Positions 1-64,000 of a DNA stretch of 64,000 nt are shown piece after piece. Position numbers and translations under genes: made by a program. The DNA lies in assembly GCA_020891255.1 (NCBI GenBank), contig BQFW01000004.1, forward strand, positions 1,922,001-1,986,000, written 5' to 3'. Source of the stretch: Entomortierella parvispora E1425 (lineage: Eukaryota > Fungi > Mortierellomycota). Below the pieces are notes generated by a model. The model did not search any database. It was not told where the DNA came from and was given only the letters and a program-made list of their open reading frames with translations. How positions within the stretch are numbered: the first letter of the stretch is position 1; each line of letters starts with the position of its first letter.

Positions 1-466
1 ACTGTTGAAGTCGGTTTAGAAAACATACTTGTCTGACAGCGCTTTTCCTGAAGAAGAGAAATGAACCAGAAGAAGGGGACATGAGAAGGTTAGCATGGCT
101 GACAGCGACCAGGTCCAGGAGCAAGCCTAACCAACAAAAGAATGCAGTCGTAGACGGCACTCCTCGGGATGTGAAAAAGGGTTAAAGTACGTACAAGCCG
201 GCGGGCTGGGCGAGGGAGAGGCGGAGCATCGACATGGCAGTGCGGGCAATGGAAGAGACTTGGAGATCAAATGGTTCCTGAAAGGCAATTCCCGAAGGAC
301 CTCCATGAGTTGAAACCATTGGCGATTTGTGACTGTTGAATGACCTGCATCGAGTAAACATAAATCACGTGAACATCATTATGGCTTCTCTTTTTTTTTT
401 TTTCGGCCCATGCTCTCATCCTCCTTTACTCTCCATTGTCCTTCCTAACCACACATCAGCAGCATC

Positions 467-1602
467 ATGTCTTTCGCTCAGAAGCAAATGGCCAAATTTG
501 GCTGGAATGAAGGCGATGGTCTTGGAAAAAACAGAGACGGAATCAAAAAGTCCATCTCCGTCGTCAAGAAGAACGACACCAAAGGCGTAAGACCTTATTT
601 TTTTTCCCTGCGGAACATCGGTTGTTCTTGATGAACTATCAATTCTAATATGTTTTTTCTTCCTCTCTCTACCTCTCTCTCCATCAGTTGGGTGGCAAGT
701 TGGACAAGTGGGACTTTGCCTGGTGGGATCACGTTTTCAACAAATCCGCTTCCAACATTCAGGTCAACAAGGACGAGTCAGGAGAGGTTAAGGTCGAGAA
801 GCAGGCACCCTCCGACATCCAGGTCTCCAAGATGGGCATCATTTCCACTTCTAGACCTGCAGGACCCACTCGATCTGCTGTTGTCACCACCCCTTCCACC
901 ATGAGCAGCATGACCCCCAGGGACGACTATGCAGAGGATTCGACCGCAGAGGGCGAGAACAAGCCCGCACCGGCTGCCAAGGCTGGACCTTCGTGGCTCT
1001 TTGGATTCGTCAAGGCATCTGCTACCAGTGCCGCCACAGAGGAGGCTAAAAGGACAAACAAGGAATTCACCTCCAGCGCTGCCAGTTTTGCCGCCAGGGC
1101 TGGACCCGAGTACGATGCCCTCAAGGCTGCAGAAGGAGATGAATACAAGGATTATAGTATCAAGGTCTCCGACAAGGAATTGTTTGAGGCTTGCGAGGGA
1201 AGAACTGCGAGAAAGGGTGCCAGAGGCGAGCAACCTGGAAAGCTGGGTCGTGTCATGAAGGAACTCTTGTTGGACGATGGATCAGTGGCCAGCGAGCAAA
1301 AGAAGGAGAAGTCTTCTTCTTCTAGCACCAAGAAGGAGAAGGAGAAGAAGACCAAGACTCCCAAAGAGAAGAAGGTCAAGGCAGCAAAGGAGAAGAAGGA
1401 GAAGAAGGCGAAGGAACCCAAAGAGAAAAAGGTCAAGGAACCCAAGGAGAAGAAGGTCAAGGCTCCAAAGGAGAAGAAGGAGAAGAAAGAGAAGAAGGTC
1501 AAGGAACCCAAGGAAAAGAAGGAAAAGACAAAGAAGCGTGGCGCAGAGGAGGACGAAACCCCTAGACCTTCAAAGAAGTCCAAGAAGTCCAAGGACGAGT
1601 AA
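467..1602 (+). CDS. G-patch domain nucleolar protein (GPATCH4-like) with Lys/Glu-rich tail; exons 467-586 and 688-1602
   Basis: Exon 1 reads MSFAQKQMAKFGWNEGDGLGKNRDGIKKSISVVKKNDTKG (G-patch). A GTAAG..CAG intron (587-687) joins it in frame to LGGKLDKWDFAWWDHVFNKSASNI, matching the GPATCH4 pattern. The C-terminus has KEKK repeats. Confidence 0.85.
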
Positions 1603-1771
1603 ATACCACCCGCTCACTACCACCATCATCATCATTATATCATGTTACCACAATTTAGCATAGAAGTAGATCACCACACCTGTACAATACCACTGCCATT
1701 ATCATCATCATCATTTGAATTATTAACTGTGGTATATTGTGGCAGGCTATGGTACAATTGGAGATGCGCCG

Positions 1772-4700
1772 CTAGGCGTTGATCTCCAGCATGGAAATCT
1801 CGCCCCTTGAATGCCGTCGTTGTCTAGAAACACTACTCCCTTGACTCCTCTGCCTCACCGAGTGTGGCCTGCTGGACCATGAAAGGGAGGACGAGCGCGA
1901 CCTTCGCAGCATGGGCCGCCCTGGGCTTGGCTCTGGCGAGAGCTCCTTCCATCGCATAGAGCCTTCTTGTTCATCTGTGTCATCGGGTATAATTCTTGAG
2001 TTTCTCGTTGAATACTCGCCGTGATGATTCTCCTCGTCATCTTCTTCGTCTTGACGATAGGTATATTTGACAATCCGGCGCCGAACTTTGGACCTGTCTT
2101 CACTCCGGTTTCCTTGTCCATATCCACTGTCATTGTCAGCAGATACTGGCTCTGCGTCCACTTTTCGGTCATTTTCACCTACGATAATTGAGTGCCTCTT
2201 CTTTTCTTCAACGGCACCTTTCCTATTGGATTTGGACATCATAGGCTCCGAGGCTGGGGTCCGGTTTGCTGCCACTGTCTTCTTGTGGCCGCGACTCAAA
2301 AATGAAAAATATCCACTCTGGGTTGGGCTTCCAGTCTCCGTCTCGTCCACGCCACCAAAACGTGCAGTGTCCTGAACTACAATCTCCATCTTGCCTTCGG
2401 CCAGTCCCTTGACGTAATCTCCAGGGAAATGATCGTTAAGGAAAAAGGGTAATACGATTCGCTCCAGGACTCGAAGCCATGATTCCTTGCGCATCCGCAT
2501 TATCACGCGAACGTTCAACATGCCTGACAAATGCATGAACGAGATCCCTCGGACAGGGACAGGCATCAATGTCACTGGATCAGGAGGATAGAGAGTAAGA
2601 GTACGGGAAGAGTCAATAAAGACTAGAGTCCCAGGTGGCGTCTCATAAGCTCCCCAGAAAGGCACGCGGGCAAATATGTCGTTGTTGTGAACGTGGTGGA
2701 ACATTTTGCAGGCAAGTTTGGATCCAAAGGCATGACTAAAGTCCTTGTCACCGATTCTAGGACAACCGTAACTACATATATAGAATACAATCAGGGTTAA
2801 GACTTGCATCAAAATCTAGTCGGAATGAATGCCCAAGCTCAAGATCGGCACTTACGTATAAAGTCCAGAAAAGATATCCAAAAGAGGCGAGCCGCACTGC
2901 ACCATCTTTGCAAGAAAAATTGTAGCCAGTCCACCTCCTAAACTGTGTCCGCAGATGTAGAACCGCAATTTCTTTCGTTTCATGTTTCCATCTCGCTCGT
3001 TTCGGTGTTGATTATTGTATATATCGAGGATGGTGTTGCCGATATTTTTCCAGGAACCAACGGATTGGAATGTGTCCTTGCTATCAGAGGCATTTCCAGA
3101 GAGTCGCCTTCGATGATGACCCTGTCCAGATTGATGCGTGATAGAGAGTCGTCTGGTTGCGGCTCTAAATGACCCGTTCGATGAAATGCTTGGCCTGCGT
3201 CTAGTAACTGGGGAATGGCCGTCAATCTCTTCAAGGCCTTCCATTTCATCTTGAGAATACAGGCTACCGAGACTGTTGCTGCGCGTCACGACTCGAGATC
3301 CTGCAGTAGGGTAGTGACCAGATTTCACCAACTTCCTAAACTCCTTCTCGGCGTGTTCGAGTCTCAGTCCGTCGACCCATCTACAAGACTGGGCAAATGC
3401 GCTCAAGTCTCTCACTTCTCCTGCAAACCGGTAGTCCACAGGGTCCGAGACGTGCGTGAAAAGTCCCATGACTAGAAACTTGATCAGGAGGTAGGCTGCA
3501 CGGACTGAGGTCACCAATGTCTGGTAAATGGACTGATTCGAAAGCTCCAAGTTTAGGGTCCCTGCCTTTGAAACTTCAGAACGGAAAGTAGAAGCAGGAC
3601 TGATATTGTACATCTGCGGGTCGCCTTCCACATCATCCCAGTCGAAACTGTTGCTGTACCTCCGGATGCGCCGTCTGCTCAACTCTCTCTGTTGCTGTGC
3701 CAGTTCCTCGGAGGGTAATAAAAAGTTGTCTGATTTCCCGAGCGCATTGTACATTCCTTGGTGGCATTTTCCAAGTGGTTGAGGTGGATCGTGTGAAGTT
3801 TCGATAGGAGCCAGGCGCGACTGTAAATCGGTCCAAGCATGCTGAAGGTTCAGTGGATCCGTTCCTCGGAATACTAGTACAATGTTGCGGCCCTTTTGAA
3901 CGATAAAGCCACATGTGTTCTGAAATAGAATAATAAAGTCAGGGGGGAAGTTGTTCCAGTTCGCAGCACATTATGCAAGGCCATGCACCCAACATTTTCT
4001 CTCTTTATCCCCTGTCTGACCATGTTGTTTTTACCTTGTATGCGATTGCTCGAAACGAGCGGAGGTCGTATCCTGACCGCGCCAGTTCGTGTCGGATAAT
4101 CGGGACATCTTCATAAACGAGCTTCGAGACCATGGCTAGTGTAGTAGCGATGGGCTGCGAATATCGAGGTCCATCTCCTCCTGTGGTATGACCCCTGAAC
4201 TGACCCTGATCCAAGCCATGTTCTCGTCCCTGTCCCTGATTCTGTTCCTGCGTGCAATCTCTGCCTCTTTGTCCATCCAGATCGCCATATCGAGATTTTT
4301 CAATGTTGGCCATCTCGAGCACTTTGGCCCAGTCTGCACTGGTCATAGAGGACAGATCGGATCCATCTTTGCCAGAGGTCTTGTACTTTGAGGAGCTGTA
4401 ATCCATAGACTTTGGCCGCTCTTTGGCTCGCCTGTGCGTGCTGTTAGGCCGTGGCTTGATCGAAACTTTACGCTCGTCATAATCATGGTCCCGCTCAAAG
4501 TCATGTCCGCCTTCTCCGATTCGTCTGACAGTTTCCTTGTCCAGTACCTTGCCAAACTCTCCACAAGGTTGAAAGTTTGTATCGCAGGCATTCACTAACG
4601 AGTATTGACCAGCGCTGGGCTCGTGGAGACCCACAAATGCCTTGAGGAGCTTGCGGACAAAGACATCGGAGAGCATGAGGATAATGAACCAGGACCAAAA

Positions 4701-5006
4701 GATCAGTCGGATTGAACCATTGGTGACTTTTCCGAGAACGGGGATTCCACGGAGGACGTGGGCCAAAGGGGTGAGCGCAAGAGAAAGCGCCCGGAGGACC
4801 TGGAGAATAATAGGGGTGGAGAAGCGGACGGTCTTCCATGAGAGAAAAGTGCAGGTGGAGAGGATGAGGCAGATGACAAAGAGTGTGAAGGAGAGGATGG
4901 TGACCCATTTGCGGTCAGCGTAGACACCATAGAATGTCACTGCCAGGGGGATGGATGCGATGGCGAGGCTGGCCAGCCAAAAGAGGCGGTTTTTTCCATT
5001 GGCCAT
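1772..5006 (-). CDS. Membrane-anchored class-3 lipase (similar to plant oil-body lipase OBL1 type); exons 5006-4035, 3919-2856, 2771-1772
   Basis: Motifs SKLVYED, IVLVFRGTDP, KCHQGMYNALG, GHSLGG nucleophile elbow, YTYGCPRIGD and HNNDIFARVP. N-terminal hydrophobic segments. Introns 4034-3920 and 2855-2772 are canonical and keep the frame. Confidence 0.88.
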
Positions 5007-5149
5007 GCAAGGATGTGTATGTCGGAGAAAGAAGAGAGATGACTATGCTCGACAGGAGAGAAGAGGGGAAGCGACGAGGGGGGGAAGGGAAGAATGAAGA
5101 AAAGAAGTTGAAAGAAACAAAAACAAAAAGAAGGATGGGGCAGAATCCA

Positions 5150-5594
5150 ATGGGGCAGAGTGAAGTGGAGGGAGTGGGCGGAGTGGAGTGGAGTGGAGTG
5201 CACACGAGCAGAGAGGGGCTGGGAGAGACACAAAGTGAACACACACACAACCCCTGTGATCTCATTTCTGTTTGGTTGTGTGTTTGTGTGTGTGTGTGTG
5301 TGCGCGTGGGTGAAGTGATGTGATGTGATGTGGGTGCGAGATATGTACAGTATGGGCGAGTGTGCCATGTATGTCCATGTGTGTACCGAGCACACTGTCC
5401 CATGAGAAACAAACAAGCTCTGATCCTGTTCCTGTTCCTGTTCCTGTTCCTTTTGAGAGCACACGAGCACTGCTTGCTTTGCTTTGCTTTGCATGGATCG
5501 ACCAAGATTGATTTTCAGCTGACCGTGAGGTCTGCTCTCTTTCTTCTTTCATCCTGCTTACTTCTATTCTTTGATGCATGTGTCTGTCGCTTTC

Positions 5595-5627
<33 letters not shown>

Positions 5628-5650
5628 GTCTTGCAAGTATGTATGCATGT
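5150..5650. repeat. Microsatellite cluster: (GAGTG)n, (GT)n, (GTGAT)n, (CCTGTT)n, (CTTTG)n, (CT)n
   Basis: Directly visible short tandem repeats in the region between the divergent lipase and carrier genes. Confidence 0.9.
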
Positions 5651-7283
5651 ATGTACAGTATGGTGCTATGCTGCTTTCCACGTCTCACATATCCGTCGCC
5701 CTTGGCTCTCTATCATCTGAATCCAACCTGACAGGTGAAAAAGGGAAAAAGGGCCTTGGCAATGATTAAACGATACTGCCTTCCTTCTCATTCCAGCTCA
5801 ACCAATCCCAACCGCAAAGCTGTGCTTTGAAAAGGGACAAAAGGAGAAAACGCGAAATCATGGTCCAAGTATCCATCCTTGCAAGCCACATTCCAGCGAG
5901 AATCAAAAGCACGCGTCAAGATAAATGTCTGCTCTGTGCACAAACTGGGGTTGTCACCATGCCTTTGCTCTTTCTATGTCCTATATTACTCTGGACGTTC
6001 CGGACGTGAACATCTTAGCCGATTCGATTCTGATACCATCGGGCAACTCAGCTAACCCAACCCACTTGACTACCCGTCTCCCTAACTCCTTCCATCTCTC
6101 AGTCTCTCTTCCTTTCTCTCCTTCGCTCCGCTTTCCCTCTTTTTGCCACGAGGCAAAAATAATTGTCATCAGCCCATTAGGACGACCACGCACCTCATTC
6201 TGGAAACCTTGCTTTTACGGTGAGAGCATAGCAATTGGCTGTGTGTTTTGTATGTAGAGATCGACTTGGACCATATTGGTTGGCCCCTTCCTTTTTTTTA
6301 TCTCTCTTTTCTCTTTTCGTCCTTTCCATCCTATCTAACTCCCAAGCTTTCTCACCCAGCACCTCCTTTTGATCAGTGTGAATATGACCACTTTTCCTGT
6401 AAGGACCCTTTTTTTCCCAGCACTCTCTCTTTCTTTCGAGATCCAAAACTCCCAATGGCCACCCTATTTATTGGATCTCTGGTATTCGACAACAGGACAC
6501 CGAAAAAACTCGGCACCGTCTCCTCGAAATCTACAAAAAGCCTTTGTTGACCCTTCCCTTCCTCTTCGACGCGCAATTGACGGGGTCAACAATTGTTTTG
6601 CATACACACAGACGGACAGACAAAGACAGAAAGCTCACCGACCCCGTTTTCCGATCGTCAGTACAGTAACCACTCCCACTCGCAATTACATCAAGACAGA
6701 AAAGCCCTCTCGCTCGCCTTGACTTTGCTCAACATCCGACATCCGTGGTGCAATGGCATCCGCGGCGATATTTTGAGCAAGCAAAAGTGCGGTGCCAGTG
6801 CGGTGCCAGTGCACAGTGCACACTTTTATTTTATTAAAAACCGTCTTTGTCATCCTGCCCTCCCTCACCCTCCGCCTCCACCCCCCTTTCCGTCTCCCTC
6901 TCTTTCTGTTGCTTTCGATCCCGGTGGGGCTCTCTTTCTCTACTGACTTTTCCTCGTGGCGACCGTCCATCCTTCTTTCTTCCCTCCACTTGTCTCCTTC
7001 CTTCCTTGCTCCCTTTCTCTTTCCTTCCTTCCCACTTTGACTCCATTCTCCACAAAGGCCAACTCAAAGTGTATTTTGACCTCGTCCTCCAACAACACTT
7101 ACTGACTGCACTCATCCCTTGAAGCACTACCAGCGCCACCAACGCCACCACCTCCGCACACCTACCCACCTACCCACCCACCTACTTTTCCCCTACCTCT
7201 CTTACTCAAACTTGTTCCAGCAAAACGACATAGGTGATAGTACACGTTCAGATTTGGAGCGTGTGCAACAGTCTGGAATCAAC

Positions 7284-8894
7284 ATGCCAAGCGACACCTC
7301 GATCACCCTCACAACCTCTGCCGCTGCTGCCCTTTGCGCGAGGATCCTTGTCCACCCCTGTAAGAATAGTGGCCATCCATCACCTACTCGTCCTCTCTCT
7401 CCCCCCCCTCTCTCTTCTATCGACCCTCGCCGCTCTTGAGCATGTAAAGCCAGTATCACTCACTCACTCACCCTTTCGAAACTAACTGGAAAATATTTAG
7501 TGGACAATGTCAAGGTCACGATCCAGTCCTCCAAAGGTGTTCCCGCGGGCATCGTTCCAAGACTGGAGCAAATAGTGACCAACATCCAGTATCAATTGCA
7601 ACAGCAACATCAGTACAGACAGCAAGCAGGACATCGACTTTACAATCACTCTTCATCATCCCCCTTGGGAAAATTTTACAAAGAGAAGCGCTTCTCCGTC
7701 TGGCGTGGCATCTATAAAGGGGTTTCGTTTGCAGTGATATTTCAAGTCCCTGCATTGACACTCTTCCTTTCGACCTACGATGCCTCCAAGCATGGAATTC
7801 AGCGCCTTGCCAAGAGCGCGGGTATCTCTGGATTCCACTACCATCATGTCGAGACTCACTTGATCGGCGGCATATTGGCCAAAGCAACTGCCAACCTGAT
7901 TTGGGCTCCGATGAACAAACTGCAGAGCATGGCCTCCCATCCCACCCTGGGCCCATTGCCGCTTACACTCCAGGATGCTTATCGGCTCGGAAAGCAAATC
8001 TGCAGCAATGAGGGCATCTTTGGCTTATGGTCCGGATATACGAAATCGTTCACATCCTTGCTGCCTTACACGATGCTCTACTTTGTGACATATGAGCAAT
8101 GTAAGCATGCAGCCCGATGGTTGCTCTCTGAAACGACGCAACGTACAGAAGGGGGAGGATTACGCGATTGGCATCAGCTCTTCTCGCGCGATTCTGTGCC
8201 ACCAGACCCAAACAAACGCACCTTGACCCCAGGGACCTACATGATCTGTGTGTCGAGTGCCGTTGCTATCTCCTCGACAATCTGTCAAACTGCTATTGTG
8301 GTCCGTGACACAATGTGGCCGCGTTTCCAGTCTCATGTCTCTGCTGCCGCAGCCGCCAGCACAGCGTCCATTGGCGAGCCTGCGCCCTCGTTTCAAGCAA
8401 AGCGGACAAACGCGCCTATGAAGCGACCTGCACCCATCACCAGTGCACCACACTCTCTTTTGCATCCCCAATCGTTGCTGGCTGTCCCAGGCTCACCAGG
8501 CTCACCAGGATCGCCCATCAGCCCATTGTCGCCCACGAGGAGCAGCTGTCCATCAGCGCTCTCCATGGTCGCTTCTTCGACATCTTCAAGCGCCTACACC
8601 CACTTCAAGCCCCCGTCTTTTGTCCCGCCCCAGTTGAAGACGCTCATGTCGAGCACTTCCATGGTCGCAAGTCAGGCGCTCTCAAGTCTGCCCTGGCAAC
8701 CGAGCCAGCACGCGACTTTTGCGACGACAAGCCTGATACCCTTCCGATCCAACGGGGTTCATAATCAGCATCTGTCACTCTTGAAATCGCCTGGCAAGGG
8801 ATACCCGCCAGTATCTCCCCTTCCTGCTTCCACAGCTTCCACACCCTCTTCATCGTCGACCGCGACAGCTTCTGTCGGCAATGGCAGCGGCAGC

Positions 8895-8925
<31 letters not shown>

Positions 8926-9218
8926 GGGGTCTCTATACCAGGCTCAATACGCCACCCAACAACAACCTTTTGATGACCATGATGAGATATGACCGCGAAA
9001 TGAAATCTTTGAAAATGACCTCTTCCGACGCCGGCAGCCTCACCACCACCACCACCAATACCAACAACAACTCGATCAAGAGCCATCAAGCACAGGGTAT
9101 CTTCCGAACCATTGCCAGAGGTCTGGGTCCCCGTATTCTTTGGACCGTCCCTGGTGTCACCTTGACCACCGCTGGCTTTGAGATGTTTCGTAATTTGGCT
9201 GCTGGACCCTCCTCTTGA
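7284..9218 (+). CDS. Mitochondrial carrier family (SLC25) protein, divergent, with a large low-complexity insertion; exons 7284-7359 and 7501-9218
   Basis: Splicing of GTAAG..ACTAAC..TAG (7360-7500) gives CARILVHP-LDNVK, the Px[DE]xx[KR] signature. Other carrier-like segments: EGIFGLWSGY..LLPYTMLYFVTYEQCK and a final helix RGLGPRILWTVPGVTLTTAGFEMFR. Confidence 0.85.
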
Positions 9219-9648
9219 ATGGATGATAAAGTCCCCTCTCCCCTCTCTTCCAACCCCTCAAAAACAACTACTGTAATGCTATTTTTTTCTCTTATGAACC
9301 ATTCCTATGACACCTTATGACATACCCCCATGCCTCCCCACATAGTGTAACATAATGATATAAACGGTCCTGATCTCAATCTCAACATCAATAATAAAAG
9401 CAAAAAAGAAAGCCCTTCTGGTGAAATGAAATGTTCTTTTATGTTCGCAATGCAAGGAGATCGCGTCGTTGTTTAAAATTACAAAGTGAGATATAGAGAA
9501 AATAATATGCAGATGGGAAGCAGATGAGGAAAGGATATCGGCCCGTCCTCTTTTAGAAGACAATGGTTTGTCCTCATGGGAGGAAAGAAAAGACGAAAAT
9601 GTGTATAAAAAGAGCGGGAGAGACCGCCCATTTTCCTGCTTCCTTTTT

Positions 9649-10877
9649 TTAGAACTTGGGGCGACGTTTGCGAGCAGTGAACTTGGAATCGTTTGCAGTC
9701 TTGTCTCCCTTGGCGCGCAACTGCTCCTTCTTCTTCAACACCCAGTTCTTATCCTTGGTGGGCTTGCGTTTGCTGGACCTCATGCGACCATCAGCTCTCC
9801 TATGAGAGTGAACGAAAGAAAAAAGAGAAAAGGGGGATATCGTAAGTTTCAAAATCCTAGAGGTCATGGTGTCGTTCAATGACATCCCTGTTATCCGATC
9901 AGCCCAAAAGTGTTCCAGAAAAACCTACTTCTTTGCGGTATATTGGACGCCATTCTCGCCAGGCTCGCCTTCCTCGTCGTTTCCAAGAGCAGCAGGGAGC
10001 TGCTGCTTCTGACCATTGACCTCCTGTCCAGCAAACAAGCACAGGTAAAACTTCTTTGCCTTCTTCGAATTGGGGTAATCGACCACGAGACCTCCCTCGA
10101 AACCACAACGGACTGCACAGCCCATGATCATCTGGACCTGATCATCGTTCTCGGGGTAAAACTGGAAAATAGCACGAGCACCTCTTCTCAAGGACGAGTA
10201 CAAGGTCGAGAAGAATCGGGTCAAACGCGCCTTGGGGTGATGAGAGGTCTTGTCAGCGTTGCAGAGCCACTGAAGGACTGAGATGGAAATACAGCCATCA
10301 AAGGTACCGGGGCGGAAGGCCATGCCTTGTCCAGCATCCTGAAGGAACAAATCTCCAGTCGCCTCCTGCTCCAATGCAACCTCCAACATGGCGGGGGCAA
10401 TATCGAATCCAACCCAGACATGACCCTCCTCGTCCAAAACTTCGCCACTGAGTCCTGATCCACAACCAACATCGAGAATGTATCCTGGGTAACCCTCGGG
10501 CAAGTTCAAAAGCTCAACAGCACGTCCTGCCATCTCTGCTTGAATAGCAGCAATACGGGAGCTATAGAAAAGTAAAGAATATAGGTTTAGGCTCCATCCG
10601 AGTGTGTACAGAACGAGAGTAAGGAATAGTACCCCCTCGCCGCTACAGCGGTAGGTGTTGATAGGGATCCAGCTGAAGAACGTACTTTCCGGTGTATTTT
10701 GCTGCCTCGTCGCCTCCATAGACCTACACAAACAGAACAAAAAAAGTAGCAAAAAGAGTAAGCAGACTGTCCAAGAGTGCAGCATTCCAGACCATTGTTG
10801 CAATAATCCTGAAAAAGAGTCAGGACGAGTGAATGCCTTACGATTTCTGGTGGCGCTTGATGTTCTGGCCGCGACAT
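9649..10877 (-). CDS. BUD23: 18S rRNA (guanine-N7) methyltransferase Bud23/WBSCR22; four exons (10877-10842, 10723-10686, 10561-~9929, ~9800-9649)
   Basis: N-terminus MSRPEHQAPPEI, SAM motif ILDVGCGSGLSG, FDGCISISVLQWLCNA, GLVVDYPNSKKAKKFYLCL and C-terminal WVLKKKE..SKFTARKRRPKF. Confidence 0.96.
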
Positions 10878-11092
10878 GATGTGATGCTAATGTGGTAATG
10901 AATGAAGCGAAATGAATGAGGCCGACTGATCAACCTTTGTCCAAAAAAAAAAAAAAAGAAAAAAAAAATCGAGCGGCGTCAGCCACCGCCACCAATATTG
11001 GACCTTCGAAATTGGAAGGTCGTGAGCGATGCGCTTCGCCTCGCCCTCTCTAAAATTAAAGAGTCGTTCAAAAGCTAGATTGGGGCAGAGAC

Positions 11093-13023
11093 ATGGCGCT
11101 TCAATGCACACCATCACAGAGTTGGACAACCATGCCCCCTTCTGAATCTGACACACCATGTCCACGACCCGGGACTCAGCTCATGGATTTGCCCGACAGC
11201 ATTTTGCTCCGCATCTTTGAATTTGTGGCCAACGCACAGGAGCCAGTGCTGGCTGATCAGGAGCCGCCGTCTGCAGCCACCACAAAGAACAAAAAGAAGC
11301 GCCGTGTGGCAGGACTGGGTGCTCGATCCCTCTGTCGTCTGTGCTGCTGCAGCCACCGTCTCAACCACGTTGCCTCAGCAGATCAGCTCTGGCAGCCCCT
11401 TACTCTGTCCCGCTTCTCGGATCGGCATTGGCCCACCACCGATCAAAAGGCCTTGCAGACAATCGAGGTCCGTCGAGAGCACCAAAAGAAACTCTTGCGA
11501 CCCGCCTCGACTCCGTTATCAGAGGATACCTCGCGTCAGGGAGATAGTACAAAAGATCGACTGAACAGTCAACCACCATGCGAAACTACCCCATCCAGGA
11601 AACGCGACTTCGATGCCTGCGAAGACAAGGATGAAGACACGAATTCAAAGGACGACTCGATTCATGGAGCATCAGCAGAAGATAGATCGCGCAAGAAACC
11701 AGAGCAAAAGAAGTTTTACAGTCGATTTGAGCAACGTGCGCACCGACGGAGGTTTGCTTCGTTGGATCCTGAATTGCGCTATACACCCTTGGCATGGACA
11801 AACACCTTTTGGAGCTGGAAACGCACGTTTTTCGGAGACTGCCGTTTTGTGGAAGCAAAGGATGTACAGACGCCAAATCGAATCGGTATGCAATAATGGG
11901 GCATTTATTGGTTGTTTTCTTGATGGAATCAAAGGGTCTTTTTTTCTTACGCTATCCTCATTCTATGGACCCCACCAAAACAGACCATGCTGTTCATAGA
12001 AATAACTCTGAGGCTGCTCGACAAGAATGCGGGAGATGCTGGAGACCGCTTCGGTCCTGTATTTGCTCCGCATTGACAAAGGAGCTCTATTGCAATTGCA
12101 GGGTTCGGGTCATGATTTTACAGGTATGACTCTAGCTATTACTTTTCACGGCCTGAACAGACATGTGTTAAATTGAGGCTTTTTTTCATGAATGATAGCA
12201 CCCAAGATGTCAGGTCAGCATTGGAACCATTCGTATTTTAAAAACCAGCTTCAAGTACTGCCAAATTGTCATTGGCAAGGATTTCAAGGCTGGACGGTCA
12301 CTAGGTATGTTGAGCCGATGCTGTATAAAACTACAAGTGTTTCTTGTATGTTTGCTAACCAACCCTGTGCAATAGAATTGGATCAAGCACTGGAGGATCC
12401 AAATTGTACCCCACTGCTTCTATACCCTAGCCACAATGCCATAGACATTCAGACAATAGTGTCACAAATCGCCGAGGAACCCAATGCTGCATCACATCGT
12501 TACTCGTGCAAAGGATGTTCACATAGCTCTGAGGACAACAGAAGTGGTATCATGGATGGAAAGCAGGATGCGGCTGCATTGGAAACACCATCACCGTATC
12601 CATATAAGCTGGTTATTGCCCTTGACGGAAGTTGGTCCCATGCAAAGATTATGTACCGGTGCAACCCTCGACTTCAACAAATCACTCAGATAAAATTCCC
12701 CAACCCGCCGCAATCAATCTATCACGAACTAAAGCCAGAGCCGAAGACAACCTACACGTCGACTGCGGAGGCTGTTGGCCAAGCAGTTGCTCTACTAGGT
12801 TGGCCTGGAGACAAGGACAATGCAGATCTACTTGTGGAGGTAAACATCTCTTTGCGACTCACACTTTGCTCCCATTCATTGATCTAACTTGTTTGACGTA
12901 TATTCTCACGAATAACCTTAGGATTTGATTCGACCGCTTAAGAAAATGATTGAAATCCAGGATACGATCGCGGCAGTTGAGCAGGAAGAGACACCATCTT
13001 CTCAGAAAGAGCCAACACCATGA
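11093..13023 (+). CDS. F-box + DTW-domain protein (DTWD2/TapT-like tRNA-uridine aminocarboxypropyltransferase); exons 11093-11885, 11984-12123, 12199-12304, 12376-12839, 12922-13023 (~534 aa)
   Basis: F-box-like LMDLPDSILLRIFEFV..LCCCSHRLNHVASADQLW. DTW motifs RQECGRCWRPLRSCICSAL, VMILQHP, LLLYPS, LDGSWSHAK, EP..STAEAV and LIRPLKKMIEIQ. All introns are GT-AG and phase-compatible. Confidence 0.82.
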
Positions 13024-13153
13024 ACGAGTTGTCATTAAATATTGCACGTGCACCGACAGATTGTGGCAGTGCAAAAACCAACTTCTGGCCGTCGTGGCTT
13101 TTTGCATCTTTTTTTTTTGTATTTCTTTTCCTGTCCCCCAACCTTCCAGTACC

Positions 13154-15391
13154 ATGTTTTTGAACAAGTCAACTGGACGCCGCAGAAGTCAAGAGATGAA
13201 TAGAGAGCCTTTGCCGACAGCTGCTCGAAGGTCTCCCCTCAAGACTAACGAGATCCTAGACCGAATCTTTTCGTTTCTGGACCAAAGGACACTCAAATGT
13301 GTTGCGGCCCGCGTCTGTGGTCAGTGGCTCTACGTTGCAATCAGACGATTTGAACGGCACCTCATTGTGAGCGAGGAAGATAGCAAGACCTGGAAGGATC
13401 TTCCAAGGCGTCTCTCTGAAGCAAATGTGCTCACGGTGGGCAAGCCTTTTCAGCGAATGCAGACGCCCAGGAACCTTAAACAATGGCACAAGATGATATC
13501 TCAACTGGAAAAAGCTCTACTGGAGACCAACACAGTCCCTAACAACTCAGGAAAGGATGTGACAACAGCCAGCCACCAGCCTGTTTACAGCGACATCTCT
13601 GGCGCACGTACCAACAAACCTCGTGAAGGGCTTGACAAGCAGATAAAAGCACATTTGCAGATAAAAGCAGCGACCTTGAATTTCGAATGGTGGGAGGTTC
13701 AAGAGACAGCCCTAGCTCTCTTGTTCCCCTCCCCTTTGACGACTCTTCGAGAACTGACCTTGAGCGCGCCTAGAACCTCGGTTGCTGTATCGATTGAAGG
13801 CATCTTGAACCAGTTTCCAAATCTGCTACACCTTTCCCTATCTTCGCACAAGTACCGACGTGCCGGTCCTGGACGCCGCATATACCGGAGCTTTACTTTT
13901 CTTCAACGTAACTCAGTAGTTCCCCTTTCGGACGACTGCGAGGACCACCCTTTACGGACTCTGTGCTTGGATTACCTCTGTCTTGACCCCAACAACGTAG
14001 CATCTCACCTTCCAAGATTGGGAAACTTGATTGAATTTAAATTTCTCAACGTCAGGCCCTTGCCGAGCGTACCACCTTCATTCAGCAACAACCGCGAAGA
14101 TCCGGAGAACCAGCTGTTCTGGCAAAGTGTTGCCAAGCATTGCCCCAAACTCAAGTTGATTCACCTTCAACTGGATCGGCCCCAGGGCGGTATTGTCCCG
14201 GTGGCGCTATTTCCACAAGTCTGCGATTGGAGCTTTGATTGGTACCAAGGAACCGCGAACGCTATGCTAAGGTTACTCAGGGCTCATATAATGGAAAACA
14301 GACTGACCACCTTGAAAATCCAGTTCAGCCAACCTTCTCCAGGAACCGTGGGATGTGCGTATGACCACGTGTCGGACAAACTGCTGTGCAATCTTTTGCT
14401 CGCCTCGCCTCATTTGCAGCACCTCGACACTGGACCAAGAGAGTGGTCGACACTTGTGCTGACCATGCCGATTGTCGCACTCTGGGCCTGTCGTGGTCTT
14501 CTGACATTGTCCATGCGATTTAACACAAGGATTGGCGGTGGCCATTCGGAAAGCCGACACATCTTTGGGTATTTGAGCCGAGCCTGCCCCAACTTGGAAG
14601 AGTTGTCGCTCCGTCTCGAATGCGACGGGTTTTCGGCCAGGACGGGCCTCTGTCTTTTGACACGACTGAAACGCCTGCAGCAACTGGAGGTCCATGGAAT
14701 TTGTTTGGATCACTCGAACAGCGAAAAGCCTGACTGGGGACCTCACAAGGAAGATTTTTGTTGGATTCAAGGAGGGCCTGCCCCCCGTCTACCTTCCTCA
14801 TCTCGTCTGATCAGTGGACTCGCATCTTTATTTTCGAGCGCTCCTATTCCTCTCTGCGAGAAGGACTACTTGGATAGTATTGAGAAACTTCGAGAATGGT
14901 CCAGATTGTTTACGTTCAATGGTGATGGCATGAACAGCTTGTCTGTGCTGGATAAATACCGGCCCATGGTACAACAGCAACAAAAAGACAATGGGTACCG
15001 ATCCGATTATGACCGTCCGATCCCAATGGTCGATGGTGTGGAGGGCCTGGATCACTGCGGGTCCTATCTCGATATAGAAGCCTGTCTCCAAGCCCAGCTC
15101 TTTCACTTTAGGCAGCAACACTCCTCCCTGCCAGCGCATTCACTAGGACCTCGGGCAGAAGCGGCATCAACAGAGACGGTGACTGTGGCACCCACCTCAG
15201 AGAACAGATATATGACCAGGAAAATTGCGCCAGAAATGACTCTTCCGTGGCCAGTGATGAGACAGATACGGTTTATCCATGGCGCCTTGGGTCCCCATTG
15301 TCCTCGAAACATAGCAAAGTCCAAGAGGTACGTGGAGCAATGTAGCAAAATTATTCAACAGATGCGACCCGACATCAGAGTCTTGCATTGA
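13154..15391 (+). CDS. F-box protein with degenerate LRR-like region (lineage-expanded family), intronless
   Basis: N-terminal PLKTNEILDRIFSFLDQRTLKCVAARVCGQW (F-box). LRR-like CPKLKLIHL, SPHLQHL and ACPNLEELSL segments. Long uninterrupted ORF. Confidence 0.8.
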   Translation: MFLNKSTGRRRSQEMNREPLPTAARRSPLKTNEILDRIFSFLDQRTLKCVAARVCGQWLYVAIRRFERHLIVSEEDSKTWKDLPRRLSEANVLTVGKPFQRMQTPRNLKQWHKMISQLEKALLETNTVPNNSGKDVTTASHQPVYSDISGARTNKPREGLDKQIKAHLQIKAATLNFEWWEVQETALALLFPSPLTTLRELTLSAPRTSVAVSIEGILNQFPNLLHLSLSSHKYRRAGPGRRIYRSFTFLQRNSVVPLSDDCEDHPLRTLCLDYLCLDPNNVASHLPRLGNLIEFKFLNVRPLPSVPPSFSNNREDPENQLFWQSVAKHCPKLKLIHLQLDRPQGGIVPVALFPQVCDWSFDWYQGTANAMLRLLRAHIMENRLTTLKIQFSQPSPGTVGCAYDHVSDKLLCNLLLASPHLQHLDTGPREWSTLVLTMPIVALWACRGLLTLSMRFNTRIGGGHSESRHIFGYLSRACPNLEELSLRLECDGFSARTGLCLLTRLKRLQQLEVHGICLDHSNSEKPDWGPHKEDFCWIQGGPAPRLPSSSRLISGLASLFSSAPIPLCEKDYLDSIEKLREWSRLFTFNGDGMNSLSVLDKYRPMVQQQQKDNGYRSDYDRPIPMVDGVEGLDHCGSYLDIEACLQAQLFHFRQQHSSLPAHSLGPRAEAASTETVTVAPTSENRYMTRKIAPEMTLPWPVMRQIRFIHGALGPHCPRNIAKSKRYVEQCSKIIQQMRPDIRVLH

Positions 15392-15591
15392 ACAAGAGCA
15401 AAATAAATGACATACATTATTATGAGTCCGTCGTGCTTGAGCCAAAAAGGAGTTGAATGTGACCATGGGAACAAAAACTGGTCTTTTTTTTGGGGGGGGG
15501 GGGGCGTTCTGGACAAAACCCTTCAGCTGATAGTACTTGTGGTGGAAGAAAACCTGTTGAAAAGGACTTTATTTGTTTGCGAGATAAGTTT

Positions 15592-17854
15592 CTACTGCGC
15601 CGTCGGGGCCAGTGGGTAATAGGAAGTATCATCTAGAGGACACAGATCTTTACGGTTACCCCACCAATTAGGCTTTTGGACGCCCCTGTTCTGAAAGATA
15701 AAGAACACAGCCAGACCCATGAACGCCACACCGGTGTCAAAGGAGGCCGACAAGATGTAGGTGAAACGGATATGCCAATCGTTGCGGTAACGGCGCATGA
15801 GGAACTGGAACGCGAATCCGATAACAAGCCAATTGACATACTGGTAAGGCGAGGCTGGGGGCATCATACCCGTTGAGGCCAACATCACAGGGACGTGAAT
15901 TTGCTCCACCCAGGTGCCAGGAAATCTCTTTTTGAGAAAGTAGAAAGGAAGGGGGAGTAGAAATCCAATGAGGAAGAAATAGTTGATCGCGGTGTAGATC
16001 GAGGTCGCTCCAAACATCCGTTGGGGTGAGATGACACCCCAAATCACCGAGGCCGAGTAAAAAGTTTGCACGGGGGGGCAGCTGAAATCCGTGCTCGCCT
16101 TGGTACAAATACCGGGCTGACTGTTGAGCAACCAGTTGGCTGTAATCAGGTTCACAAGTCCGGCAATGACGGTGCCGAGGCACTGGGACCAGAACATGGC
16201 ACGTGGAGGGATCTTCATATAATGGCCAAGCTTCAGGTCCCCAACGAACGACAAGGCCTGTGTCATCGAGATGTAACCCAGGACCTTGAAAGTGACGTTG
16301 GCAATGGGACGACCAGGAAGGAGATAACCGATCACATACTCTGTGATGACGTTCAAACCAGGCTGTTGGTTGGTGAGGGCTTGAATAAGGCCGATGGGCA
16401 AGACAAAGAAACAAGAGAGAGCGACGCACAGGAGTACGGCCCACCATGGAAGTCTGTAGTCCCAGACCTCGCAAAGGACGATGGCCACGACGGTCATGAC
16501 GACAAACATGGCACCATACCACCAGTCAGGTACTTCGGGATAGGCTTTCATGAGCCTGTGGTGAATATCTTCCGAATGGTCGCGGGATTGTCTCCACTGC
16601 GCGACCAGCTTGTGACGATGATACAACCAGGTGTGGGTGACCATGGACGTAAGGCCGGCAAATCCAATACCATAGGTCAGGGCAAAGAAGGTGGTGATGC
16701 GAAGGGGTCCATACGCCGCGTACTTGGCCTCGTCCAACATAAAGTCTGTCATAACAGCATCAACGTCGTATTCTGTGCCGTTAACCGTGTAGAGTCCTGA
16801 ATCGAGGATGGGAAATTGCTTGCCATCCCAGAGATCCAGGTAGTAGGAAATGGGAGTCATAATATAGGCAATAAAGATAACACCGACTCCGATGTTGACC
16901 TGGGCCCACCATGGGACAGCCAAGGGCGAGCCGAGATAGGAAACGAGGTTGTTCCAATCCAAGGAGAGGGCACCAATACCGAGACCGGATGGGCCACCAA
17001 TCTGAGTCATGAGAATACTCTGAGGCTTAATCCAGCAGAGCCAGGCAAAAGCGGTCAATCCGCTAAAGAGCCAGCCCGGAAGCCACGCGTAGATGAACAT
17101 TGCCGAACTAGCGACTAGGAAGAACTTGTAGCGACTCCACTGACCGGGAAGAAGCTGCTCGTCCTGGTGCAAGGTGTTGAACAAGGCGACTTGGATCAAG
17201 TTGGCAGGCCAGACCATGGTAGCGGGGTAGACAAGGTAACGGCGGAGGACACCCGCCATACCGTATCCCAGCATCTGAGTGGTGAGAATGAGGAGGAAGT
17301 TGGCAAGGAACCCAAAGTTTTGTTTGTAGTAAACTTTTTGGATGACAACGATATCGACGGCGTAGGCGGCCTGGGAGGCACAGTTGGCAGTCAATCCAAC
17401 AAGGACGTGCTCCTTGATATTGAATGGCCCGGGGTTCAAAATGCCAGAGGGAAGGAGTCTAGCCATGATCTTGCCGGCAGGGTATGAGATCAACTGGATG
17501 ACCAATGCAGTCAGGCCCATTGGGACGGTGCGGAACCAGCTATAGATTGAAGCAGAAACAAAATCAGCAATCTCGACAACTGCTTGAACCTATTGATGAC
17601 CCAAATAAAAGCTCGGCTGCAACTTACAAGAACTGGTTGACGAAAGACATCAGCACTGTAAACAAGACACCCATGACCCAGAAGCGGAAGGTGAGGCAAG
17701 GCAAAGTAGGATCATCCGTGTTGGATACCATGGCAGCGACCTCGGAAATAAAAGAATTCTCCTCTTCATCTTCAAGGACGACGGATTCGACATCTCGCTT
17801 TTCGTCGATAGCATCCATGTATGCAAGGTTATCTTGCTTGGATTCGGACGCCAT
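15592..17854 (-). CDS. OPT-family oligopeptide transporter (Isp4/Opt-like); exons 17854-17628 and 17540-15592
   Basis: Motifs EVAAMVSNTDDPTLPCLTFRFW, NPGPFNIKEH, YPEVPDWWY, NQQPGLNVITE and DLKLGHYMKIPPR, with many transmembrane segments. Confidence 0.95.
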
Positions 17855-19030
17855 TATGGAGGAAGGGGACAGGAGTGTAGCAATTGGCGATGTGGACTGG
17901 GGATGCTTGGAAGCAGGAGGGTGATGGAGAGAATGGTCAGGAGGATGAGGACAAGGGACAGCAGTTGGGCCAGGCCCCTGGTTCTTTTATAAGAAACCCC
18001 CTCCTTCAGCGCGAGTATTCTCTTGAGCCAGAAAGCGACGGATACATATCCGTGTGCCTGGAAGTACATCCGCAGAAGAGACAAGGACGAGACAAGGACG
18101 CGCATAGTCTGATCAAGCCTCTTCGAGTTCCCAGGACGGAAAAGCAACAGCTGTTTGTCCAAAGTGATTGTCAAAAAGATGTGGGAGCCTAATAATCATA
18201 AAATAATACACCCTCTGAAACTCGCATATGATTCCGAGGGCGAAGCATCATGGACCCCTCTATCGCCTTTGTTGACACCCTGCAAGCGTGAGAGCGAAGC
18301 CAAAATGACAATTCCGTTAGACGTTCTGCTGGTTTTTGGCTAAAGTGGGATTTCGGAAGGACGGAGGAAGGGTCCGATGGACCGATCGCGTCAACAATGG
18401 TGGGCGAACGTGTGTCCTGTCGGATACACTCCGGCCAAATCTGGACATATGGAAGCCAACCCGGTGAACAGAAAAAGATTGGTGCGACCACCAAACGAGT
18501 TCGCCCATCCTTTTTGGTCACTCCTCGGTGTCTGATGACCTCTGAGGACCCGATATTGGCCCTCATTCCATGGCACAACTCAACATGCTGTGCCAAATCG
18601 AAAACAAAGTTGGGCTGGGCTGAGGAAGCCATTTCGGCCTCCTTCCCGAGAAACATACAGCACTGCACTCGCGTAAGAGTGAGAAATAAGACGCGCGCGT
18701 CGACCCAATTCGGTGACATCACGCAACCGTCACGTGCTGCCGCAGCCAGCGAACCTTCCCTTCTGGCGCAGTGGGGGCGAATCTGTGTGTGGTGGCGTTC
18801 GTTTCTTCGTTTCTTTTTTGTTCTCTCCACTCGGTCCATTGGGCGCCATTCGATTCGCTCTTTGGAGGGTGTACTTTTTTTTTCTTTTCTTTTCTTTCGT
18901 TCCTGTTCTTGTTCTTGCTTACTTGCTTACTTGCTCCATTCGCCGTCTTTGATCCCTCATCCTCTCTCCTCTCTCCTTCGCCTGTCCCCTGTCCCCTTGT
19001 CTTCATCCCCATTCGCCCAAGAGAAGAGTA

Positions 19031-22000
19031 ATGCCTCCAAAGACAACCCCTCGCGTCAAGGGCAACGTGCGCGCTGCCAATAGCAGGTAACACAGTGCTC
19101 TCGTCTGCACGTCCCAGCTTCCTGAAAGACCTCTCCTCTGATCCAAATGCTTGGTCTCCTTCTACTAGTCGAGCGGCTGAACTGGCGAGCACGAGCAACG
19201 CCAGCTCTTCCATGTCCATGTCTGCCCTCGGTGGGTTCGCCCAGTTTGCTACTCCAGCCTTCACTCCCTCATCCACCTACGTCGCCACGGCTGCTCCTCG
19301 TAGCTCAACTCCCAACAGATCGGGATCTCCATCTAGCCCTGGAATGTCCTCAGGATCGACCTTTGGTGGCCTTGACATGGACACTGTCAGCGTGATCAGG
19401 AATGGCGAACTTTCAATGATTATCAAGCGACTCATGTCCAAGAGGGACACCACCACCAAAGTCAGAGCATTGGAAGATCTCGAAAAATGGGTAAGGGCCC
19501 AACCAGAGGACGATGAGGCTGGATCGGCTGCATGCCAAGAAGCTATTGGACCCTGGATCAAGCTGTATATCAAATTGACGACCGATGTGGATCGCAGAGT
19601 GCGTCTGATGACGAACAACGTACACTTCTTGCTCGTGAAGCGTGTGAAGAAAGGTCTTGCTCCCTACTTGAAGGAGGTCGTCGCAGCCTGGATCGGGACA
19701 TTTTTCGACCCTACACGGGATGTTGCCCGTGTTGCTGCAGAGGCATTCAAGGTATAGCGCAGTAGACAATTATGAACTGGATATCATCTGCTGGACCTCT
19801 GCTTACTTTGCGCAACAACATTTTAATCTCTAGAGCGCGTTCCCGGACAACAAGAGGCAGCAGGTCGTGTCCTTCTGCTTGCAGGATATCATCTATTATA
19901 TTTCCGGGATCCTTCTCGAAAAGACACCAGAAACCTTGAGCGACCCTAGATTCAACACAAAGGAGGAGATGGACACTCGTTACGGAAGGGTTGCCTCAAG
20001 CGCCTTATATACCCTCGGATATGTTATTGGTAAGCATGACAGTGCTACCTCAACGATCTCCCATCGCTGGATACTGATTATACATTGATCGTGGATTGTT
20101 AATAGACACTCTTTCCGCGGAGGCATTGGAGAAGGGGTCACAGGAAATTGCACCGTTGCTGGACAACGCCAAATTATGGGCATTTTTCAACCACCCCAAC
20201 TCTTTGGTCAGAAGAGCCGCATATAGCACGTTGAAAACCATTGTCACTAAATCGCCAGGATTGATTCAGGATCGATTGACAATCATCAGCAAAAACTTCT
20301 TTCCCAGCATTTTCTCCGATAAGGATACAACCACCCATGGTGATCTCTGGGACGCCCTCCTCGTCTTCACAAAGGCATTCCCCGAGTCGTGGACGATTGT
20401 TGCCGACAAGAAGCCAACCATGTCACTCTTCTCTAGCTTTTTGAAAGCCGCTGGACATGGATCGGTCACTGTCACATACAGGAGTATTCTCCCTTTGATT
20501 TCCACGTGGTGCGATGACTCTGTTCTTGGTAAAAACGGAACCGGATTTCCTTTCGTAAAAGACTTCTTTGACAACTTCTGGAAGGGTCTGGAGAGCTCCA
20601 ATGTTGACAAGGAACCAGGATCCACTCCTTTGTTTTTGGAAGCCTATCTTGAATGTCTGGTTTACTTTACCGTGCGATTTGGGTAAGCACAGAGATTTAA
20701 TCAGACCACCATTGAATATGTCGGTTGACCTATATCGAGACTAACGTCGGCGTCGCCTATACCTATCAGCAAATCCGAATCTACCAAGCAAGGACAAGAC
20801 GCGGCCTTTGCAGCTTTTCTTGCCTTTGTCCGCACATATCTCACCTCGGTGGATGATCAAAAGCTCGCTGCAAAGTTTTCAGAGGACGAACAAGGAATCG
20901 CCAAGAAGATAACCGTCCACTTGATCCGACTTTTGAATATCCCCTCTGTCCGTGAACGCGCACTGTCGGACCTGTGGACCCCTATTGTGGAATCTATGAG
21001 CGAGATCATGTCCAAGGAGCCTTCGGATGCCAACATCAAGAGCGGAAAGCGTGCGATCTTGCTTCTGAGCCAGATTTCAACTGCAGCCCAGGAGAAGCAG
21101 GACACTATTGTGATTGACCTTGCTGAGAAGGCAGCTGACCAGCTTGTCCAGATTGTTGCCAGACAATGCTCAGAGAGTATGTACTTGACTGAATCTACAT
21201 TTTCAAGAGGATTTGGATGACAAGAGACAATGGGCTAACATGGATTTGTAATTGTCTTGATAGCCCAATCGATCGGTCCCTCCCAGCTTCTTTCTTCTTT
21301 GGCCATTCAATTTGAAGTGGTTGTGTTCTCTAACCCTGCCAGCCAAGCGGCGATGCATGATTTCTTTGACCGTCAGTTCGCGGACATGTTGTTGACCAGC
21401 GAGGTTCAGAATGACTCAGAGGCAGAGTCCAAGGAAGGAGGCGAATCCTTGCCCCATTTGTTGGATCTTTTCTCGGGATATCTTGGCAACACTCAGGAGC
21501 AGGACCATGCCTCCACTGTTTGGAAGCGAGTCATGGATAAGGTGCTGACCGAGTCTGAGAATGAAGTGAACCAGGAGCGACAGCGCGTTATCCTGCAGGG
21601 ACTCCTTTACCGCACCTCCCTCTCGACTCCAACTTTTGACTTGAAACTGGATGCCGTGAACAGCTTTTTGACTTCTGTGGTAGTGGATTTGCAGTACCGT
21701 GGCTCGCCTTCTGGTGAAGCCTTGATCGCCGACGCGCTATGCTCCACCTGCATGGTTCCAGATTCTCTGAAATTGGAAATCGTGGACTCTCTCAGCACTC
21801 GACTGGATCTCTTTGTCTCGGACGTCATTGGGGGGCAGGCTTTAGGCAAGAAGGAGGAAGCGGATTCGATTCTAGAAATTGTGTTGCGCTCCCTGTCCTC
21901 TATTGTACCACTCTCCATCGAGAACGACGCTGAAGAGCCGTTGAAGCGCCTTATTATTGCTGCCTTTGACCTCAGCTGTCATTCGGAGGAGAGTGAGGCT

Positions 22001-25000
22001 GGACAGAAGGTCTTGGACAAGATGGAGCCTCTCTCCTTGGATTCTGAGGACGCTCGATTCCTTCTCAAGGATTGCTTGACTGAGCATATTCAGGATTGCA
22101 TTCAAAACCTGCAGAGATTCACAAGGTACTCTATGATGCGCATGTTGGTGGCAAACTGTCTTGAGTATTCTGTAGAATCTCCTCGACTAACCTCGTCAAC
22201 TTTTTTCAATAGTCCCGAAGATCTTGTCAGTCAAGCTCAGAAATTGGCAGACTTGCTTCAGTTGACCGACTCGACGGGCCGATTTGAGCTGTTGAGCTCG
22301 TTCTTCTTTGACAAGGATCATTGGTCCCCCATGTACCAGACTCTGGTGCAGAGTGGACCTCACCCGTCTCTGGCTATGGTGGATGCTGTCCTGGAGGCTC
22401 TTCAGTGTCAAGGAAAGCGCTTGGACGTTATCCGCAAAGACTCTCAACCCTCAATTGCTTACGACAGCTTTGGTCTCTCGGCCTATGGACGTTTGGCGCT
22501 GTTCACCCTGGAGTTGTTGAAGAAGGAGGGTGAAATGGTTTCACTGTTCCTGCAATATCCAGAAAAGATGACGTGGATCATGGATGAGCTTCTCAAAGTT
22601 CGACAGGGATGTTTGGACGCCTTCCAAACCCCATCATCCAACTCGGGCGTCTTTTACTCCACCAACCTGCATGCGGATGCCAACGACGTTGTCTTCAGGG
22701 CCTTGCTTCGTGATCTGAGCGCAATGGCCACCAGCTGGATTACACTCGCACTTGAGGATGGATGGGAGAACAAGATCATCGATGTTCTCTCCTCGGGACC
22801 CCAGGCTCAGTCTGTGGACGATGATGATGAAGAGGGGGGCTGTAGTCCTGCTTACTTTGCCAAGGCAGCCTTGGAGGATCAGGATGGAATTCAGGAGCGC
22901 ATCTTGGCCGAGTTGGTTCTTGTCCTGGCCAAATCTGACAATGCCGAAGTTACTCCAGGAAACGCAAAGGCTTGGTGTCAGCTTTTGAAGAGCGACTCTT
23001 GTATGTTTGAGCATTTGTCTTTTTCTTTTCATTTGTGAGAGTGCCTGTCGCTACATGTTGCGCTAACAATTTATTGCTGATCATCTTTTAGTGCCTTTGT
23101 CTTTGGCCGCTGGACTGGTGCGATCACTCAGAGCTCGACTCGAGAACACTGGCGATTTTGCCAACCTTGTGAACTACTGGGCAAGTGAACTGAGCGCTGC
23201 TAGACCATCTGAAGTTTCTACCCAAAATGCTCCCACTCTTCGCAGATTGACATTGTTGGTTGCCGCCCTTGAGCAGTCAACATCGGACGAGCCCTCGCCC
23301 ATTAGCATCCCACAGCACCGTGCCATGAACCTGTTGCAGTCTATTCGTCGTTGGATTTCAGATTCGGATGCGTTGCAGAACTTTGATGACCAAAATGGGC
23401 TTCTTGTTCATTCGTTGCTTCTCAAGCTTCTGGGAGCTTTGGCGACCCAGGTTCAAGAGCTTCCTGGCGCTCACTGGGAGATGATGTTTGGATACATCGG
23501 CTCTGTGCTGAGCGGATTGGGCGAATCGTCATTGACTGCACTTGAAATCATTGTCCTGGAGCGGGCCTCTGCTCTGACATCTCAGCTCATCTACTTGGGT
23601 GAGGAAGAGGACGATATCACGACTGTGTGGGAAGATCACAGCGAGGGTATTTTGGTCGCGTCCATGCGTCTCCTTGGGCGCGATGATACGACCCTTCAAA
23701 AGATGGACCGACCCGTTCGTCGGTACATGGAGAGTCTTGCTCAAGTCTGTGGATACGCTCCCGACCGCCTGTTGCTTTCTCATGGATCCGTAGCGGAACA
23801 GTGCCGACTTTTGAAGGAGCCTTTGACGGCGGTTCAGATGTTGGCTTACAAGCAACTGCAAACCATCCTGATCGAGCAGGTCCAGGAACTCTCTATCCAG
23901 ATGGAAATCAAGGCACCTACTAGTCCCTCGTTGAACCAGGAGGACGACGACGAGACGATGGACAAGGCTGCAGAAGTCGATGACAAGATGACAACACCAA
24001 AGTTCCCTTCCTCGCTCTGGGCTATCATCTCGAACCCTCCCCGTGGATTCCCTGCCATGGATGTGAATGTCGATGCTGATGACGAGATGAACTTGCAAGA
24101 AGAGTTTTCGCTGCTGGCACTGCATCACGGTCAGGACGAGGATGAGGAAGAATACGGCATTGGCGGAGGAGTGGCTGCAAAGACAGAGAAGGTCGTCTCC
24201 CACTCTGTTTTGGGTTACCTATTGGCCTGGAAGCTGGCTTTTGGCGTCTTTGAGAACACAGTAAGTCCCTAGCTGCCATGTAACTTTTTTTAATGTTTTA
24301 TTTGTTTATTCATGAATATTGACTGAATAACACGATATTACTCCTCTAGACCTATACCGTCAAGTCTTTGTTGGTCGAACAGTTGAGAGCCTCCTCTACT
24401 ATGGATGACTTGCTTCCATACCTGTTCCATTTGCTTGGAATCCAGGGAGCCTCGTCTCTTTTGACTAGCGACTCTAATACCAACCAGGTCCTTTCTACTG
24501 GGTCTGGCAGCGATGCCGCTGCACCACTTCAACCATTTGACCTCGGTCGCTGGGATATCACAGACTACCAGATCACTGGCTTTGACCTGTCTTCGCCCGA
24601 GATTGGATTCCCATTGTTGGCTGCTCATCTTTACTATACCTGTCTAGGCAATGTGCCCTCCCTTGTCCGGATATGGTGGACAGAGTGCAAGCTCCGACAG
24701 CTGAGCATTTCGGTCGAGTCGTTGACCGAGAGATACTTCTCGCCCCTTTTGATTTCTCGGGAGCTTTCCTCCCTTGCCAAGGCTCAGCAGGCCCCCGCCC
24801 CAGGCGGCCAGGCCGCGGCTGCGGCTGCGTTGTCGGGCGTTGCGGACGAATTGAAGGAACTTCAGATCAAGACCTCCAAGGTGGCTTCAGAAGTGTCGGC
24901 GTCGTTCCAGATTGATGAAGCCACGATGGAGATTGTCATCCGTTTGCCTTCCAACTTCCCGCTGCGTCAAGTCGAGGTGGAGGGACTGCAGCGCGTGGGT

Positions 25001-25288
25001 GTGAAGGAGGCCCGCTGGCGAGCGTGGTTGTTGGCGGTCGCGGGAGTGATTGCCGCCCAGAACGGATCGCTGATTGATGCGCTGTCGTTGTTCAAGAAGA
25101 ATGTGGGACTTCACTTTGAAGGTGTGGACGATTGTACGATTTGTTACTCGATTGTCTCCCTTCAGGACCGTTCCTTGCCCAGCAAGACCTGCAAGACCTG
25201 CAAGAAGCGTTTCCATGCCTCTTGTCTGTACAAGTGGTTCAAGACTTCCAACTCTTCGAGCTGTCCTCTTTGCAGAACGTTGTGGTGA
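19031..25288 (+). CDS. LTN1: E3 ubiquitin-protein ligase listerin (ribosome quality control), multi-exon
   Basis: N-terminus MPPKTTPRVKGNVRAANS-SRAAEL (intron 19087-19168), then KRLMSKRDTTTKVRALEDL..LYIKLTTDVDRRVR, HEAT-like body, RWD region IRLPSNFPLRQVEVEG, and C-terminal RING CTICYSI..CKTCKKRFHASCLYKWFKTSNSSSCPLCR. Confidence 0.96.
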
Positions 25289-25358
25289 TGACAAGGACGG
25301 TCAAGATAATGATGAAGACTCGATGCATTCAATAAATAATATTATATTACAATACAGA

Positions 25359-27303
25359 TTATCTTTCTAAATTCATCTCGGAAGATTCGTCTTTGCTCAA
25401 TCGAAGGTCAGTCAAGAAACGGAACTTGTGCAAAAGATGAATGCGCCAAGGTTCCAAAGTATCTTTGTTGCTTGTATTCGGATATAGATAGGATTGTTTG
25501 AGGGTGAGCCGGTTCAAAACAGGGGTCGCTCAGTGATACAATAATTCTCCATCGGCTGTCGTCTGACTTCCAGAGAACCCACCAAAGAGGTCGAGCATCC
25601 TTGGCGATGATTGTCCACATCATCGTAATTACTATCATCCTTCCATGCAGCAGCATCTTGGCGACCGAGTCCATTAAAAAGCGCCAGGTCCATGAAAGCT
25701 TCCCGTAGTTCCAGATCCTCGAGTCGAGGCAACATCAACAAAAGGGCGCGCATAGAGTCCAAAGAGGATGTGCCTTGTCCTTTGGTTTGTGTAGAATCCA
25801 GCACAATTCTCATGGAAAGTCTCTTCAGGGTTCGGGACCAAGGCAACATAGCCGCCACCTGTCGCTGAATGTGCGGTTCCAAAGTGAGAGTCCATTCTGA
25901 ACAAGGGATCTCTGGCTTCAAAATGGACTGGACGAGTTTGACCAAATCCTGTCGTGTGTCTGTTAATTGCAAATTTTCCATCTCTGCGACTACGCTGCTG
26001 GTCAAGACCGTGCGAACCCATGGCAGGCCATCCCCCTTGAGGTAAAGGGACTGTGTCAACACGGCGTGTTGGCAAAGGAATGACAACAGCCCATCGTTGG
26101 AATTCATCGAGGGATCAAATAAGGCCAACCCGAAAACCCGAAGACGGGTTGGCCTTTGGAGCCAATACTGCATCAGTCGTGAATCCTGGAGTCCACTGAT
26201 AGTGGAAAAGAAAATGTTCAGGAATTCCAGTCGCGGGAATGGATCAAAGAGCGTAAGGTCGACACCCGCTTTTGATCCTGACCAGTCAATGCTGCTACCC
26301 GTATTAGGGAAAAGACGCCCATCCAGAGCAGGTTCACAGAAATCCTCTAGTTCTGCTAGAGTTAAGGACTTGATGTTTGGAAACAGGGCCATGACGACCA
26401 GTTTGGTCTCGAGATCCAGTCCGCAGCTGATGTCCAGAGATCTGACCCGTGGCGCAATCCTAACAGGTCGTTTCTCCTTGTTCTCATCATGGTTATCGTC
26501 GTCGGTGCAGTCGAAAAAGATTGTGAAGTATTTCAATTTGAGGACTTCCAGTGCCTCTAGATTGCAAACGCAGTCTCTCAACACCGTCCAGTTGACCGTC
26601 CATGGCATGTTTGCAGAGCACAAGATGGTGAGGGACTGCAAGGTCTTGGCGGCACAGCTGCCTCCAAGTCGAGTTAGGAAACGATCCAACTCCAATGAAG
26701 TCTGTACCCCGCTTACAACCCTCAGTGTTTGTAGTTTGGAAAGCAGTGGTCCCTCCAATGGAAAAATATCCCAGTAGCTCAAAAAGTGATTCTTTCCCAC
26801 CGTCCCCGTTTCTTTCATCATATTGAAGCGGACGTGTGGGTATATCATCATGACCTGTCAAGTTGACCCAGGAGGTCCTGGCAGGACTGACCACTTTCTG
26901 GATCACACCACCTGTGCGTCCCGGGGCATCCTCCAAGCGGACCTTCTTCAGGTTATGGCAGCAGTTCAGGGCCGAGGCGAGACTAAAATCGTTTGGAATC
27001 TCGGTGGACCAACGCATGTCTTGACCAAGGTAGAGGCACCTGATTCGATCCCACGCGCTTTTTGATTCCACGCCATTGTGGGCCATATCGAGCAGAGAGT
27101 CGAGGTAAGGAAGACGGCATTCATTGATCACTTTGAGAGCAAAGGAGAGGTAAGGGGTCGCTTTGGTGGAAGAAGAACCGGTTGACAAGTCGCACGGCGC
27201 GAAGAGTTTTAAAGTCCAGAAACGAAAGAATGATGTGGACGAGTTCGGGAATGCCAAAGACGGTCGTCCACGCGTCTTGCTTTCCAAACATTGTCGTTGC
27301 CAT
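25359..27303 (-). pseudogene. F-box/LRR-like gene broken by about three frameshifts (probable pseudogene, or assembly indels)
   Basis: The F-box (VFGIPELVHIILSFLDFKTLRAVRLVNRFF) stops at 27121, and the coding-like sequence resumes in another frame at ~27160. A second frame switch lies near 26860. A third lies at CTGTTTTGAAC (~25515), beyond which NRLTL..WRIHLLHKFRFLTDLRL runs to TAA at 25359. Confidence 0.7.
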
Positions 27304-27782
27304 GACTCTCTGTCCAGAATGTGCGTAGGCGAGAGAAATGAATGAATGAATGAAGAGATGGGCAATGACAGATGCGAATGAAACTGCGGACACGGCGCGG
27401 CGCCTTGTACTGTAGTCGAAAAAAAAACACGTGAGGCATGCGAGGTATTGCGCGCCTCAGGCGCGTCGCTTACGCGAATGGCGACCCAACATGCTCACCT
27501 TGGACCATGTTGAAAAAAGTCCTCTCGGGCTCTACAATCCCCAACAAGAACGGTAATCATGCATTCCGCCTGCTTTACTCGCTTACACACTGCCAGTTCC
27601 CCTCGCCGAGGAAACATGGCACAGACCTCACCTTTTCGTTTTTTTTTTTGGTCGAGGCTTGGAGGAAAAGCGGGCATTTTTTTTTTCTTTTTTCTTTTGG
27701 ATATTCCCAGCTATCCTCTTTGATTCTGAGAGAGAGGAAAGAACAAATGGTACATATTTATTGATAAAAAAACAAAAGGCAT

Positions 27783-30203
27783 TCAAACTTTCGAGCTGGC
27801 GGCAGTAGGGGTGTCGGCGTCTCTGGATTCAACAGCTGGGATATCTACAACGACAGAAACTGGCGACTCGTGACTTTTAGTAGCCGATGAAGACTCTGCC
27901 ACTGCACTCTGGATCTCGCCTGGCTCCTTTTGATCCGAATCTGCTGGGGATGCCACAGGTGCTGTGCTAGCGGAAGGGGCAGTAGGAGAGGGGACCGGGG
28001 CAGGAGCAGGGACTGAAACCACAACGGGCCCGTTTCCACTTCTGTCTGAACCCGCGCGCGATACGGGTCGGGATAGATCTCGCACAGAGGAGGGTGTTGG
28101 CGGCGCTGTCGAGACTCCACGGGGGGTGATCAACTGCAACGGAACCTGTCCATGCTCATCCAACTCGACCAGTCGACGACTGGGAAGAGCGCCTGAAACG
28201 ACTGAGCTTGTTCTGGCCAGGGGCTGGACCGTTGGACCAGGCAGAGGTCGTGGTGGCCGTCCTCGCAGTCGATCACCGATAGAACCAAAGAAATGTCCAA
28301 CACGATCGATATAACTCGTTCCATTATGACCACGGAGCGTCCTGGCGGCGATCCAGTCGGGTCCCATCACAAACTCAATCAAACGGTCGTTCGGGACAAC
28401 AACGTTGGCGTCCTCGCCTCGTCCCTCCACCTCCTCTACGGTGGGTGGTAAGCAATCGAATTTACACAATGGACACGTTGAGCTCTTTCGAGTCAGCCAA
28501 GGATCTAGAAATTGGCAAATTACAAAAAAAAACAAAGTTAGAAACAAAAAACATCGGCGCCTCCGTGCTGTCAAGAGAAAGCACGGTGGAGGAAAAGATG
28601 AACTTACCGATACACTCGCAATGGAACTCGTGGCGACAGGGCAGCAATCGAATCTCTTCGCCAGCCTCAAAGTCATCCAGACACACGGCGCAAGTATCGC
28701 TTGTTACTTCATCCAAAGGAGCAGCTGCGACCGGTGCAGGGACAGTTTCAATATCATCTGTGGACTCGGCCAGTGCCATGGCTTTTGCTGATCGGATGGA
28801 ACGGGTTGAACGAATGGAGCGAGTTGACTTTCCAGATATGGAACCCTTGTGTGAGTTGGACCTGGACAAGTTCGAGGGCCCTGCCGCGGCTGTCTCAGCG
28901 TTGGCAGTCTGGGATGCAGCACCTGCCCGAGAATCAGCAGAAGGAACGCGGTCCTGTCCGTAGACTCTAACTGGTAGGCTGTCCAGAACAGATTTGTCGA
29001 GAGTCACCTTTCGCATGCGAATCGTGCCATTGGGTAATACATCGGCTCCTCTGGCCAAAGCATCCATGCGAACACGCTGGCGCAGGGCGTAAAGGCGGCA
29101 ATGCAGAATCGCTAGAGTATAGCACACAAAGGAAAAGGCATTCAATATTGGCGTATTGGGGGTTTACAAAAGGCTCCAATGGCAACGGCTAAAGCAAGGC
29201 GAGCCACACTTACCAGAGATGGTGCACGAGATTGCAAGCAAAACAACGACCAAAATCAGAATAAACTCCCAAACGACCGACATTTTCTTGTCCAGACTCA
29301 TGTTGACTTTGACTCGGTTGCCATAGTCGACCCCGCCGTTATAATCCTGTTGCAACATGGTGTAGAGGGTGTTTCCATCCACGTTGGAAATCAAAAAGGC
29401 AGGGATGTCGAGTGGAGGGTCGTTCTTATCCAAGGCTGCGGTCGCATCGTTGATAGCGGAATTGCTGGGGTCGTTGTAGACGATGACACCAATCGAGTTA
29501 TTGGCCTGGGCCTGCAGGATCTTTTGCCGAAAGGTACAGGCGACATTTGTAGGGGATCCACGCTGGATCAAGGCAATTCTCGGCAATCCATATAAGTTGG
29601 GCAGGGGCAAGGTGTCATTGTCCGCATGAGGCGAACAAGCGTAGCCCATCGAGAAGAGGATGCCCTAAATGTGGCGCAGATAGGTTAGTACCTGACTAAT
29701 ATCCAATGCCAACGTGTTCAAACACTGTCGGTTGGCCCTGTTGTTGTAGATGCTGTGCACAAGGGTTAAATAATACACGAAGCATATTGTTGTGATTGCG
29801 GACAAAGTGGGTGTCAAGTGTCATTTTGCGCAAGCAGGAGGCAAGACCGGGGGAGCCTCTGAAAAACACTGCTTTGTCCTTCAAATCATTGTGGACGACA
29901 GAAGGGGAGATAAGAAGACTGAGAAAGACATACCGAAATGCCACCTTTGGGGATATCTCCTGTGGAACCAATGAGGCCCGAGAGGATGGTGCCTCCTGGG
30001 GTGTTGATCTGTAGGCTACCGATAGTCGGGGTGGAGTTGGCGTCAATATGTACCCCGTCGAAGCTGAGTTGGGAGACTGAGCTACCAAAGATGTTTGCTT
30101 CGACTAGAGTGGTTGAGCAGGCGAGCAGCAGGAGGAGGAGAGAGCCGAGGACGTGGAATGCATGCCCGAGGGAAGTCGACGGCAAGGGGCTGTGGCGGGA
30201 CAT
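27783..30203 (-). CDS. PA-TM-RING E3 ubiquitin ligase (RNF13/RNF167/GRAIL-like); exons 30203-29934, 29665-29214, 29111-28608, 28504-27783
   Basis: Signal-like N-terminus, PA domain (IALIQRG..CTFRQKILQAQ..GVIVYN), one TM helix, and RING-H2 CAVCLDDF..LLPCRHEFHCECIDPWL..CPLC assembled across an intron. Confidence 0.92.
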
Positions 30204-30540
30204 GGCCACGGGTGGCAAGAGAGGGGGAATTGGGGGATTAAAGGCGGAAAAGGACGAGAGACGAAGGTACAGTAGGGACAAAGGATGGATGAAGGGAGGG
30301 GAGGGTATATCAAAGGGGAAGGGTATAGCTTGTTTCTACAGCGGTATCGAAGGGGCTGACGAGACAGTCAGTCGGCCAACTGTCGAGCAACAACCAGAGG
30401 ATGAGCAAGGGGCAGGTTGGGAATGAAAAAGAGAGGAATGAATGCGGAGAAAAGAAGAGGAAGAAGAGATGAGCTCCTCGGGGGTCATGAAGCGATGGAG
30501 GGAATGTGGGGAAAGGAAAGGAACAACGCAAGGAGGAGAG

Positions 30541-31302
30541 AACGAACGAACGAACGAACGAACGAACGAACGAACGAACGGACAGGACAGGACAGGACAG
30601 GACAGGCGACCGGATGGACGGCAGTCGGGGAAGATGAGAGCCGTGGAGCAACGCTGTGAAAGAGGGTCGCGACAGGAAAAAGTGCGGGGGAGTTCTTTTT
30701 TTTTTTTTTCTTCTTTCTTTTTTTTTCCTCTTTTCTGTTTGCTCCTGTTTCGATAGTGCGACAGTGCAAGCCACAAGCCAAGAGCGAGCTGTGAAGATGA
30801 GCAAGGGTGTTGCGATAGGTGGAAGAGAAGAGAAGAGAAGCAAAGAGTGAGAGACGGAAGAAGGAAGAAGTCAGGCACAGAAGAAGCACGGCGGGGCGCC
30901 TGTGCATGCAACAGATGTGCAGTGTGCAGTGTGCAGTGTGCAGTGTGCAGTGTGATTGATTGTGCAGTGTGCAAAGAAAGAGACGAGAGAGAGAGAGAAC
31001 GAGAACGAGACAGCCCACAGACACGGATGACTTCATCCTATCGTCTATTTTCAAGTGTGTTCCTTCGAATCCAAAAATTCATATCCGTTCATTATTCATA
31101 TTCATTTCACAATCACCAGCTCACACCACACGCACACGCACACAGAACACAGTTCACTGCACACCGTTCACTGCACACAAATCACTGCACGTCGCTCTGT
31201 CCTCCCCCCTCCACGTTGCGTCTCTTTTCTCTTCTTTTTTTTTTTTTTTTTATTCCTGTCATCCTGTCATCCTGTCATCCTGTCATCCCGTCATCCCGTC
31301 TC
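30541..31302. repeat. Microsatellite arrays: (AACG)10 30541-30580, (GACAG)n 30581-30605, (TGTGCAG)5 30916-30950, (TCCTGTCA)n ~31254-31302, plus polyT tracts
   Basis: Directly visible in the divergent promoter between the PA-RING gene and SEC7. Confidence 0.9.
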
Positions 31303-31405
31303 CTTTCCTCTCCCTTCCCTTTCTTACTTCCATCTCTCTCTCCTCTAGTCATCTCCTCCTCTTCATTCCCCTCCTTCCTCTTCCTCCGAATTCCCCTTCC
31401 TATCC

Positions 31406-34400
31406 ATGTCGAGCCTTGAACTCGCCCTCCAGCGACTAAGGGACGACGCAAACTCGCGGAAGGACAAGGACATCTACGATGCCGCCAAGAATGCTCTCGA
31501 GCATCTCCAGGCCATAAGGCTGGCCTCTGCATCCTCCATCCCCAACCAGCGTCGCCAGAGCACCAGCCAGGGTACCCCTCCTCTCAGCAGCATTGACGAA
31601 TCCAGAGGCTCATCCACCCCTGACCATCCCTCTGTCATTAGCAAGGTGTCCTCCTCGACGGACATTGTCGAATCGCTCGATGCAGAGGAATACTGGCCGG
31701 TCTTCAAGCTTGCATTGGCTCCTACTGCTTCACCAAAGGTCAAGATCGCGGCCTTGCATTCGCTCAACAACTTCATCGCCCATGGGCGTCTTGTTGGCGA
31801 CACGCCCTTGACGCTCCCACCCGCGACAAAGCCCACGCCTGTGCCCGCGGCTGCCGTTGGCCGCCCAAAGTTTGCAGCCTTCAGCGAAGTCAATGACCTC
31901 AGCCATATCGACTGCTCCGATCCAACAGACCACCTCGTCCCCAACCTGCCCGGCGCCAATACCATCGGCCCGGACCATTATCCGTCGCCACCACGGTTAA
32001 TTGACGAGATTGTGCATACCATCTGCATGACCTACCGTGGTCCAAGTAGCACCGAAGCCGATGTTCAACTGCAGATCGCAAAGGTAAACAGATTGTGAAC
32101 ATAATGGGAAGAAGGAACCCAGCACTGGACCCATGCCAATCTGTACTAACTGACCTGTCGGTCCTCCCGGTTCTAATGGCAATTCAACGGATGACAGATC
32201 CTTCTCACGCTCGTCACGTCAACAACCTGCCATGTGCATCATGCGACACTGCTCAAGATCATTCAGACAAGCTGCAACATCTTTTGCTGGGCAAAGACAC
32301 CCATCTTGCAGGCGACGGCCAAGGCTGGACTCACACAGATGGTCAACTTGGTCATCTCAAAGATGGAAACAGATGCGCACACGCTGAGAGATATTGAAAA
32401 GTTGCTCAAGAAAAACTCGATTGTCGTACAGCGCCAAGGGCTGGACTCGGAAGAGCTGGACACAGAAACCCTCACGGAACAACTGGACTCAGAGACGACA
32501 ACAGAGCTCGTGATTGAGCAGCAAGAAGGCGAACCTGAGCAAGTCACCGTGATCACAGAACACGTTCAGGAGCAACCAGCAGAAGATCAGGACCAGGACC
32601 AGGATCAACACCAGGACCAGGAACAAGCACAAGAGCAGGCGGCCAACACCGAGGCTGTTGAACCCAAAGACATTCCTCTGCCTCCCTCGCCCGTTATCGA
32701 GAGAAGTCCAATGGCTGCGGTCGCACAGCCCGAGCCACCAAAACCAAAGGAGCTGACGCCACACGAGGCTGCTCTAGCCGCTTGTCGACTCTCCAGACAG
32801 GATGCTTACCTGACTTTCCGTCTCCTCTGCAAGCTCTCGCTGCGCGCCGACATTGCCCCAAACAATGCTCAACAGGAGGAGCTGTCGATTCGTGGCCGTG
32901 CCCTTGTTCTGGAGCTTATTCTCTCCATGATGAACAACTCGGGACCCGTCTTCCAATCTGACAACCTCTTTGTCAGCGCTGTCCGCCAGTACCTGTGCGT
33001 GTCTTTGTCCCAGAACGGTGTCTCGGCCAACGAGACCCTCTTTGAGTTCTCGCTCTCGCTCTTCCTCACGGTCTTGCGCTACTACCGCACTCAGCTTAAA
33101 GCAGAGGTTGAGGTTCTGTTCAACGAGTTTTACTTGAAGTTCCTCGACATGTCCAACGCCACTTTGCGCCAAAAGGAAATGGTCCTCCAGGGATTGCACA
33201 AGATCTGCTCCAACCCTCAGACCATTGTCGATATCTACCTCAACTTTGACTGCGATATTTCAATGGCCTCCGTTTTTGAGCACATTGTCAACTCTCTCTC
33301 GCGCATTGCTCAGGGTCGTGGAAAGGTCAATGCCTCGACTACTGTTGGAAACATGATGGGCAAGCAGCTCCTGTTAAACGAGAAGGATGCTTGGGCGCTT
33401 ATTCAGGATCGACGTCTCGCTGTCCAGGGTCTGAAATGCATGGTGTCTGTTCTAGATTCACTTGTTGACTGGTCCAAGGATGTAGGCTCCGTTCTTAACT
33501 TGCCCGAGGCCGTCAATGCAGCTGTGAATGCTTCTACAAATGGACATGCCCGCGATGCTTCGGCCGACCATGTCTCGACTGTCGTCACTCCTGCCTCGCC
33601 TCAGAACGAGACTACCAGCAGCGACAGCGCCTCTGGATCGCCTCTTTCCCCAGCCCGGTAAGTATCGCATACAGAGTTGTCTTGGCCTCCAGCTGCATTA
33701 TATATCCTAGTTCATATACTAACAAGCTCCTCAACAAATGATGAACCGATAGATCCAATGCACACTACAACAAGATGGCTCATCCCGTCATCGTCTCCAA
33801 AAACCCACTCCTAGCCATGTCGATGCGTACCCAGCAGACTTCCAACTCCAACTCCAACTTGTCCTCGACTTCGATCAACACTATCGGATCTGGTGAATCT
33901 CTCGGCGATGACCACCCCGCAGAGTTTGAGGAGATCATGACCCGAAAGCAGCTTTTCTTGAAGGGTGTCAAGCTCTTCAACACCAAGCCTATCAAGGGTG
34001 TCGACTTTTTTATTAAGCAGGGATTTGTTCAGGACGATGTTCAGGCCATTGCTGCCTACTTGATGAACACCCCAAGTCTGGACAAGGCTGCCATTGGAGA
34101 GTACATTGGAGAAGTACAGGAAAAGGCTGTCAAGGTCATGCACGCTTTTGTGGACAGACTCGACTTCACTGGTGTGGGCTATGTCGATTCGCTACGCATG
34201 TTCTTGCAGCAGTTCCGTCTCCCAGGAGAATCTCAAAAGATTGATCGATTGCTGGAAAAGTTTGCAGACCGCTACTGTGAGACGAACCCCAAGGTCTTTG
34301 CCAACGCCGATACCGCCTTTATTCTTGCCTTTTCGGTCATCATGCTGAACACGGATCAGCATTCAGGAAGCGTCAAGAAGAGAATGCAAGTGTCCGATTT

Positions 34401-37400
34401 CATCAAAAACAACCGCGGCATCAACGACAACAGCAGTTTGCCGGATGAATACCTCTCCGAAATTTTCCACAACATCTCGACCAACGAGATTGTCTTGGAG
34501 GAGGAGCAAGCCCGTGAGGCCTCTAAATCGAACCCACCTGCGGCCGGAACCATCAAGCAGCGCCAAGAGCTCTATGACATGGCGATCTCTCAGATGCAAA
34601 AGAATGCTCGCGCCCTTCTCACTGGAAACGACAGACTTCGGAGCATTGCTGCTTGGAGAAACGCGACGCATGCAGAGCATGCCAAGCCGATGTTTGCCGT
34701 GGCCTGCTGGCCAGTCATGGCAACACTCAGTTTGGCGTTCGAAGAGGCGATCGACCCCAGCATCTTTGCCTCAAAGTCGGAGCCCAAGAGCCGTGAGTTT
34801 GCTGCCATTAATGCAGAGGCCATTGATCTCTGCCTTCGTGGTATGACCAATGCTATCCGAATTGCCAGCATCTTCCATATGGATGTCGAGCGCGATGCCT
34901 TTATCTCGTCTTTGGCCAAGCTAACAGGCATGAACCACGTGAGCGAGATGCAGCCCAAGAACGTGTTGGCCATTCGCACGCTTCTCAAGGTCGCCAACAC
35001 CATGGGTGAATACCTTGAAGGCAATTGGAACCTGGTACTAAAGACAATCAGTGCCATGGAACAGCTTCAATTGATCCCACGGGGTGGTCGGGTATCAAAC
35101 GAAGGATTCAACGGAATTGATTATCAACATATCGCCAACGGTGGGTCACCTGGATCAAATACCAGTGCTCCCCCAACCCCCCAGGTGTCTTCGAGACGCA
35201 AGGCATCGCTTTCGGCAATGATGAACGAATTCCAATCTCAGGATACCATCATTGCTATCGACAAAATATTTGCCAACAGTACCGCTTTGAGTGGAGATGC
35301 CATTGTTCACCTTTTCAAGTCCATCTGCGCCGTCTCTTTGGACGAAGTGGAGGGATCCAAGAATGCGCCCCGAATGTACATGCTTCAGCGTATTATCGAG
35401 ATTGGTAAGTATTTTTATGGTTCAAAGTTCGCTACGCAATTCACGGCAGCGGGGATAAAATAATTAACCCTAATTTCTTTGTGATTTCTTGTTATCCCGT
35501 GCAGCCGACTACAACATGGTCCGTATTCGTTTCGAATGGATGCAGATCTGGCGTATTCTCCAGGCGTACTTCAACGCCGTCGGCTGCAGTACAAACAACA
35601 ATGTGTCAACATTTGCGATCGATTCATTGCGCCAGCTGGCCATGAAGTTCCTTGCCCGTGATGAATTGGCACACTTTAACACCCAGAATGAGCTCCTGAG
35701 ACCCTTTGAACACATTTACAAGAACAACCCCTCCGCTGCGATTCACGATTTGATTATCCAGAGTCTTCGTCAAATGATCACTGCCCGTGCAAGCAACATC
35801 CGATCCGGCTGGAAGCCCATGTTTGGCGTTTTTGGCAGGACAGCAACCCATGGCAACGGAGCATTGGTCGAGAATGCATTTGGAATCGTGCAGATGATTT
35901 ATGAGAACAGTTTTGAGGTGATTGAGACCAGCTTTGTGGACTATGTCAACTGCCTGGTCGAATTTTGTTTCAACTATGATGAAAAGGTCGTTAACGGCGC
36001 CATGGTCTTGCTCAAGAAGTGCGCCCGTGGATTGCTTACGGAAGCCAGGGCGGGAGCTGCTGCCAAGGAAGAGCAACTCAACCTCCAGCAGCCTCATGTT
36101 GAAAAACACTTGGTTCTGGCAGATGGCCAGGCAAAGGAGACTGCCATCGCTGAGGAGGACGAGGATACGTTCTTCTTGAAGTGGTTCCCCATTGTCTATG
36201 GTCTGTCCCGAGTTGTGATTGATTCGGAGCTGCCCAGTGTCCGCTCCCAGGCATTGGTGAGCCTCTTTGAGATTTTGAACGGCTCTGGAGAGATTTTCGA
36301 GTCGCAGTACTGGTCCAAGATTTACCGTGTGGTGTTGATGCCCATTTTTGAGGACCTCAAGGATCCCGACTACAAGAGACGGGACTTGACGTCGACCATC
36401 TGGATCCAGGCCCTTCGTCTCATGATCAACCTGTACTCGCGCCAATACCACCAGGTCTTTTACGCTCAGACGGATTTCCTGAAGGGCCTCTTGGAGCTTA
36501 TCACTCTGTTGGTGAGCAAGAAGAGCGAGAACCTGGGCCAGATGGGTATCATTTGCCTCAGTCAGTTGGTCACCAAGAACGGCACCATGTTTGACGAAGA
36601 GCGCTGGGAGCTTATTACTGCGACACTGGAGACCATTTTTGAGATGACGACGCCTCATGAGGTCATGGTCCTCGACACTGGCGTCGCAGCTGACAGCAAC
36701 AGCCAGGCTGATGGTTCTTCTAACGCCGTAGCCGCTGCGACACCAACCCCGGCACCAAAGTTTGATTTCCAGGAGACCGTGACAAAGTGCGCCATTCACC
36801 TGGTCGCCATCACCTTTGTCAAGGACATGGCTCTTGTCGATCTTTCTCTTTGGCCTTCTTCCTCCTCTCCTTACACGTCTCACCACGTGTCCGCCCCTGG
36901 AAATGCAGCCCCCGGCAGTCAGCAGGGACAGGTTCAGAGTCCTACAGAGTCAATGGCAGGTTCAAGATCCTCCTCGTTCTCGGCAGCTCCAGGATCTATT
37001 GAGCAGCAGATCCCCGCAATCAAGCCTCGATTCTTGCACAACATGCCTACGGGACTTCGTCATCGTTGGTTGGAATGCTTGCGCAAGTCTTATCGCTTTG
37101 TGCGCGCGTTCAACGACAACTACGAGCTGCGTCACTACCTCTACAAGTCGGGTCAGATCCAGCAGATGCCCAACATGTTCAAGCAGGAGAACTTGGCCTT
37201 GACAACCTATGTCTCTGTCTTGTTTGATTTCTACCGACAGTTTGGAGATGGCGATGGCTATGATGCCGAGGACGAGATTCAGGCAGTTTTGGAGCCTCTG
37301 GTCCAAGAATCAAAGTTGATTGTGGCGCGCTACTTGGGAATGCTGAGCGAACCTAGCAAGTACCCCAAGGACGTGATTGTGAACCAGTCCCAGTTGACGA

Positions 37401-37783
37401 TCATGGTCCTGAGAGAGTTGCAGAGGACGCCCATCTGGTGGCCCAATGCAGCGACGATCTCTTCGCAGGATGGACGTGTTTCTCCCACCTCCAACAGTTC
37501 CTCCAACTCTTCGATCTTGTCCAAGCGATCGTCCCCAACGACTTCGCCCTCCCCGACGGGTTTGAACGGCTCTTCTTCTGCAGCAGGACGTCATCACCAA
37601 CATACCACGGCAGCATCGGCGGCGTCAATGGAGTCTGACAAGAGAAAATACCAGGGGCTGCGAAAGGAGTTGCCCGACTATTTCCGTCTGGCGATTCGAT
37701 TGGTGGGTGTGGAACGGACTGATGTCCGCGTGGCATTGCAAGAGTTCATGGGACGCGTTGGCGAGTTGCTCGTACTGGAGTAA
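31406..37783 (+). CDS. SEC7: Large ARF guanine-nucleotide exchange factor (Sec7/BIG family), multi-exon
   Basis: DCB-like N-terminus, HUS box (IYLNFDCD), Sec7 domain with FRLPGESQKIDRLLEKFA and IMLNTD, and HDS regions (FAIDSLRQLAMKFL, NIRSGWKPMF, LFEILN). Confidence 0.96.
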
Positions 37784-38022
37784 TGGTATACAAAAAAAAC
37801 ATCAAAACAGGAATCCATATTGTAGAAAATAAAGCGAAAAATTGTCGCGCTGTGTTTATCAGAAACGTCATATGTGAACGAACATCCATTGTGTCCACCT
37901 TTGGCACAGGATCGATGCACCTTTTTATTTCCAATAGATGGTCCAACTGGGGGGACAAAATGGTCAAAGTATTTGAAAAAGGGAAAAAAAACTGTGGGAT
38001 TCTCGACGCCACGTGTGACGCA

Positions 38023-38430
38023 TTACTTTGTCAGAATGGTCCATTTTCCATCCGTCGCGTCGTTGTCATGGTAACCAATGACACCGTTATCAGGATTGTC
38101 AAACAAAAAGATTGAGGGCGTAAGGACGTTTCGGATCTTGAAGGTGGTGTCGGTCACTGGAACAATCTCCCACTTGCCATCTGGGTTGGCCGAGTCCTGC
38201 CAGGTGATGGGCTTGTTCAGCCTGGTATTGTAATAAATGTTGTTGCCCGTGAATTGATTTTTGATCTTGTAAACGTTCTCGGCCACGGGTGTGATGAACC
38301 AATAACTATCTGCGATCGTCGACTCTTGCCAAGAGACCAGGCCGTCGTTCGCATTGTCGTATAAAAAACGACCGGTTGCCTGATTCTTGATGCGGATCGC
38401 GGTTTGGGGGATGGTAACTGACGGAGCCAT
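38023..38430 (-). CDS. Small ricin-B-like beta-trefoil lectin, 135 aa, no signal peptide, intronless
   Basis: Three ~42-aa repeats of the form (I/F)xI(K/R)NxxTG..W/Y..DxxWxI. ATG start and a TATA box upstream. Confidence 0.8.
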   Translation of the reverse strand: MAPSVTIPQTAIRIKNQATGRFLYDNANDGLVSWQESTIADSYWFITPVAENVYKIKNQFTGNNIYYNTRLNKPITWQDSANPDGKWEIVPVTDTTFKIRNVLTPSIFLFDNPDNGVIGYHDNDATDGKWTILTK

Positions 38431-38543
38431 TGTTTTTGGGGGGAAGGAAAAAGGGATGGTGAATAGGAGAGGGTGGTTGGTTGGAGGTTGTGGTGGGGTG
38501 GAAAATGGAGATGAGAGTTGGAATGATGGGCAATAAAGCGAGG

Positions 38544-38552
38544 TTTTTTATA
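38544..38552 (-). promoter_or_regulatory. TATA box of the lectin gene
   Basis: TATAAAAAA on the minus strand, ~115 nt upstream of the ATG. Confidence 0.55.
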
Positions 38553-38682
38553 CCCTGCAACTGGATAAGGACCCCAAGGTCAGAGATAACGCCAAGAGTG
38601 AATGCATGGCGACAAAATACTTTCAAGGGTACTGCTGCAATGACATGAGTGTGAGGACGCGTTCAAAAAAAAAAATTGCATC

Positions 38683-38965
38683 GTGCATGAGAAAAATAAC
38701 AAATCCTAGGAAAATAAGAGACTTTGAGGGAAGGGATAGAATCATGAGAGCCGTGTAAGAAAGAAAGGCTTGGGAACATGCAATATCGTGGGCGAAGGTG
38801 AGGATCGTAAGCGCTGTGCATACGAGAAAAATAACAAATCCTAGGAAACTGAGAGACTTTGAGGGAAGGGATAGAATCATGAGAACCGTGTTAAGAAAGA
38901 AAGGCATGGGAACATGCAATATCGTGGGCGAAGGTGAAGATCGTAAGCGTTGTGCATGAGGAAAA
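38683..38965. repeat. Tandem duplication of a ~133-136 bp unit (2 copies plus the start of a third)
   Basis: GTGCAT..GAGAAAAATAACAAATCCTAGGAAA..GAGACTTTGAGGGAAGGGATAGAATCATGAGA..GGGAACATGCAATATCGTGGGCGAAGGTGA.GATCGTAAGCG starts at 38683 and 38816; a partial copy starts at 38952. Confidence 0.92.
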
Positions 38966-40120
38966 CAAACCTTGGGGTCAGGGTCGTAATGCTTGAAGAA
39001 AATAAAAAGGAATTCCTGGGGCACGGAAGCGTTCCTGCATGATGTGGTTTTTTTATTTTATTTTGTTTTTGTTACGCCTGCAGACTGTTTGCAGATTACC
39101 TTAGCTGCATGAGTACCGTGGTGAATCAAGAACATATGCATCTTGTGTGGGTGCTCTGGTGCATGGGTGTTGACCAATTGCACCACTGTTGACAGCACCG
39201 GACAGACAGCTGGGGCTGACAGACAGACAGGACGGGCACGGATCCATCAAGAAAAGACCGTGGGTGCAGTGCTGTGCGCCGATTCGTCCCTTGAACGCGC
39301 TACCTGGTTGGTGGCAGGCACTCTCACAGCCCCGGGCTACAGCGTACAGCAGAAACTTGCTCCCAAACATCCCATTCCTTCAAACACGCCTACATGATCA
39401 CGGGCGTATAAACACCCACAATAATGAACAAAGCCGAAGTAGTACTGTTTTGGGCTTTTTTTTTCTTGTCAAAGGGTCCCTCGCGGTACGGTGGTTTATT
39501 GTCTGTTAATTGTAGGTACACATACGCTGGCGCGCCTGCTCCACCCAAGAGAAATTGACTTTGCACAACCCGTCTATGACGGCCTATTCACCCTGGTTTC
39601 GTGGTCTGCGACCTCCAAGCGGGAGCTACTGGCTTGCTAGAGCAAGGCCAGGCCCAGTCCTCAAAGTGGCCTTTCATGCTCGTTCGTCACCAGTCTCCAA
39701 GATCCTTTTCCAAGAAGTACTTCACCCCCTCTGTTCTTTCCATGACTCTCAGCACGCGCTTTCCTTGGTACTCTTTCAAGACATCTTTGTCCGCGGCCTT
39801 GTGGAGTCTCTTCATCCTTGTCCTACCTTCGTGTCCGCCGGACTTACCAGACTTACCAGGCATACATTACACAGATCAATGGACAAGTTTCGATCTTTCT
39901 CCCACAATTTCTGATCTTTCTTTCCCAAAACACATCCAAACGGCGGCCCCTTTTTGGCAGTACGCACCACTTACGTGATGATCATGATGACCATTGTTTT
40001 TGGGGCCCAGGTGGCTTTTTTTAAGGCGCTTTCAAGATGCTCGGATAAAAGATGTCATAAGCGTCACGTGATCTTTGTTACTTAGATTTTCTCTCCGAAG
40101 GACAGATATCCGAATAGATC

Positions 40121-40193
40121 GGGGATCTAGCTCAAATGGTAGAGCGCTCGCTTAGCATGCGAGAGGCACTGGGATCGATGCCCAGGTTCTCCA
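40121..40193 (+). tRNA. tRNA-Ala (anticodon AGC)
   Basis: Cloverleaf GGGGATC..anticodon arm CTCGC-TTAGCAT-GCGAG..T arm CTGGG-ATCGATG-CCCAG..GTTCTCCA. Has the G3:U70 Ala determinant and a downstream TTTT Pol III terminator; one U6:U67 mismatch. Confidence 0.95.
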
Positions 40194-42290
40194 ATACTTT
40201 TGTTTTGCTTCGACAGCAAGTGCTGCAAGTTACAAGGATCTGTATGGTCGTAGGTGCAGTCTCTGCCGATCATGGCGGGGACCTTTTTTTTGGCACTCTT
40301 ACCCGCCGCCCTTGACAGCCCTGACCGATCCAACTCTTTACCCAAATATGTCCATGACCGTCGACCTACCCTGTCCTCGTTTTAATTGAACCATTGAACC
40401 ATGGTCCTTCGTCACTTTTCACATAGTTACCTTATCGTTAAATTTGATGGGAAACTATTCATTTTTTCGAGCAGCCTCACGGGGTTGACAGGCAGCCGCG
40501 AACCCTCCCTCTCTTTCACTCACCCACATGGTAACTGATTCCAAGGGCATCGATATTGCTCGGTGATGGGGTAGGTCGACCGCTGTGGATATGTTCCGCG
40601 ATAAAGAATTGGATCAGACGAAGATAAAGAAACAAAAAAGTCAAGGTCGTGGGTAGAGGGGGCTATTCTATGTTTTTGTCGCGCGCCCTGCCGTCTTTAA
40701 TGGCCCCAATAGGGAACCCGTATCCTGTTGACAGGGGACGTCACAAAAAACACAGTCGAAAGCGCCACCTAGTATGATGGTACTCGCAAATCAAAACTAT
40801 TCAACGGTCAGGTCTGCAAAGAGCTGTGTTTACCCATGTGTTGTAAGGGGCATCAGTGACAGAAAAAAAAGGGATATATAATTTACTTGGAAGAGTGAGA
40901 TTGGCCGTGGTGCATCCGATGCACGACGGTCAACTCGAATGAACCTGAAGACCAATCCTTCTAACACATGTTATCCTTCAACGCTTGTCTAGCTTTTCTT
41001 CATCTGATGATGACATCAACCCTGCGTTTTTGCCTCCAACCAGGCCGAGTTTCGCCAGGTTCTCGACGACTGAACAGGGAATAAGATTTTGATGTCTTGC
41101 CACGCGATGCGCACATGGTGTTGTGTAACATCCATCCATTTTGGTGGCACTTGCATCCTCAATTTGGCTGATCAAACATTCCAAACCGAACTGTTCATTT
41201 TCTCCTTTATTTTCCTGCACGCGCCCAGATTCATTCGCGCCGCACGGTAACTGGCTCTATTCTGCGTCCTTCTGCTTCCTCATCACTGTCATGCTCAACA
41301 CGGAGTCAATGAGTATACTCTATAGATAGTGTTTATTCGAAGAACTGTTTCTTTTTTTCTTCCGAAGAAAGCTTCGTAAGCAAAAAAAAAAAAAAGGCAG
41401 ACACAAGGTGAACCTGGTTGTGTTTTGGTTTCCCATAATCATCTGTTTTATGCACAAGCAAAGGAACAGTAGTTAACACATTTGGCCCAGAGGCAGAGTG
41501 CATGGAGGAAAAAAAAGAGTGAGAGCGTTTGTCCCGATTGGATCATCCGCGGACCCATCGCGATCGGGCGTTCAAAGTAGACAGCCGTGGGAAGAAGGGC
41601 AGACCAGTTACCGGCCTGGATACTGGCGGGGGTGTATATTTGTCCATAGGTTCGCGGGAAATCAGTGTACGCTCGCTCGTTCAGTAGAGTTTAGCAGTAG
41701 CTCCACCGGCGCAAAGAGTATCCACGTTCACATGTCCAGGTGAGCAGCGGCAGTAAAAATAAAAAGCAAGAGGCGGCGCCTGAAGTTGAGAATGGGAAGC
41801 GAGGGCACCTAGGGACAGGTCAACTCAATTGGGGACAAGGTGCAGTTGCAAAACGAGAGGAGGGATCACCGGCTCAATGAGGGTCCGCTTTGTGGCACCA
41901 CTGCGGGGCCAAGGGGGACAAAAAACTCGAATTTTAAGCATTGAACAGCAGACCACGGACGGGCGGATCAGCCTACCCTTTGCCGAACGAGCGAGCGAGC
42001 GGGCGCATGTCCTTCTCTTCTCCTTCCTTGCTTTCCCTTGCGGTGTCCTTGCCCTCCTCTTGGCCTTCCTCTTGGCCTTCTTTACCTTCCTTTTCCTCTC
42101 TTTCCTCATCTTCCTTCCGTTCCAAAGCTCATTCACTCCTTATTCTCTCCTCCGCTTCTTTTTTCACTCGTCACATCTCTCTTTCATAACCCACTTTGCA
42201 TTCCCTGACACCCTCTCCTCAGTAGCACCAGCCCTTCCTCACAATCCCCCCGCACCCGCACCCACATTCACATTCACATTCCCTACTGCA

Positions 42291-45200
42291 ATGAAGTTTG
42301 GGAAGACCCTCTTCCGGAATCAGGTACCTGAACTGCATTCCTTCGCGCGGATCACTTGAATCGAACCCGTCACATTGCTGAATGCTCAAAAGAATCAAAT
42401 GAATGTCCCATTTCTACTGGCTAGATCCCAGAGTGGACCCGGCATTACCTCTCCTACAAGGGACTCAAGAAGGAGATTAAGAATGGACAGGTAGCCCTCT
42501 CTCATGGAGAATTGTCCATGGACGACGTGGTTACTGGTAACTGAAGTGAAGGATTGTTTTGGCGAACGGTTCTTTTTTATTTTATTATCTCTTTTTGTTT
42601 TCGCCTATGCTTATTTCCGTTACTGCCATGCGGGCGATAGATATTGATGGGAAGATGACGATGGTGACAGCAACGACAGGCGACTAACCAATCCATCCTC
42701 CTGGCAAAAAACAAATCATTTCTTCATAGCATTCGTTTTCCATCTCGACAGAGAGGTAGAGAAAGTCAATAGTTTCTTTCTCTACAAGCGATCGGAGTTG
42801 GAGCGAAGACTCCGTATCCTCACTGAAAAATCAAGACGACTCGGTCCCAGCGCTGGCTCGTCCTCTACAACCATCACCCCAGCAGCGGCAGCAATGGGCA
42901 ATGCTGCCAAGTCGCGTCTCGATTTGTCCATTGTGACTTCGCCCAAGGGATCAACGGCGGCGGCACCAGCTTCCTCGACCACACCGCTTGTAGCACCTTC
43001 CCCCTTTATCAGTGATCCCGAGGCAGATGCAGAGTGTCTCCACGCAATGCTTCAGACCAAGGAGATGCTGTCGAAAATAACATGGTTTGCCACAATGAAC
43101 CGCAGGGCCGTTGAAAAAATTCTGAAGAAGTAAGTTTCAGTCATTTTTTTTGTTCCTTGTTTCTGCGAGAGCGTCAGTAGAGGAATATCATTCGGATCAT
43201 GGAAACAGGAACGTGTACACGGATCAGAGTCCACATGGAAAGTGAAGATCGTCGTTCAAACCAAGACAGCACAGGACTAGAGGGGGATGGACCAGGTCGC
43301 ACAGGAACGAGAAACAAATTTCCCAGAGAGATGCTTCTCCCAACACACGTGTTGTTTCTGAATGGTGGTGAGCTGGGCAGTCAAGTTCCAGTCCTGGTTT
43401 CGCCGTCAAACGAATCTCGTTCCTTTTGATGACGCGAAGCCAATCGCCAGTAGTGCTTTTGGTGATGGCTTGTACCTTCCAATCCAGGATTCAGTCTTTC
43501 CCACCCACCCCGCTGTCAAAAGACACGCGGTTGCGCCTCATGTGTGTGTGGATTTGCGCAAGCGCAATCACGCAAGACGCGTCAAACTAAATCCTTCCAT
43601 TACGTCTTTGTCGTTGTCCAACAGGTTCGACAAACGCATGTCTACCGTCTGCCGGGAAGATTACTTGACCACAAAGGTCAACCTGCTCCCTTTCGTCACC
43701 GATGGTCAGCTCCTGGAAATGGCAGTGGCCACGGATGTTCTTATTCGCGAAATGAGTGCCGTTGTTGCCGATCACCCACCAGCCAAATTGGGCATGTCTC
43801 CTCAACAAACCAGTGAAGCTCGTCTGGGATTAACAGAGTCAGAAACTGACGAGGCCGTAAAGGCCATTGAGCAAGACGACGTGGAAACTCTCAAGCGAAT
43901 CATCGAAGACAAGATCAAGGAAAATCCAAAGCTGAAAGATATCTTCCTCTCTTCCGCCAAGTCTGGTCGTGTTGGTCAGGTAATATCATGATCAACAAAA
44001 ATGCACCTAAGATTTCAAAGTTTTTACTCATAGCTGACTTTTCTTTTTCATCTCTGGTCCCTGTAGCTTCCAAGAGCACTGTTTAGGAAAGCATGTCAGG
44101 AGCGGGCTTTCCAGTGCATTGCATACCTCATGTCTTTCGGGGCAGGTACCCTCATGGTCAATGTCAATGAGCAGACAGTGCTGCACAAGTTGGCGATCGA
44201 GGGAGGTGTTTTCTCGAAATCACAAGACTCTGAGCGAAGACCAAACATCGGCTCCCTGTTGCCTGAAAAGACACCCGAGAATGTTATTAAGGCTCCAAAG
44301 GACGACCCAGCCTTGATCAGCTTTATTTTGAACCAAATCTCTTCATACGCATCTACGGACTCACTCTGTGCATTGAAATCGACTGCAGACATTTTTGGAC
44401 GGCGACCATTGCACTACGCTGCTATGTATGGTTTTACCAACATCACCCGCGCTCTACTTAATGACTTGAAGGCCACTGGAGAGTTTGTTGACTTTTCGAG
44501 CCCTTACTGGCTGGACACGGATGGATTCTCCCCTCTCATCTACGCTGTCACGAGAGGTCAGGCGGGAGTTCTTCGGATTTTGATCGAGGAGGGCGGAATC
44601 ACGGATGTGGATACCGTTACCAATGGTAAGTACTTTTGAAACCAGTTTGACTAAAGTCCTAAAGATTCGATACTCATTCGATCTCTTCGTTTCTTGTAGT
44701 GTGCGCCATTACTCCCTCCATCCCCAAGATCATGCCCACAACTCCTTTGACAGTTTTGAATCCTCTTGTTGGGTCGGAGGCCAACTTGCATGCCGCGTAC
44801 ACCTACACACCGCTCTCAATCGCTTGTCGACTTGGACATGTGGAGGCAACCAAGCTTTTAATCCAATGCGGGGCAAATTTGGATGCCCAAGATGAGGATG
44901 GTGAATCGTGTCTCATCATTGCGGCCAAGAGTGGACACGTTGAATGTGTTAAGCTGCTTTTGGCTGGATCTCCTAATGGCAAGGGCGCTGACATGGAGCT
45001 TCGTGAGCGTTATTACGGATGGACGGCACTGCATCTCGCTGGTAAGCCAAACAGCCAGAAGCTTAAGTTCTAAATGGTGAATGTGTAATCATATTTGTCT
45101 TTAACAAGTATCCTGCTTGTCCGCTGGATCAACTAGCAATTGAAAATCACCCGGACGTTGTTAAGGTCTTGCTAGCCGCTGGTGCCAACCCTAATGTGTA

Positions 45201-47401
45201 CGACTTCTCTTCCTGGAACGCACACGAGCATGCCGTATTTGCAGCCAACAATGTTTGTGCAGCCATTCTTCGACCTGTGAGCCGGACTCTGGATGAACGT
45301 CAACAGCTGCAAAGAGACTCACTTCTTTTGGGAGAGCCCCTCCAAGGCAGTCCCACCAAGGCCAACTTTTCAGGCTCGCAGGCCATGCTTCCTACTCTGT
45401 CTTCTGGATCTACGGGCTCGGGAGGCCCAATTCTGCGTGCGGACTCACCTCCTGTTTCTGGAGGCAAGAACGGTGTGAAACTATCCAAGACTGTCCACCG
45501 AGCATATGGTCACAAATACCTGGAGGGCGATTCATTGATCGTTGTCACTCTGGGATCGAACGACATCCGCAACACGGCGGAGCCTGTAGAGCTCTTCCAC
45601 ACCGGCAGCGACAATTCGTTCTTGACCGCCAGTACTGCGTTTTCGCTCGAGATCACTTCCGAGAACGCGACCGCGGGTGAGAAGGTCATTATCGACTTGC
45701 CCTTGAAAGATGCGCGGTACCAGGAGCAAATTGTGTTCTACTCTGCCAACCCTGAAGAGACGATTCTCAACTTTTCAGTGTACCCAACATTCGGTCATTC
45801 GAGTGATAAGCTCGTAGGACGTGGAACCGCGATGCTCTCAAGTTTGGATAACTTGAGAAAGGATGTCAGTAACCACCATCCTAGGATGACACCGTTGCAA
45901 GGGATGAACATGACAGTCCCCATCTTTGGAGTCGATAGTATGACGATTATTGGACGCGTTCGGGTAGAGTTCTCAGTGGTTCGACCCTTCCAGCATGAGA
46001 ACCTTCGAGTTGGAAGCAAGCACACTTATTGGAAGAGTCTGACCACCACAGTCATTGGACATCGCGGTTTGGGTATGAACCGCAAGGTATCGAACCTTCA
46101 GGTCGGTGAAAACACGCTCCTGTCGTTCGTCACTGCCGCGTCTCTTGGTGCTGAATATGTCGAGTTTGGTAAGTGTTTAGAATGGGAAAGAAGGATGGGC
46201 TCGATGTTGCCGTTCGCTAATTCTTTTTTTTTTTTTTTTTTTTTCTTCATATTTTTAGATGTTCAAATGACCAAGGACTTGGAGCCTGTCCTTTACCACG
46301 ATTGGACTGTGACCGAAACTGGCTTGGATATCCCTGTCAGTTCCATTACTGTTGACCAATTCCGGAAACTGAGCACCAAATCCTCTCCAAGGAACCGACA
46401 CGGTAGCACATCCTCCACTCCTACTTCTCCTCGGTCAGAAACTACGGCAACCATGCCAGGTATCTCCATCACTCCTCCACCATCCAAATCCAACGGCACC
46501 GTCAACAATGTTAGCAATGACAATGCATTGGACAGGTCTGAACTTCCAAGAAGATCATCTCATCAGAATGGCTCGGAAAGTCCTGGAAAGGAGGGGGGAC
46601 GTTTGGGGCGATCCAACAGTTTGGGTGCCATGGCGAAGCTGAAGTCTTTGAGCACGGTTTCTGAACCCGTGGATCCTTCTGCAAAGATGAAGGGTAACGG
46701 ACTTGGAACTATCCAGGCTCCTTTTGCCACTCTCAAGGAGACATTCCAGGTAAGCAAAAGTGGATGAAAGATGATGACGGGTACGAGAAAGCCCCATCTG
46801 AACGCTTCTCCAATTTTATTGACATTTATTCATCTCGTTTTTTTTTTTTTTTTTTTTTTTTGTTAAAATTCAGACGGTTCCATCTCACATCGGATTCAAC
46901 ATTGAAGTCAAGTACCCTATGTTGGACGAGGCTGAGGATGCCAACATCCCCCTTTACTCTTTTGAGCTCAATCTTTTTGTGGACCGAATTTTGCAGGAAG
47001 TCTATGACCACGACCAGACTCATCCTGACAGGAACATCATCTTTTCATCGTTCCATCCCGACATTTGTCTGCTTTTGAACATGAAGCAGCCCAACTACCC
47101 AGTTTTCTTTTTGACTGACGGTGGTACCTCTGTCTTGGCTGATCGTCGATGCAATTCTATCCAAGGAGCTGTCCGATTCGCCTCGTCTATTGATCTTTTG
47201 GGCATCGTCACTCATTCTGACCCCATCTTGGAGGCACCTAATCTGGTCAAGGGCATCAAGGAGTCGGGATTGCTGGTGTTCACCTATGGTGCTGGAAACA
47301 ACGATGTAGACAATGCAAAGCTGCAGAGGCGCCATGGTGTTGATGCAGTCATCGTGGATTGTGTCCTGGCGGTCAGGAAAGGACTTCAGCAGGCGGATTG
47401 A
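42291..47401 (+). CDS. GDE1: SPX-ankyrin-GDPD glycerophosphodiester phosphodiesterase, multi-exon
   Basis: SPX start MKFGKTLFRNQ..EWTRHYLSYKGLKK, ankyrin repeats (GRRPLHYAA, TPLSIAC, GWTALHLA), GDPD VIGHRGLGMN..ENT, EFDVQMTKD, NIEVKYP, and C-terminal GVDAVIVDCV. Confidence 0.95.
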
Positions 47402-47502
47402 AATAAGCGAGAAGAGAGGGCGGTTACGAGGGAGTATGGATAGGTTATTTTTGGGGAGTAGGAGCTTTTTTTCTTAAAAAAGGGCCTCCGTTGTATTATT
47501 TA

Positions 47503-47810
47503 TTGAGAATCGCTAGAGAATAAACCATTTTGAAACGTGCTGCTGACGATGCGATGGTATTGATGAAAAGTTTGATGCACGGCAAAGCGATTGCAGAATG
47601 TTTGGGCGAAAAAGGGAAGGCAAAGCAGGGGTATTGTTAATCGACATAGGGGGCTTGAGAATCGCTAGAGAATAAACCATTTGAAACGTGACGCTGACGA
47701 TGCGATGGTATTGATGAACAGTTTGCTGCAGGGCAAAGCGATTGAAAACAGAAAGTTTGAGCAAAAAAGGGAAGGCAAAGCAGGGGTGTTGTTAATCGAC
47801 ATGGGGGGGG
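47503..47810. repeat. Tandem duplication of a ~152 bp unit (2 copies)
   Basis: TTGAGAATCGCTAGAGAATAAACCATTT..CTGACGATGCGATGGTATTGATGAA..GGGAAGGCAAAGCAGGGGT.TTGTTAATCGACAT.GGGGG starts at 47503 and 47655. Confidence 0.92.
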
Positions 47811-48016
47811 ACTCACTTTTCCCCTTTTCTTCTCCATCTCCATCTCTTTCCTCGTTCTTTTTCTCCCTTCCTCACTTCCGCAGACCCTAACAAACACACC
47901 CTACCTCCCTCCACAAGGTACAAAAAAAACTGATCTTGTCACGATATGAACCCTCATCAATCATGAATCTCTAATTGTACATTTACCTTCCCCCAATCCT
48001 TTCCTCTATTCCTCAG

Positions 48017-49114
48017 ATGTCTGAAGACCACTGCAGTACCTTCGACCAGGGGGCATCTCTCATTCTTCATCTGTCTCCAGAGCTGATGTTCTTACGAGAT
48101 TATCTAGGCCGCCATTTGGACGATCTGAAGGAGATTCTCAACCTGCGCGAGCTTTTCGTTTTAATGAGAGCCAAAGCTGATTACCACGCGGTGATGAGTG
48201 ATTTCTTGGAAGTTGTGAGCAAGTACGTTGGCGATACGCTCGAGGGGCTACTCGAAATTGTTGCCAATCTCTCCGAACACGTGGAAATATATGATTGTGA
48301 ACTCCCTGACTTCATCCTTCGTGCAAATATCACGCTTCAAGGAATTGACGATTTCAGTAACAAGGTCCAGGGCCATGTTGACCGACAGACTGCCGCCTGC
48401 GAGGACGTGGCCGCACTTTCCTTACGGATGAGGGACCTCATAAAGGAGTATTTAGAAAATATCGACACCCACACAGAGAAATCTACAACTTTGCGCATAA
48501 CCTCCATCGGTCTTGCTTTATTGGGCACTGTCACGGTTGGTATTTGTTTCACGCCATTGGCCATAGGCCACAGAGCTGTGGTGGGCGCTGCCGCCCTCGT
48601 GGCTGGAGGTGGTGGTACCATTGGGTGCGAAGCCATTGCTCAGCATGACCAGCGCAAGGCCAAAACCTACGCCAACGCGATCGCTAGACTCGTCGAAGCT
48701 CAAGGATACAACGACTCTTTGAAGGAGCACATGCTTGCAATCCTTCAAAAGTTGAAGAAGAGCAAGAGACATCTCGAGAAGCTTAAAGAAGAAACAACGA
48801 GAGCCATGCCTAGCCAGAGTTCTGACGAGGAAATTGATGCCATTAGTGAAAGGCAGGTGGCTTACCGCCTTGCTCAGAAGGAGGCCATGGAAATTAGAAA
48901 GTTGTGCATTGAGATTGGCCAATATGCTGGAACTATCGAAACCCTGCGAGTGGAGGTGAAGGTCAGACGGCAGAAGTTTAACAGCTTTGAGGGCAAAGAA
49001 GAGAAGAGCGGCAAACTTAAACAGATTGTCTGCCATGAAGAAGAAGACGGGCAGGAACAGCTTACCATCTGTGAGGGACGCAAGCTGATCACTCACAAGG
49101 AGAAAGAAGAATAA
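48017..49114 (+). CDS. Hypothetical all-helical protein with a central Gly/Ala-rich hydrophobic hairpin and coiled coils (possible alpha-pore-forming or membrane-active protein)
   Basis: A 365-aa ORF from ATG 48017 with no introns. The segment IGLALLGTVTVGICFTPLAIGHRAVVGAAALVAGGGGTIG is flanked by heptad-like helices. Confidence 0.7.
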   Translation: MSEDHCSTFDQGASLILHLSPELMFLRDYLGRHLDDLKEILNLRELFVLMRAKADYHAVMSDFLEVVSKYVGDTLEGLLEIVANLSEHVEIYDCELPDFILRANITLQGIDDFSNKVQGHVDRQTAACEDVAALSLRMRDLIKEYLENIDTHTEKSTTLRITSIGLALLGTVTVGICFTPLAIGHRAVVGAAALVAGGGGTIGCEAIAQHDQRKAKTYANAIARLVEAQGYNDSLKEHMLAILQKLKKSKRHLEKLKEETTRAMPSQSSDEEIDAISERQVAYRLAQKEAMEIRKLCIEIGQYAGTIETLRVEVKVRRQKFNSFEGKEEKSGKLKQIVCHEEEDGQEQLTICEGRKLITHKEKEE

Positions 49115-50082
49115 ACGAATAAACAGCCTTCACGCCATGAGAATGATTAAACTCAATTCGGAACAGAGAGAACGCGAATCCTTTTTTTTTTTTTTTGTCG
49201 CGTCGCGTGTTGTCTGACTTTGCTGCAATTCCCGTCAATGGGTCGACAGAGCGATATGGGAGCTTGCCGTATAGCACAGAGGATGTAGTAAGCCAGGCAA
49301 TTTGTGTGATATGCAGTTACCTTGTCGTTTTTATGTCCCACACTCACCCCACAGCTCTGATTTTTGTTCCCCCAATATCACTCATGAGCAAAACCGGTGT
49401 CCCTGAGCGGAGGTCGACCCTTTTGCTCTCTCGTTTTTTTTTTTTTTTTTTTTTTTGCGGGCTAATCCATGGGAGCCCATGGGAGCGATATGGGCTTGCG
49501 AGAAGAAACTCATTCCTCTGGGTGAACCATTGACTTGAACCAAGTTCATTTGTCCACGAGCAGTAAAGCGTCCAAAGTGTGGATGTGGCCCGCTAACCTC
49601 TTGAATCCTGCTGCGGTTAAAGGGTCCAAGAATCCTTCCTCTCCTTTGCTGCTATGGTGTTGTGGGCGCTGTCTACATTTTTCCGCCATAGGAGTAGCAA
49701 ACAAATTGACGCGCGCAAGCAGGGAAAGAGCCCTCTGCCGTGTGTGCTCCTCGCTGCCAGCGCACAGTTGGACGGCATGTGGACAGATAGGACACTGGAG
49801 CATTGTGGCCACATCGCACCATCAACAGGTTCTGGTCTGGACTACTGGACTGGGCTCTTTTGGCCTGTTCCGGTCCAGACCACAGCGGACTGTGCCACCA
49901 TGGAGCATTTGGTGTCTTTGTTGGACCGCAGGCTGCAGAAAGACCCGGTGCTCTCAACTTCCACTGCCTAATTTTCACCCCCCTGGACTTTTTTTTTGTC
50001 AACCGCCAATAAATAAAAACCTGATGGAGGGGAATGACAGTTCTTCATTCATTTCACCCTCATTCACATCTCCATCTTCACA

Positions 50083-50725
50083 ATGGCCAACAACAGCAAT
50101 GACCCTCGGTTTAACAACGGTCGTCCAGGGTTTGGGCCAGGCCAGGTCCCGCCGTTTATCGATCCCCGCAATCCCAACCAGAACAACCATAATAACGCGT
50201 TTCCAGGCCAGCAACAGCCTCGATACCCGATCCCACCTATCCGCTTCCCTGGTCAACCGCCTCAGCCTTTCCCTGGCGCGCCTCCACCCATTGGTGGTCC
50301 TCGACCAGTCGGTGGTCCCCCCATGGTCCATCAGCCAGGCCAATACCAAAACGTGCACCAGCAATTTATGAACCAGCAGCACGGCCACTTCCCTCAGCAA
50401 TTGCCCACGGGTCAAGCCTTCCACAACCTGGTCCACAGCCAAAACATGGTCCACAGCCAAAACATGAATATGTATCCCGGCCGAACCAGCAGCGGTAACA
50501 GCTCCCCAGTCGCTAGTCCAACGCAGCCACAGCATCAGCAGCAGTTTCCGCAATCGCCTACAAGTCCCTCACGGACAGCACCTAGTCGCAACCTACCTCC
50601 CATCCCTGTCGAGCGTCAACCCTCTCCCAAGGGTGAGAGCGAGAGTTATGTCTCGGTCGCGCAATCCATTGACGAGAGTATCGCTATGGCTAACAAGTAC
50701 AGTAAGAGCGGCGACAGCGACAGCG

Positions 50726-50770
<45 letters not shown>

Positions 50771-53700
50771 GCAACAGCAACAGCGGCGAGACTGAAAAGA
50801 GTGATGATCACCAATCTCTGCATTCAGGATTCAGAGAAGTTCGTGATACCGTGGAAGCCCTTCGAGTGGTTGAAGTCGAGCAGTCTCTTATTGAAAAGAC
50901 ACTCCACAAGGGTGTTGATATGGCTGTGATGGCCTCGACTACTGCTACAACAGGAGAGTCGTATATGACGCAAGGTGTCACCCTTGCCAACAAGATCCTC
51001 GATGGCAAGGCTCAAGCGATTGTGAGCAGGATCCAGGAAAACCCTGCTCTTGGTCACCTTATCCAATTGGCGGACAAGCTTGTTGACATTGGCAAGGCCG
51101 TGCCCTTCATCGCCCCAGCTTTTGTGATTCTGAAGGTACATCACAGACCCGACTGAGTCCCTGGCTCTGTTGCCATCATCTTTATTTTACAATCGTTTTA
51201 ACGTTTTCATTTGATGCATGTTAATTTTAGATTATTATCGACGTGGAGAAGAAGGCCAGAGATGCGGACGCCAAGTGCACAGATCTTTTGGAGCGCATCA
51301 ACTTTATGGTCAGCAACATCACAGTTTTGGAAAAGGTCAAGGCGATCGATCCTCTCGTTGCCGTGATCGAGAAGATGAACAGCATTTTGAAGAGCGCCGC
51401 AACCCTGATTCAGACCTACCGCAAGCAAGGTGCCATTGCTAGAAGACTGAACATGTCCAATAGCGCAAACTTTACTGGCATGGCCGAAAAGATATCAAGC
51501 TGCTCCCAGGATTTGATGCTCAGTCTACAAATTCAGCAAACTGGAGACATTTCCATTCTCACCCGAGGTGTACCCCAAGATCAGCAGGACGTGGAAGCCC
51601 AACAGTTTGTCATGTCCCATGGTGGTCAGGATGCTGTTAAGGTAAGGAGCTCGAGCACTTGTGTCGCTTGCATGGAGGGAAATCCATTATATTAACACTC
51701 ATTGCTCTGCCTCTTACACGGAACAATAGCACAACCCAGAGTTGGTCGAAGAATACGCCAAGAAAATGCAGTTGACGATGAGCGATCAAGTCATGGAGCA
51801 AATGCAATGCAGTATGGAAGATCTGTTGGGAGAGAATCAATCCCGTATCGAGGCTCTGATGTTGGAAAACTCGAGCAATACTGTCGCCATGACGATCAAG
51901 GCCATGGCAAATGAAGCTCGTGAGCAGGAGGCGGAACAACGCCTCACCTGCCTTCAGTGCGACAAGGAGTACCGCGAATCGGGCAATGGACCTCAGGCTT
52001 GTTCCTTCCACAAAGCCACTGAGATTGAGGGCTCTTTCTCGTGCTGCGGCAACAGAGCTGGCTGCACGTTCTCGAACCATAGATCGGCCCATCATTGCGA
52101 ATACCCCTACACCAACTTCTTCAAGTTTGCCTCTGCCATTCTTGGATACACGGATACAAGAGACGAGTGGCTCGCGCTCGAAGAGCAGGATCTCATGACG
52201 AACGGGTACCAACGCGCCTCTGTCGCCAAATTGATCCGCTGGCGTTCTCATATCGAGAGACTCTCCAAGAACATGATGGTGATTCATGTCGGTCGTATCG
52301 CTTTCGACTCGCCTTACTACTTTCAAGTGTTTGATCTGGAAGCGATGAAGAAAGCAAATGCAAAGGTTCAGAGCACAGGGGCGACACTGATCTTCAGGAG
52401 CGACAAGTCTGAAGAGACCTTTTCCATGGCAGAGTGGACCTTGGATGGGTCTGGCACCATCAACGGTGTGAAGTTGACTGTCAAAGTAGCGACAAGCGAC
52501 ATTGCCAGTGTGAGTGTGGCGCCAATCGATATCGAGACTGTGACCTTGTCGGGTGACGTAAAAGTCATCTCCAAGGCAAAGTTCACGGTATACAAGCCTG
52601 CAGAGTCATACAAATTCCCGGAAACCATTCACAAAGGACATATACTTAGAGCCAAGCCTCTTCGCAAGGTCAGAGAGTTCAAGGCCAAGACCAGTTTGCC
52701 TCTCGTGGCAATTCCACAGGGTCCTATGGTTGCCAATACAGAGGGACAATTCGTCCGCAACAACGCCGAGAAATTCCAAGGTCGCCTTCGATTCTTCAAC
52801 AAGGCACCTCCAACAGGCCACACCTTCGTAACCTTGGCTAGTGCAAAAGCCGAGTTTCGCTTGGTGGGAGATGAGGAATATCAAGAAGTCGAGTCTTTGA
52901 CTCTGGGGGACGTCAAGTTCCCAGCCGCGCTTGGACCAACACAGACACTTGATATTCCATTTGAGGCGATCGTTAAGCGCACTCCTGAGCAGGCAAGCCT
53001 GAGGCAGAACTGCTGGGGTTACGCCATGATCGCTATTCATCGTCCAGCCCGTGTGCGATTGACGTTCAAGGACATTGAAGGAGAGGAGTTCGTTTTGGTT
53101 CAAGAGTATATCTACAATCCCAGAGGTTTAGCCGTCCAAGAACCCACAGACTTGCTCTTTTTGCATATGGATAACGAGGTGGACGGTTCTCGTTCAGTAG
53201 TCCGAGTCAAGAAATCAGAGGGTGACACTATTGTGAACGTCAATTCAACCAATTACACGGCTGAGGCACTCAACAAGGTCGTCTACAAAGCTGAGCAGGA
53301 AGGAAAGACAGAGGTTGATCTTCAAATTGGGCGGGATGCTGGCCCATACAAGTGGGACGCGTGGGCTTTGGTCGATCTGAACTGTCGTCGTGTTTATGGA
53401 TTCAAGGTTATGTTGAACCCTGGATCAACGAGAGAGAAGAAGAACTCAGCAGCTCTCGGATACGCACCTTGCCCCCTCTACGGAGGTGATGATATGGAGG
53501 AGAGACCCATTCGTTACGCCGAGGAGCACGTCCAGTTCCCAGAGATTGAACCTGCTCCAGAAATCGAAGTCGTGGAAGATGACACTGTGGATGACGAGAA
53601 AGCTGCAGCAACAGTCCAGGCTGTCGTCGCCCCTGTCATGTCAATTGCCACTGCAGCATCATCTTCAGTCTCTGCTGCCATTACGGAAGTTTCCAAGGCA

Positions 53701-53832
53701 ACTAGTTCCCTTGATACGGCCGTATTCTCCGCAAGCATGAGCACTTTGGACAAGAGGCTCGAGTCGTTGGATATTAACGTAGCACGTATGGCTACGGCCT
53801 TGGAGAAGCTCGTTGACATCCTGAGCCATTAA
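50083..53832 (+). CDS. Hypothetical 1188-aa protein: P/Q/N-rich N-terminus, MLKL-N-like four-helix bundle, Cys/His Zn motif, beta-rich C-terminal domain; exons 50083-51135, 51231-51641, 51730-53832
   Basis: Two phase-0 GT-AG introns join three ORFs. Motifs: IGKAVPFIAPAFVILK-IIIDVEKKARDADAKCTDLLERI..LIQTYRKQGAIARRL and CLQCDKEY..N..ACSFH..SCCG..C..H. Confidence 0.8.
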
Positions 53833-54004
53833 GTCCTTCTATTCGTCTTTTATCTTCCATTTTTCTCAAAAATAAAAAAATAAATAACTATTATCAGGCG
53901 CAATTCTCTAAGTTCACATCGTTTAAGATGGTTTATTTCATGCCTTTTTTGTGCGAATGTGCGTAAGTGAGTGCGAGAGGTCCATCACGTTCTCTCCGTC
54001 TTGT

Positions 54005-56107
54005 TTATGATCGAGTGTTGAGGAAGATGGCCATTAGGATCATACCCCCGCCCACGCAGACTAGCATCGCAACTTTGAGAGCCAGCCCGAATCGTTTGTC
54101 CTTTCTCAGTCTAAACATCCCCCGTCCTCCTGCCCTTGGCCCTCCCGCCATAGATGAGGAAGACGATTGGGTCATGGAGTGCATAGAATGACCGAGGAAA
54201 TAAGATGAGTTTGAAGAGGAAGCGCCCCCTCCACCGTGTAGATGTTGTAACGAAGAGCCAAATTCTAGACGACGGCTTCGACCCATCTTGGCTGCTGCTG
54301 AGCGCGTCTGATCCGGATCGCCAAGGAGCATCAAGATGCCGAGCCAGATGTTTTGCAATTGTTCCGAGAGTAGGACGAGCCTCTCATTGTGGGTTTGGTA
54401 CTGATCCAGAACCTGTGCGACCTCGAACGGCTGCATTGGTTCCCGTGAAAGCAGGTTGTTGAGATGACGACTCTTGAGTATCCTGAGCTTGTTTCCTCGC
54501 TGGAGTTCAGTTGGATCCTATTTTTTTTTTTTTTTTTTTTTTTTGCAGTCAGAAACCTGGATTAGCTCATGGGTTGCCACCAATTTTCTTCTTCCGCATC
54601 CAATTCGGCTATTCCATCCATCTCGCGTCCACCCGATGGGTACCTGATAGATGTCCAGTACAAGTTGTGCCCGTTCCTGAAAATGACTTTGGACACTCCA
54701 AAAGGCTACGATTGCGTCCTTGAGCTCGGTCGCAATCTTGACCCGATCCTTTGTTGCCTGTTCCGTCCGCGGCTCTGCTGGAATCTTGTAGATCCGCGGC
54801 CAACATTCCATGGTGAGATCTGTAAATGCTTGTGCTACCATTTGACGCTCTTCTTCTAGGTTCACTGGTGCCTTTTCCTTGCCCTTCATCCTCCTCTTTT
54901 CCTCAGGAGTGGGTGAAGGTGATTTTTCGCCTCGTTCGATCCGATCTTGGTCATCGCCTTTGCCACTGCCACTGCTGTCTTCCTCTTCCGTTTCGTCGTC
55001 TGCATTCCTAGGTTTCCTCTTTTCACTACGCGAAGATAAGAACGACAACCGACTAGATCGAGGTGGTGGTCGATACAGGGTCATGGCCTCCAGAATCTGA
55101 TCGTTTAGTCCCTCTAATTGCTCTGTGTACATGGCCAATTGACGAAAGACAAGCCGAAAGTGTTCGTGATCTAACCAGGGCGTAATATGTTGAGGGGGTG
55201 GTGGTGAAAGTACGGGAGGGGGTGGCGGCCTCGTTGCTTCCAAGGTCACGGCTGAAGCTCCTGTTGGAAGGTCAATGGACGATGATGAGTGGTGGTAGAC
55301 GGAAGCTGGAGGTGTTGCAGCGGTCAGGATCGTCGTTGTTAGACTGTGCCGTGATGTCGCCGTCGAGGGCCTCCGAAGATGTTGTGACACTGCTGGAATG
55401 ATGGTGGGTGTTGTGGATACAAATGAAGGGGTTCCCGATCCTGGAACTGGAACGAATGGACTCTCATCTCCTGGCCGCCTCTGAAATTGTTGCTGCTGAA
55501 GTTGCTGTTGTAGTTGCTGCTCCCTGGGTGTCATGCCTGTTCTAACCTCGATGGGTCGGACTGGAGATGATTGAAGGAGTTTAGCAGCTGCAAGAACAGA
55601 GGCCCTAGTGTGTGCAGAAACAACCTCAGATACAATCTCATCGACAAGTAGTGCAGTGGCCTGGATATGCTCATCACTGTCGTCGTCGTCATCGTTGTCA
55701 GCCTCGTTGCCATTGTCCTCGTCTTCTTCTTCTGACCGGGTGATGCGATCTATGATGACGGATTGTTGTGCGTGGGTGCGACTATCCCTCCGTGAACTGG
55801 TTGCCGATGCTGGTTCTCTGGAGGGAGTGCTGATGGTCTGAACTGGGGTTCGTTTTACTACGGACGCCTTCTTGCCCACTTTCTTTGACAGTTGGTACTG
55901 GGGTGTGATTACGGGAACAGAGAGGGGAGCGTGTATAATGGGAGTAGCTGAGAGTGCAGGTGCAGGTGTGGGTGCGGGTGTTGAGGATTGCCCCGTGTCC
56001 TTCAGACTTTCTGATTCTTCAATGTCGCTTGGACTTGGGTTTTTCTTTAGCTCGGCTTCCTCCGCTGGTGTGAGTCGGCTAGAGATTGCTTTCTTGGACC
56101 TGTCCAT
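54005..56107 (-). CDS. Hypothetical tail-anchored protein with a disordered N-terminal half and helical segments; the 5' end may extend upstream
   Basis: ORFs 56107-54518 and 54436-54005 are probably joined by an intron (IYQ|GTACCC..TAG|DPTELQ). C-terminal TM FGLALKVAMLVCVGGGMILMAIFL is followed by only NTRS. An in-frame acceptor (CTAAC..CAG) lies just upstream of the ATG. Confidence 0.6.
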
Positions 56108-57514
56108 CGAGCAAAGGGGAATGGTCTTTTTAATATACTGGAGTTAGGGTAAGGGCACAGAGCGACTGCAAGCTGGATGGGAGGGGAACAGAAAAAGTGG
56201 GAAAGAAGGGGCGGGGGGTTCGAAAGACGGACGCAGGCTGAGAGACGGGGCAGGCGAGGATATGGTATGCGTTGAACTAGGGTGTATTAGCAGCAGGGAC
56301 TGAAGCCGAGCTCGACAGCGTTCATATCTCTCTTCTCTTTCCAACAATTCTCGGCCCCCTTTTGAATTATAACTCCTTGGCAGCCCAGTTGGAGAGAGAG
56401 GGGAGAGAGAGAGGAGGAACGGATCGGTCAAACGGAACGAGAAGTAGGAGAGTTATAAAAAAAAAAAAAAAAAAAAAAGAGGGAAGCGAGGGGAGGGGGG
56501 TGGGGTGGGTGGAGAATCAAGTCATCCGTGGGCCCGACATTAGACATGTCGACAAGACAGTCAGGCCACAAACACTGGGGGATGAGGATGTGGACATGAA
56601 TTCGAAATGCGGATGAGAGGGATGCGTCTGAAATACTGATCTGAACCAACACCTGGCACTTTTATTTTCGTTGTTCTATTCTGTTCGTGTTTCGCGTTTC
56701 GCGTTCAGGTATTTTGTAGAAAAAAGGGGATTCCCCATTTTGTTCTGTGGAGACCAGGCATGTGCGCTTTGCCTGCCTGCCCTGATTGTCTGTGATGCCT
56801 TATGTTGTGTTGTGTTGCACCTGTGGGTCCATGCAGCCATGCCCGTCGTTTTTTTATCCTTCCTTTTTGCACGCTAGCATCGTTTCGTCGTCACTGCTCA
56901 TCATTGTTGTGAGAAGGCATGTTGCTGCTGTTGGCTGATCGGATCGACCTCACAACAAACAACATATCGTGCCAAGGGTTCCTGTTGGTCCATGGAGAGT
57001 AATGCTGGCAGATGAGGGTACCAAATAAAAAGCTGTTTACTTGCTGCGCCCAGAGGACTCGTGGTGACGGTAACGCATCTGTTTCCTGTTGGTTGGTTAC
57101 ATTGCGGACGGATAGGATCACAACAGAATCATACATTCCCAACCGACGCCACCACTTTTCAGAAGGGATCCAGCTTGGATCAGATCGATCTGACATTCCG
57201 CTGATCTGTCCAGACGTACGAGCTCCTATCTATTGTTCCTGCTCTCGTTCCTGTTCCCTTTCGCCACTCCAGAGTCGTTCCCAACCATGTCTTTCAGTTT
57301 TTTTATGACAGCGCTGCCATAGTTGCCACCAAAGCGACAATTCGCTTTCGAGACCGAATCACCCTTGATGACCCTTGCTACACAGATCTTGATTCTTCCT
57401 TCCCAATAACCTGTTGCGATGCAAGGGAATTCGTGCCTGCAGTCTCCAGCTTGGCCCCACATTTGACTTTGGCCAACCAGAGAGCAGATCCTGCCACCTC
57501 TTACGATGAGCAGG

Positions 57515-57521
57515 TATAAAA
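57515..57521 (+). promoter_or_regulatory. TATA box of the secreted repeat protein
   Basis: TATAAAA lies 94 nt upstream of ATG 57609. Confidence 0.5.
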
Positions 57522-57608
57522 GTTTGCCATGGCCTTCATCAATTCCTGATCCTCACTCGACTCAATTACTCAGCTTTCCCCAAGACCTCAACAACATCCA
57601 TTTCAAAT

Positions 57609-58805
57609 ATGAAGTTTTCCTCCATCCTCTTGATCTCAGCCGCTTTGGCTGTAGTCGCCAATGCCGCGCCTTTGTCTGCCAAGTCCCCCGTCGATATTGA
57701 CACTAGACAGGGTATCCACGTTGCCCTGGCTCCTGTCATCAGCAAGCGCAGCGACAACCCAGACGGAGTTGCGCTTGATCTCATTATCAAGACCTCCGCT
57801 GACCACTACTCAGTCATTGCCCATGCCCGTCTCGATGGTCTCATGAAGGAGATCCAGACCGCCAAGGTCACAAGCGGCAACGAGGACATGCCCAATGAGA
57901 AAAAGTTGCTAACTGTCACCGTCCAGACTCAGATTGACGAGGCCAAGAAGGCATGCAGTCCCGAGGCCCTCCAACCCGTGATTATGGCCACGGTTACAGC
58001 CGACTCTAACTTTGACATTCCTTGGTCCAAGAAGGAGGAGGTCGAGAAGAAGATGGCTGATCTTGATATTGCTATCACCAAGGCCGTCTTGGACCGCATC
58101 CAGGCCACCGTCAACGCCGAGTTGTTGTCCAAGGATTGTACCGAGAAGATGACCAACACTGAGATTGTCCCTGCACCTGCACCTGCTGAGACTCCTGCCC
58201 CTGAAGCACCAGCTGCTGCTGAACCAGCACCAGAGACCGCCGCACCAGCACCAGAGGCCCCAGCCCCAGCACCAGAGACCCCAGCCCCAGCACCAGAAAC
58301 CCCAGCCCCAGCACCAGAGACCCCTGCTCCTGAGCCAGAGACCCCTGCTCCTGAGCCAGAGACTACTGCTCCTGCACCAGAGATCCTAGCATCTGAACCA
58401 GAGACCGCCACTCCTGAACCAGAGACGCCAGCTCCTGCGCCTGAGACTCCTGCTCCTGTGCCCGAGTCCCCTGCCCCCGCGCCAGAGGCATCACCTATCG
58501 CAGTTGCTGCTGCGCCAGAGGCGCCCAAGGACGATAGCGTTCAAGCCGGTATTGATGTTGCGGCGTCAGTCGACAGCAAGTTTGTCTGCAAGACGGGATG
58601 CAAGGACAGTGAGGATGCCCATACAGTGTTGAGCCTTCGTGTCAACCTTGAGAACGAGTTCAAGCCTCGTTTGGACCACTTTTACGATCAGGAGGTGCCA
58701 ACGGCTTGCACCGAGCAGCGCAAGTCTCTCCTCGATGGCGTCCTCAATGCTCTTTCGAGCCTCCACATTAATGTCAATGCGGACGTGAAGAGGGCCAGCC
58801 AGTAG
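57609..58805 (+). CDS. Secreted protein with signal peptide, possible Kex2 site and a central (PAPETPA)n repeat linker
   Basis: Starts MKFSSILLISAALAVVANA-AP, has ISKR at about residue 46, about 12 copies of a 21-nt repeat at ~58170-58500, and Cys-containing helical domains on both sides. Confidence 0.88.
   Translation: MKFSSILLISAALAVVANAAPLSAKSPVDIDTRQGIHVALAPVISKRSDNPDGVALDLIIKTSADHYSVIAHARLDGLMKEIQTAKVTSGNEDMPNEKKLLTVTVQTQIDEAKKACSPEALQPVIMATVTADSNFDIPWSKKEEVEKKMADLDIAITKAVLDRIQATVNAELLSKDCTEKMTNTEIVPAPAPAETPAPEAPAAAEPAPETAAPAPEAPAPAPETPAPAPETPAPAPETPAPEPETPAPEPETTAPAPEILASEPETATPEPETPAPAPETPAPVPESPAPAPEASPIAVAAAPEAPKDDSVQAGIDVAASVDSKFVCKTGCKDSEDAHTVLSLRVNLENEFKPRLDHFYDQEVPTACTEQRKSLLDGVLNALSSLHINVNADVKRASQ

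Positions 58806-64000: not shown

Follow-up and report, generated by a model that had tools for sequence, protein, structure and literature searches.

A three-exon gene in Entomortierella parvispora encodes a predicted MLKL-type helical bundle coupled to a CHORD-like motif and an unnamed beta-rich module

The window analysed here is a 64,000-nucleotide stretch of contig BQFW01000004.1 from the soil fungus Entomortierella parvispora E1425. Using open reading frames and splice-site reading, we identified a three-exon gene at 50083-53832 on the forward strand, in which both introns are canonical GT-AG. The exons sum to a predicted product of 351 + 137 + 700 = 1188 aa, bearing out the spliced protein proposed in an earlier sequence-only reading. 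Both intron positions are common to a paralogue on contig 7 (L003) and to the Gryganskiella orthologue (P0001) and paralogue. The gene lies among GDE1, an unrelated helical ORF, one unnamed gene and DOP1. A two-gene cassette with the upstream helical ORF was considered and rejected, as a homologue of this ORF is absent from the Gryganskiella orthologue locus, where the downstream gene is conserved. Database searches were run exon by exon; NCBIfam returned only noise for all three exons. The features of the gene are:

50083..51135, + strand: exon 1, 351 aa, from the ATG to a GT donor (gtacat), by ORF and splice-site reading
50083..50607, + strand: disordered Pro/Gln/Asn/Gly-rich N-terminus, aa 1-175, by composition, with short blocks conserved against P0001
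50713..50784, + strand: lineage-specific Asp-Ser / Asn-Ser dipeptide run, aa 211-234, seen in the translation and falling in a gap of the P0001 alignment
51037..51135, + strand: extra helix and hydrophobic first bundle helix up to intron 1, aa about 319-351, the most conserved stretch of exon 1
51136..51230, + strand: intron 1, GT..AG, phase 0
51231..51641, + strand: exon 2, 137 aa, donor gtaagg, matching Pfam MLKL_N and holding bundle helices 2-4 plus the first part of the linker
51642..51729, + strand: intron 2, GT..AG, phase 0
51730..53832, + strand: exon 3, 700 aa and stop
51730..51936, + strand: long linker helix, exon-3 aa 1-69 (AF2 helix 19-69), placed as the brace is in MLKL
51937..52107, + strand: CHORD-like putative zinc motif, C-x2-C-x13-C-x2-H-x10-CC-x5-C-x4-H-x3-HH
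52108..53589, + strand: unnamed beta-rich module of about 494 aa, comprising an alpha/beta subdomain, an Ig-like sandwich and a second alpha/beta subdomain
53590..53715, + strand: acidic disordered linker (pLDDT 30-52)
53716..53832, + strand: conserved C-terminal amphipathic helix (AF2 helix 663-699), then stop

Pfam MLKL_N (PF22215) matched exon 2 alone at 34.0 bits against a cut-off of 27, covering profile positions 21-138 of 142, and scored 33.3 bits at this gene in a six-frame genome scan. Searches of the PDB retrieved MLKL N-terminal domains with exon 2 (E about 0.03) and mouse MLKL (4BTF residues 25-142) with a family profile (E 4.8e-4). The whole bundle was folded with AF2 on a Dendrothele homologue (P0087), in which the domain lies in a single exon and to which exon 2 is 53% identical. 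Foldseek returned the MLKL N-terminal domain as the top match to this model (probability 0.99, TM 0.55-0.65), with MLKL proteins providing the best natural structural matches. The Pfam HeLo and HeLo-like models did not match the window protein, and RPW8 and DUF7792 scored under their cut-offs. Profile searches and the homologue model support an MLKL_N-type bundle, in agreement with the sequence-only reading, whose quoted helical text is present in the sequence and interrupted by intron 1.

Like animal MLKL, the necroptosis executioner, and plant AtMLKL1-3, the window protein runs from an MLKL_N bundle, homologous by sequence, through a helical linker to a large C-terminal regulatory domain. 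In contrast to MLKL, it has no (pseudo)kinase, with Pfam (E up to 1) finding no Pkinase or other kinase family in any exon; its putative regulatory part is instead the CHORD-like motif and beta module, and a C-terminal amphipathic helix is added. Classical executioners carry the bundle at a free N-terminus. In the window protein it lies internally, beginning around residue 325 of 1188 behind an extra helix; the homologue from Pigoraptor (P0216) has it at the N-terminus, from residue 10. In the Dendrothele model, the extra helix (32-52) precedes the part aligning to MLKL residue 1, and it resembles hG, the additional helix carried by basidiomycete MLKL-like domains (BaMLKL) (PMC9815663). The bundle superfamily is also common to HET-S, HELLP and the N-termini of BaMLKL NLRs. 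However, unlike the fungal HeLo/HELL systems, the window protein lacks a C-terminal amyloid motif, a NACHT/NB-ARC domain and an adjacent NLR gene. Pfam found no HET-s, sigma or PP-type amyloid motif in the window exons, and the C-terminus is a predicted helix. Pfam likewise found no NACHT or NB-ARC (NOD) domain in the window protein or eight full-length homologues, in line with the non-NLR architecture proposed earlier.

Ahead of the bundle, the N-terminus is rich in Q, N, P and G as described in the sequence-only reading (P 22%, Q 14%, N 11% and G 9% over aa 1-175), and no Pfam family matched this region. Exon 1 shares 57% identity with the N-terminal part of the Gryganskiella orthologue, with conservation arranged block by block. 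The same reading had called the region prion-like, a designation that was not supported. Prion-like regions have at least 30 Q/N per 80-residue window and low proline; this one has 22% proline and no more than 25 Q/N per 80 residues. It is also lineage-specific, being absent from the Pigoraptor homologue and replaced in Agaricales homologues by a peroxiredoxin-like (AhpC/TSA) domain. Amyloid control is known for HET-S and HELLP (PMC12881547), and the low-complexity Q/N/P/G-rich tail might suggest that amyloid or condensate templating controls the death domain here. We consider this very improbable given the composition and lineage restriction; moreover, the amyloid motifs known in fungi sit at the C-terminus, Pfam matched none of them, and no adjacent NLR gene was seen. 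The peroxidatic motif P-x3-T-x2-C is missing from 9 of 10 Agaricales AhpC/TSA domains, which are therefore probably dead enzymes, and a redox relay through this fusion was rejected.

Downstream of the bundle, the linker helix has a mean identity of 74% among orthologues and leads into a Cys/His cluster at exon-3 residues 74-122 (nt 51949-52095), in which, across 57 homologues, ten Cys/His positions either do not vary or are conserved in at least 90%. Alignment by hhalign to the CHORD domains of this genome gave a probability of 93.4% (E 2.6e-7, 34 columns), although Cys-rich profiles can inflate such scores. In this alignment the ligand order is the same and the first half aligns, while the second half is shortened in the window motif. 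Pfam CHORD (PF04968, cut-off 24.6) did not match the motif alone at E up to 10, recovered just the true CHORD gene, on contig 14, in a genome scan, and reached 24.2 bits against its cut-off of 24.6 on the Pigoraptor homologue; the family profile retrieved CHORD-containing protein 1 from the PDB at E 0.16. The window motif has the zinc ligand order and N...aC-x-[FY]-H ... CC core of RAR1 and CHORDC1/Chp-1. It differs in having C-x2-C for C-x4-C, a post-CC loop of about 5 rather than about 15 residues, an extra HH and a single copy, and in falling under the Pfam model cut-off. On the basis of the conserved ligands and the hhalign match, we regard the cluster as a divergent CHORD-like putative zinc motif, which agrees with the CHORD side of the CHORD/BTK-type spacing noted earlier.

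The CHORD domains of RAR1 and CHORDC1 bind HSP90, and the apparent relationship to CHORD raises the alternative that the protein is an HSP90-linked client or adaptor, whose CHORD-like motif recruits HSP90 or SGT1-type chaperones and whose bundle is the output of a proteotoxic-stress switch. Its main role would then be to control chaperone state or to be controlled by it. This appears improbable, as the motif is shorter in its second half (x5 versus about x15 in this genome's CHORD domains), Pfam CHORD failed in the window and the protein has no CS or SGT1-like domain.

The remainder of exon 3 is dominated by the beta-rich module, for which AF2 gave a confident fold (pLDDT above 90 over exon-3 residues about 127-620). 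No Pfam family was found for it, nor any specific PDB match, ligand, enzyme site or known fold; a phmmer search of exon 3 against the PDB returned only Nicalin (E 0.45), taken as chance, and ESM Atlas gave no usable match. Lacking a Pfam family or specific structural match, the module is therefore a candidate new domain. A nameless beta-rich domain of ~550 aa had been proposed; its beta-rich character stands, while its size is revised to about 494 aa, the rest being the acidic linker and terminal helix. Comparison of the first and third subdomains by hhalign (E 0.011, versus 0.26 and 0.37 for controls) is no more than suggestive of an internal duplication. The acidic linker varies in length among homologues and is long in the paralogue. 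The C-terminal helix is 78% identical among orthologues, and a similar helix closes the MLKL-type homologues, the short ones and several of the TIR type.

A profile of the beta module alone matched 250 representative proteins, from chytrids, Mortierellaceae, Agaricales, Pigoraptor, Monosiga, Rhodelphis and Mesostigma. Among 40 long representatives, MLKL_N was found in 13 and TIR_2 in 10; of the 247 proteins fetched, 108 carried the bundle, 13 TIR and none both. In MLKL-type and TIR-type proteins alike, the zinc motif lies directly ahead of the beta module, and both occur together with the C-terminal helix downstream of either effector. The TIR-type beta modules form a single group in the tree (SH-aLRT 98), representing a sister family, with N-terminal TIR_2, in chytrids and a choanoflagellate; TIR_2 had no match in the E. 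parvispora genome. In animals, plants, fungi and bacteria, helical bundles (4HB) as well as TIR domains serve as death effectors and are activated by oligomerisation (PMC12881547). Since TIR takes the place of the bundle ahead of this zinc motif and beta module in other eukaryotes, the gene probably encodes an undescribed non-NLR cell-death or immune switch, and the pairing with either of two unrelated effectors lends comparative support to the earlier proposal of an unknown sensor gating a death domain. The logic resembles that of SARM1, TIR-NLRs and bacterial TIR defence proteins, which combine one death effector with one regulatory module, although the window protein has no TIR and neither ARM, LRR nor NB-ARC is related to its regulatory module. 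Public records label orthologues only 'hypothetical' or 'mixed lineage kinase domain-containing', and we found no paper describing the MLKL_N, CHORD-like and beta-module architecture in the literature searched.

A further reading, to which we give somewhat less than even odds, makes the zinc motif, three-part beta module and terminal helix a single ancient and undescribed eukaryotic cassette, a sensor or regulator that would drive either of two interchangeable death effectors, an MLKL-type pore-forming bundle or a TIR domain. Its carriers are fungi, holozoans (a choanoflagellate among them), Rhodelphis and a streptophyte alga. If this reading is true, it would represent a non-NLR, non-kinase branch of innate immunity or cell death older than the split between fungi and animals.

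The check on distribution and copy number called for in the sequence-only reading gave, beside the spread of the module over fungi, holozoans, Rhodelphis and Mesostigma, two copies per genome, here the window gene and its contig 7 paralogue. Orthology is apparently one-to-one, with GDE1 and DOP1 flanking the Gryganskiella orthologue and DOP1 adjoining that of Actinomortierella. Identity across Mortierellaceae genera is 60-76% and conservation is even along the protein, with no hypervariable surface seen, and is highest in the bundle, the linker, the zinc motif and the C-terminal helix. Two copies, one-to-one orthology with synteny and even conservation are more readily reconciled with a housekeeping or stress role than with an arms-race receptor. 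On such an account the protein would be non-lethal, the bundle a regulated lipid- or membrane-binding module and the beta module a scaffold rather than an immune sensor. Endomembrane trafficking, membrane repair and ion homeostasis are example roles. The internal position of the bundle also favours this account, and Ig-like and appendage-like sandwiches commonly serve as protein-binding scaffolds. Nevertheless, the sister subfamily swaps the bundle for TIR, for which no membrane-trafficking role is known, and the fungal distribution is patchy (Chytridiomycota, Mortierellaceae and some Agaricales), as is typical of dispensable defence genes. On balance we consider a non-lethal housekeeping or stress role rather unlikely, albeit the strongest of the competing explanations.

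We observed the gene structure, the domain identities, their conservation and the exchange of the effector with TIR, and comparison of sequences supports an effector-plus-sensor logic without NLR or amyloid parts. Our preferred reading, to which we assign a probability of roughly 0.5, is that the gene product is an executioner of the MLKL / HeLo-like / RPW8 type, which attacks membranes under the control of a conserved C-terminal unit. Control of the bundle would come not from a pseudokinase, NLR or amyloid motif but from this unit, consisting of the helical linker, CHORD-like motif, ~494-aa three-part beta module, acidic linker and terminal amphipathic helix. At rest, the unit would keep the bundle inactive by autoinhibition. 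The beta module or zinc motif would sense a trigger, perhaps a ligand, a modification or a partner protein (for instance HSP90 at the CHORD-like site), and the protein would then oligomerise through its linker and terminal helices. Membrane engagement by the hydrophobic first bundle helix would follow, causing ion leak or cell death. The Pro/Gln-rich N-terminus may act as a lineage-specific regulatory tail with short docking or phosphorylation motifs. Counting against an executioner are the internal bundle, the two copies, the even conservation and a beta module without known ligand, enzyme site or fold.

What is known of regulated cell death in fungi comes largely from Ascomycota and involves NLRs, amyloid motifs, gasdermins and HET/TIR domains. 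The family described here would add a third control logic for MLKL-type bundles, beside the kinase and NLR contexts, together with a candidate new domain in its beta module. It is conserved in early-diverging fungi, among which Mortierella-group species are cultured and studied, and its TIR-bearing sister family would provide a built-in comparative test.

The gene at 50083-53832 (+) is divided by two introns, both canonical GT..AG and in phase 0, and the exons together encode the 1188-aa product claimed in the sequence-only reading.

Exons of the gene studied (window positions)
50083-51135, + strand, exon 1, 351 aa
51231-51641, + strand, exon 2, 137 aa
51730-53832, + strand, exon 3, 700 aa plus stop

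Using single exons or sub-slices as queries, we found that the closest proteins are all from Mortierellaceae, the best match to exon 3 being the Gryganskiella cystojenkinii orthologue P0001 (76% identity). Both intron positions are shared with the Gryganskiella genes and with this genome's own paralogue on contig 7 (G000:C7:420628-425142, minus strand), whose beta module is 40% identical to that of the window gene and is separated from the terminal helix by a long Pro/Ser/Ala-rich insert. In Gryganskiella, the orthologue is flanked by a GDE1-type gene and DOP1, and in Actinomortierella it adjoins DOP1. The downstream gene, at 54518-56107 (-), shares 68% identity with its Gryganskiella counterpart at the same place (L001:12640-14280); its product is a nameless Ser/Pro/Gln-rich protein of 529 aa. 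The upstream ORF (48017-49114, +) is helical, lacks introns and carries a Gly-rich hydrophobic hairpin. No homologue of this ORF was found in the 19.8-kb Gryganskiella orthologue locus or the other fetched loci, so it and the MLKL-like gene do not form a conserved pair. The conserved synteny calls for caution in assigning the gene to cell death, and a non-lethal membrane or stress role is a serious rival.

On exon 2 alone, Pfam MLKL_N scored 34.0 bits (cut-off 27) over profile positions 21-138 of 142, with RPW8 and DUF7792 falling under their cut-offs. The first 20 profile positions, absent from exon 2, correspond to the hydrophobic stretch that ends exon 1 just 5' of the intron. Using phmmer, exon 2 retrieved the human and mouse MLKL N-terminal domains (E about 0.03), and a family profile of 57 members matched mouse MLKL (4BTF residues 25-142, E 4.8e-4). 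The fold was tested on the Dendrothele bispora homologue, in which residues 147-1096 lie within one exon and the bundle shows 53% identity to window exon 2. Modelled by AF2, the slice L006:6821-7813 from this species reached a pLDDT of 74-94 across the helices, and its top Foldseek match was the MLKL N-terminal domain (2MSV, 6ZZ1) at probability 0.99, with an E value of only 0.09-0.3 and a target-normalised TM score of 0.55-0.65. Together with the HMM evidence, this structural match to the homologue model upholds the earlier proposal of an MLKL-like bundle. The model also contains an additional helix ahead of the segment aligning with MLKL residue 1, which resembles the helix named hG in basidiomycete MLKL-like domains (PMC9815663). 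In a six-frame scan of the genome, MLKL_N matched only two genes, both of this family; this low copy number and the internal position of the bundle again favour caution over a lethal function.

The N-terminus had been read as prion-like. P, Q, N and G abound in residues 1-175, where no 80-residue window holds more than 25 Q/N. These residues align with the Gryganskiella orthologue as short conserved blocks, an Asp-Ser/Asn-Ser run being missing in the latter. The tail is lineage-specific, since an AhpC/TSA-like domain occupies the position ahead of the bundle in Agaricales homologues and the bundle of the Pigoraptor homologue stands at the extreme N-terminus. The prion proposal was thus not borne out, and the sequence of the tail is more likely that of a motif-bearing regulatory region. 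The AhpC/TSA domain is peroxiredoxin-6-like (L006:6001-6646 in Dendrothele; N-termini of the Agaricales proteins P0087-P0098 and P0103) and in 9 of 10 cases is without the peroxidatic Cys motif. Such a probable pseudo-enzyme ahead of an MLKL-type bundle is reminiscent of the MLKL pseudokinase.

In exon 3, modelled by AF2 with 57 homologues, a 50-residue helix (residues 19-69) is followed by the zinc region, modelled at low confidence, a confidently folded beta-rich region (~127-620, pLDDT above 90), an acidic disordered linker and a terminal helix (663-699). Conservation among orthologues is 74% in the linker helix (residues 19-69 in the model), 73% in the zinc motif, 56-63% in the beta subdomains and 78% in the C-terminal helix, and such evenness is a further caution against a cell-death role.

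The zinc motif, C-x2-C-x13-C-x2-H-x10-12-CC-x5-C-x4-H-x3-HH, has ten Cys/His positions, each either invariant or with a conservation of 90% or more. Pfam CHORD did not match it even at E 10; the sole match in the genome was a genuine two-CHORD gene on contig 14 (94 and 90 bits), whose domains served as the reference for profile comparison.

The genuine two-CHORD gene
G000:C14:1157539-1158141, Pfam CHORD 94 and 90 bits

Three results point to CHORD: a weak PDB match of the family profile, to CHORD-containing protein 1 (E 0.16), a Pfam CHORD score of 24.2 bits (cut-off 24.6) on the Pigoraptor homologue P0216, and an hhalign comparison of a profile of 128 distinct family motifs with this genome's CHORD domains (probability 93.4%, E 2.6e-7; 34 columns, from the first C-x-x-C through the CC pair). 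The motif is termed CHORD-like here, not a CHORD member.

A beta-module profile (alignment A2), built from six intron-free DNA slices (the window gene, its paralogue, three Mortierellaceae genes and Dendrothele), was searched against 1.84 billion representative proteins, giving 250 matches within an E value of 1e-3, of which 136 stayed within 1e-10 and 72 within 1e-30. Members include many chytrids (Rhizophlyctis, Powellomyces, Polyrhizophydium, Clydaea, Terramyces, Cladochytrium, Phlyctochytrium, Polychytrium and Nowakowskiella), Agaricales (Coprinopsis, Marasmius, Collybiopsis, Pholiota and Dendrothele) and Sphaerobolus, and, beyond fungi, the holozoan Pigoraptor, the choanoflagellate Monosiga brevicollis, Rhodelphis and Mesostigma. 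Short matches (~590-650 aa) begin at the zinc motif and may be gene models whose upstream exons were missed. A shorter variant architecture is seen in P0216 (Pigoraptor chileana) and P0224, where MLKL_N is followed by CHORD, then a SHOCT-like motif and the central portion of the beta module alone (profile positions ~260-435).

Among 40 long representatives, 13 carried MLKL_N and 10 TIR_2. With HMMs built in this analysis, the bundle was detected in 108 of 247 fetched proteins and TIR in 13, with none containing both. In both types, the zinc motif, starting CVQC, immediately precedes the beta module, and a terminal amphipathic helix follows it. On the beta-module tree, TIR-type proteins form a single group on long branches (SH-aLRT 98), so one ancient effector exchange suffices. 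One TIR-type protein, P0199 of Monosiga brevicollis (XP_001747323), combines PWWP, TIR, zinc motif and beta module; the literature searched cites it only in a PWWP survey (PMC3457860). The papers searched on cell death in fungi and on the effector domains of NLRs do not describe the architecture of the window gene.

The pairing of the cassette with either MLKL_N or TIR supports, in sharper form, the earlier suggestion that a sensor domain may gate a death domain. One conserved cassette joined to two unrelated death-effector domains is the architectural logic of immune and cell-death proteins.
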